Shown here: positions 1-64,000 of the stretch, in pieces
How the letters are laid out: each line of letters opens with the position of its first letter
How positions within the stretch are numbered: position 1 is the stretch's first letter
Assembly (NCBI RefSeq): GCF_006345805.1
Contig: NC_043003.1
Coordinates: 38,130,001 to 38,194,000 of the forward strand
From: Octopus sinensis
Lineage: Eukaryota
DNA length: 64,000 bases
Direction of reading: 5' to 3'
Position numbers and translations under genes: made by a program
Notes under the pieces: generated by a model
What the model saw: the letters and a program-made list of their open reading frames with translations, nothing else
Told to the model about the DNA's origin: nothing
Databases searched by the model: none

Positions 1-250
1 GATACATATAGATCTACGTATTGAAATGAATTTTTTGAATTTGTTGTCATCACAAAACAACAAATTCAAACATCTTGACTTGCATGTCATCTGCAAATTG
101 TTTAGACATTGTTGTATCACATTCATATACCCGATGAATGCAAAGCTAGGAATGCAGTCTTTCCATATTTGGTACTTATATAGAAAGTCTAGCATTTTCA
201 TATTTGGTACGTGTATATAAAGGGGAGCATTTTTACTCCACCCAAATAGT
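1..250 (-). mobile_element. 5' end fragment of the ORF1-like (L1/Tx1-type) element family also present at 4228-5372, 15216-15470 and 15790-16180
   Basis: Near-identical to 15940-16180 (gtattgaaatgaattttttgaatttgttgtcatcacaaaacaac...aaggggagcatt...cacccaaatagtt) and related to 5150-5370. Confidence 0.5.
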
Positions 251-424
251 TACATACACACACACACACACATATCTATATATTCTTCATCTTTTAGCTT
301 TTATCTGCTTCATTTATTAAATTTTTACCATGCAGTCAATATCTATTCCTGGAATGAAATATGTTTTTTATGTATATATAAATATGTGTGTGTATGTCTG
401 TATACACATGTATGTGTAGGTACA

Positions 425-455
<31 letters not shown>

Positions 456-655
456 GCCAGCGAGCCAGGATCCACCGACAACATATTCGGCAGGAAGAAC
501 TACGCAAAATACCACTAAGCACACACCTAGCTACATGTGAAGAAGGAAAATTTAAGATATTTCCCTTCTACAAGTGTCCGAAGAACGACACCTCCTTCAG
601 GAGAAATATGGAAAAACATTTCATAGCTAAGTTCTCCCCCAAATTAAATGGCTGA
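456..655 (+). mobile_element. Penelope-like element, C-terminal GIY-YIG endonuclease fragment
   Basis: Translation RARIHRQHIRQEELRKIPLSTHLATCEEGKFKIFPFYKCPKNDTSFRRNMEKHFIAKFSPKLNG* has the H..C....F / R...EK.FI.KF.P.LN pattern of Penelope endonuclease C-termini. Confidence 0.7.
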
Positions 656-670
656 AACTTTACTCAACAT

Positions 671-1026
671 ACATTGAAGGACAAATTTTTCGATTTACAA
701 TATGATACAGTGGAACATTTAATATATGTGTGTGTGTGTATATATATATATATAGGTATGTGTGTGTATGTTACCTGTTATATACACTATATTGTTTTTG
801 CAACTTACTTGATCTTTACTTGCCAATTGTCATTCTAATTTTAACCTTCCTATGATATACAATTTTCAAGATGATGTAACTTGATTGTTCATTTTGATTC
901 GATAGAAGGTGGATTTTTCTCTAATGTTTCATGTGTAAGCATGTATATATATATATATAGTGACATTGAAGGACACATCTTTCGATTTACAATCTAATAT
1001 AGTAGAACATTTAGGATATGTCTGTA

Positions 1027-1069
<43 letters not shown>

Positions 1070-1267
1070 GTGTGTGTATAGATATGTGTATTGCCTGTTA
1101 TATACATTATATTATATTATTATCTTTATAATTTACTTCCATCTTTACCCTTTAATTGTCACTTTAATTTTAACTTTCCTATGATATACAATTTTCAAGA
1201 TGGTGTAATTTGGTTATTCATTTTGAACTGATAAAAAGGTTTTTTTCAAATACTTTATGTATAAGTC

Positions 1268-1290
<23 letters not shown>
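671..1290 (+). repeat. Tandem duplication of a ~292-bp unit (Penelope 3' region / pseudo-LTR-like)
   Basis: acattgaaggac...tttcgatttacaat...ttttaac.ttcctatgatatacaattttcaagatg begins at 671 and again at 963. Confidence 0.85.
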
Positions 1291-1312
<22 letters not shown>

Positions 1313-1364
1313 TGGTATAAATATCAACACACAAAAATATTTTTTTCTTCTCCACTTCCTCCCT

Positions 1365-1522
1365 TATTTTTATTTATTTTTTATTTATTTTTTTATATTT
1401 TTTATTTTTTAAATTTTTTTTTATATTTTTATTTATTTTTTATTTTTAATTATTTTTTATTTTTATATTTATTTTTATTTTTCCTTTTCTCTTTCTTTCT
1501 CTCCTTCTCCAAACACAGACAC

Positions 1523-1562
<40 letters not shown>

Positions 1563-1805
1563 CACACACGGACACACACACACCTCCACAAAACGATCAT
1601 AGAAAGTGTGACCCCAAATGACATTTGTCTGGCCAGCCTATGCACAACACACACTCAGTGACATGAGACTGGACAGAGAGCAGAGCCAAATTTCTTAGAA
1701 AACCACAGGAGGTCCAGTAGACCAATGGAATAACAATACTTCTTCTTCCCTATCAGATACAAATGCACACACACACACACACACACACACACACCACACA
1801 CACAT
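1365..1805. repeat. T-rich low-complexity tract and (CA)n microsatellites
   Basis: Direct inspection. Confidence 0.9.
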
Positions 1806-2445
1806 ACACATACACACATGTTTTCTCTGTCTCACTTCCTCTTCACCCTTTTATACTGTCTTATTCCTCCCCACCACTACTAGGAAACTATAAAATGTTC
1901 AAATTACCCACAAGGAATTGATTTGATTTGAAAAGCCCACTCGATTGGGAGAAAGCGCTAATCCGAATGATATGAATCTGAATGATATGATATATATGTA
2001 AAAAATGTAATATATAAATAAATATCTATAAATATGAACCATCCGATCTGATTACCTCATTTTTTCTAATATATAATACCTGTACATCATCTCCAAAACT
2101 TCCAATACATATATTTGGATGTACATGACATCAGAATGGATGGACTAATATCAGATCCACAAACAGAAGATACCAAAAATACAGAAAATATTGAAAGGAA
2201 TGGAACAGAACCAGACCCCAAACAGGCTTATACCAAACACGCAGAAGACCTAACACAAATCTGCCAAATATGCAATGCCGAAATAAACAAGACAGAAACA
2301 CATCTTCAACAGGGAAATACCAGAAGCATGGAAGATCTACTCACAGAAACCTGTAGTAAGTTAAATTCATTTCTCTCAAAAATTGATACGCTCTTTGCAA
2401 ACATTGCTTTAACAATAAATACAATCCAAACACAAAATATTCTCT

Positions 2446-3120
2446 CTAAAAATAATCAATAGCATGATCAGAGTCGCCTAGAGGTTCCTCCGTAGTACAA
2501 TTGATAACCGCTTTAAGAGTTGTGGTGAAGAGCAGGTCCAAGGCGTTGTCGCCTCTTGTTGGAGAGGTGACTACTTGTGACCAGTTTGAGTCCAGTACAA
2601 GCTCAATGAAATCGTTTGCACTCTGTGGCCAATGGAAGGTTTCCCAATTGATCTCAGGATGATTGAAGTCGCCTGCAATAAAAACATAAGTGGCTGTTTT
2701 CCTGGCAGCAGCTCGAAGGATATCGCAAAACTGTGTGTCTTGATGGTAATTTGGGGGACGATAAACAATGCCAAGCAGGAGTGTTGACATGGTCATACGT
2801 ATGTCATAGAAAAAAGCTTCTTCTCGTGATTCGTTCAAATCAGCACAAGGAATTACCGAAAAATTTGAACGAACGTAGACCATCACACCACCACCATGGC
2901 AGTTAATGCTGTCCTTGCGGAAAAGGTTGTACCCAGTAATGTTGAAAACCCCATCACAGAGTAAGGAATGTGCCCATGTTTCCGTGACTGTGATGAAGTC
3001 AGGGTCAATACTTCTGACGTAGGAGTTGAACAGATGTATTTTGTTGCATAAACTGCGAGCATTTAAGGACAACAATTTGTACCCTGCTTGCAGTTTATGA
3101 TGGTGTGTAGAGGATGGCAG
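2446..3120 (-). mobile_element. CR1/L2-like non-LTR retrotransposon ORF2, APE endonuclease domain (truncated before RT)
   Basis: APE motifs SLNARSL, TVTETW, GGGVMVYV, GIVYRPP, IAGDFNHP, PTRGDNALDLLFT, LGDSDH. Confidence 0.9.
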
Positions 3121-3131
3121 GTTGTTCTGGT

Positions 3132-3601
3132 TTAGTTTCCCATAGTTGCTGTAGTTTTTTTTCCATTTTCAGTTATTGTGAGTAGAGAGCACTCAGACCA
3201 GGTGGTTTCTCTCTTCCACGTTTCACCAGTCTTAACAAATCTCCAGATTTGTCCATCCTCACGAAGACTGAAACTTTCTTGCAGAGCTGAGTTCCGGTTC
3301 AGGGAAGCTGCTACACGTAGCTTCGGACGTACATCGGGTGGTAAGCCTGGGCTTGTTTGGAAGGTAGTCCGATTTTCACGCCCAGCTTTAACTGAGGCCA
3401 GATGGTATGAGGTTGCCTCAGCATTGTCTGAAAAAGACAGCTTGATGAGCCTGGTTTTTGGGCCAGGTCGTCCAAGGTGGAGAACACCCATTCGGGGAAC
3501 GCAGCCTAGGTCTTTGGCTGAGTTGGAGGAAATGCCTGAAGATTAACCATGTCTTCTGGTACCCCAATGGCAATAACTTCGTGGGTAGCAGAATCCGCGT
3601 T
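3132..3601 (-). mobile_element. ORF1 C-terminal part of the same CR1/L2-like element (frameshifted)
   Basis: VIAIGVPED...LHLGRPGPKTRLIKLSF motifs typical of CR1/L2 ORF1; lies immediately upstream of the APE frame on the same strand. Confidence 0.6.
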
Positions 3602-4200
3602 CTTTAAGGAAGCCCTTGTGAGAGGATGGGTACCTGTAAGAAGAAATTTAAGTGACTGTGGTGGATCCCTAGGTGTAGGTAGTTTTACCTCTCCATTTGA
3701 ACAGCACAATCCCGCTGTTTCACCTATCCATTTTTTAGCACTGCAAAATTGACAAGTTTTAGACATGCCGCCAATCTGATTGTGAGGGTGGTCTGCATAA
3801 TCATTAGTGGGAACATAAGTGAAAGCCTTCAATGACCATTGGGATTTTATTGCTCTCGAAATACCTTGCCTATTGGCTTTGTACTGAGAAACATCCCCCT
3901 AGTCGATTGGATCTGTTATCTGGTGTCGCTGCAGCTCTGGCAGATGCAGTAGAAGCAGCGTCTCTGCTCAGATGCAGCTCACATTGAGCATCGTTCTCTG
4001 CAGCTCTGGCAAATGCCGTAGAGGCAGCATTTCTATTCAGATGTAGTTCATGTTGTGCATCGTTCTCAGCAGCTGCAGCCTTTCGGTCTAAACGAAGTCT
4101 ATGCTGACTATTTTTATCTGCAGCTTGTACATCTGCATTAATTGTTGCATTTCCATTGTTCTGATGTGGAACATTTTCATTATCCAGCATTTCATTAATA
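3602..4200 (-). mobile_element. Helitron RepHel N-terminal fragment (copy B): low-complexity repeats plus Cys-rich zinc-finger region
   Basis: ARAAENDAQxELHL repeats then MSKTCQFCSAKKWIGETAGLCCSNGEVKLPTPRDPPQSLKFLLTG, the Helitron CxxC.A.KW..E..G.CC.NG.V.LP motif. Confidence 0.85.
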
Positions 4201-4227
4201 GAGTGATGACCTGAAGTTATTTATGGT

Positions 4228-5372
4228 TTAAAATAAAAGAAATTGAGCCTCAAAAAAAAAAAAATAACATGGAAAAACCTTATTTGCCATCTTATGATAG
4301 TTATGTGATAATGTTATACAATTGGATAATGTTATACAATTGGGAATGTTATACAATTGGAGAAGGAATTGGATTGATTTTCCCACCCAGTCTTTTTGTC
4401 CTAGAACAGCGATTTCAAGGATTTTTGTCTCTACCATTTCAAAGCAGATGGCAGAGACTAACCATTGTATTTCAACATCAGGTGGTACATTTTTTATTTG
4501 GACTTTCGTCAGTCTCTGGTTTAAATAGATTGGTATCGTTACCAAGTCGTCTGAATGCAGCTCCAATGTGGAGAATCGTTTTGCTAAATTTTCGTTGAGG
4601 AAACGTACTTGGACTGTACCAAATTTATTTCCCCAACTGATATACTCCTTAGAGTCCCATGTAGGACGAAGGCATTTTTCAATTTTTTGCTGCGGTGCAT
4701 TTTCTGGTCGTTTTGTTTTCTTGTTGATGACTTTGTAGATTATTGTTTTTTTTTGTGTGTTTTCCACGATGTGTTGTGGAATGTGAAGATGCAATTTGTC
4801 TCCTTCTTTGGTGAAGAGTGCTTTTGTGAGGTTTATTTCCTGTGTGGTGAATTTTACGATTGTTCGTTTTTGTTTTGTCGCATCCGTGAAGTTCATTTTA
4901 ATATTGGCGGTGTTAGCAGCAGAAGGGTTGGTTGTAGCAGTTGAAGTCGTGGTCATGGTAGTGGTGTTGGTGTTGGCAGTGTTGTCTTTGGTAGGCAACT
5001 TTGAACTTTTGTCAGCACCATTATGTACCAGAGAGATTCTGGTATTTCTTAAAACATCAACAGAATGACTGCAATTAGAATCCCCAGGAAAAGCAGGGGC
5101 TAGACTGATGTTTCCGGTTCTTGATGCGTCAGCTTTAAAGCCTTTTGTTGTTGTATTCTTACTTTTTGTCTCGAAATCAATTTTTGCCATTTCGAAATTA
5201 TTGTCATAAACCAACTAAGTTGAATATTCTGACTTACTCCAGATTGTGGATACATAACTCATATGCATAACTTATTGGCACGGATATCAAGGAATGCAGT
5301 ATTTTCATATTTGGTATTTCTATCGTAAGGGTGAAATTTTCTCTCCATTGAAGTTGTGAAAACTATATATCT
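4228..5372 (-). mobile_element. L1/Tx1-like non-LTR retrotransposon 5' UTR and ORF1 (gag-like, 328-aa ORF 4228-5214, degenerate 3' end)
   Basis: FGTVQVRF...LAKRFST...IPIYLNQRLTKVQIKNVPPDV resembles RRM-like ORF1 segments. ORF decays at an 18-bp triple repeat (aatgttatacaattgg) at ~4310-4362. No zinc knuckle seen. Confidence 0.55.
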
Positions 5373-5382
5373 GTGAAATATA

Positions 5383-6255
5383 CTAGCAGTGTAGCCCGGT
5401 GTTGCTCTGGTTTGTTTTTTAGTTGCACTTAAAACAGCAGACTTTGATGTCACGTTAACACAGCTTTGACATAGTTTCAATCTACGAATAAAAGTATAGT
5501 GTGACGATGCTCGAGTTTGCTCTGAATGTGCTGCAAATGTGTAATACCGACTTCAGTTGTTGGTATTGTTGGCTAAAATTCCTTCTATTAACATTATTCC
5601 ATAGGAGCTGATTCCAAAGCGTATTTAAAGCTCTGAATGTAGCTGTTGTCCTGTGAAGCATTTCTTGCAGTTCAAGAAGGGGGCCGATTCTAGCTTGCAG
5701 TTTAGTTGAGTATTTATCGTTTTCATCTGTGAAGGCAAATAAATTTTGCCTTGCTGCTTGTTGAAAGCTGTCTGAAATAAAGTATAGCTGGAGAAATTGC
5801 AGTGGATTATTATCAACAGGCTGCAGAGAGCCGATAAAATGATGCACCTGACCATGAACTTTAAAAGTTGGTATAAATTCCTTATCAAATTTATAACCGG
5901 ATCCAAATGGGTTCATCTGGAAGGCACAATTGTAATGTCGGATACCTTTAAGGAAGGCCCTTGAGAGAGGATGGGTACGTGTAAGAAGAAATTTAAGTGG
6001 CTGTGGTGGATCCCTAGGTGTAGGTAGTTATACCTTTCCATTTGAATAGCACAATCCCGCTGGTTTACCTATCTATTTTTTAGCACTGCAAAATTACGTT
6101 TTAGACATGCCGCCAATCTGATTGTGAGGGTGGTCTGCATAATCATTAGTGGGAACATAAGTGAAAGCCTTCAATGACCATTGTGATTTTATTGCTCTTG
6201 AAATACCTTGCCTATTGGCTTTGTACTGAGAAACATCCCCCAAGTCGATTGGATC
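5383..6255 (-). mobile_element. Helitron deletion derivative (copy A): Rep N-terminal fragment joined to a Helitron 3' end
   Basis: Encodes FQMNPFG...FIPTFKVHGQVHHFIGSLQP...FLQLYF (Helitron_like_N). Minus strand ends ccagagcaacaccgggctacactgCTAG|T at 5383. 5946-6255 duplicates 3602-3913. Confidence 0.9.
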
Positions 6256-6495
6256 GTATTTAGCCCCTTGTGGGTAGTAAAGAAATATATATATCGGGGT
6301 GACATTGCTTGCTTTATCCAAGAAACAAATGATCTGAAGAGCCCCAAAAGTATGACGAGTGTTGGAATAAAATAAAATTCATTACCTGAAAAACATGGGT
6401 TGGTGACAGGAAGAGCCTCCATCCTTAGAAAGTTTCATTCTAACCCATGCCAAACATGGAACAAAAAACAAATATCAGATGAAAAATAAGGATAC

Positions 6496-6719
6496 CTGTT
6501 TAAGAATATCTCCAAGAGACATACATTCTTTGTTTGGTTTAGAATCTGAATCACTTGTCTTTAGAGCAGGTGGTGGTGGTGGAGGCGGTGCTACTGCTCG
6601 TAGCACTGGTGGTATTGGTGGTGGTGGTGGCGGCGGAACTGAAGTTCTTGGTAAATGTGCTTTTGATGTTGGTGACACTGTAGAATGATTTGATGTCCCT
6701 TCTGATTTGAAAGCTGTGG
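6496..6719 (-). CDS. Internal exon of a proline-rich, probably actin-regulatory protein (polyproline followed by possible WH2 start)
   Basis: Acceptor ttttttacctccctttgtAG|, donor CAG|GTatcc. Phase 1 in, phase 0 out. Encodes TAFKSEG...VPPPPPPPIPPVLRAVAPPPPPPPALKTSDSDSKPNKECMSLGDILKQ. Confidence 0.7.
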
Positions 6720-6775
6720 CTACAAAGGGAGGTAAAAAATAAACATAACAGCACACATTTTTTTAATTTATTAAA

Positions 6776-6855
6776 ATTTAGCAGAAGCAACAGAGTTTGA
6801 TAAGTACTAGTACACAAAACTCTGTCCTTGAGTCACTCTGTTGCTTCTGCTAAAT
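6776..6855. repeat. Perfect 21-bp inverted repeat with a 38-nt loop
   Basis: atttagcagaagcaacagagt (6776-6796) is the exact reverse complement of actctgttgcttctgctaaat (6835-6855). Confidence 0.95.
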
Positions 6856-6859
6856 ATTG

Positions 6860-7370
6860 ATTTCAAAATTTGGCACAAGACCAAACCAAGAGGAGGTAAG
6901 TCGATCACATCAACCTCAATATTTGACTAGAACTTAATTAATCAACCCCAAAGGAATAAAAGACAAAGTCGACCTAGGCGGAATTTGAACTCAGAATGCA
7001 AAGGCAGACAAAATGAAGCTAAACATCTGGCCCGGCATGCAAACAATTCTGCCAGCTCACCACCCTGCTTCTGTTAAACATCATCATCAACGTCTGCTTT
7101 CTATGCTGGCATGGGTTGGACGGTTTGACTGAGAAATGGCAAGCTGAGAGGCTGCACCAGGCTCCAATCTGATTTGACAAGGTTTCTACTGCTGGATGCC
7201 TTTCCTAACACCAACCACCCAGAGAGTGTAGTGGGTGCTTTTACGTGCCACCAGCATGGCAGTCAGTCAAGCGGCACTGGCATCAGTCACAGTTGAATGG
7301 TACTTTGTACGTGCCAGTCAGACAGCACTGGTATCAGCCACACTCAAATGGTGCTTTTTACATACCAATA
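6860..7370 (-). mobile_element. Degraded tRNA-derived SINE (6860-7060) and RTE 3'-tail repeat (7080-7370)
   Basis: gtcgacctaggcggaatttgaactcagaa SINE motif; catcatcatcaacgtc...ggatgcctttcctaacaccaaccac RTE-tail motif. Confidence 0.75.
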
Positions 7371-7429
7371 AAAGGAATACATACTTATGTTTTGAGTTCT
7401 ATTTTTTCTATTTGCATCACCAAACCTAT

Positions 7430-7462
<33 letters not shown>

Positions 7463-7484
7463 CAGCAGAAGCAACAGAGTTTGT

Positions 7485-7852
7485 AAGATGTGGTGCAAGT
7501 TGACCAAGATTGAGAGTATGATAGAAGAAAGCTTGCTCTTCATTCCGTAGAAGAAAAAATTCAAATCAGACCATGTTAAGACCAAAAATTATTTACATCA
7601 AAAAGGTGCTTTTTTTTCTATGAAAATCCCTATTTTTTTTTACAATTTTTTGACTGCTGTGTCGACATTATCTCTGTGTATTTCAACCAGAAAAATGTTC
7701 ACTTAAAGAGAATAACAAGCTACATAATGCAAAATTTTTACTTTTCAAAAAAGATCGAAACTATGTCAAAACTTTGTTAACGCAACATCAAAGTCTGCCG
7801 TTTTAAGCGCAACTAAAAAACAAACCCGAGCAACGCCGGGCTATACTGCTAG
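7485..7852 (+). mobile_element. Non-autonomous Helitron (5'-truncated)
   Basis: Ends cccgagcaacgccgggctatactgCTAG|T. Body matches 32095-32330; last ~95 bp match the coding Helitron end at 5383-5480. Confidence 0.85.
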
Positions 7853-8104
7853 TATATACATATATGCTGCAATACCATTACTTTTATCTCTTCCTTGCTC
7901 CAATCACTCTCACCACCTCTTCTGAAATGTAAGTAGTTACGTATATCCTCTACAGTAAAAGCAATTCGTCTCTTCTGGTTTCTTCATTGATACTTTAACC
8001 CCTTTATCGAGGGTGGAAGGGTGGCCTATCTGACAATCAAAGACTTGGTTTTTGTCTTCTGTTATAATTCAATTTTTATCTTAATTAGTTTTGTAGGAAT
8101 GGCT

Positions 8105-8495
8105 TAACCAGTTAGCAGTTAAACAGGCCATACCCAGTCCAAATATTCTGTATGTTTTATGTTCAAATTGGCCAGATCTGCCTCTCATATCTATCCTACA
8201 GGGGACAACTGAGCCATTGGTCAATCAGGCACAGCCTGAGGGTCCAGAGCTCAGAGAGGCCAGCACTCTACACGTTAACTCTACTAAATCAATGCTAAAG
8301 GGCCTGATAAACAGTTTGACTCAGGGCCCTTAATTCTCTTAGTCCACCCCTGCTATCCTTCAATGCCATTCTAAAAATAAACAATCAGATCATCAAAATC
8401 TTGAAGCTACCAGATAATGCATAATTAAATTCAAAGCAATGTGAATTAATAAGCATTACATTTGACAGAATAACCTGAATACTGAAGGGTTAAAT
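8105..8495. mobile_element. piggyBac-type (TTAA) MITE interrupted by a hAT-like MITE
   Basis: Reverse-orientation relative of 17734-17962; ends tgaagggTTAA. Confidence 0.65.
8199..8352. mobile_element. hAT-like MITE, 154 bp
   Basis: Imperfect TIRs caggggacaact / agtccacccctg; 8-bp TSD ctatccta / ctatcctt. Confidence 0.7.
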
Positions 8496-8589
8496 TAGCC
8501 TCAATATTTGATTAATTTGTTATTTTATTAAATAGGAAACGGGGTTTGAACTCAGGATATAATGGTCATAACCAAATATTGCTGACCCA

Positions 8590-9040
8590 GCCCATCCAAA
8601 TTGCCTTGGATCGCAGGACGGCCTGCTGTGCTTACCTTGGATCGTAGGGCAACCTGCTGTGCTTGAGGAGACCTATTGAGTTAAGTACATCAACATCAAA
8701 AAGTCAAATGGAAATTGTAGTTGTGATACCTGTGTCGGTAGCACATAAAAAGCACCATCCGAACATGGCCGTTGCCAGCGCCGCCTCGACTGGCCTCCAT
8801 GCCGGTGACACGTAAAAAGCACCAACCGATTGTGGCCGTTGCCAGCCTCACCTGGCACGTAAAAAGCACCCACTACACTCACGGAGTGGTTGGCGTTAGG
8901 TAGGGCATCCAGCTTTAGAAACACTGCCAGACCAGACTGGAGCCTGGGGCAGCCCCTGGCTCCCCAGACCCCGGTCGAAACCGTCCAACCCGTGCTAGCG
9001 CGGAAAACGGACGTTAAACGACGATGATGATGATGATGAT
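8590..9040 (+). mobile_element. RTE LINE 3' UTR (5'-truncated copy)
   Basis: Same sequence family as 14560-15213; ends ggacgttaaacgacgatgatgatgatgatgat. Confidence 0.85.
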
Positions 9041-9099
9041 CCGAAAAAGGGCTTTGTCAAAAATTAGAATTGTGATGTGGGTGTGTGTATGGCCACGAG

Positions 9100-9420
9100 T
9101 TAGTTAGTTAGTTAGTTAGTTAGTTAATTGGCTCAAAAGCAAATAGCAAGGCCATGTAGGGGGACATGGAGTTAAGTACAGTGTGTGTGTGAGTGAGCGT
9201 ATGTTTGTGCTTGAACACACACGAGTGTATGTGTATGTATACACTTGAACTTGTGTTTGTGCACTGGCATCTCTATATATGTGTCAATGTATGAGGTTGC
9301 ACGGCTTGTATACATAGTCTTTCTTTTTTTCCTATTCCGTTTTTCTCCCCAACCCTCCTTTGTTCCTTTTTCTTTTTTCCTTTTTTTCCTTCCCTTTTTC
9401 CTTTCTCTCTCTCCTACTTT
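9100..9420 (-). mobile_element. Probable LINE 3' end with (CTAA)n tail
   Basis: (gtta)n tract at ~9098-9126 followed by a purine-rich minus-strand region; no coding motif recognised. Confidence 0.35.
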
Positions 9421-9515
9421 CTAAAGGGCCAATCAAACAAGTCCATTTTTAAAGGTGTATAGCCGTTATTTCTAAAGGGCCAATCAAACAAGTCCATTTT
9501 TTAAAGGTGTAGCGT
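9421..9515. repeat. 51-bp tandem duplication
   Basis: ctaaagggccaatcaaacaagtccattttt(t)aaaggtgta at 9421 and 9472. Confidence 0.9.
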
Positions 9516-9710
9516 TTGTAATAGTCTGAATAGAATTCACATATCGGTTCCATTCTAGCAAAAACTGTCCGACGAGCGGAAACGGGAAACTCAGAGTAAC
9601 AGGTTTTGTTGAATTTTCTGCTGCTTTAAATAAAGCATATTACTCTACCACTGGTATTTGAGTACTCTTTTTTCCACCTTGTTTCACATTTATGTGTTTA
9701 CTCCGGTATA

Positions 9711-10081
9711 TCTCTCTATATATAAACGGCAGTTTGTCTGTGTGTGTTTCTGTGTGTCTGTTTGGTTGTACCCTCACCCTGATCACGGCTTTCAACCGAT
9801 TCTGATAAAACTTGACACACACATAGCCCAATGTCATAATTCAAAACTAACGCAGCGAAAATTTTGAAAAGTTCCCCCAGTTCTGAAAAAAATCGATAAA
9901 TTCGACATGGGGTCGAGAATCAGAAACACAAACCACAGACTGTCTAGGGGACGCAACTCGACCTTTTTAACTAAAAAAAAAAAATTTACCATTTTTTTTC
10001 CATTTTTTGGCTATAACTCTCTAAAAATGTTTTATAGTTATTTCCCTTACAAACCCGAGCAACGCCGGGCGATACTGCTAG
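9711..10081 (+). mobile_element. Complete non-autonomous Helitron, 371 bp
   Basis: A|TCtctctatatataaacggcag start, subterminal hairpin cccg-agcaacgc-cggg, CTAG|T end; A-T insertion without TSD. Confidence 0.92.
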
Positions 10082-10115
10082 TATATATATAAATGATTGT
10101 ATGTATATATGTGGA

Positions 10116-10821
10116 TCACACTTTTCGATTCAAATTGTTGCTGTCAACTTCTTCCGAAAAATGAATTCCAGCTAAGCAATATTTAATTTAATTCAGCCCG
10201 TATCTACCAGAAATATTTCTATGCAATTGATTGATCTTTGGTTTCCCCTGTTTATCTCTATTTATGTTATGACTTTTACTTTGTTTATTTCAGCCTCACC
10301 TCATGTTATATATATGTATAATTCATTAGTTCTTCTCAATATATCGTTGTCTCTCTCATGTCTTGTGTTAAATATATAGTCCTATAGCTCGCCCCCTAAT
10401 TTTATCGATCAGCCTCACGTCTCGTTAAATATAGAATAAATATTTTTATAATTTTATAGCTCCTTATTTTATACCTACTGATAAGTTTTCCTTTCCAGTG
10501 GCGCCCACACATGGCTGCTAGTTTTCCTCTTCACATTGTCTTTCTATCTCTTTCGATCGCCACTCAACTTCCCCTTCACCACCACCCTATATACATTTCA
10601 CGCTAGCCCCGGAAATAATGGTCACACTTTTCGATTCAAATTGTTGCTGTCAACTTCGTCCGAAAAATGAATTCCAGCTAAGCAATATTTAATTTAATTC
10701 AGCTCGTATCTACCAGAAATATTTCTATGCAATTGATTGATCTTTAGTTTCCCCTGTTTATCTCTATTTATGTTATGACTCTTACTTTGTTTATTTCAGC
10801 CTCGCTTCGTGTTATATATAT
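10116..10821. repeat. ~200-bp direct repeat (10116-10316 and 10622-10821)
   Basis: tcacacttttcgattcaaattgttgctgtcaac...gttatatata present twice, offset 506 bp. Confidence 0.9.
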
Positions 10822-11717
10822 TTTCCTATAACGGCTAATGTTATTTCTACCACTTTTCCTGCGGCTGATCACGTCGGTTTATTCTACCTTAAGATTTCTC
10901 TTAAGTTATATTATTTATTTAGGCTTTCCTCTGAGTAAGGGAAAATATAATGATTTATTGTCACTTATACTAAAGTGTTATCATTGTATCTTTAACCCTA
11001 ACTGCAGTTGTAACGTCATATAGACATATACGCATGGAACGCTAACTCAACGACTATGTATGTTGAATATTTTAATCGTGTCCTTTAAACCGCTATAAGA
11101 AACAAAACAAAGATTACAGAAATGCATATTTATCTATGCTCAGTTGAAAAACAAACGTGAAGAGAAACATTTTCTTTTTAATTATTTATTTATATAAATG
11201 TAACATTTTATATTTATTTACAAGAAGAAAGATAACTTAGTCGTGAAGAAAAACGACTTTAAATTCCTTAGCTAATTTCTTTTTCTATCTAATACGTTAA
11301 CCAACAAATCAAAATAGATTTGTGATTAATGTAGACATGGCATAAAAATTTACCGATGTTTCCAAAAGAGTGAGTGTCGTGGAGTTGAATGACTACCGAA
11401 CGAACACTAAAGTTTCTCCCCAAATCCAGGGTTTTTATAACTGCTCAACCTGACCAAAAAGAATCGAAATTCAGGACAAACATTCTTTTCGAAACTTTTA
11501 GAATCTTTATACGAGCAGTTACACTAAAAGAACGAAAATGACAATTCCTCGGCAAAAACATTACGTCATATTGCCAATTCGCGCCACATTTCAAAATGGG
11601 TTACTGTCATGCCTTTGGATGTCAGAAGTGAAAGAAGAAAAATCTGACGTCATTTTGACGTCACACTTTTTCTCGTCCATCTTCGTTTCTTTCCGTATAA
11701 TTTGTGCAAAATCAAAA

Positions 11718-11892
11718 ACGCGTGTAAATATATCAAATTAAAAAACGCAAATTATTTAGAATGTAAAAATCAAATATATCAAATTAAAAAACGCAAATTA
11801 TTTAGAATGTAAAAATCAAATATATCAAATTAAAAAACGCAAATTATTTAGAATGTAAAAATCAAATATATCAAATTAATAAACGCAAATTT
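11718..11892. repeat. Left subterminal array of the Merlin element, 46-bp unit x ~3.5
   Basis: Unit aatatatcaaattaaaaaacgcaaattatttagaatgtaaaaatca. Confidence 0.95.
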
Positions 11893-12089
11893 ATTCTTGC
11901 ATTATTCATTATTGTTTTTAAAAAAGAAATCACACCAAAATCTGCACAAATGAACCCCCATGACCATCACCGCGATTACATACACCAATCAGAATGACCA
12001 CTGACCACCACGTGCGTAATTCAAACTTTGAAATTTATTCAGTTAGAAACTTTCAGTGTGATATCAACACGTGCTAAACAATTTTTAAT

Positions 12090-12995
12090 ATGGCTTTTGC
12101 ATATCCAAGTTTAAGAGGAATTAGTCACCGCGATATTGCCGTCTCCACTGCTACAACAGCAGATAGCATTAATTGGCTTAAGAGACATGGCCTTTTGAAT
12201 ACCCAGAAAATATGTACATCGTGTGGAGCTAGCATGAGTGAAGTAGGGAAAAAAAGTATATCTGATGAAGTAATATGGTCGTGTGGAAGGCCTTGTAGAA
12301 AATCCGTGTCAATTAGAAAAGGAACATTTTTAGAAAATAGCAAATTGAAGTGTCAACAAATCATAGATATTTTGTTTTACTGGGCCAAAGAAGATTTAGC
12401 AAAAGGAATAGGACAGGAATGTCATTTAGCAAATGTAGCCGTGACAGATTGGAGGAATTTTTGCCGCGATGTATGTGCAGAATATTATGTTGCACAGAAT
12501 ATTAAGCTGGGAGGACCCAACGGAATCGTAGAGATAGATGAAACCGCGTTTGTTAGGAGAAAATATCATGTTGGCCATCGGGTTAAAACGCAGTGGGTGT
12601 TTGGTGCTTTAGAAAGAGATACCAGAAGATGTATTTTAGTGGCAGTGGAAGATCGGACAGCGGACACTCTTTTACAGATTATACGAGAGCGTATATTGCC
12701 TGGTACAACAATAATTTCCGACCTTTGGCGTTCGTATAATACACTCAGTCAGCTAGGATACAGACATTTGACCGTGAATCATTCAATAAATTTTGTTGAT
12801 CCGGTAACATTTGCCACAACCAACCACATAGAATGTTTATGGAAACACGTAAAGACTCGAAATAGAAGAGAATGTGGAACAGCCAGAAATTTACTTCAGA
12901 CCCATCTCATCGAATTCATGTGGCGCTATGAATTTAAGGACGATATATTCGGGAAGTTGATAGAGCAAATTCGACAGCTATATCCATGTGTTTGA
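12090..12995 (+). CDS. ISXO2-like DDE transposase (Merlin), 301 aa
   Basis: N-terminal zinc ribbon CTSC...WSCGRPC; catalytic motifs VEIDET, IISDLWRSY, HLTVNHS, TNHIECLW, EFMWR; no stops. Confidence 0.95.
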   Translation: MAFAYPSLRGISHRDIAVSTATTADSINWLKRHGLLNTQKICTSCGASMSEVGKKSISDEVIWSCGRPCRKSVSIRKGTFLENSKLKCQQIIDILFYWAKEDLAKGIGQECHLANVAVTDWRNFCRDVCAEYYVAQNIKLGGPNGIVEIDETAFVRRKYHVGHRVKTQWVFGALERDTRRCILVAVEDRTADTLLQIIRERILPGTTIISDLWRSYNTLSQLGYRHLTVNHSINFVDPVTFATTNHIECLWKHVKTRNRRECGTARNLLQTHLIEFMWRYEFKDDIFGKLIEQIRQLYPCV

Positions 12996-13084
12996 GTATA
13001 AGTATCAAGACAGAATGAGTATCGCATTTATTTTTAAACTTAACTTCAAGTTTATATTTTGATAATCTCACCGTTGAAAATGAT

Positions 13085-13292
13085 ATTTGAAAATAATTTG
13101 CGTTTATTAATTTGATATATTTGATTTTTACATTCTAAATAATTTGCGTTTATTAATTTGATATATTTGATTTTTACATTCACACGCGTTGAAAATAATT
13201 TGCGTTTATTAATTTGATATATTTGATTTTTACATTCTAAATAATTTGCGTTTATTAATTTGATATATTTGATTTTTACATTCACACGCGTT
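13085..13292. repeat. Right subterminal array of the Merlin element, inverted relative to the left array, with higher-order dimer structure
   Basis: aataatttgcgtttattaatttgatatatttgatttttacattc x4, alternately followed by ta or acacgcgtt; reverse complement of the left unit. Confidence 0.95.
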
Positions 13293-13702
13293 ACTTACCT
13301 ACCGTGGTGGTACGTAAATAAACGGCGTAAATTAAAGCGTAAATAAACGGCGTAAATTAAAGCGTAAATAAACGAAGGACGACGTAAATACACGAAGTTG
13401 ACATCTGACGTCAGATTTCTCTACTTTCACTTCTGACATCCAAAGGCATGACAGTGCCCAAAATGGCTAAAATGGCTATTGCTACAATATGTATAATTCA
13501 TTAGTTCTTCTCAATATATCGTTGTCTCTCTCATGTCTTGTGTTAAATATATATATAATCCTATAGCTCGCCCCCTAATTTTATCGATCAGCCTCACGTC
13601 TCGTTAAATATAGAATAAATATATTTATAATTTTATAGCTCCTTATTTTATACCTACTGATTTTTCCTTTCCAGTGGCGCCCACACATGGCTGCTAGTTT
13701 TC

Positions 13703-15213
13703 GCAGGTGTACCCACCCCTCCACCGCTACAGGAAGTCCTAAATTTTCTCATCCTTGTTGTCTCCCATGTACACTTCAAAATCTTACGCCACCACCACCA
13801 CCTCCTTCCATAAAAGGTAGTGGTCATTCATTGCAAGATATGTTAGTGTAGCGTACGCGGTTTGAACTTGAGTTTTATTGTTTGTCTATGAATCCTGCCA
13901 AACGCGAGTTTTCTTTTCAGGTTCATGATGCTACTAGGGCCAATACCTCCCACTCCCTCAGGGTTGGCACCCTGAAAAGCAGATCTGGCGAGATCGTTGA
14001 ATTGCTTGAACGGAGGTGTGTCGATATATGCTGTATTCAAGAAGTGAGGTGGAGAGGAGGTTCTGCTAGGTTCCTCACAGGCAAAGGCCAGAGGTACAAG
14101 ATTTTCTGGGCTGGGAATAATGGGGTCGGAGGTGTGGGTATACTTATCGCCAAAAATTGGGTAGATAAGGTAATCGAGGTAGTCAGAGTATGTGACAGAA
14201 TACTGAAGATTAGATTAGTGCTGAAGATAGTTGTGTGCAAAAATGCCACACCCTAGCAGTTGAGGGAACCTGTGGAAGAGGTTGACCCAAGAAAACCTGG
14301 GACGAAGTGGTGAAGCACGACCTTCAAACTTTAGGTCTCACCAAGGAGATGACTAGAGACCGAGACCTATGGAAGTATGCTGTGCATGAGAAGACCTGGC
14401 AAGACTAGTGAGACCATAACCCGAGGCCTCTACCTGGTATGTAGCCAGTCGACTTATACATACCTTTCCTTTTTGGGACACAAAACTCCACTTGTGAAGA
14501 CCCGTTGAGGCAAGTGAAAATGAAAATCAAAATCAAACCAAATCAAATCAGATATCAGAAAGCAGAACCAAAATCGAAGTCGATCAACATCAATGGAAAT
14601 TGCAGCTGTGATACCAGTGCTGGTGACAAGTAAGCGAACCATCCGATCGTGGCCGTTGCCAGCACCGCCCCGACTGGCCTCCGTGCCGGTGGCAGGCAAA
14701 GATCACCATCCGTTCGTGGCCGTTGCCAGCCTCGCCTGGCCTCCGTGCCGATGGCACGTAAAAGCACCATCCGTCTGTGGCCGTTGCCAGCCTCGCCTGG
14801 CCCCTGTGCCAGTGGCACGTAGCACCATCCGTTTGGGGCCGTCGCCAGCCTCGCCTGGCCCCGTGCCGGTGGTACGTAAAAGCACCATCCGTTTGGGGCC
14901 ATTGCCAGCCTCGCCTGGCCCCCGTGCCAGTGGCACGTAAAAAGCACCATCCGATCGTGGCCGTTGCCAGCCTCGCCTGGCACGTAAAAAGCACCATCCG
15001 TCCGTGGCCGTTTGCCAGCTCCCCCCGGGACCTGTGCGGGTGGAACGTAAAAAGCACCCACTACACTCATGGAGTGGTTGGCATTAGGGAGGCCATCCAG
15101 CCGTAGAAACACTGCCAGATCAGACTGGGCCTGATGCAGCCTTCTGGCTTCACAGACCCCAGTTGAACCGTCCAACCCATGCTAGCATGGAAAGCGGATG
15201 CTAAATGATGATG
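13703..15213 (+). mobile_element. RTE LINE with a large internal deletion (5' UTR + endonuclease start joined to RT C-terminus + 3' UTR)
   Basis: TLKSRSGEIVELLERRCVDICCIQEVRWRG...GVGILI (APE), then at ~14221 EDSCVQKCHTLAVEGTCGRG*PKKTWDEVVKHDL (ORF end), 3' UTR with a ~58-bp minisatellite, (atg)n tail. Confidence 0.88.
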
Positions 15214-15215
15214 CT

Positions 15216-15470
15216 TTAAAGCCTTTCGTTGTTGTATCCTTACTTTTTGTCTTGAAATGAAGTTTTGCCATTTCGAAATTATTGTCAGAAACCAACCAAG
15301 TTGAATATTCTGACTTACATGTCATCTTCAGATCGTGGAGACATTACTCATATGCATAACTTATTGGCACAGATATCAAGGAATGCAGTATTTTCATATT
15401 TTGGTATTTCGATATGAAGAGTGATGTTTTCTCCCCATTTAAGTTGTGAAAACTATATATCTTTTAAATA
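15216..15470 (-). mobile_element. 5' end copy of the ORF1-like element
   Basis: ctttaaagcctttcgttgttgtatcc...gttgtgaaaactatatatct aligns with 5134-5372. Confidence 0.8.
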
Positions 15471-15789
15471 TATATATCTTTCAACTTTTATCTTTTATGT
15501 CTTTCATTCATTAGATTCCTACCATGCCATGCACATATATTGCTGGAATGCAATATATGCCTGTGTATGTATGTATATATACATATGTACACATGTATGT
15601 GTATACATACATAAATATATGTTTGTGTAGATGCATATGTATGTGTATGTATACAAGTGTATATACACAGGTATGCATATAGAGATATATTCATAGTGCT
15701 GCTGCTCCATTCAATAGGTATTATTCTCTTTCTGAATAATAGCAATTTTGACACAGTATGAAGGCAGACATTGTGGAAATTTTGTCAGT

Positions 15790-16180
15790 AGTATTATGAA
15801 TGGAACAGATTCTGGTATTTCTTAAAATATGTACAGGATGACATCATTTAGGATCCCGAGGACATTCCTGAAGCTGGCTCTGATGCTGCTTTTTCTTGAT
15901 GCATCCAGTTTAAAGCCTTTTGTTGTTGTATTCTTACTTTGTATTGAAATGAATTTTTTGAATTTGTTGTCATCACAAAACAACAAATTCAAATATCCTG
16001 ACCTGCATATCATCTGCAAATTGTTTAGACATTACCTGTATTCATAATTCATACGTATGTTGTGTCACATTCATATACCCGATGAATGCAAAGCTAAGAA
16101 TGCAGTGTTTCCATATTTGGTATGTGTATATAAAGGGGAGCATTCTAACCCCACCCAAATAGTTAAAACTACATATACTT
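15790..16180 (-). mobile_element. 5' end copy of the ORF1-like element
   Basis: Encodes SKNTTTKGFKLDASR, shared with ORF 4228-5214; aligns with 1-250. Confidence 0.75.
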
Positions 16181-16224
<44 letters not shown>

Positions 16225-16239
16225 CATACACTTTTTTAT

Positions 16240-16650
16240 CCAAGTCTGAGTTCAGATCCCACTTGGGTCAACTTTGCCTTTCATTCCTCCAGTGTCGTAT
16301 CAGTCAACTACTGGGTTGGGTAAGAGTTAATGTGATTGACTAGTTCCCTCTAAAATTCCTGTCTTTGTACCAAAATTCGAAGGAATTATTATTATTTTTT
16401 ATTATAAGGCAGCGAGCTGACAGAATTGTTAGCATACCTTGTGAAATGCTTAGCAGCATTTCATCTGTCTTTATATTCTGAGTTCAAATTCTGCTGAGGT
16501 TGACTTTGCTTACATCTTTTTTGGGGTTGATAAATTAAGTACCAGTTGAGTATTAGGGTCGATCTAATCGACTAGTTGCCTCCCACAAAATTTCAGGCCT
16601 TGTGCCTTTAGTAGAATGGATTATTATTATTATTATTATTATTATTATGC
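16240..16650 (+). mobile_element. Two tRNA-derived SINE copies ending in a (TTA)n tail
   Basis: aaggcagcgagctgacagaattgttagc...ctgagttcaaattctgctgaggttgactttgc...ccttgtgcctttagtagaatggattattatta. Confidence 0.85.
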
Positions 16651-16869
16651 AATACATCAAAACAATCTGAGAAAAAGAACGATAAAAGAATTATATCTTG
16701 CAGTTAACAGACACATCAGTGTCTCCCATTGTGACTTCCTAGCAAAATCCAAACCTGGACTTAAATTACATTCATGCATCTATCACAAATAGATGCTGCC
16801 TCTTTTCTTTCTTTTCTTAAAATTTTTTTTCTCTTTTTCCCACTTTGCTTTTTGGAACTTTAAATCCTC

Positions 16870-17394
16870 TCCTTTAAACACTCATATGTCAAAACTGAGA
16901 GGAGCCCATGCTCTGGACAGAGGACGAGGATTAGCCTTCACAGGTGACTATGAAGGTCATATCGGATGTCGCTATGTTCAGGGTGATGGGCGCCTTCTCG
17001 AAGGACATATTCAGATTTGCATTCTGGGGCCCCGACCTGGGCCTGGAGTAATGCCTAAGGGTAGCATACAGCCTGGTCGGGGAGGAGGATGATTGAGTTT
17101 TGTGAACTATGTTATTATTTGTAATGGAATATGAAGTCCAAAAAATTGAAAAAAATTGTGAAAACTGTAAGAGGTTTAATACCTCGTTTTGTGTTTGTTT
17201 TTAAAGAACAATGTTTTAGAGAAGCAAAAGTTGGCGGGCGCTTTTTGTATTCTCCCATCCTTATCATCATTGTTTCATTATCATTCATTTCATTAATGTC
17301 CTTGTCCAGCCTGCAAAGCTACTATACTCTATGTACTGCCTTTATGGCAAATATAATGAAATAAAGCAGAATATCATTTGTTAAAAAAAAAAAA
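16870..17394 (+). other. Candidate terminal exon or processed-retrocopy fragment (GC-richer coding-like stretch, stop, UTR-like tail, AATAAA plus A12)
   Basis: Frame ends ...GPRPGPGVMPKGSIQPGRGGG* at 17092; AATAAA 17360-17365 lies 17 nt before an A12 run (17383-17394). Protein not recognised. Confidence 0.3.
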
Positions 17395-17733
17395 CTGATG
17401 TGAGTGACCATCATCATTATTATTTGTACCAATGTATGAAATTATTATTAGTACTTGTGATGTCATCAATGACTGGATGTTTGAATACTCTTTTGACAAA
17501 TTCAATTTGTTAATTCTCTTTAGTGAAACTTCTTCACAGATTGAAGGTTGTTATTCAATGACAGATGGGGAGATATTGAAAGTGAAAGGAGTCAGCTGTT
17601 ACATGGAACCAGTTCTGCTTCGTTCTCTTGTAAAATACATTTTGTTGATATATGAATAAAGTGTTTAATTATTTGGTTATTGTTGTTGATTTATTATTAA
17701 TAAAAGGGGATTTTTTTGTTTGTTATTTTATAT

Positions 17734-17962
17734 TTAACTCTTTAGCATTCAGATTACTTTGTCAAATATAATACTTATTTATTCATATTCATTTTGAATT
17801 TGTCATACATTTTCTTGTAGATTTGAGATTTCAATGAAATGGTTGTTTATTTTTAGAATAATATTGTAAGGTAGCTGTGAAAGGCCAGATCTGGTCAGTT
17901 TAAATATAAAACCAGTAGAATATTTTGGCCAGACATAGCCAGGTTAAATGCTAAAGGATTAA
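17734..17962. mobile_element. piggyBac-type MITE
   Basis: TTAActctttagcatt ... aatgctaaaggaTTAA terminal inverted repeats with TTAA ends. Confidence 0.8.
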
Positions 17963-18159
17963 AGAAAATCAGCTTTTTTGTGTATTTACATCACCAGATG
18001 TGTATCCCACATCACCAGTTCTGCTTACCAAAAGTGGCCCACTTGGCACCGTGCATTTGTCGTGTTGCAATGGCTGCGACATACAGCCACCTGCTCTATT
18101 CTGGTTGAGCATACATTAAAGTATAGAAATATTATTAGATTGATCTGCTGAGCAAAGTT

Positions 18160-18890
18160 TAATAGGTGTAGGTGGGGATGTGTGGTTAAGATTGTTTTGC
18201 ACCCCTGTGGTTTTGGCTTCAGTCTCGCTGTATGGCACACTTGGGCAAGTGTCTTCTATAGCCCTGGGTCAACCAATTTCTTGTGAGTGGATTTGATAAA
18301 TGGAAACTGAAAGAACTCTGTCATATATATATCATCATCATCTGGCATGGGTTGGATTATTTGACAGGAGCTGGCCAGGCAGGACTTCTGTGTCTGTTTT
18401 GGCAGGGTCTTTATGGCTGGATGCCTTTCCTAACACCAGTTACCCAGCAGAGTGAACCTTATATATATATTTTTTAAATCACTATCATCATTTAACATCC
18501 ATTTTCCATACTAGCATGGGTTGGATGGTTTGACAGAAGCTGGCCTACAGGAGAATTTCCCAGGCTCCAATTGTGTTTTGGTATGGTTTCTATGGTTAGA
18601 TGCTCTTCATAATGTCAGCCATTTTACAGAGTGTACTGGGAGCCCTTTAGGTGGTACCAGCACAAGTGTTTTTATATGGCACCATATATAATATTGTGTC
18701 CTTCTCCCCGCTGTTTGACAATCGGTGTCAGTTAATTTACATCCAATAACTTAGTGGTTTGGCAAAAGAGCCCACTAGAATAACTTCCAGACTTCAAAAA
18801 AAAAAAATGGGCTGGTGTTATGTTTGACTAAACCCTTCACAGCAGCGCTCCAGCATGACCGTAGTTCAAAGACTGTAACAAGTAAATATT
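18160..18890. mobile_element. Cluster of degraded SINE and RTE-tail fragments
   Basis: gtgtggttaag...ggcacacttgggcaagtgtcttcta (SINE head/core); catcatcatctggcatgggttgg (RTE tail, minus). Confidence 0.7.
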
Positions 18891-19239
18891 CAGTTGACTC
18901 AACTGTTCCTATTTACCTCTAGTATACAACTGATTCTGATTGATTGGGATGGTTGACATTTCATTTCTGTGATTCTGTCAGTCACCATGTGAAAATAATG
19001 ATGAGGGACCAAGGACACACATTATTGGGTCCTTGGTTCTCTAAAGGAGACTACGGCAGCAGTATTGGATATTAAGTTATCACCAAGCTAACATGGCAGT
19101 CCAGAAAAATAGGACGAATGCTGCAGTTGATTGGCTCCAAGAGGCCATCGCCTCTAGCTAGCTATGTGACACACAAACCTGTGTCCATAATGTTTATAGT
19201 CAAAAAAGCTTGCATTTCTGTAGTATCAGTTGGCTGCCA

Positions 19240-19878
19240 TAGTGGATTGGGTCTTTCACAAATAGAAATTATATGTTGAGCATATTTGTTTCCTCTGAGA
19301 CAGTTTCAAAAAACTTTTCGGTAAAAATAAAATATTTAGTCCAATGGGTGAGCATTGGGAGGTAGACTGTATTGTGGATTAGTCTTTTCTGTGGAATCTG
19401 GGAATTGTGGTTGATGTAGTAATCTTCAGCCATATTGCTGTATTGTTTTCAATACCATTTTCATCACTTTCATTCTCAAAATCTTCCTCATCTGATGAAG
19501 ATTCATAAATGTCAATATGATTCATCCGAAGACAAATCACTGTTGTTTTTGTTTATATTTTGTACATCATCATGAGTAAAACCTTCAAAGTTGGAATTGT
19601 TACTTGCTGATGCAATATCATTAAAAACTGAGATATCCACTTCTCATCAAACATTGAAAAAAAACCAAGAAGTTAAAAAAATTTCACCGTATTTTTACTT
19701 GATTAAAGCCACGGAAGGCTTTATCTCACGGCTACAAGAATTCAATAATGTCATTTGTCTTTTTGTTTTTTTAGCGACTTCGTAGAGGAATCAGATACAG
19801 CTGGATTTGGCTGGTTCATACAAGTAAAGGGGAATAATTTTTGACCAGTTTTGGCTGGTCTAAACACTAAAGGGTTAA
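19240..19878 (-). mobile_element. piggyBac transposon relic (5' TIR and acidic N-terminus)
   Basis: aaagggTTAA terminus at 19869-19878; minus translation ESSSDEEDFENESDE...YFIFTEKFFETVSEETN resembles PGBD N-termini. Confidence 0.6.
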
Positions 19879-20869
19879 GGTAGACTCAAATCAAACACTC
19901 CTTGATTAGAGGAATTCCTGTTGTGACTACTTTATCTTTTTGCCCAATGTATATTTATAACAGTAGGATGTGATTTTGTTGAGATTTAGCTGCTTTTTCT
20001 CTCTAGTTTAGTGATCACATGAAGCTCACTTAAAGCAAGGTAGACTGGATCATTTGAAAGGTAAGTGTCTTGACCACAAATAATGAACATCATTGGTGAT
20101 AAAGTACGAATCATGGATCCATATCTCTTGTTTGCTTGACACGGCTGTTCATGCTCTCAGGATGAATTATATAAGTTCCAGCATACTATAATACTTCCCT
20201 TGTTATCCTTCTTGGTCAGTTCTGATGAAAGATGCTTCTGCAGTGACTGTCTGTTGTTAATTTCAAGAACAAATCCATCAGACTTGACACTGCCTTTTTG
20301 TTTAACCTCAAGTTAGCTCTGACCAAGGGTGCTCTAGGTACGACTCTCCAATTTTTTTTATTCGGTCAACAAATACATCATACTATTACACCTTTGTTTA
20401 CTCTCAAGATATCTCTGATCTGGCAGACCTCTAGTTAAAGATGTTCCATTTTACTGTGACTCCTTGTTGCTGTTTAATCCCAAGATCAGCTCTAATTCAG
20501 CAGATCTCTGATTAATGATATTCCAGCACTGACACTATTTTTTATTCAGATAATGAATTATGACAGTTCACTTGTCACTATTTATCCTTCAAGATCAGTC
20601 TGGTTCAGCACACTTATGATCACAGATGTTCAGGCAGGAACAACTTATATTCAGATAATCGGAAAAAACACTCTGTAAAGTGGTTGGTATCAGGAAGGGC
20701 ATCCAACCATAGAAACCATGCCGAAATGGACGACTGGTGCCTGGTGCGGTCCTCCAGTTTACCAGCTCCTTTTGAACCATACAACCCATGCCATTATAGA
20801 GAATAGCCATTAATCCTTTACCTGGCAAAGACGAGTTAACTTGTCTTCATCCAATTTGTCTATTTCAGA

Positions 20870-21480
20870 ATGTGACATGTAAATTCATCCAAAACATAAT
20901 TTCAAAAACAGCCACAGATGAGTTTATATGTAAAAAATTTGGTTTTTATGTGTGTTGTTTTTACAAACTATGCTCAGAAGATGATGATGAGTATGAGCCT
21001 TCTATTAGAAGCTTGGATACATTAGATGAGAGTGCAAGCTCGTCTGATAAAGAGAATTCGTCTGAAAATGAAATGTTTTCTTCAAAAATAGTCACTAGGG
21101 AAGGGATTAAATGATGATGATATCCAATATTAGAAGACTGAACTAGGGATTTAGCTGATATTTCTTGCTGGTTCTACAACAATGTAGTGGACTTTTTCAC
21201 TAAGAGGCAAGGAACACATTCTTTTTACAAATTATGGGTAGCAGAAATCTAAATTTAATAGCAAAAAAACTTGAAAAGAGATATAATTGATGGCAATCTC
21301 TGAAAAACAATGCAAGAGTTATGTTAACGTTATGAGAATCTTCTCGTTCATTATCATGTCCAAAAACCTGTTGGACATAATAGTTCCATTACATAATTAA
21401 AATTCTCCAAAAAACAAGAAGTTTCTTAACTTAAATTTTGTCAGTTAATGTATTCTATTTTGTGTGGAAAACACGGTGAG
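20870..21480 (+). mobile_element. Possible degraded DNA-transposon (piggyBac-like) N-terminal region
   Basis: Acidic EDDDEYEPS...SSSDKENSSENE segment followed by interrupted frames; weak. Confidence 0.25.
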
Positions 21481-22189
21481 AATTTACACACATACGTAGC
21501 TGTCAAACAACACTAATTCAGGCTCTGTATGTATGAGTATGTGAGATGTTAGCCTGTGTGTGTGTGTATACACACACACACATACACATATATACATGCA
21601 TGCTTGTGTTTGTGTGTGTGTGTGTAAATATATATATATATATATATATGCATGCTTGTGTGTGTGTGTGTGTGTGTGTATATATACACACATACAGAGA
21701 CAAGCATGCATGTGTAGTTGTAAAGGAAATTGAATGATCCTATATAGTTATATATTTATAACTGAGTGAATACATATTTGTTTTTGTGTATATATATTAG
21801 AAGGCAATGTCTACATATACAATGTAAAAAGATACATATACGATATAAAAACAAATGTGTATTCATATACAGGAGTGAAAAGGTTAGACAAACAAAAGTA
21901 GGCATGTTGAGTGTATTTACATGGAATGAAAAATAAACAAAAGGAATGATGTAATAGTTTTAACTTTACAGCTGTTTCAGATTATACATTGTTGCCAGAA
22001 CCATGTATATTATATACAGAGAGAAAATTGCTCATAAATATAATAAAGCAAGAGAATCTTATCAAAGAGTAGACAATGTTAATAGATACTGAATGGTAAA
22101 AGTAGTTGAGATATTGTCAGGGATAACAGGATTTTGCCTCATGGATCTATAAAAATTAATTTTATTCCCTACATCTGTGATATTGGACT

Positions 22190-23000
22190 TTCCAATCATG
22201 GTTCATCTGAAACAGCTGTAATTAGTAGTGAGAGAGTATGTACCAAATGTATAATGGCTAGAATAACAATAGGATGGAGGAAATTCAGGGAGCTTTTACC
22301 ACTGTTGGCAACCAAAGGTTTCTTTCTCTGAGTGAAAGGAAGATTGTTTGATACATGTATACAAATAGCAATTCTACATGGTAATGAGATATAGACCCTG
22401 AATGCAGAAGACATATGAAGGCTAGAGAGGAACGAAGTTAGCATACACTACTGGATATGTAATGTAAATATACATGTTTGGACAGATTGTTAGTGTATTG
22501 AGAGAGAAGTTAGGCATAAGAGGGATTAGATGCAGTGTGCAAGAGAGAAATCTGCACTGGTTTGGTTATGTGATGTGGATGGATGCCAACAGCTTCATGA
22601 AGACATGCTGATCTCTCAAAGCAGATGGAGCATGTGGAAGAGGGAGACCAAGAAAGATATGGTATGAAGTACTGAAGGACCACCTCAGGACACTGGACCT
22701 TTCTGATGAGATGACAAAGACCAAGATGTATGAACCTTACTGTGCTCAAAAAGGTTACTCTCCCTGGTGAAGAGGATTGGCCTGTAAGTGTTCTGTGCTG
22801 GTGCCACATAAAAGCACTTGTGCAGTGCCACGGTAAAAGTGCCCAGCGCATGCTGTAAAGTGGTTGGAGTTAAGAAGGGCATCCAACTGTTGAAACCATG
22901 CCAAATCAGACTGGAGCCTGGTGCAGCTCTCTGGCTTGACAGCTCTGGTCAAACTGTCCAACCCATGCCAGCATATAAAATGGACTTTAATGATGTGACT
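22190..23000 (+). mobile_element. Degraded RTE RT C-terminus plus 3' tail
   Basis: ARITIGWRKFRELLPLLATKG; LHWFGYVMWMD; GRGRPRKIWYEV; tail ggactttaatgatg. Confidence 0.85.
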
Positions 23001-23029
23001 GATTCCATTTACTTGAACCTGCTATAACA

Positions 23030-23485
23030 ATCTGTTATGTTGAGCATTCAAGAGGACCTCAAAAATGTGGAGTTTTATTTCCAGCAAGATGGGGCACCAC
23101 AACACTACTATTGTAATTGCTAAAGAGGAAGATTGGATGAAGTGGTTCAGTTGAATACCTTGTTCATTCATGAGGCCACACCACTAGACATTATTTTATA
23201 GGGATACTTATAAGATAATGTTTATGCTACAAAATTGGCTGCAGTTGAATTGAGGGCATCCATTGAACAAGAATGCACACAAATACCCAGCAAAATGTTT
23301 TTTGATGTTTATGATTCATTGCTTCACATTATCAGCAATGCATGGTAATCAGTTTGAAAACAAGTGTTCATAAAAGAATTAGTTTGTTGATTCCATTAAA
23401 TTTTGAAAATGAAATGTATTTTAATAAACACTGACCTTATAATCATTCAAGGAAGTTGTGTATACATCTCTTTGGATATCCTATA
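23030..23485 (+). mobile_element. Tc1/mariner relic (C-terminal catalytic region and degenerate TIR)
   Basis: FQQDGAPQHY motif, TPLD..GYL.DNVY-like segment; end resembles an inverted CAGGGTGTCC TIR. Confidence 0.65.
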
Positions 23486-23544
23486 CACACACACGTGTGT
23501 GTGTTATATATAGTTATATATGAGTGCATGTATATATGTATGCA

Positions 23545-24232
23545 TCATCATCATCATCGTTTAACGTCTGTTTTCCATGCTAGCATGGGTTGAACGGTTC
23601 AAACAGTTGAAGGCTCCAGTCTGATCTGGTAGTGTTTCTACGGCTGGATGCTCTTCCTAACGCCAACCACTCCATGACTGTAGTGGGTGCGTTTTATGTG
23701 CCACCGGCATGGGGGCCAGAGGGAGCTGGCAACGGCCGGAATCGGTTGGTGCTTTTTATGTGCCACCAACATGGACGCCAGTCAAGGTGGTGCTGGCATC
23801 AGCCACGTTCGGATGGTTCCTTTTTACATGCTACCAGCATGGATATCATGACTACAATTTCCATTTGATTTATATTTTGATGTTGATGTACTTGACTCAG
23901 TAGGTCTCCTCAAGCACAGCAGGTTGTCCTACGATCCAAGGTAAGCACAGCAGGCTGTCCTGCGAGCCATGAACTCACTTCATTTGTCGGGTCTTCGTAG
24001 TCACAGCATATCTCCAGACGTCTCAGTCTTTCGTCATTGCCTCTGTGAGGCCCAACATTCGAAGGTCATGTTTGACCACCTCATCCTATTTTCTTCCTGG
24101 GTTTACCTCTATCCCAGATTCCTTCAACTGTTTGGGAGTGGCACTTCTTCACACATCTCTCCTCATCCATCCATAGTACATGACCATACCAGCGCAAACG
24201 TCTCTCTTGCACGCCACATCTGATGCTTCTTA
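23545..24232 (-). mobile_element. RTE 3' fragment (RT end plus 3' UTR)
   Basis: Minus translation RSIRCGVQERRLRWYGHVLWMDEERCVKKCH; catcatcatcatcgtttaacgtc tail. Confidence 0.85.
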
Positions 24233-25682
24233 TCTCCAATAAATAAAGAACAACATGAATGATGTATCAATTCACTACAGCTGTTTCCAATGAAATTTTA
24301 ATTGATTATTGGAGACATTACATCATTAGAAAAAAACCATTTTCGTCAGGTGAATACATGAACCACAACATTCAGAAGCCAATGGCATGTGCACTTTCAT
24401 GATTCTTTGGCCATTACTGGTCTGATCTATTATTATGACTATTATTATTATCATTACCATCGTCATCATTATTATTATTATCATACACACACATACATAC
24501 ATGCACAATGTGTATCACATAAGTGTACTAATAATCTTATACGCATTTACTTGTGAGTATGGTATATGTAAAAACTATGTGCATTCATGTACACAAACAC
24601 CAAATTTGAATGCGTCTCCAATGTCTTGATGATTGCATGACTACAAAGTTAACAATTTGTGTGTGAATGTGTCAGAGATATTCCTGTGTATGTGTAACCA
24701 CACAATGAACAAAACGTTTCTATGAATGTATTCAAGAAAGACGTTTTAGCGTATATGTGATTACAAATTGAACAACACACTTTTGTGTATGTATAGTTGT
24801 ATGTATTTATCAATATGTCTGTGTGTGTGTGTGTATATATATATGTGTGTGTGTGTATGCATGAATAATGTTTTAGTGTATGTCTGACTACAAAAGCTAC
24901 CATAAATGAAACAGCAAAAATAATGATTAGATAAAATCTCAGTTAAGAAAACAATGTAAAGATGTTATGTCACAGAAATGCAGTGAAGCAAATAGGCTAT
25001 ACTTGTAGGTCGTACAGAGAAGATATTATATCTGAATGGTGGTAGTGTTGTTTTTTTTTTTTTTATATATTTTAAAAGTATTTTTGTTGGTTTTGTCTAT
25101 GTTCTTGCTAGAGGTGGTGGTGGTGGCAGTGGTGGTTATGTTGTCATTGTTGTTGTTATTGGTGTCTTCATGGTAGTTAGAAGAGTAGGTAGGACTGTGA
25201 GAGTAATATCTTAGAACAATCAGCCTACTGAAATAACCTGAATCACTACGTCTACTAATATATATATATATATATATATCATATAATATAATGTAATATT
25301 TAGCTACCTGTGTTATGGTTATCTTGTCTGGTAGCATGTTGGATTAAATTCAGCTGTTGGATATCTCCTTTACATTGTATTGTTATCAACAGAGGAATAA
25401 CTGAAGGAATATATATATATATGTATTTATCCTCTCAAACATACAGATAAATACATCCACGAGTGCACACATATAGATTGATAGATATATATATACTTAC
25501 ACACAGACACAAGCTCACACACGCAGACACACATTTACATATCTGTGTCTGTGACTGTGTGTGTGTGTATGTATGAGTTTATGTTTCTACCATGTGTAAG
25601 CATCTAGATATGTAGAACTGAAATTTCAAGTCTAGAGAATAGAGTAAAAAAAAAAAAAAATACTCCAAAAACAAGTTGATAG

Positions 25683-25721
<39 letters not shown>

Positions 25722-25758
25722 CATAATGGCGAGTAATGGTGTCCACATATTTACATAC

Positions 25759-25897
25759 TTTAATTTAGTTCTCAAACCTTCAACCTCAATCAATGGATTT
25801 TTTTCTTCAACTACTGTTACACTACTACAGCTACTGTGAAGATGGACTTCTCTACCATCAAATTTATGTAAGTTTGTCTTGCCATTTTGTTTGTCTT
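25759..25897 (-). other. Candidate exon (possibly 5' UTR) of a minus-strand gene
   Basis: Acceptor gttgttttttaaAG|, donor AAA|GTATGT; upstream donor GAG|GTATGC at 26051/26050. Open frame EDKQNG...LIEVEGLRTKL lacks an ATG. Splice signals only. Confidence 0.25.
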
Positions 25898-26334
25898 CTT
25901 TAAAAAACAACAACACTATATAGAAATGAATATTTATGCGTCTTTGTGAATTATGTATGTATTTGTGCCTGTTATTATATGTGGTGCTTTTATTGCCTGT
26001 TTTTCTTTGTGTGTGTGTTTGATTATTAATATGTATGTATTTATGCATACCTCTGTGTGTGTGTGTGTTTCTTGTTTACTGGCTTTTGTATGTGTGTTTA
26101 TCTCTGTGTATATTGTTAAATATTTCCTGGTTCTTTAAGTGCATATATGTCTGTTGTTATATATATGTATATATATAGTGTCCTGTACCCATATATGTAC
26201 ATACCTACATCTATATGTATATATATATACATATATGTATATATATATGCATATGTTTATATATCATTTTGTTATTATATATATATATATATATTTATGT
26301 ATATATATATATATGTGTGTGTATATGCATATAT

Positions 26335-26732
26335 ATCTTTTACTTGTTTCAGTCATTTGACTGTGGCCATGCTGGAGCACCGCCTTTAGTCAAGCAAATC
26401 GACCCCGGGACTTACTCTTTGTAAGCCCAGTACTTATTCTATCGGTCTCTTTTGCTGAACCGCTAAGTTACGGGGACGTAAACACACCAGCATCGGTTGT
26501 CAAGCAATGCTAGGGGGACAAACACAGACACGCAAACACACACATACATATATATATATACATATATACGACAGGCTTCTTTCAGTTTCCATCTACCAAA
26601 TCCACTCACAAGGCATTGGTCGGCCCGGGGCTATAGCAGAAGACATTTGCCAAAGATGCCACGCAGTGGGACTGAACACGGAACCATGTGGCTGGTTAGC
26701 AAGCTACTTACCACACAGCCACTCCTGCGCCT
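26335..26732 (-). mobile_element. Young tRNA-derived SINE, full length
   Basis: Minus head aggcgcaggagtggctgtgtggtaagtagcttgct...ggttccgtgttcagtccc with A/B-box-like motifs; very similar to 61377-61786. Confidence 0.92.
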
Positions 26733-27187
26733 ATATATATGTATATATATATATCCTGTGTATATATATATATATATATATGTATATATGCATATATATG
26801 TTTGTATATATGTATGTATACAGGGTGTCCACAAAGTCTGGATACATGGAGTAAATAAATCATAACATAAAGAATTGAATATAAGAAATAATAATTCTTA
26901 AAATATGTGTTAATCTCATGTACCCAGACTTTGTGGACACCCTGTATATGTAGATATATGTATATATATATGTGTGTGTGTATATATATAAATATGTATA
27001 CACACACACACATGTATACATGCTCACACATGCATGAGGACATGGTCGGCCCGGGGCTATAGCAGAAGACATTGCCAAAGATGCCACGCAGTGGGACTGA
27101 ACACGGAACCATGTGGCTGGTTAGCAAGCTACTTACCACACAGCCACTCCTGCGCCTATATATATGTATATATATATATATCCTGTG

Positions 27188-27218
<31 letters not shown>

Positions 27219-27908
27219 GCATATATATGTTTGTATATATGTATGTATACAGGGTGTCCACAAAGTCTGGATACATGGAGTAAATAAATCATAACATAAA
27301 GAATTGAATATAAGAAATAATAATTTCTTAAAATATGTGTTAATCTCCATGTACCCAGACTTTGTGGACACCCTGTATATGTAGATATATGTATATATAT
27401 ATGTGTGTGTGTGTATATATATAAATATGTATACACACACACACACATGTATACATGCTCACACATGCATGAGGACATGGTCGGCCCGGGGCTATAGCAG
27501 AAGACATTTGCCAAAGATGCCACGCAGTGGGACTGAACACGGAACCATGTGGCTGGTTAGCAAGCTACTTACCACACAGCACTCCTGCGCCTATATATGA
27601 TATATATATATATCCTGTGTATATATATATATATATATATGTATATATGCATATATATGTTTGTATATATGTATGTATACAGGGTGTCCACAAAGTCTGG
27701 ATACATGGAGTAAATAAATCATAACATAAAGAATTGAATATAAGAAATAATAATTTCTTAAAATATGTGTTAATCTCCATGTACCCAGACTTTGTGGACA
27801 CCCTGTATATGTAGATATATGTATATATATATGTGTGTGTGTGTATATATATAAATATGTACACACACACACACACATGTATACATGCTCACACATGCAT
27901 GAGGACAT
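26618..27908. repeat. Three tandem copies of a ~430-bp unit (SINE head + microsatellites + MITE)
   Basis: Units start at 26618, 27044 and 27479 (ggtcggcccggggctatagcag); lengths 426, 435, 430 bp. Confidence 0.95.
26821..26944. mobile_element. Tc1/mariner-type MITE, ~125 bp (copies also at 27250-27375 and 27680-27805)
   Basis: TA|cagggtgtccacaaagtctggatacatggag ... ctccatgtacccagactttgtggacaccctg|TA; ~30-bp TIR, TA TSD. Confidence 0.92.
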
Positions 27909-27959
27909 ACACATGCACACACACACACACACGCACACACATACACAAGTATTATATAT

Positions 27960-28460
27960 GTCCATTGCATATATGTGGTTGTGTGATAAGAAGTTTGCAC
28001 CGCAACCACATGGCCCTGGGTACAGTTCCACTGTGTGTCCTTAGGCAAGCATCTACAACCATAGCTTCAGACCAACCAAAGCTTTGTGAGTGGATTTAGG
28101 AAGTGGAAACTAAAAGAAGCCAAGCCCATCTTATGAATATATAGGAGTGGCTGTGTGGTAAGTAGCTTGCTTACCAACCACATGGTTCTGGGTTCAGTCC
28201 CACTGTATGGCACCTTGGGCAAGTGTCTTCTACTATAGCCTCGGGCCAACCAAAGCCTTGTGAGTGGATTTGGTAGACAGAAACTGAAAGAAGCCTGGCA
28301 TATATATGTATATATATATATCTGTATGTGTATATGTTTGTGTGTCTGTGTTTGTCCCCCCAACATTGCTTGATAACTGATGCTGGTGTGTTTATGTCCC
28401 CATAACTTAGCAGTTCGGCAAAAGAGACCGATAGAATAAGTACTGGGCTTACAAAGAGTA
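27960..28460 (+). mobile_element. Two tRNA-derived SINE copies (one degraded, one 28143-28460)
   Basis: ggagtggctgtgtggtaagtagcttgcttaccaaccacatggttctgggttcagtcccactg head. Confidence 0.85.
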
Positions 28461-28568
28461 AGTACATTTAAATTTAAAGCAGACATATAAAAAAAACAAA
28501 CAAAAAAAACACAGTTCAGTTCCTTAAAATGTATAACCCTACAAAAAGTCAATAAAATTAATATTGAT

Positions 28569-28627
<59 letters not shown>

Positions 28628-28681
28628 CAACCATGATTGTACCATGTACAGCAAGTGGACATCTACATATCAATATATATA

Positions 28682-29110
28682 TCTCTTATTATAAAAGGCA
28701 GATTTTATCTGTCTCCCTTTGGGAGTTATACAAATCTACAATATAGGATTTCTTCAATTACAATTTACCTAGCATTTTTGAGAGTACAATGCATCGCGTC
28801 ATGCCAGGTCCAGTTTTTAAAATTTAAACTCCAATTAAGCAAAATTTACAGAAAACTCACATTCTGGTGTGTGTGTCAGATGCTTTTCTTAGTCTGGTTT
28901 ACACCACACGCAAACGCACACACACAGTGTGCGACGAATAAAATGAAAGTAAATGTAATATGTGTTTCTGTCTATCACGCTGATAGATACATGAGTAAAA
29001 TGTATGGGAAGCTAACAGATAACAGTGAGTGAAAATGTTCTTGGAAGAGAGTAAATTAGCGACAGAGTGATTTGAGCAAGACTAAACTGAAAGTATGAAA
29101 CAGTGTTTAT
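28682..29110 (+). mobile_element. Helitron-type element 5' part (type B); second copy at 29862-30310
   Basis: A|TCtcttattataaaaggcagattttatctg start; ~430 bp shared between the two copies. Confidence 0.75.
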
Positions 29111-29463
29111 GTATAAACAGACGACACTTATATAAACCCTTTCGTTACCAAACCGCCCGAATTTACCTATTCATATTTAAATGAGAATATCAGTGTAAAT
29201 CTCTTTAGTACATTCGTGAAAACACGTATTATACTTCGTAAACACTTCAAATACAGTTTTGTACAAAAATCGAAGTGTAATTTTAATTCCGTGAATTATG
29301 GGAGATTTTTTTCCGAAATTTGTTCCTATTGTGTTTTCAAAATTTGTAATTCTGACAAAAAATGGATACGAATTTCATTATATCAAGCAGCGAGTCAGAA
29401 TTCGAAGGATTTTCTACTGAAGACCTTCATAAATCTAACTCTATGACTGAAAAAAAATAAGCA

Positions 29464-29861
29464 TCTTTATATAAGAGTGAAGTTGTGTGTCTGTCCCCTT
29501 CGATTTAGATTCGTAACTACTCCCACATTTTGCCGTGCAGTTTAACCAAAAGCGGGTATCTTATAGTCGTGATTCATATCGAGCCCTTCTGGGTATTAGC
29601 GCGCGTCTACGATGAGTCTACGATTTAAAAAAAATTTACCATCATATTTTTCCATTTGAATGCATTTTTTTCGCTTTTATATAAGGGAAGTAACTCTCTA
29701 AAAATATCTACGATGTGTCAACGATTTAAAAAAAAAAATTTACCTTAATTTATTTTCAATTTTTAATGCATTTTTTTGCTATTTTTTGGCTATAACTCTC
29801 TAAAAATGCTTATATAGTTATTTCCCTTACAAACCCGAGCAACGCCGGGCGATACTGCTAG
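29464..29861 (+). mobile_element. Non-autonomous Helitron, directly followed by a type-B 5' end
   Basis: A|TCtttatataagagtgaagttgtgtgtctgtcccc ... cccgagcaacgccgggcgatactgCTAG|TCtcttatt. Confidence 0.9.
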
Positions 29862-30779
29862 TCTCTTATTATAAAAGGCAGATTTTATCTGCCTCCCTTT
29901 GTATCTTATAGAAATCTACAATATAGGATTTCTTCAATTACAATTTACCTAGCATTTTTAAGAATAGAATGCATCGGGTCATGCCAGGTCCAGTTTTTAA
30001 AATTTAAACTCCAATTAAGCAAAATTTACAGAAAACTCACATTCTGGTGTGTATGTCAAATGCTTTTCTTAGTCTGGTTTACAGCACACGCAAACGCACA
30101 CATACAGTGTGCTACGAATAAAGTGAAAGTAATTCAGTTTGTTGACAGGTAGACAATAGAATGCGGTGACGATGGCGATGTAATATTTGTTTCTGTCTAT
30201 GACGCTGATAGATACATGAGTAAAATATATGGGAAGCTAAGACATAAGAGTGAGTGAAAATGTTCTTGGAAGAGAGTAAATAGCGAGAGAGAGTGATTTG
30301 AGGAAGACTTTACATTAAATAACCGTAGTGGCTTGTGTTAGTAATAAAGTAAACATACACTCATACATACATACATACATACATACATACATACATACAT
30401 ACATGCACACACATACATACATACACACACACATACATACATACACACATACATACATACATACATATACATACATACATACATATACATACATACACAC
30501 ACACACATACACACACACACAGTATTGAAGCTTGAGAACAATCAGATACATTTGCAACACATCTGTTGAAAATATTATTGTTCACACACATACATATACA
30601 TATATACATACAGACAGACAGACAGATAGACACACACACACATGATCCAGCATGGCCACAACCTCAAGGCTGAAACATATAAAAGAATAACAGAATATAA
30701 ATGTGTGCATGTGTGTGAGAGAGAGAGAGAGAGAGAGTGTGTGTGTATATGTATGTATGTATATATGTATGTATATATA

Positions 30780-31385
30780 TATAATAATGCAGTTTTTTCA
30801 ACAGCTTGAACTAAAAGTCAGAGGGGAATGGGATAAACTACTTATATTAACTTGCTATAAAAGCAGGTAGTAATTTTATCTTGTCCTTATTCATAGTGCA
30901 AGTTTTGAAGAGTGCATTTCGATTTTAACAGCTATTTTTTTCAAAGCTATGTTGGAAGTAACAAAGGAGCATATTTGGCATATTTTGCTTTATGAGTTCA
31001 ATAAAGACAACAACGCAACGGAAAGTACAAGAAATATTAATGCAGTATATGGGGATTGGACAATAAGCGTAAGGCAGTGTCAATGGTGGTTCCAGAAATT
31101 CCGAGCCATAAACTACAACCTAGAAGACGAGCCTCATCCTGAAAGATCTGTAGAACTCGACAAGGACATCCTGAAAACCCTGGTGGAACAAAATCTCATC
31201 GTAACTGTTGAGGAACTAGCAGAGAAGCTTGGATTTGGTCATTCAACCATTCATTGAGACCTGTGTGCTATCGGAAAAGTCAGCAAATTGGGTCAATGGG
31301 TTCCTCACGAACTTTCCGAGTCTAATTGCATGCAGAGAGTGAATGTATGCTTTTCTTTGCTGTCACATCTCACCACTACTGCGCT
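30780..31385 (+). mobile_element. Mariner transposon 5' half, truncated by Helitron insertion
   Basis: HIWHILLYEFNKDNNATESTRNINAVYG...WFQKFR...LEDEPHPERS...TVEELAEKLG...KVSKLGQWVPHEL (HTH domains, WVPHEL linker). Confidence 0.9.
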
Positions 31386-31392
31386 ATGTATA

Positions 31393-32382
31393 TCTATATA
31401 TATAAAACTGTAGTTGTGTGAGTGTCTGTCCCCTTCGATTTAGATTCCTAACTACTCCCACATTTTGCGGTACAGTTTAACCAAATTCGGGTAGCTTATA
31501 GTCGTGATTCATATCAAGCCCGTCTGAGTATTAGCGCGCGTCTACGATTTTAAAAATAATTTAACATAATTTTTTATTCCATTTTAATGCATAATTTTTC
31601 GTGTGTCGATGGCGGCGGAGTTGGCGTCCACGCTCACACCTGCACCTGTGGGGAAGGGAGTGTAAGGAAATCAACGTCGTAATGCGTTGTCAAGGAGACC
31701 AGCGTTCTTTTAGAACAACGACTTCATGGCTTGAAGACACCAAAACAGAAATGGCTAAGAAAGCGTCTACATGAGTCTACGATTTAAAAAAAAATTTACC
31801 ATCGTTTTTTTTCCATTTTAATGCATTTTTTCGCTATTATATAAGGGAAGTAACTCTCTAAAAATGTCTACGATGAGTCAACGATTTTTCAAAAAATTTA
31901 CCATCATATTTTTTCCATTTTTAATGCATTTTTTGCTAGTTTTTGGCTATAACTCTCTAAAAATGCTTATATAGTTATTTCCCTTACAAACCCGAGCAAC
32001 GCCGGGCGATACTGCTAGTATATATATAAAGCTGAAGTTGTTATGTATGGCAGGTTTGGTAGCCTTCAACTAACACTATCTCTTCCGAGACCCTGCGGCA
32101 CAAGTTGACCACAATTGAGAGTACGATAGAAGAAAGCTTGCTCTTCCTTCCGTAGAAGAAAAAGTTCAAATCGGACCATGTTAACACCAAAAATTATTTA
32201 CATCAAAAAGGTGCTTTTTTTTCTATGAAAATCCCTATTTTTTACGATTATTTGACTGCTGTGTTGCCATTTTTCGGTGTATTTCAACCAGAAAAATGTT
32301 CACTTAAAGAGAATAAACTTTTTCAAAAATCCAATTCTAAAGGGTCGAAACAAACCCGAGCAACGCCGGGCGATACTGCTAG
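31393..32382 (+). mobile_element. Two head-to-tail non-autonomous Helitrons (31393-32018 and 32019-32382)
   Basis: A|TCtatatatataaaactgtag start; two hairpin+CTAG ends at 32018 and 32382. Confidence 0.9.
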
Positions 32383-32899
32383 TATATATATATATCGTTA
32401 GTAATTCATATATCCGAAAAAGAAACACTCTAAAACATTAGAGCGGTAATATATTTTTTAGGAAGTTGGTTGTTATGCCTAGCCAGAGAGTGACCATAAC
32501 GATCAACTTCCTAATATATATATACACACGCATATATATGCACTTTATGTATGTATGTATGTATGTATGTATGTATGTATGTATGTATGTATGTATGTAT
32601 GAGAGAAAGAGAGCTAGATAGTCAGACATTCATATATATGTATGTATGCGTGGCACGTGCATTGAATAAGTAGGTAAGTAGGTGGCATTATCATCAATAA
32701 AATTGTCAGCAAACGGCTGTATCTCTGTGAGGCAACACGATTTCTCACGCTTACTTAAAGCATTAGGAAAGCATTCAGATTTCAATACCCGCTTCTTAAT
32801 CATATACTTTCATTAGAAAAAGAAGACAACTTTGTTAAACAAAAGATTCCTTTTTTTCTAGTTTAGTTTTCTGGATCAAGCTATATAAACACCAGAAGG

Positions 32900-34060
32900 G
32901 TATTTATATCTCTCAAATGCAGTATAGTTGCCGGGGAGGATGAAATTCAGCCCGAGATATTAAAAACTATAAATAGAGAAGTTATCCCCTGGCTAACTGG
33001 TGTATGCCAAGAGATCTGGATCTCTAGAAAGGCACCAAAGCAATGGTAATCAGAGACGGCAATGCAATTTTATTTTAAGAGGAGACAAAAGATGAACCTT
33101 TAAGCTTTGAGAAAAGCATTAGACTACTTAGTGGCAGGTCAACCAGGTAAAACAAATTTGACCTGGTGTATTCTATGTTAGGTGTCTTGAAAAATAGCTG
33201 GAGAGATATTGTCAAGCCCAAAGTGATGTCGGAACATTGTCGATCTCAAGCTAGTGCGGCATTCATCCTCGATGCTGCAGAGCTGGCCAGATCTTTACTC
33301 TATAGCAAGTCTCCGAAAGGTCATGGGAGTATTGTCAAGAGATGTACGCTTGCATTGTTGACCTTTTACAAAAATCTTCCCGCAATACAAATTTGTGCTC
33401 ATATTCTGAAATACCTCCGGGTACTAAAGTTTGGCGACGAGCCTGCTGCAGGACATGCTGTGGAGGTGTTTTTTTCCTTTTTTTTTGCATAAGTTTGCAG
33501 TCGACTGGCAACTTCTCATTACCATGAACTCCCTGTACAAATGTCCTAATGTTTTTTGATCGATTAAATTGTGCTAAGTTGAAACCTTTTAATGTAGGCG
33601 TTGGACTCAGTCAGGCGTGTATATTGTCGCTTCTCCATTTCACAAACTTTGTAAGCTGGATTGACGTGAGCAGCCGTGGTGGAAGTGATATAAAAATGGC
33701 AGATGTACAATTAATCGGCTATTTGCAGATGACATGGTACTAATGATGATGTTCTGCAGCACTCACTAAATAAGTTTGCTGTCGAGTGTTGTAAAGCAAG
33801 AACGAAAATCAGTTTTGCGAAGCCATTGATCATCTCGAGGACGCTTGCTCCGCATGCTTTGTATTTTAGTGGCGTCACACTGATGCAGGAGAAGTTTAAG
33901 TGTACCGGTATTGTTTTTTCGAGTGATGGAAGACAGGAGGTTGAATTGGATGCAAGAATTGCTAGTGCTAGTGCAATTATACACCAGTTTCAGCCCTAGT
34001 TAATAAGGGAGGTAAGCTGAAACAGCAAAACTCGCTATTTTTAATTCTGCTTTTGTGCCT
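32900..34060 (+). mobile_element. Degraded RTE reverse transcriptase
   Basis: AGEDEIQPEILK, NVGVGLSQACILS, LFADDMVL, GIVFSSDGRQEVELDARIA motifs across frameshifts. Confidence 0.85.
33099..33149 (-). pseudogene. Degraded copy of the first ~47 nt of 18S rRNA inside the RTE relic
   Basis: Minus strand tacctggttgacctgccactaagtagtctaatgcttttctcaaagcttaa versus canonical TACCTGGTTGATCCTGCCAGTAGTCATATGCTTGTCTCAAAGATTAA. Confidence 0.8.
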
Positions 34061-35229
34061 ACTCTTACCTATGATTACGAATCTCGGCAGCGACCGAAAA
34101 GTGTATGATCGCAATACAACCCTTATCGTGCGTGTCTATTATCAAAAGCTTAAAGCTGTTACCGTCCTGTCCTTTTGTGTAAGGGACGACATTCTCCAAT
34201 GCACCCGTCTATATTTACGACAATGGGAAGTGATTTGAGAAAAATTTGACTGATATTCTAACAGGTTGAGCAATCGTGTAGAGCCGCCTATGTACTTGAT
34301 GTTGATACTGTTACTAGAGCAAAAAAGGTATCGAGTTTGAGGTAGAAGTGGGTCGTTGAAATTCGGAGGAAAAAATGTCCGACTAAATTACATAAACAAA
34401 ACAACTATACATACAAAAATATACTGTTGATGTTTTTGAAATTCCAATGAAAAAACCTTGGATCTAAGTTAAAAACCAGTTCTTTATTGGCAAGAAATCT
34501 TCAAATAAAACTGAATAACGACATATATACATATTTATATATAGTGGATCTTGCAGACATGAAGTGGATTCGATCCACCATAGCCAAATCTCAAGTAACA
34601 GCTCAAAAAACTTTTCTCACGGTGGAACAATAGTTTTTCTGTGACAGCAGTTTTACATTTGCCAAATTGCCTTAGTTTGGCCGAAATAATGTCTTCACCA
34701 CTTGACCTTTCTAACCTCTTCTACTTCACCAAAAGCTAGAATTAAGATAACAAGTACCACCAACGAAATTCATTGTTTTCAACGATATGTCTATTCTTCT
34801 GGATAGTTATAAAAACAAGAACTCCCAAGCAAAAATCAGTTAGTCACTTGGTGACAACTCAGTTAGTCAGTTAGTGACAACTCGAGTTGGTGAGTTAGTG
34901 AGAACGGAGTCTGGCTGACCGGCTCAACAAAACGCCGTTTCTAAAGATAAGGGCACAAAAATGTCAACTATGGTAACTCACCATAGCAGTTGTTTCGTCC
35001 CACACTCTCTCACTCTCAATAGCTCACTGTATTTTCTCTTACAGCATGATTCTAATTCTATCTGTAATTACTACTACACAATAACTAGAACAAACACAAC
35101 GAAAATCAACGACATATAACTTTACTTCGCAGGCTCTAGGATTTTATCACCTGTCCGTCGAGGCAAGGTATATTCAATATAACGGTAAATAAATATTTTC
35201 TTCATAACTTCAATCACTGTTCTTTCATC

Positions 35230-36957
35230 TTTACATAATGGCAATCAACAAAGAACCAATCCTTATCATCGTTAAGAAATTCAAATCCAGAATTTTCAAC
35301 ATCGAAGAAACATATTTCAGTTCGTAACGAGATAAATCGAGAGAGCACTTTTCCTTTCGAGAGTCACCGCACTTCTGTATGAAGTAGTAAGCACTTAAAA
35401 TCAGAATCCATAGTTTTACATAGGGATGCAAAATGTCTGCACCGTAGGGAATGCGATTTTATGTAATTCATCATTTTAACAACATTGTCCATCGTCTTCA
35501 GGAGATCATTAGGTAGAGGTTTTGACAACAAAACTTCGCGGTGAATCATGTAATCTACAACTTAATTTGTTTCTAATACATGAGCCATGAAACCCTTTCT
35601 TCGACCCTGCATGGATGGAGCGCCATCAGTGCAAACGCTAATATAAGTTTTCCCCTGCATCCCTCTCAATACGACATTTTGGTTTACCAGATTAAAGACA
35701 TCTTCTCCTGTCGTTCTTTCCTTCAATTCACAACAAAAGAAAAACTGACTTATGATTTTAGCACCTCTAATGATTCGTAGAATTGAAATTACTTGAGCTT
35801 TGTTGTTGATGTCTGTACTTTCACCGATTTGCACACAAGTTTTCGAGTTAATTTTTTGCTCCAGTGAAATGTTCGCGGAGCTAATCCCCAATGTCTCGCG
35901 AAATGTCTTGAATTTTACGAGAAATCGTGTGGGCAGATAAAGGAATGGTTTAAATTTGTTTGACAGCTCCATCAATAATCATTGTGCCAATGGCTATCTC
36001 CAAGGCTGGTAAAATAATGTTTTCGACATCAGAATGTGTTTTTTTTTTCTTTGTCAAAAGCTGGGCAATCTTGTAACTAGCGATTTGAGCTTTCTCGGGA
36101 ATTGAGTGAAATTTCTTCAGCCTTTTTGATTGAATTTTTAAATTATTTTTTAGCATCTCTAAGTATTCATTTGGTTTGTCCTTATGTTGCGGATGATTTG
36201 TTATTAAATGACGTTGAAGTTTACTGGGAACCATCGCTTCATTTGAGAGTGCTGTTAAACAAATCATACAAAAAGGAACCGAGTTGTCTTTTTCCGATAA
36301 TATAAAACCATAATTGGATGTAATTTTCTTTATATTTCGTTTTGATGAGGTGGACTTTTTATTCTGGTATTCGTCTTGTTTGCTATGACTCTCTTTCTCA
36401 TTTTTCTGAGGTCACAATAAAGATTTGTCCATGTTTAAATCTAAAACTAAAAATCAATTAAAATTAACATAAAATAATTTATGTAAATTATAAATAAATC
36501 AAAAAATTAAAACTACTAGGATTACTAAACAATTTACTTAGAGACAAACCCGGTTTAAATGCAGAAATGTAATATATTCTTTTCTACTCTAGGCACAAAG
36601 CCCGAAATTTTTTGGGGAGGGGGCCAGTCGATTAGATCGACCTCAGTACGCAACTGGTACTTAATTTATCGACCCCGAAAGGATGAAAGGCAAGGTCTAC
36701 TTCGGAGACACCATGAACTTACACTTGCATGGCTTAAGCTTTGAGACAAGCATATGACTACTGGCAGGATCAACCAGGTATATATTGTAGTAAAACTGCT
36801 GTTCGTCGTGTAACGTAATTAATTTATATTTATGCTCGAACTTTGCGAATTTCTTGAATCGTTGTTTCCCGAAAATCTCGCGAATATTTTTTCGCGGCAC
36901 CCTAGGTATCTCTTGCGGCATACCACTGTGCTGCGGCACACAGTTTGGCAGACACTG
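35230..36957 (-). mobile_element. hAT (Buster/Charlie, ZBED5/SCAND3-like) transposon relic
   Basis: CLTALSNEAMVPSKLQRHL..HP; ASYKIAQLL; ESTDI; VCTDGAPSMQG; CMIHRE-like motif; 5' TIR cagtgtctgccaaactgtgtgccgc with NNNTANNN-type flank gtgtagat (36958-36965). Confidence 0.88.
36579..36780 (-). mobile_element. Chimeric SINE: 18S rRNA 5' end (~66 nt) fused to a SINE body and tail
   Basis: Minus: TACCTGGTTGATCCTGCCAGTAGTCATATGCTTGTCTCAAAGCTTAAGCCATGCAAGTGTAAGTTC, then ccttgcctttcatcctttcggggtcgataaattaagtaccagtt...gtgcctagagtagaaaag. Confidence 0.9.
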
Positions 36958-37415
36958 GTGTAGATAGTGAAGAGCCCTATAGGTTTTGACGAATTAATTT
37001 ATATGTCGACACACAATCAGACAGTCACCGTTCCTTCTCATTTATATAACAACGCTTATAATATCAATGGGAAAAGAATGAGCATCAGAAAATCTCGTTT
37101 GACTTTTCCTATAAATCTGCGCGCTTTCATACTTATGTAAGAAAATATTATTAACGTAGTTGTTATGTGTCAGCCATGTCACGTACTTTGTTATATTACC
37201 TGTTTTCATAGTGTCTTAGTTTACTTCCATAAAGAACACACACACACACACACACACCAGTGTATACATACATGTAGAAACATATAAATACAAATACAAG
37301 TATGAGTGGATGCATGTATGTCTGTGTATATGTGTGTGCATGAATGTATGTATATATGTATACATATATATGCATATTTGATTTAACCAAAAATGCAGAA
37401 ATGACATATATATGC

Positions 37416-37840
<425 letters not shown>

Positions 37841-38084
37841 TCCGAATATATTTATATTATACGTACGTATTTATGATTGTACCTGTTTGTGTGTCTGTGC
37901 GTCAACTGCCTTAAAAAAGTAGGAAGGGTATTCTGAATAATGTACACTACATCTGAATAAAGAAGAGATGGTCATGCTTAGAATGTCTCCGATCACAGGA
38001 CTGTTCAATCAAAATGCTGAAAGATGTATGGATGTGTGTGCGTGTGTATGTGAGTGTGTGTGAGAGAGAGTGCCACTTACACAT

Positions 38085-38420
38085 ACATGAGAACTCTCAC
38101 ACACATCATCATTCATCATTGTTCGACCGTGGTCGAGGCAATGGAATTTACCATGTTGCGCCAGACTTCACGGTCCATCATAGCATTACGGAGGTCCTGT
38201 TGCTGGATGCCTGTATCCCTAGAGATTACATCAGGGTAGGAGAGTGTGCGCCCTCTGGTGTTGCGAGTAGATGGCTTCCAGAGGAGAAGAGTAGAAATTA
38301 CTTCTTTTTCAGCTCTACAACAATGTCCAGCAAACTGGACTCTCCTACCTTTCACAAGAGATGACACAGGTGGTAGTTTCCCATATATTTGCATTTTAGT
38401 TGGATGGCGCGTACATACAA
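38085..38420 (-). mobile_element. RTE-type RT C-terminal fragment
   Basis: LPPVSSLVKGRRVQFAGHCCR...RGRTLSYPDVISRDTG...AMMDREVWR*, (tga)n tail. Confidence 0.8.
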
Positions 38421-39110
38421 AAAAGATGTACACATGTATTGATGTATGTACGTATATATGACAACATACCCCTTCATTCACTCTTTCTCTCTCTTTCTCT
38501 TTTTCTCTCTCCCTCGTCCCCTCTCTCTCTTCCTCTTTTCTCTCTCCCTCTCTTCACACATGTCCATTTCATATATACGTACATACATCTTTCATGTTCT
38601 CTTCTCTTTCATTTTAAAACAAAAGTAAGTGAATAAAAAATGTATCATGTACACAACCCCCGTACCCTGAAGAACATACCCAAGGCATCTCGCCGTTATA
38701 TGGACGGCTAATAGAAAAGCATAGGTTACTGTTGTTATTTTTGAAGATTGGTTCTTTAATCTTTTTATCCCAGCAGCAGAGAAGTATTATAAGGAGAAGG
38801 GGGATTCCTTTTAAGGTTTTACAAAATAATAATTATTTGTTTGTAAGCTCAAAATATTTTTTTGTTAACCGTGTCTTATTGAAAATGCATTCATAAATAA
38901 AGTACAGCAATGGGGAGTGGCTATTAGCGATGTAAACACCACCAAATTGTACGTATTCGTAAATTTGAAATACTTTAGTTTTTCGTTTTGTTATTGTATT
39001 ACAAAATAATATTTGCATTTGTTTGTAAACTTAAAATAGGTTTTTGTTAACCATGTCTTATCGAAAATGTATTCATAAATAAAGTACAGCAATGGCTATT
39101 AGCAGTTTAG

Positions 39111-40719
39111 GCAACTAGGAAAACAAGTCCCCCACCCCCAACGACTTCCGCGATGCAACTATCATCACCATCTACAAGAAGAGAGACCGAGAGGATTGCA
39201 ACAACTATCGGGGCAACTCACTCCTGAGTATTGCAAGTAAGATCTTCGCCCGTATCCTACTCAGTCGTCTTCTCATCCTCGCGGAAGACGTCCTCCCTGA
39301 GTCCCAGTGTGATTTTCGACCCTCTCGAGACACAATCGACATGATCTTTTGTGCCTGTCAACTCCAGGAGAAGTGTCAGAAACAACAACAGTCTGAAATG
39401 TTCATCTGGGATCTAAAGAAAGCCTTTGACAAGGTCCCCCGTCCTGCAATGTAGGCCGTCCTTACCCGGTTTGGATGTCCGGAGGACTTCATTGCCCTGG
39501 TACGCTCCCTTCACGACGGTGGGTAGGATATGCCATCAAAAGGCTCTCACAGACCCGTTTCCCATCAATGGGGGTCTTAAGCAAGGATGCGTCCTGGCAT
39601 CAACCTGTTTCTCTTTGTACATGGCCGCCATGTTCAACGAAATCCCACTAGACTCGCCTTCCATGAACATGCGCTATCACTTGGATGGCGGACTCTTCAG
39701 TCTCGCACGTCTCCGTGCAAAGACGAGGACTTCCGCCATCTCAGTCCCTGAGATGCAGTATGCCGACGATAATGCCACTCCGAGCCGGACCGCAGATGGC
39801 CTACAAAGGACGGCCGAACTTTACAACGCGGCTTACAAACGTTTCGTGATGCAGGTAAACACATTAAAGACCAAGACACTGATCTAACCTGCACCAGGCC
39901 AGAACAGTTCACCCATAAACATTAGCATCAACGGCCAACCCCTAGAAATACCCTTTCGAAGACCCCCACGTATGAAAAAGACGTGGAGAACCGGATTGGG
40001 GCGGCCCACTCCACCTTCGGCCCACTCCACCTTCGGCCAACTCAGCCCACGTGTATTCTTCAATCGCGCGCTGACCATCCGGACAAAGATCATGGTCTTC
40101 CGTACCATTGTCCTGTCAACCCTACGCTTGTGAGACTTGGATGTTGTATCGCAGTGACTTCAAGTGCCTTCAACATACAATGAGACGATCACGTTACCAA
40201 CAACGAGGTTCTTCGCCGCGCCTCACTACCAAGTGTCGAAGCCACCATTCTTCGCCATCGTCTCCGCTGGGCAGGTCACATCTAGCGTATGGAGCCCTCT
40301 CGTCTCCCAAGGATCATGCTCTACGGAGAACTTTCAATCGGTACAAGACCCAGAGGAGGTCCGAAATTCCGTTTTAAACACCAGCTCAAATGGACCTTGG
40401 CTCAAGCTAACATCCAGCCATCCTCATGGAAATAGATTGCCCTGGATAGGACAGCCTGGAGGACTGCTATCCGCAATGGAGCCAGCTCCTTCGAGTAGAA
40501 CAGACAATAGAATGCGGAGGCAAAAGGCAGGAGAAGAAAGGAGCATCTTCAACATCCTCGACCTGCACCGACCATCCTGTACGATTTCTGCCCACGACTC
40601 TTTCTCCACCGACTTGGACTCCAAAGTCACTCTCAGCACGCACATCAGCCGTGGGGACTGGACGGAAACTGACGAACACAATGCTCAGATACGAGCTAGA
40701 GTCGACTACAGCACTGAGG
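39111..40719 (+). mobile_element. 5'-truncated RTE (BovB-like) LINE with a 20-bp target-site duplication
   Basis: NYRGNSLLSIASKIFARILL, DLKKAFDKV, GLKQGCVLA, QYADD motifs; TSD aatggct(a/g)ttagcagtttag at 39091-39110 and 40720-40739. Confidence 0.9.
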
Positions 40720-40834
40720 AATGGCTGTTAGCAGTTTAGACTAGGCTAGGTCAGGCCTAGACTAGCCTATAGACGAACAATACGACTTAAGTCATGTCTC
40801 CTGGAACCAGTTAACGACTTAGGGTGAGGTATAC

Positions 40835-40873
<39 letters not shown>

Positions 40874-41088
40874 CACACACATACAAATATGTATGTGTAC
40901 TTTTGAGTGTGTGCGCGCACACATATGTATATATATGTTCCTACACACAGTTTGTGTACCCACATATATACATATATATATGTACATATATACATGTGTG
41001 TGGGTATATATACACGCTCTCCTTCCCTCACTTATTCAGTCACTCACTAGCAACTAGCCAACCAGTCACACACACACACACACACACA

Positions 41089-41127
<39 letters not shown>

Positions 41128-41363
41128 TAAACCGTTAGCTAAGAGCCCATAATTTATCTTCAAAACCATAATTATGTTAATGTTTGTTAAATGCGCTTTA
41201 CGTTTCTCTTTTTTTTTCTTCTTGTTTCTTTAGCAGACGACCCATGACGCATCACACTCAATTCACATGAAATATTCATCCGCCGACATTGACCATATAC
41301 CATGATATGATATAAACCACAGAGAAATTAGAGAAGTTCCGGAATAATTGTACGAAATCTACA

Positions 41364-41673
41364 ATGAACCGTCTGAGAAAAGATTTAAAGGTAGCGAGTA
41401 TATTATCTGCTCCGGAGGAACATCGATGGAGCGCTCAGACATACACTTTGCAAGAACTAGTTTCAAAGTTTACTTTACCACGTGTGGTAATATGCGCTGC
41501 TGAATCTTGCTATCTCAATGAAATGGAATTTGAGTTCGATCTGAAGCAGCCGCTATTGATTTTTAATTTTCGTGAAATACGAAAGCTTCAGACGAAGTGT
41601 TTGGAATATAATGAATCGGAGGAAAGTTATACAGAGAATGGACCTGACGTGATAATTCCAGAGGATTATGACG
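41364..41673 (+). CDS. CABIT-domain protein (Themis/GAREM/Serrano family), coding exon 1
   Basis: WSAQTYTLQELVSKFTLPRVV...QPLLIFNFREIRK...GPDVIIPEDYD|G matches the CABIT N-terminal pattern; donor G|GTAGGA phase 1; acceptor ttctttagcAG at 41236. Confidence 0.88.
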
Positions 41674-42009
41674 GTAGGAATTAATTATTTAACAGTGGTG
41701 AATGGTGGTGGTAGTGGTTGTGGCGGCGATGACAGTTGTGGTTGTAGTTGTGATGGTAGTAGTTGAGGTGGTGGCAGTAGTGGTATTAGTATTAGTAGTA
41801 GTGCTGGTGGTGGTAGTTGTGGTGGTGGTGGTGGTGGTGGTGGTGGTAGTAATAGTAGTAGTAGTTATTGTTGAGTAACCCTGACCATCTCTGTGAGAAC
41901 AAATCTATTGAATGGAGATCAATAACCGAATGTTGAAGGAGCAGCTATACTCGGTATTGTCTGTCATTCTATGTTCAGCCATTCGTGGGTTTAACATTTT
42001 ATTACATAT

Positions 42010-43005
42010 ATTCTTTTCTACTCTTGGTACAAGGCCCGAAATTTTTTTTGGGGGGGACAGTCAATTAGATCAACCCTAGTACCCAACTGGTACTTAAATT
42101 ATCGTTCCCGAAAGGATGAAAGGCAAAGTCGAACTCGGCGGAATTTGAACTCAGAACGCAAAAACAGACGAAATACCGCTGAGCATTTTTGCCTGGCATG
42201 CTTAACGTTTCTGCTAGCTCGCCGCATATATTTTGCTACAGGTTGGATATCAGTGGACATAGTATGCAACTAGTTAGTTCTGAAAAGTGGAGACCATAAT
42301 TGTAGTGTTAGATACAGAAAAGTGAGGAGATATCACGTTGGTAGCCTAGAAGATAAACGTATTGGTTAGTTTTGTAAATCATAGATGATTTTCATTTTGA
42401 TGCAGCCTAAGAATATTGATTTCAAATTTTGGTTCAAGGCCAGTAATTTCAGGGTAGGGGATAAGTCGATTATATCGACTTATTTTATCGACTTCAAAAG
42501 GCAAAGTCAACTCCGGCAGTATTTGAACTCAGAAGGTAAGGAAGCACTCCGTCGGTTACGACGACGAGGGTTCCGGTTGATCCGAATCAACGGAACAGCC
42601 TGCTCGTGAAATTAACGTGTAAGTGGCTGAGCACTCCACAGACACATGTACCCTTAACGTAGTTCTCGGGGATATTCAGCATGACACAGAGAGTGACAAG
42701 GCCGGCCCTTTGAAATACAGGTACAACAGAAACAGGAAGTAAGAGTGAGAGAAAGTTGTGGTGAAAGAGTACAGCAGGGATCACCACCATCCCCTGCCGG
42801 AGCCTCGTGGAGCTTAGGTGTTTTTCGCTCAATAAACACTCACAACGCCCGGTCTGGGAATCGAAACCGCGATCCTATGACCGCGAGTCCGCTGCCCTAA
42901 CCACTGGGCCATTGCGCCTCCACATACTCAGAAGGTAAAGACGGAAGAAATGTCGCTAAGCATTTTCCCCGGCGTGGTAACGATTCTACTAGCTCGCCGC
43001 CTTGC
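42010..43005 (-). mobile_element. SINE cluster including a SINE (42540-42925) nested in another SINE
   Basis: 13-bp TSD ACTCAGAAGGTAA at 42527-42539 and 42926-42938; inner element has a tRNA-like minus-strand head. Confidence 0.88.
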
Positions 43006-44340
43006 AGTCTGAGGATACTAATATCTGTACTAGCAGCACAGTCTTTGCTGTAATTGCAGTAGTAATCCACAGTGGAATATTGATACTATCCTTGAACTTT
43101 GTAGAGAATCAGCAACTGCTCGAGTTTGAGGTATATTTTTTGGCTCTTAAGTGGAAAATCAATGTTTTAGAAGTATTTCAGGTGGTTAGAGTCAGTGGGC
43201 TAGCGTGGGTTTTGGCCACTCTGTGCGGTAATCAATTGGGCCTCCACCTTCCTTAAACGTAACATACCATCAACTACAGCAAACGTATTTATAAAACGTG
43301 GCCTCCTTCTGCGGTTTGCCTCTTATGCTACATAAATTACGTGTTTTACTCTCAGAATAATCATATTTGTTAGCCGGAGACGTTACGAATATTACCGCAC
43401 AGTTTAAGACCCCAGAAAAGCCAAGCCATGTTCACAAGGATCACATATATATAGTCAAACAGAACGAGAGTACGAATGGTTGTGCCTATAGGGTACTGGC
43501 TTTCCAGTGGAATAGCTTGAGATTTGTATCTTGTCATTATTGTTGTGGTTGTGTTACGAAACTACCCACGATCGAGTCTATCCAGCTCTTACTAGGTACC
43601 ACAATATAATTTAGATGACTGCTGCACTTCGCTCTCAGTGACGCTAGCAACGGAAACTAAAGATAATTGCCAGCCTTATGTTTTCTTTTTTATTCGGAAT
43701 AGGATTAAGAATAAGGCCTTTCCGCAGCAATTGTTGCAAATTATTTCAGTAGTTGCAGTATTGAAAGGGTTACACACAATTAAGTTATGTTTGTGAGCAA
43801 TCATGCATCGGCTTCAATTTGAGGTTTTCTACATTCCTAATGTTTTGTGGAATGCAGGAGAAATATGTCAACCTCAACTGCTGCGGTCTCACATTCCTCC
43901 CCGCCTGTAATGTCGGTGGTCTATACTGGATGAGTTTAAGAATAAATGATGGATCTTGCTCGGTTTCGACCGTAAGTGTTTAAGTTATTTGATCTTATTT
44001 GATCGATTGAACCAATTATTGATTGTATTATTGTATAACTGGCTGTGTACTCCACAGATTTTGGGGGCACCGTCTTGAAGGGCTTAGCCAAACGAATTAG
44101 TCGATTCCAGTACTTATTTTTAAAGTTTGGTATCTATTCAATCAATCTTTCTTTGTCGAGTCACCAAGTTACAGGAATGTAAACAAAGCATCATCGGTTG
44201 TCAAGATGTGATGGGGACAAAGACGAGCACAAAGGCATACGGACGCGCGAGCACACACACACACACACACACACATAATCGAGGAGTTGCCATACCAAAT
44301 TAACTAAAAAGCATTATTTAACATGATGTGGGGTGGAGAT

Positions 44341-44392
<52 letters not shown>

Positions 44393-45484
44393 TTCCAGTC
44401 AGTTATGCATGATGACGAATTACATTTGACATGTTTTATCAACAGACCTTCATTAAGCTTATTACTAAGCATTAGAAATAGATATAGTGTCACTTTTAAA
44501 TCCATGTAAACTTGATTCTTTTTGTTGCTTGCTAATCCTGCTGTGATACATTATTGTAAGCAATAGGATGGTCTATTCACGTATAACGAAAGAATTTCAT
44601 ATAAATGACACGGATATTCGTGACGGGGGTTTTGAAAAGGATTTTCATGTTTGAAACAAAAACTCGTGACATGTGTAAAGATAAGTTATTAATTCATCGC
44701 ACTATTTGTAAATATTGCCTGAGACAAGGTGCGATATTTCTGCCCTCCCCCACTCTCTTTTATTTTCTCTGTTACGTAAACACTCATGTGTAGTGATGGT
44801 GGTGGTGGTGGTGTATGCGTGTACATACAAGTATATCTGATGAGTGTCTGTGTGTACGTATGTGTGTGTGTGCATGTGTATGCGTGTGTGTGTGTGTGCA
44901 TGTGTATGCGTGTGTGTGTGTGTATCTTGTTTTTTTTTTTTACTTGTTTCAGTCATTAGACTGTGGCCATGCTGGGGCGACGTCTTGAAGAAATTTTGTC
45001 GAATAAATCGACCCCAGTACTTATTTCTTAGGTACTTGTACTTATTCTATCGGTCTAATTAGTTGAACCGCTAAGTTACGGAAACATAAACACACCAACA
45101 CCGGTTGTCAAGTAGTGGTGGGATAAACACGGACACAAAGACACGCACACGCGCACACGCGCACACGCGTACACGCGCACACGCGCACACGCGCACACAC
45201 ACCCGTACGCGTACGCGCACGCACGCACACACACAAACTTTGGAAGCACCGAATGTGTTGGTGTTTTACAGGTATGAAAGTAAATCTCGAACACTATAGT
45301 TGTGAAAACTACAGAGAAACATTGGGTATTTACCTTAGAAGCCGGAAAAAAGCTGCCAGCAAGTGGCTATGGCGATTCGAACCCCGCACCTCGAAATATA
45401 CAATATTATATATCCATTACGACCGATCTTACCGATCGGTTTCTCACTAGGGGTTCCACGGAGAGTTATATATATATATATATA

Positions 45485-46589
45485 CTAGGTTGTCGAGAAA
45501 GTTCTTGCGGTTTTTAACCTTTGAATTCAGATGCACCATATCTCGGCTCAAACGAAACTTTATTAATCGAAATAAACACCATTAGAATCAACACACTTTT
45601 GCCAATGCGAAACAAGTTTATTTATGCCAGTAGCGTAAAAATCCTGTGTTCTGGTGGCGATGAAGTCGTTGAAAGCATGTTTAGCATCGTCTTGGTTTTT
45701 GAAGCATTTCTCACGCAGGAAGTTGTCGAGGTGCTTGAAAAAGTGGTAGTCGGTAGGCGAGAGGTCTGGTGAGTATGGCGGATGAGGCAGAGTTTCGTAG
45801 CCCAATTCGTTCAACTTCTGCAGGGTCAGTTGTGCGATGTGCGGCCGAGCGTTGTCGTGGAGAAGAATTGGTCCTTTTCTATTGACCAATGCTGGCTGTT
45901 GTTGTCGGAGTTTCTTATGCATTTCATCCATCTGCTGACAGTACTTCTCCGCCTTAATGGTTTCGCTTGAATCCAAAAAAGCTGTGATGGATGAGACCGG
46001 CCGCAGACCACCAAACAGTCACCATGACCTTCTTTTGGTGCAACTTTGGCTTCGGGAAGTGGCGCGGAGCTTTGTTGGCATCCAACCACTGAGCTGAGCG
46101 TCGCCGGTTGTCGCGAAGAATCCATTTTTCGGCGCAAGTCACAATCCAGTCTAGAAACGGGTCGTTCTTGTTGCGTAAAAGAAGGGAAGACGATATTTCA
46201 AAACGGTGTATTTTTTGGTTGTCGTTCAATTCGTGCGGCATCAATTTCTCAAGTATTTCGTCACCGCTACGAAATTTCTTGAACCACCATTGTGCTGCAC
46301 GTTCATTAGTGGTTCCTGGGTCAAACGCATCGTTGATATCCCGAGCTATTTCAGCAGCTTTTCGACCTAGCTTGAGCTGGAATAAGAAAATTGTGCGAAT
46401 TTGCTTTTTGTCCATCTTGTATTCAACGTTCCGGAAAAAATGACCTAATTATTCAAAAAGAAAAAGAGTAACACGATTAAATAGAATGAAAACAGGCATT
46501 AAAATGATATATAAAGTCAAAGTAATTTAACGAAAATTAATTTGAAAATACATCATTTAAATTCCGCAAGAACTTTCTTAACAACCTAA
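45485..46589 (-). mobile_element. Mariner transposon (SETMAR/Hsmar1-like), defective, both TIRs present
   Basis: TIRs (c/t)taggttgt..agaaagttcttgcgg flanked by TA; MPHEL, LLHDNARPH, YSPDLSPTDYHFF motifs; first catalytic D replaced (TCAEKW), frameshift and internal deletion. Confidence 0.93.
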
Positions 46590-46599
46590 TATATATAAT

Positions 46600-46765
46600 C
46601 AATATATACGACAGGTTTGTTTCAGTTTCCATCGACCAAATCCACTCTCAAGGCTTTGGTCAGCCTGGGGCTATAACAGAAGATATTTTTCCAAGGGCCA
46701 CATAGTGGGACCGAACCCCCGAACCATATGGTCGGGAAGCAAATTTCTTACCATACAGCCACACC
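46600..46765 (-). mobile_element. tRNA-derived SINE fragment followed by long (TATG)n tracts (46770-47095)
   Basis: cagtttccatcgaccaaatccactc...accatacagccac motif. Confidence 0.8.
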
Positions 46766-47229
46766 TCATCGTATGTATGTATGTATGTATGTATGTATGT
46801 ATGTATGTATGTATGTATGTATGTATGTATGTATGTATGTATGTATGTATGTCATTATTCAGTGTATTTCAAGATTTCTTGCCAATTGAGAAAGAATCGG
46901 TTTCTAACCTAGATCCAAGGCTCCTTCATTGTAATTTTAACATCAACAACAGGGTATGTATGTATGTATGTATGTATGTATGTATGTATGTATGTATGTA
47001 TGTATGTATGTATGTATGTATGTATTATGTATGTATGTATGTATGTATGTATGTATGTATGTATGTATGTATGTATGTATGTATGTATGTATGTGCAGAT
47101 TTGTATGTTTTATCTATGTATTCTCATGCATGTAGTTGCATGTGTAGACATGCTCATATATATTTAAATGATAAACTTCTGGGAAGTTTTACACATTTTT
47201 ATAGTTCCAGTGATGGATTGAATCTGTAG

Positions 47230-47750
47230 TCTTCGAATTAGCTTTCTCCTTTCTGGTTTTGAGAAATCTTATTTCTCAAGATTGGTATTTTGGTAATGTG
47301 TTACATATCCCAGGGTCCCAATAATTACAATAAAACCTGAACTTGTAATCTGGATAGTGTAACTTCAGATTTCTGAATAGTTCAGCATAGGTGTTCTGTT
47401 TTTCACTGATCTTCAGTTTCATGTTAACATCTGCTGGGCAGTTAATTTCCACAACTGTACACAGTTTCTCTTCACAATCCCAAATCATTATATCAGGTCT
47501 GTTGAGCTTACATTTTATTGAGGTCTTCACTGGGACATTCCATCAGTACTCCATTTTATTATGAGGGGCTATAGCTTCTACCATATTGTGGGTTCTTATC
47601 TCTTTATCCTCGGTATTTTACTTCCGACGGATTTCATTATAGAGTGTCCTACCTATAGCATCATGTCTCATCGGTAGATAATACCGTGATGACATTTTCG
47701 GACAACTGCTTATGATGTGGATGATATCTTCAGTGTGAACCTCACGTACG
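47230..47750 (-). mobile_element. R4/Dong-like non-LTR retrotransposon C-terminus (zinc knuckle plus restriction-like endonuclease)
   Basis: HIISSC...RHD, W..PVKT...NRPDIMIWD...VVEINCPAD (PD-(D/E)xK-type RLE). Confidence 0.8.
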
Positions 47751-47844
47751 AATGCATTTATAGGTCTTAAAGTATGCATTTATAGGTCTTAAAGTATGTA
47801 TTTATAGGTCTTATATTAAACTTAGCAAAGACCAAGGTCCTAGT

Positions 47845-48530
47845 AAACAAGAAACTAGAAAGGACACTTAACCCATCTAGTAAATGGCCCTGCTCGATAT
47901 GTAGGAAGGGTGTAGGCAGAAATTATATTTGGTGTTCCAAGTGCAAGCTATGAACACCCTAGAGGTGCAGTGGAATAATTGGAATGTTAACAGAGAAAGT
48001 TGTGTTCGTATGCGGAGGATGTACACGAGTCATAAAGTACCACAGATACACAGGAAACTGATTTCCTGAAATGTTGCGGTGGCTGTCTGGAAGTTGTAGA
48101 TAATTTTTGCTACCAAGGGGACCTAATTAACTGCGGAGGAAGCTGTACAGTACAGGAAGTGTAATTGCTAGAATAAGAGGGAGAAGTTCAGAGAGCTTGT
48201 ACCTCTGATGGCAAGCAAAGCATTAGTCTTGGTGCTGGTGCCACGTACAAAACATCGATATTGGTACCACTGAAAAGGTACTGGTGCTGGTGCCACATAA
48301 AAAGCACCCAGTGCACTCTGTGGAATGGTTGGCGTTAGGAAGGACATCCAGCCGAAAGCAGACTATGCCAAGAAACTATACCAAGGGCATTCAGCCAAAA
48401 CCGGACTATGCCAGAAACCAAGCCAAAACAGACTGGAACCTGGTGCGGACCTTGGCCTTACCGGTTCCTGTCAAGACGTCCGACTCATGCTAACATGGAA
48501 AACGGACGTCAAATGATTATGATGATGATG
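47845..48530 (+). mobile_element. Degraded RTE RT with Cys-rich insert, plus 3' tail
   Basis: WPCSICRKGVGRN...CSKCK...RCSGI; VVDNFCY.GD; tail ggacgtcaaatgattatgatgatg. Confidence 0.75.
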
Positions 48531-48959
48531 TAGTTTAAAAATCCGTGAGTCAGAAAAAAAACAGACACCCATATATTGGTCAATAGTCATCAGAAAAGAC
48601 TGAAAGGAATAGTACGGTATGAGTTCTATGTCACTAGGGACCTGATAGAGTCGCCTCTGGTCGGTAGGTCTTACAGCTATAAAAAAAACAAGAAAAAGAA
48701 AACAACAAAAAGAAACCTAAAAGAACTAAAGGAAATTTGGGGGAAATAGTTTCGTTCAAATCACAGGGATAAAAATTTAGTTCCTTGGAGTTATGCCCCT
48801 TAGACTCGGACAAGCAGGGCCGCTGGAGTATAAAAGATATTTGCCTGTAGGTTAGCATTGGGGCTGGAGTGAAAGTAGAAGTTGTAGTAGTGCTGATGGG
48901 CGATGAGCAGTGATGGGGGATGATGGGGGAAGGATTAAGCTTAAAATCATTGGCTGTTA

Positions 48960-49440
48960 TTATTATTTATTCTTTTACTTGTTTAAGTCTTTTGACTGCG
49001 GCCATGCAGGAGCACCGCCTTGGAGGGTTTAAGTCGAACAAATCAACCCCAGGACTTATTTTCAGCCTAGTACTTACTCAATTAGTCATAAATACAGCGA
49101 CACCGGTTGTCAAGCGGTGAAGGGGGACAGAGACACACACCAAGATACATATATAATGTATGTATGTATGTATGTATGTATGTATGTATGTATGTATGTA
49201 TGTATGTATGTATGCATGCATGCATGCATGTATGTATGTATGTATGTATGTATGCATGTATGTATGTATGTATGTCATTACATCCACCCCAGCGTTTCAT
49301 TGGTACTTATTTAATCGACCTCGAAAGGATGAAAAGCTAAGTCGACCTCGGCGGAACTTGAACTCAGAACGTATGGGCGTGCGAAGTGCTGCTCAGCGTT
49401 TTGCCCGGCGTGCTCACGATTCCGCCAGCTCGCCGCCTTA
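48960..49440 (-). mobile_element. SINE fragments separated by (TATG)n
   Basis: ttgactgcggccatgcaggagcaccgcc and gtcgacctcggcggaacttgaactcagaac motifs. Confidence 0.8.
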
Positions 49441-49442
49441 AT

Positions 49443-49502
<60 letters not shown>

Positions 49503-50188
49503 CTTTCTTTCTTTCTTTCTTTCTCCCCCCCCTCTCTCTGACACACACACGCATACACATACACGCACACACGCGCGCGTACCCCGCATAAATACATTAT
49601 TATCATTATTTTATGCATTCATATGTAGTAATCAATAGAGACAAACACGCCATGCAACACTCAAGCGCAGACTCCTCTGTCATAACACTGACCAAAAGGT
49701 CAGAAGCCATTTCGCTTTTACGAGATTATGTTTAATTCACCTTAAACAGCAAGTTACTTTAATATCATCACGTATTCATAATTATATTAAGGTTAAAAGC
49801 TACGAAAATATTGTACTTCTCTAACATGACAATGTTACCCAATTCTTGAATTCTACATCGAAGTTCATGCATTAAATTACCGTTTTTTTTAATGATGAAT
49901 TGTATATAATTTATTTTCTATGTTAGATAATTAGTATGTGTAGTTTAGTCAATGGACTTTCTTGCTTACCCAGAGACTACAGCCCGATGTGTGTGTCCGT
50001 ACATGTATGATGTATAAGATTTAAGCATACGGTGGGCTTCTTTCAGTTTCTGTCCATCAAATCCACTCAAAGGTTTTGGTCGGCCCGAGGCTATCGTAGA
50101 AGACATTTGGTCAAAGTGCGAAGCAGTGGGACTGAACCCAGAACCATGTGGTTGGTAAGCAAGCTTCTTACCACACAGCTACTCCTGC

Positions 50189-50316
<128 letters not shown>

Positions 50317-51289
50317 TATATATAAGCTAGTTTTCTCTAAAATGTTTCGGTTTTTTATAATTCAAAGCATTTTAGCGTTCTCGTGCAGTGTCTGACATTT
50401 GAACTCGCAAACGTCTTCTATGAGTTATCTTTGAAATCTAAACTCCTAATATATAAATTATGATGATGATGATGATGATGATATATAATATAATGTTGAT
50501 CCAAAGCGGAACTTCACAGATGAATGACAGGCAATAAATTTTAAAAGAAATATGCTTTTTATTACTTGGGATCTGTTCCATTTGAGAAGAAACTACGTGA
50601 TTTGAATTGTTTTAAGAGGTTTCGGTTGTAAAATTGTTATGATATAGGCTATGAAAGTAGATATGTGGCCGGGTGACAGGGAAGAAGGGAGGAAGAGAGT
50701 GGATTAGAGGAGTGGTGGTAAAAAAGGAGAAAGATAGGCATAAAGAATTGAACTAAGAGACTTGTTTTGCCGTGTATTTAATTCACAGGTCTTTATGATA
50801 GTGGTGGTAGGTATTTTACAGTTTCTGATGTAAGGGAGGTTACTCCAAGGGTTTAATATAATTTTGGCACACAGCCAACTATTTCGAGAGGCAGAGGCAA
50901 GTCTATTACATTGACCCCCGTACTCAACTTGTACTTATTTTATTCGACTCTGAGAGAATACATGGCAAAGAAAATAAGGAGCTGTAAGAATAGCCGCTAA
51001 GCATTTTGACCAACGTGGTAAGATTCTACCCGCTCTCTGCCTTTACAGGTATTCAATGTGGTTTCAAATTTTGGCACAAAGCCAACAAGTTTGGGGAAAG
51101 GTGTGAGTCGATTACATTGATCCCAATGCTCAACTAGTACTTATATCACCCCAAAAGGATCAAAGGCAAAGTCGACCTCGGAGAAATTTGAACTCAGAAC
51201 GTAAAGACGAACGAAATGCCGCTAAGCAACTCGCCCGGCGTGCTAGCGATTCTTCCAGCTCACCGCCTTAATAATATTATTGTAAAGCT

Positions 51290-51422
51290 CATCCACTGAG
51301 AAATGTGGATTTCCGTCATGATACAAGTGGTATGAGCATGCCCCGGAGAAAGTGACTGAAAATGAAAAGGTTAAACTGCTTTGTGATTTTCCAATCCAAA
51401 TGAATCATGTCCTAGAACATAG
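51290..51422 (+). mobile_element. Short R4-like RLE-domain fragment between SINE pieces
   Basis: KWYEHAPEKVTENEKVKLLCDFPIQMNHVLEHR, matching the W..H.P..V.EN...K.LWDF.I.T motif. Confidence 0.6.
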
Positions 51423-53133
51423 GTTCTCAAACGTAAAGACGGACGAAATGCCTCTAAGCATTTCATCCGGCGTGCAAACGATTCTATCAGCACGCCGCCT
51501 TACAAGTGTTTAATATTAAGATAAAACAAAATTAAACAAAACAAAGCAATCGATTATTATGTAAAGGAATTATACAAATAAACAGTTAACGGAGTGAATA
51601 TGGCTTCATATTTCTACAAGAAATATGAAGCCATGTTTGAAAACAAAACCAAAATAAAATTACTTTGAATTATGGTCCAAGATATCTGTCGGAGATGGAA
51701 CAAAATTTCTAGTTTCTCCTTTGTGCATAATTCGCAGAATATCGGGCGATTTTTGCCGCATGTTTCAGAATTTTGTTATTGATGTCGAAGTTGTTTCAAA
51801 ACCTATTTGTATTTTAACGAAGTGGTGTCTTATGTGTAACTGGAGTCTGAAAATTATGTGTATGTATATGTTGGTTATATCAAGTTTTCAACAAAATACA
51901 ATCAGTAAACTATTTTATTGTAAACCACTTCGTTAAGGCTTTGTTGAATATTACTCTAAAAAAAGCTGAATCTTCTGAGTATCTCGCATACTAAGTTACA
52001 TATTGTATAAATCCTGTCTCATGTAATTTAGAAGGTAAATATCTAACAACTGCCATTGTCTATGACGCTGATATGAGACTAGAAAATGTATCAATAACGA
52101 AACATTATATTGGTTTAACACCTCCCTGGTTTAAACTGCATTTTAATGAACAAACACACACACACTCATACATCTTTCAGAACACAAACAAACATACTGC
52201 TACCACTTTGTCATGGTACATTTGGGATTCGAAGGCCATGCATAAATATTGAAATGACTTGGAAAATTTAAGATATGCATCAAAATATGACCAAGTTTTG
52301 AGATCCTGAGATTATGAACAAGTGAATAAGTAGAAATGTTGTTCTATCCTGCGAACATCTTGAGCTGCAATTCAGATTTAATATATTATTGCGGACACAG
52401 ACTTCATATTTATTGCAGATCTATTTATGTGAAAATGTTATTTACACTATACACTGTTTATTTAAATTACAGTCAATTAAAATATGTTAACCTTTAGGGA
52501 AATCTCCCTTGCGCTATTAACTGTAAGACCTGCAATATATACATTTCTATAAAGTTAACACCCTGCTTCACTCCTATCTTACACCTTCTACTCTTCACTC
52601 TTACATTCCTCTTTTCAAGCACTATTTTTCTTTATCCTCTCCCTCCACCTCATATCATAGCGTATTTTTTATTCGAAATCACTCATACTCAATTTATACA
52701 ATTATTCTCAAATGAGACACCTCACAATCAATCAAAACACGTGTTTATTTTCAAATAGTTTATGATTTTGTGAAAGTTTTCCGTCTAATTACTACTGATA
52801 GATGTGCTAAGAGGTCAAATACAGAGTTGTGCTAGCAAAATCTCCGCTTCGATTACATTTTATGCAACTTTACACTCGTTTTTGTGAAATGTTTCGCGTG
52901 TACTTGGTCATTCATCAAATATGATCCAAAATAAATGAATTTCCTTTCTCCCTTGTAAGATTAAAGCTTCTTATCTGAGAGATGAATGTCAGCAAGTCTC
53001 TCAAGTGAAATAGTATTGCAGCTGTCCAGTCTACGGCAGACGTATAGTTAGATTCCGTGGATGACTTTGTGGACTTTTTTTTTCTGTCTGTCTAACCTGA
53101 TATTTTATGAGTCATTATTCATAACTACATTTA

Positions 53134-53290
53134 AAGCGGCGAGCTTGCAGAATCTTTCGCCCGCCGACCCGAATGCTTAGCGGTATTTCATCTATCTTTA
53201 CGTTTCAAGTTCAAATTCCACCGAGTTCATTGCCTTTCATCCTTTTCGGGATTGATAAAACGAGATCCAGTTGAATACTGAGGATGATAT
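53134..53290 (+). mobile_element. tRNA-derived SINE, sense orientation
   Basis: aaagcggcgagcttgcagaatc...caaattccaccgagttcattgcctttcatcc. Confidence 0.8.
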
Positions 53291-53488
53291 GAAATTACTG
53301 GCCTTGTGCCAAAATTTGAAAGTATTATTTATAACTACATTTGTATTTGAACTACTACATGAAGAAAAAAAGACTTCATTTCAAATTTCCCAATGCTTCA
53401 AATCACGACTCCAAAACATATTCGCTCCAGAAAAAACAAACAAACAAACATATATTCATGTATGTATACATATATATGTACGTGTGTG

Positions 53489-53521
<33 letters not shown>

Positions 53522-53620
53522 ATTCATGCGTGCGTATGTGTGTATGCTTGAGTTTGTGTGAAGACAGTGTATTCATGCTACGACATGCATTCCATTAAGC
53601 GTTCCACATTTCTTTCCCAG

Positions 53621-53885
53621 GATGGTTCTACTGTCCAGATTGCGATGAAGACTGTCCGCCACCCTACTACGAAGACGCTCAGGCAGTGTCCGACGCAAGA
53701 GCCAAAGCTGTGATCACCATGAAGGAAACATTGGCCATACACCAGCCAGAGAGTTCAATACAGAGTGGAAAAGATTTTTACGAAGAACGACCAGTTGAAC
53801 CCGGTCGAGTGTTGCGAGTGTTGAATTCCGATGTGGTGAAAGGGAAACACTTGAAACAGCTGAAACAATATCAGAATAAAACAAG
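53621..53885 (+). CDS. CABIT-domain protein, coding exon 2
   Basis: Acceptor tttctttcccAG|, phase 1 gives G-WFYCPDC...; donor AG|GTAAAT phase 2; open throughout. Confidence 0.88.
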
Positions 53886-54809
53886 GTAAATATGATATAT
53901 CACTTTAAATTATGGTATCAGTTATAAGAACAACACCTTAATCCTTAGGCCCTAGGTTCGATTCCTGGACGGGGCGGCACGTTGTGTCCTTGACCAAAGC
54001 ATATCACTTCATTTTGCTCCAGTTTACTCAGCTGAAAATAAATACCAGCCGAATGCAGGCACGGTTCTCTCTCTCTCTCCCTCTCTCTCCCTCTCTCTGT
54101 TCCTCCTTTCTCTCCCCTCCCCAATCTCACTCTCTCTCTTTCTCTCCCCTTCCTTCCTCTCTCTCCCTCCAGCCTTCATGTTCCCGATGTTTCGTTGGTT
54201 CACGAGACTGTGTCTATATCTGCTCGCAATTACACAGGCACCAAAAACAATTAGCGAAAGCATGGTGCACGCTGCCAGGTCATACTCGCTTGTATTGATA
54301 GTCAGATGTAATAGTGAATCAGTTGAGTTGGTGGTGTTGATGGTGGTGGTAATGGCGGTGGTGGTGGTGATAGTGAGGTATTAGTGATGTTGTTGTTGGT
54401 GGTGATGGTAGTGGTGGTGGTTGTAATGGTAATGGTGGTGATGGTGGTTGTGGTGGTGGTGGTGATGTCGTTTAGCTCTCGATCGTTTCTGGTCATCTTG
54501 CCTCTCCATTTACATTATTCAATGCAGACGTCTTTTTTAAATGACGGATGATAGGGTGTGATTTGAGGGAGGTTTGGCTGCTATTTTGTAACAGTGCTGC
54601 TATGATTGAGCAAAATCATATAGGCCCGTGGTTATTTTTGCACTTCTACTCTTTTACTTGCTTAAGCCATTGGACTACGACCATACTGGGTCACTGCATT
54701 TAAGGATTTAGTCGATAATATCAACCTCAGTACTTATTTTAGCGAATTATATTTTTCAAGCCGATAAATTACGTATATAAAAAAAAAGTATCGTTCGTTA
54801 AGCGATGTA

Positions 54810-55560
54810 CGTGGTCTGAACAATAAGTATCCGGACTGTTGCCATAATAACGAAGCTGAAGCACATAAAGTGAAACCGCTTGACACAGCTTGAACTCCGC
54901 TGTGCATGTGCACTACATTTTAACGTTCTAGCCCACCTCCCCTGTTTACAGCAGTGCTTAGAAGGAAGGTGTGTAGCGTGTGTTCTGAAACTGAAACCCC
55001 GAATGTCTTTTTGGTCAGCTGAAATCAGTTTTCGCACAAACTTGGCAGACACACGTCTCATGCTCAAATCTTAAGCGATAATGGACTGAACTGAACCACA
55101 ACTAATCTGCGCATTCTCTGATAACTCACGGATGGTGATTCGACGATTTTCCCTCACAGCTGCACGCATATCTGTGATGTTTTTCTCAGTTCTGTTGGTT
55201 GCGGGTCTCCCAGAATGTTCGTGAGTATCGACAATTTTTTCGGCCATCATGGAAGCGTCTGAACCACTCATAAACTTGAGTGCGGGTCATGCACTCCACT
55301 CCATATACTTTCTGCAACTTTTCGTAGGCCTCTGAGCAGGTATCGCCATGACAACTTTCTCAGCCATGGTCAATGCGACGGTCACACGCTACGCACCTTA
55401 CTTCCAAGCGCTTCTGTAAATAGCCGAAGTGAGCTAAAACGTTAAAACTTAGTGCACACGCACAGCAGAGTCCAAGGTCTATCTTTGCCGAGCGGCTTCA
55501 CTGTGCGTGTTTAGCCTCGTTACTATGGCAACAGTCCGGATACTTATTGATCAGACCTAG
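54810..55560 (-). mobile_element. Internally deleted mariner element with both TIRs
   Basis: TA|cgtggtctgaacaataagtatccggactgttgccat ... atggcaacagtccggatacttattgatcagacctag|TA; HEHSGRPAT...RRITIRELS...MRRVSAKFV. Confidence 0.9.
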
Positions 55561-56282
55561 TAAACGTGAAAACACACTCATGTACACATGTATTCAACAG
55601 ATTTCTTGAGTTTCCGTTAACCAAATGTCACTCACAGGCATGGTACTACATAGCGGGATTGAACCAGAAGAAACTACTTGGTTGCCATGCCAATTTTTTA
55701 ATCACCTTGCAATGCTTGCGAGAGCGTTTGAATTTGACACAACAATCTAACAAGAAAATAAAATGTTCAAGATAATTTAGCTGCTTGTATCTTGTAATTC
55801 TTTCCTAAGTCAGTAGGAATGAAGTCTTATTGTTACAAACGTAAATGCAAAAGAACTGGCAGAATCGTTAGAGCGTCCGTAAAAATGTGCATTGTGACAT
55901 TTCTACGGTTTTTTTTTTACATTCCGAGTTCAAACTCTGCTGAGGCCAACATTACCGTTCATCCTTCCGAGGTCGATAAAATAGAGTGCCACTCAAATAC
56001 TGAGGTTTATGCAATCGACGGACCGCCGCCCCTTAAAACTGCCAGTCTTGTGTCTAAACCATAAGCCATTGTTAGAAATACAGTGCGATGAGAAAATTTG
56101 ACCTTGGTCAGTAAGTCTTGAGCTTTAACGACTCAAACTGCCAGTTACTTTTATGTCAAAAGGACCGATACTGAGGTGATTGATGTGGTTAAAAATGATT
56201 GTAAACCATATTTCAATACATTTGATATTTGAATTTTTTTTCCAGAAAATAATTCCTGTTCTTTTGCTTTTATTACTTTCAG

Positions 56283-56922
56283 ATTTTTGAAATGCTTCAG
56301 TGAAAGTAAAGATATCCTCCTGATTCCGTTTTCATCCAACACTGGCTTTTGTGAGCTTCCTCTTGATGGCCCAGACAGTAAAAAATATTTAACGATGAAG
56401 AATATAATTGAACGTGAAGACTTTCCATTCCGATTAAATTTAGTATGTGGTAATCTACCGCCAATTCTTGATACTTTTGTCGGAGTAGTTACGGCTAAAA
56501 GGGTAATCAAAGAATGCACAGTATTAGCTTCTACCCTGAGTAGTAGCGATCCATTATTGTTAGAATTAAAACTTGATTCCCCTGTACGTTTTTCTCTAGC
56601 TTTGAATAATCTAGACCTTCAACAGCGCGATGACTACTTAGAAGCCCTTCACGTTTGCAATAGCGAAGGAGAAAGCTATCTGCAGAATATGAAAGTTGCA
56701 TTTCAAGTTTACCCAGATGTTTCAAATTTAAGCGAAGACAACAAAGATTGTGAAGAGAACTCCAGCATCACCAGAACTGATTCTATTGGGTTATTTTCTG
56801 AAATATCAGACGAGTTCTCCGTTGAAAACTGGGAACAGGACAAAAAAGACAATTCCCTACCGAGCAATTTAGCTACAGAAAAAGAGTTAAAATCTGCACC
56901 GCACAGTGAAACATTCGTTTGA
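56283..56922 (+). CDS. CABIT-domain protein, final coding exon
   Basis: Acceptor ttttattactttcAG|, phase 2 gives R-FLKCFSESKDILLIPFS...EDFPFRLNLVCG; stop TGA at 56920-56922; spliced ORF 1215 nt = 404 aa. Confidence 0.9.
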
Positions 56923-57074
56923 CTTAGCAAATTGTCTAATTGGTATTTAATTCACTATCAGTATTATCAATCTATTTGATAAGTTGGTTAATTAATTTAT
57001 ACATGTAATTGATATTGATCAGGTCATCAAATATCTAAATAACTAACCTTTTATTCACCAACTGGTTACATAGT

Positions 57075-57136
<62 letters not shown>

Positions 57137-57174
57137 TGCTCATATAATACTGTGAACATTTAGTTTTGGATACT

Positions 57175-57180
57175 AATAAA
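57175..57180 (+). terminator. Likely polyadenylation signal of the CABIT gene
   Basis: First AATAAA after the stop codon, followed by AT/T-rich sequence. Confidence 0.5.
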
Positions 57181-58760
57181 AATTTATTATGGTTTAAAGA
57201 AAACTAATGAACCACATCTTCAACTATTCAAAAAAAGATTCGTATTAATACATATTAAAAAAAATTTCTTGTATCTTACACAAACCTTAAAGTTTCATTT
57301 TTGTTATGGTCCTAGGTTATGCTTCACTGAGCAAACCAATGACCAAAAGGTATTCCATCCCTGACCGTTCCAATTTTTGAATACATTATTCAATATATCT
57401 TTTTTTTAAAAGAGATGTGAGGATGTGATTTGAATGAAATTTGGCGGTAATTTTTAGCAAGTTCTACAACAGATGATTTTTTTACGATTTTTTTTACTCT
57501 TCGTTGTTATTGTAATTAGGTCAGCTCTGATTGAGCAAATCAAAGACGTTCCAGATGTGATCACCCTAACTTTTATTAACACATGTTGTATTCAATATTA
57601 TCTAAATGTGTCCTTTTCTCTATAATACGGTAGGGTTTGATTCTAGGGAGATTTGGCTGATATTTTTAACCTGTCCGGCGATTACAATAACAAACATTTC
57701 GTCGGTTGATTTCTGATACTTGTTCGTCTCCGACAAATAGATGAAAGCCACTTCACACCATTTAAGCTGGTTGTGATCGAACAGACCCTTGATGGAAGGC
57801 GTTCTAATCATTTCCATCCTGATGTTTTTTGTATCGCACGGACTATTTATGTGTGTGCGTAACTTTGATGTCAATCCTGATCCAGCAGACTGAAGACGTT
57901 CCAGTCATGACGACCCGCACCTCACCTCAACAATTAAAAAAAAATGTTTTGTATTATACGTAGTGTATCTCAGATTACACGTTCCAACGTATCTTTTCTT
58001 GTTATTGCTGTGGTTTAACTTCCGGCTCAACTCAATCAAAGAAACTTATATAATCAAAACCAGAGACATTCTTACTGTAGAATGTTCAAGGGTGATGCTA
58101 AAAAGAATTGGCTGCTATTTCTACCATGTCGAGCGACAAGATTAATTGACACTCCATAAGCTGGTTTTGACACTCGTTGTTCAAAAGGATGAAAGTCATT
58201 TCGCGACATTTACATTCTGATGTTGGTACTAGCAGCTTGTTCTGTGTGTGCGTATTTCGTTGTACATGGAATACATTGATAAATTGAAGTGGTGTCCCGC
58301 ACAAAATTTTATTAAAGGTTAAGTCCATTGCTTTCAAAACCGCTATCGAAGATTATTAAACATTAGTTATATGCAGTGAATGGTAGCAAGTGGTTTGATT
58401 GGACACCAGTTTCGATGAAGCATTTCGAACTGATGTGATTGTCTGCCTGGTTTTGCTCTGCATATCACCATACCAAAAGATGGGAAGTCTAAACGGAAAA
58501 ATCTCATATATATTTACACATAATCATCTGCCCACACACATATTTATGAGTCTCTCCTCTTTCTATGTATATAATTATTTCAATAAAAATACGATTTGTT
58601 GTTGCTTAACGTCAGACTAAACGGTGAAGACATATTTACATATTGAATCAAAGGAGAACGTGATCGTATATACAAAAATGAAGTGTTATCGGGAAACGTG
58701 AATTTGTAGCCCAGCGAGTTCTCACGCTTTAATTTCTCTTTTCTCTCTTTTCCTGATACA

Positions 58761-58796
<36 letters not shown>

Positions 58797-58808
58797 TATA
58801 TATGTATA

Positions 58809-58874
<66 letters not shown>

Positions 58875-59108
58875 AACATATTTACATACGGATATACATA
58901 CCTGCTTGCACACTTATTCTTTGTGCTGAGTTCTTTTTTTATTCACCCGCCGATATACACTCTCTTGCACATACAAACATATTCATACACAGGCGCACAC
59001 GCGATGTGCACGTGCACACCCACATGCTTTTGCTTTCAAATGGGCCTTCGATACAATAAAGCAGTTGAATATTTTGTCGCCATTAATCGAAACTTTTTTT
59101 GTTTTAAA

Positions 59109-59496
59109 TCTCTCTCTATATAAACGGCAGTTTGTCTGTGTGTGTTTCTGTGTGTCTGTTAGGTTGTACCATCACTCTGACCACGGCTTTCAACCGATTC
59201 TGATGAAACTTGACACATACACATAGCCCAATGTCATAATTCAAAACTAACGCAGCGAAAATTTTGAAAAGTTCCCCCAGTTCTGAAAAAGATCGATAAA
59301 TTCGACATGGAGTCGACAATCAGAAACACAAACCACAGATGGTCTAGGGGACGCAACTCGACCTTTTTAACTATCAAAAAAAAATTTACCATCATTTTTT
59401 CCCCCATTTTTTTGCTATTTTTTGGCTATAACTCTCTAAAAATGCTTTATAGTTATTTCCCTTACAAACCCGAGCAACGCCGGGCGATACTGCTAG
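59109..59496 (+). mobile_element. Complete non-autonomous Helitron, same family as 9711-10081
   Basis: A|TCtctctctatataaacggcag ... cgggcgatactgCTAG|T. Confidence 0.92.
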
Positions 59497-59629
59497 TCTT
59501 TCATAATTCGTAACAAATGAATATCGGATAGCTTTGTAGCATATTGGTAGATACTCCAAGCAAATCTAAACATTTTCAGTTGTTAACATCCATCTCAAAT
59601 TCAACGTTAAAACTTTTTTTAAAAATTTT

Positions 59630-59900
59630 GGCTATGTAACTAAGTGGTTAGAGTATTCGGCTCGCGATCGCAAGTTCAATTCCTGGCGGCGCGTCGTGTT
59701 CATGAGCACGACGCTTTAGCTCACGTTACTCCAGTCTACTCAGCCGGCAAAATGTGTTGAACCTGTAATTCAGTGACACAGAAACTGTCATTCAGTGTTA
59801 CACTCAGTCTCCCTTGAACTATTTTAAGGGTACACATGTTTGTGGAGTGCTCAGCCACTTGCACATTAATTTCGGATCAGCTGAACCATTCATCGTCGTA
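59630..59900 (+). mobile_element. tRNA-derived SINE (degraded)
   Basis: taagtggttagagtattcggc...caagttcaattcctggc head; tail matches 42550-42660 reversed. Confidence 0.7.
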
Positions 59901-60249
59901 ACCGGAGGAATGCCAGTTTAATACTCTGAAATAAAATCTCTATAAAAAGTATACCTTAATTTCATACAAATTCTTTGATTTTGACCGAGGGAACAAAAAT
60001 ATCCTTTGATTGTTGAACAGTTTTCAATGATTCTTTAAATAGTGTTGTCTGTTTATTATGTGAAAATCGGACGGAAAAATGGAACCATATGGTTTCAGTT
60101 TCTGTCACACTGACAAATGCCTTTTGCTATAGTCCTGGACCGACCGATTCCTTGTGAATGAATTTGGTTGAAGGAAATTGTGTGGAAACCGTATATATAT
60201 ATATATATATTCCTTGTTATTTGTACACATTGAAAAAGTACATATACAT

Positions 60250-60490
60250 TTATATATATATATATATATATTGCCCACAAGGAGCTAAACACAGAGAGGA
60301 CAAACAAGGACAGACAAAGGGATTAAGTCGATTACATCGACCCCAGTGTGTAACTGGTTCTTAATTTATCGACCCCGAAAGGATGAAAGGCAAAGTCGAC
60401 CTCGGCGGAATTTGAACTCAGAACGTAACGGCAGACGAAATACGGCTATGCATTTCGCCCGGCGTGCTAGCGTTTCTGCCAGCTCGCCCT
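60250..60490 (-). mobile_element. tRNA-derived SINE
   Basis: gaccccgaaaggatgaaaggcaaagtcgacctcggcggaatttgaactcagaac...ccagctcgcc. Confidence 0.88.
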
Positions 60491-60530
60491 CTTCTGTGTG
60501 TGTGTGTGTGTCTGTGTGTGTGTGTGTGTG

Positions 60531-60579
<49 letters not shown>

Positions 60580-60859
60580 TTATACACACACACACGCTTA
60601 TAAACATATTTTTCGGTCATTTTGTAATGAACAATGCTGAAATTGTTGACACCAAAACATGTAGGATTGCAGCTTAGGTCAAAAGGAAATTCTAATATTG
60701 CCCCAAGAATTACCTAGACTTACGATTTAAAGAACTGGATGACGTATGAGGACGTTGCGGTATCCGTACTGCAGAAATTAAGGTACATGGAAAGAAAGCT
60801 GTTTCATTGTGAAAAGCATCATCTCTAATGTTTGGGTAGACTGCACACTTCAACATATG

Positions 60860-62400
60860 TTAAGGGAAACCGTCTGGGTAAACTATGTTTTGCATAAGCC
60901 TAGTATTGATAGAATAAATATACAAGTCATCTGCACTGCTAACTCGAGAGCGTGCGAGAAATAGTTGTCCATGAGAAAAGCAGGGTATTTGTAAATCGAG
61001 ACCCACAATTTTTGAAGTTTGACCCTGGGCTTTATTGATTGCCATAGCGAAGCATAATCGCAATGGGAACTGGAGACGCTTGAACTGAAATGACATATTT
61101 GAGTGAATAAAGGGCATGCGTGGAATGTATGCGATCGCTCCTCGATGAGCCGGCAATAATGGTTGCTTGTAGGACATGACTTGTCATTGTAATTAGAGTG
61201 AATCTTGTACCTTTGCATAGTCGTGGTGGGTCGAAATTCCCCAAAAGCATGATAGGTGTACCTTTCTTTAGGAAAAAAAACTAATGCGGTGGCAGTCTTG
61301 TAGGTTGTAGAGAGTTGAGAAATTCAGCTGCATAGTCAACAGTGACATGTTAGTGGATGACAAACGTTGAAACATCTACTCTTTTACTCTCTTTTACTTG
61401 TTTCAGTCATTTGACTGCGGCCATGCTGGAGCACCGCCTTTAGTCGAGCAAATCGACCCCGGGACTTATTCTTTGTAAGCCCAGTACTTATTCTATCGGT
61501 CTCTTTTGCCGAACCGCTAAGTGACGGGGACGTAAACACACCAGCATCGGTTGTCAAGCAATGCTAGGGAGACAAACACAAACACATACACACACACACA
61601 CACATATATATATACATATATACGACAGGCTTCTCTCAGTTTCCGTCTACCAAATCCACTCACAAGGCATTGGTCGGTCCGGGGCTATAGCAGAAGACAC
61701 TTGTCCAAGATGCCACGCAGTGGGACTGAACCCGGAACCATGTGGTTGGTTAGCAAGCTACTTACCACACAGCCATTCCCGCGCCTATTCTCCAGGTAGA
61801 ATGTGGAGTTCATGGTATACTTTATCAACGCTTTCATTCTGAGGTGCTAAAATAGCTCTCTCTGCGAACCATGCTATGTTTTTAAAGTTATCTTGCAATG
61901 TGGGAAATATCTTTTCTTGAAGCTCAGCTGTTGCAGGGTGTTATTCAACGGTAAAGTGCCATTTCTAATTAGTAGAAGTTGATGAAAGAATTCCTCAGCC
62001 AAGGGGTCGTTGTAGAGCTGAGCTCGCATAATGTAGCTTAATGAAAGCTGATGAACAAGCCTCCACAGAGGTGAAAACTTCAGACACACATTGATGTCGT
62101 CAGCTCGCGTACCCCGTGGTATGACTGGTAATATTTGATGGAAATCCCCTTTGAGGACAACAGTTAAGCTCCCCATAAAAGAAGTACTGTTTCTAATATC
62201 CCTTAGTGACCTATCTTGGGCTTCTAATGCACCACGGTGTGCCATCGTGCATTCATTCCAGACAATAAGTGTAGTTTAGAGCAGAACTTCCGCTGTCGGT
62301 GATCATTTTCAAATATTACACATTTGGGCATCGCCGAAGTGAGTTTTCTTGAGCACGAATAGAGGTAGTTTTCTTTGCGGCCCTTGTTTGTGGAGATAAA
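60860..62400 (-). mobile_element. Helitron PIF1-like helicase relic, interrupted by a SINE
   Basis: WNECTMAHRGALEA.DRSLRDI, GDFHQILPVIPRG, QFPLRLCFAMAINKAQGQT, FSHGQLFLARSRV, QNIVY motifs; frameshifts and stops. Confidence 0.92.
61377..61786 (-). mobile_element. Young full-length tRNA-derived SINE
   Basis: Nearly collinear with 26335-26732. Confidence 0.92.
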
Positions 62401-64000
62401 TGAGAATGTCTTCGTTTTGGTAGCATGGCTGAAAAGAGTGAACGATTAAGGAAAATATAAGATGGAAGACATAGCAATTTGAAGTTGTGCATTGTATAGT
62501 TTGATTTTTAGTAACGAATGGAAAGATGCGGAAAAATGCATATGTCAATTGGTATACCATTATTTTGAGAAGAAGCGGTAAACTGAATGATTTGACTATG
62601 CTGTCTTGATAAGCGTAATGTATTCTCTTAGCTGATATGTAGTGGAATGGATTACTGGTGTAATGGAAGTTATTGTTTGTCCAGAAGTGAAGTGGATGGG
62701 GGTAGGGGTACAATTTGCATGAAAGTGATTTATGTTCTTAAGAAGGATCACAAACTATGTACTGTTTCATGGAATAACGAGGGGTTAATATGATTTTGAC
62801 TAGAAACCTTGTTTTCAAAATTATAATTTCCCCCTCCCCGCCGAAATTCCCTAATTTTTAAACTATTTTTCGAATTTTGTTTTTTATGCACGTAGAAAAA
62901 TACAGATATTACGAATGTGGGAAATATAATTTGATTTGGAAAATTAAATTTTTCTGAAAGAAATACCGAATGCCCCTTCCCCCACCTCGGCCGTGCAAAT
63001 CTCCTGTATGAAAAACATAGGAAAGTGAGTAAATTGAGGAAAGAAATACGTGAGATGGGTACGCAAATATCTCGGACATGCTAGAAACAACAGGTAAAGG
63101 ACAGGGTTTCTGAGATAACTTCCTTGTAAGTTTAAATGTAAGATCAGGTCTTGAAATAAGCTCCTCACAAACAGGAATGACAGAATAGGAAATGGTAATT
63201 TCTATATGATTTGAGCTGTAATTTAGCGCACAGCAAAAAATAACATAATTCACACAGAACTTAAACTCTGTGTGTGGGGGGGACGGCAAAGGAAGTTATT
63301 TTTGCATACCTTTCTTAATTCCAAAAGAAGGAAATGTAGTGAAGTTGTTAACAGTAGAAGGTTTCCATACATTATAATGAGAAATTGAAAGAGATAATGC
63401 CTAATTCTACGCACGCGTGAAACAGGACGAAAGTGAAAATGACCTTAAAATTGTACGACGCGACCTCATTTCTGGGGTTCTCGGCGTCCCCTTCTCTCCT
63501 TCTTTCCCCCTTTCTTTGTGTCGCTTTCTTTCTTCACATATAGAACATACAGTATCAATTCTGTGTTGGCTTTCTTTCACTTTCAACTGTAGAACGTACA
63601 TAGGGTATGAAACATCAGCGTCTGTCTCTCACCCGCCACGAAGTCGTTCAACTTCTATAGAAGCTAGTTTTCCGTCTCTGTTTCTTTCTCTTGTCTGTCT
63701 GTCTGTCTTTTTCTCATTCTGCGTTTCACTCGGTCATTCCGTAAAAAGATGTATGTACGTGTGTATGAAATGCGCGCGCGCGTGTGTGTGTGTGTGTGTG
63801 TGTGTTAGAGAGGGAGAGAGAGAGAGGGGTCGATAAAATAAGTACCAGTTGAGCAATAGGGTCGATGCAACTGATTTACTTCATTCCCTGAAATTGCTGG
63901 TCTTGACCCAAAAGTTTGAATTCAATAATTATAACGGCCTATTGGCACTAAAAGAAGCACGAACAAAGAAAAAAAAATCTTCGCATTATTTTCCTCTGAT

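Follow-up and report, generated by a model that had tools for sequence, protein, structure and literature searches.

A probable chimeric retrocopy joining the 5' end of 18S rRNA to a truncated SINE in Octopus sinensis

An element on the minus strand of Octopus sinensis DNA, at 36780-36579 of the 64-kb stretch analysed here (the window), is probably a chimeric retrocopy that arose from a single retrotransposition event (Table 1). Two parents are present in it in the same orientation, an 18S rRNA copy that starts at nt 1 of the RNA and a SINE that has lost its promoter region, and a direct repeat flanks the pair. Three features of chimeric retrocopies are found together: the element opens with the 5' end of the RNA itself, its 3' partner is a truncated element of the same orientation, and a single outer repeat, short and AT-rich, encloses both. 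The element is most likely the product of a known mechanism acting with an RNA partner that has not been reported before.

Table 1. Parts of the chimera, its flanking repeat and two related features (positions in the window; element nt counted from 36780 on the minus strand)
Feature	Position	Strand	Basis
5' repeat copy AATATA, plus the T at 36780 (also 18S nt 1)	36781..36786	-	sequence comparison of flanks
Copy of 18S rRNA nt 1-67, from the mature 5' end	36714..36780	-	Rfam SSU_rRNA_eukarya
Junction zone TGGTGTCT, element nt 68-75	36706..36713	-	alignment to 24 SINE segments; low-confidence end of Rfam alignment
SINE body and 3' end, element nt 76-202, from CCGA of the head's last few bases to GTAGAAAAG	36579..36705	-	blastn, pairwise alignment
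3' repeat copy AATATAT, directly after the last base of the SINE	36572..36578	-	sequence comparison of flanks
Comparator: full-length SINE of the same subfamily with normal head, shows what the chimera has lost	42001..42230	-	alignment
Second, older 18S 5'-end piece (piece B), nt 1 to ~50	33100..33149	-	similarity to chimera head

Read on the minus strand, the element begins TACCTGGTTGATCCTGCCAGTAGTCATATGCTTGTCTCAAAG... (longer reading from 36780: TACCTGGTTGATCCTGCCAGTAGTCATATGCTTGTCTCAAAGCTTAAGCCATGCAAGTGTAAGTTCA), and this start is nt 1 of eukaryotic 18S rRNA. When 36690-36840 was scanned alone, it was matched by the Rfam model SSU_rRNA_eukarya over model positions 1-90 with 66.4 bits (E 4.4e-18), above the gathering score of 50 bits, and the alignment was complete at the 5' end and cut at the 3' end. 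A preliminary description of this DNA had placed the opening of the element at mature 18S nt 1, and the alignment from model position 1 bears out that start, with its coordinates and strand. The first 42 nt of the head contain the universal eukaryotic 18S primer sites EukA and SSU_F04, with one base mismatched (primer sequences printed in PMC6492006, for example). Compared with the Rfam consensus, the head shows two differences at highly conserved sites (AGAUU>AGCUU and GCAUGU>GCAAGU), which might be native octopus 18S bases; this amounts to 2 changes in ~62 nt of the conserved 18S core. Just model positions 1 to ~70 are present at the chimera, rather than a full-length (~1.8 kb) 18S gene or rDNA unit, and an Rfam gathering scan of the whole window returned nothing. 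When all 64 kb were scanned by E-value instead, the Rfam filters dropped the true SSU match, which is clear in the scan of the short stretch; that full scan gave 174 matches at E up to 1, and among the 150 matches listed most were spurious miRNA on (TA)n/(CA)n-type microsatellites. The sequence 5' of 18S nt 1 is unique AT-rich DNA. A SINE lying within a longer 18S pseudogene was ruled out, as the downstream flank alone has no SSU match and the longer Rfam alignment is an extension artefact. A structured RNA was likewise ruled out: the fold of the chimera equals that of shuffled sequences (z = 0.00).

No match to the junction zone was seen in the SINE consensus or in the conserved portion of the 18S model, and the bases of the zone may come from the 18S variable region, from the SINE or from no template. 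The length of ~66 nt first given for the 18S part is correct within these 8 nt, assignable to neither parent. When the segments are aligned together, GTGTAAGTTCA of the 18S part falls on GTTCTGAGTTCA, the B-box region of the SINE, so that the two parents share AGTTCA (element nt 62-67). SINE identity picks up again at CCGAAGTAGACC, where the consensus reads CCGAGGTCGAC. From there the SINE part spans SINE nt ~93 to the normal 3' end in the same orientation as the head, and it ends exactly as the sister SINE copies do. The SINE part (36705-36579) is 89.1% identical to an O. sinensis chromosome copy (locus L002, 18355-18225), 85.0% to 42140-42013(-) and 81.3% to 16494-16620(+); this identity of 81-89% from element nt 76 agrees with the switch, described earlier, from the head into the body and tail of the SINE of this window. 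Pairwise alignments, judged by eye, show ~5 private changes in the 127 nt of the SINE part. Head and SINE part have decayed to a similar level, which would fit their ageing as one unit in the genome better than it fits an assembly or read chimera, provided that octopus 18S rRNA is canonical at these sites.

The SINE population was surveyed in the window and three further loci, two of O. sinensis (L001, L002) and one of O. bimaculoides (L003), which add 49.6 kb for a total of 113.6 kb. Twenty-five SINE-related segments were identified in this sample, ~12 of them in the window, and 13 copies are full-length; in these, the conserved block TTTGCCTTTCATCCTTTCGGGGTCGATAAATTAAGTACCAGTT comes after a head GGCGGCGAGCTGGCAGAATCGTTAGCACGCCGGGC...GTTCTGAGTTCAAATTCCGCCGAGGTCGAC. 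The copies near 16405, 53134 and 60250, to which a tRNA-like head had been ascribed, are by alignment full-length with the usual GGCGGCGAGCTGGCAGAA... head. No tRNA was found in the window by ARAGORN, Rfam finds none in one good SINE copy, and the 13-copy consensus gave a weak cloverleaf only, with ARAGORN at relaxed thresholds. The 18S head was found on none of the 24 other segments in the 113.6 kb of octopus DNA, and 18S-headed copies are a small minority of SINE copies at most in this sample. Neither flank of the chimera has another copy within the sample. A protein-database search with the junction-spanning ORFs, one per strand, returned no match; spurious ORFs such as these are absent from the database, and the result is mute on copy number. 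Exact look-up of 20 window ORFs, aimed at the same or an orthologous locus, found none on record. The junction pattern gave zero matches in JGI metagenomes, an uninformative result for a collection without octopus DNA, and a SINE-only control pattern gave zero in metagenomes, viral contigs and prokaryotic genomes, also collections without octopus DNA.

No LINE sharing the 3' end of the SINE was found in the 113.6-kb sample. The window contains fragments with Pfam matches to PIF1 helicase, LINE endonuclease and reverse transcriptase (61874-62245 (-), 2446-3075 (-), 13882-14256 (+) and 39426-39887 (+)), and these are without the SINE 3' end; the PIF1-helicase fragment is possibly a Helitron remnant. 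Other repeats and mobile elements were identified as well. An intact ORF of 301 aa at 12090-12995 (+) encodes an ISXO2-like (PF12762) transposase, whose exact sequence is absent from the protein collection and whose best relatives are from O. sinensis (92% identity) and O. bimaculoides (81%). A mariner-like transposase frame at 45563-46415 (-) is divided by a frameshift into two ORFs (153 and 137 aa), and its DNA is 89% identical to a copy in L001. At 26617-27908 a 430-bp unit is repeated three times in tandem with 97% identity, and dispersed relatives of this unit (87-95% identity) lie at 28142-28463 and 61377-61791, with several more in the O. sinensis contig L001. A GC-rich minisatellite at 14667-14981 (61-bp unit, 5.2 copies, 86% matches) carries long spurious ORFs on both strands.

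The chimera is without the whole A-box-bearing part of the SINE head, and of the B box only GTTCA is left. In a pattern scan of the chimera that allowed up to 2 mismatches, no B box came up; the A-box-like matches were weak, with 2 mismatches in every case. The 18S piece brings no Pol III box either, in keeping with the earlier statement that the 18S 5' end lacks a Pol III promoter, and the internal promoter that marks a SINE family is absent from the chimera. With the A-box segment and most of the B box gone, and no Pol III box in the 18S piece to make up for them, the chimera was most likely dead on arrival and no founder of a family.

Another 18S 5' end lies 3.6 kb from the chimera on the same strand (piece B, TACCTGGTTGACCTGCCACTAAGTAGTCTAATGCTTTTCTCAAAGCTTAAAGG). 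Over 51 columns it is 84% identical to element nt 1-47 (E 3e-9), it is too decayed to be matched by the Rfam SSU model, and it continues into non-SINE sequence that has no other copy in the sample. Its candidate flanking repeats, TCAAATTTGTTT / TCATCTTTTGTCT or a TTTGTTT 307 nt downstream, are both no better than chance. Piece B is possibly a tailless pseudogene or a second chimera. A local duplication linking the two 18S pieces was ruled out, as the 50-nt head alone is common to their neighbourhoods. The stretch between them includes a decayed run of ORFs (35231-36267 (-)) without Pfam match, which we take to resemble a hAT/ZBED-type transposase. With its different partner and breakpoint, piece B speaks for the 18S start having been captured repeatedly, by chimera or pseudogene formation, and not for a SINE family, in line with the preliminary criterion that differing breakpoints mean random chimeras. 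Both pieces share the unusual C of CAAAGCTTAA, which is either a native octopus 18S base or the mark of a common non-canonical source. Two insertions that start at 18S nt 1 within 3.7 kb and share CAAAGCTTAA keep a broader reading in view: the 5'-terminal ~50-75 nt of 18S rRNA may be a recurrent 5' partner in octopus retrotransposition, perhaps fed by abundant 5' rRNA fragments, and some chimeras, this one included, may have been re-mobilised as a low-copy, promoterless 18S-headed SINE lineage. We regard this reading as doubtful, if worth bearing in mind.

It is improbable that the chimera belongs to a propagating family of 18S-headed SINEs, whose master would be transcribed by read-through or from a Pol II or other promoter and mobilised via the SINE 3' end. 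Such a family would draw on an intact 3' end, as needed for recognition by a partner LINE, and on a break that falls at the boundary of the head and body modules, a known site of SINE head exchange (PMC3272025, PMC4758252); the C of CAAAGCTTAA could also mean that both 18S pieces come from a common non-rRNA source. Against it are the 0 of 24 other SINE segments with an 18S head, the different partner and breakpoint of the sole other 18S piece and the missing Pol III box. Furthermore, a uniform chimeric structure among copies is the published requirement for a family (PMC7245038), and none is seen here. The preliminary description had offered a one-off template-switch chimera and an 18S-headed family as alternatives; the first of these is favoured by the single outer repeat, the lack of a Pol III box, the segment count and the differing piece B, and the second is the less likely.

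The flanking repeat bears on whether one or two insertions took place. AATATAT lies directly against 18S nt 1 at one end of the chimera and against the last base of the SINE at the other, and at equally constrained positions an exact 7-mer occurs at 0.4-0.55% of control positions in the window. Sister copies are bracketed in the same manner, with AATATAT(G) around the copy at 42230-42001, ATTATTAAAAT around the L002 copy and an ATTAT-type sequence around the copy at 16409-16624, and their repeats begin right after GTAGAAAAG or GTAGAATGG. The bases that follow the SINE end thus vary by copy and match the copy's own 5' flank, which makes them target-derived or target-matched and not a fixed tail. 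The AATATAT pair fits a marking of both ends of one integration that carried both parts, one end being 18S nt 1 and the other the 3' end of the SINE. It is short and AT-rich, and it also follows the sister copy at 42013; it could reflect microhomology between tail and target rather than strict duplication. The tatatt repeat had earlier been rated weak evidence for a target-site duplication because atatatt also occurs in the normal SINE tail: the varying bases of the sister copies answer this doubt in part, and some caution stays in place, as the pair may be a strict duplication or microhomology.

An 18S retropseudogene fragment and a 5'-truncated SINE that inserted separately and happen to abut are quite unlikely to account for the structure. 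SINEs are dense in this DNA (~12 segments per 64 kb) and 18S 5' pieces also stand alone, as piece B does; each event, however, would be expected to leave a repeat of its own, whereas the sole repeat brackets the pair and no repeat resembling a target-site duplication was found at the internal 18S/SINE junction. The two parts also share orientation with at most 8 unassigned bases between them, and the flank past the SINE is not 18S. A nested insertion with the SINE head lying further upstream was ruled out, since no head was found in 36781-42000. The chimera contrasts here with a true nested case at 42497-43000 (-), where SINE head nt 6-82 (43000-42926) is followed by ~390 nt of other sequence before the SINE resumes at nt 75 (42534-42497); the ~390-nt insert begins with a different tRNA-like SINE, and the overlap suggests a duplication of ~8 nt.

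For the origin of the chimera as a single retrocopy, it is a matter of inference which enzyme acted, in what order the RNAs were copied and whether they were joined by switching or ligation. A LINE-encoded reverse transcriptase would have primed at the AT-rich target AATATAT and copied the SINE RNA, starting at the 3'-terminal GTAGAAAAG and reaching as far as the B-box/T-arm region. Copying would then have carried on along 18S rRNA, or along a 5'-terminal 18S fragment, from ~nt 70, with run-off at mature nt 1, and attachment of the cDNA end to the target would have involved an overlap of 1 nt. The template jump was possibly guided by the AGTTCA common to 18S and SINE. Alternatively, a 5' 18S fragment and a cleaved SINE RNA may have been ligated ahead of reverse transcription, a route that would give the same DNA product. 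It has been proposed that template switching underlies SINE head exchange (PMC3272025, PMC4824008, PMC4758252) and also small-RNA/LINE-1 chimeras (PMC13174262), while for U6/L1 the ligation of RNAs before retrotransposition has been demonstrated (PMC6789731). The position of the SINE breakpoint, in the loop-like B-box region, is compatible with both a template switch and ligation. It is very unlikely that the repair of a double-strand break took in an 18S cDNA or rDNA fragment, at the DNA level, where a truncated SINE begins: the 8 unassigned junction bases could be repair filler, but an opening at mature nt 1, two parts in one orientation and an outer repeat are predicted by target-primed reverse transcription and not by random capture. 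An assembly or read chimera between an rRNA read and a SINE-containing read is scarcely credible: both kinds of sequence are abundant in libraries, but the head begins exactly at mature nt 1 after unique AT-rich DNA and departs from the conserved 18S core at two sites, the direct repeat brackets the whole, and the decayed piece B nearby shows that such insertions exist in the genome.

If it is a one-off, the chimera provides a clean invertebrate example of SINE head exchange. This step, when it involved 5S or 7SL RNA, has founded new SINE classes, and the octopus element is a snapshot of such a step. On this view the exchange failed to found a class in octopus, since Pol I transcripts carry no promoter with them. 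Should 18S 5' ends turn out to be recurrent partners in octopus, they would give a clue to where, and on which RNAs, cephalopod LINE reverse transcriptases act, and would mark template switching genome-wide in a lineage with massive SINE expansion.

Octopus SINEs are tRNA-derived, with OR1 and/or OR2 placed in the CORE superfamily (PMC4758252, PMC4824008). In these two sources, the tRNA-derived families OK, OR1 and OR2 are credited to Ohshima and Okada 1994, and the two disagree on whether OR1 or OR2 is the CORE-SINE. The 3' parent of the chimera resembles these families in being abundant, in its tRNA-type head (GGCGGCGAGCTGG...GAGTTCAAATTCC) and in its conserved central block, a match to a named family by description alone. 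It has been described that SINE heads derive from tRNA, 7SL, 5S, U1/U2 snRNA, the 28S 3' end, snoRNA and the LINE 5' UTR (PMC4758252, PMC7245038, PMC4494074). Our literature search found no description of 18S/SINE or 18S/LINE 5'-end chimeras or of an 18S-headed SINE, in line with the preliminary remark that such a head class was not known to be described.

Tailless retropseudogenes of cellular RNAs are known from therian mammals, where they are L1-dependent; nucleolar rRNAs are strongly under-represented among them, with two 18S cases only, both 5'-truncated (PMC5322556). Piece B resembles these retropseudogenes in its start at nt 1 and its internal stop, with an unconvincing flanking repeat. 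The chimera itself is closest in structure to the LINE-mediated, or Buzdin-type, chimeric retrocopies (PMC13174262, PMC6789731): a 5' copy of a non-coding RNA and a 3' truncated retroelement lie in the same orientation within one bracketing repeat pair. The partners of LINE-1 in such chimeras include U6, U3, 5S, tRNA and 28S RNAs, and 18S is unmentioned in the catalogue (PMC13174262). The octopus element differs in having the first ~70 nt of 18S rRNA as 5' partner and a SINE rather than a LINE as 3' partner, in its cephalopod host and in lacking a poly(A)-type tail.

The rRNA-headed SINEs offer the other comparison. HaSE3 consists of a 5S head on the body of HaSE1 and arose from a tRNA SINE by template switching (PMC3272025). 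In HaSE3, the 5S-headed Deu-SINEs and SINE28/MeloSINE with the 28S 3' end (PMC3272025, PMC4758252, PMC7245038), as in the chimera, rRNA replaces the tRNA head while the SINE body and tail are kept. HaSE3, Deu and SINE28 types are multi-copy and uniform in structure, whereas the octopus chimera is one copy in the 113.6-kb sample. Moreover, 5S heads bring their own Pol III promoter, whereas the octopus head comes from a Pol I transcript that has no internal promoter.
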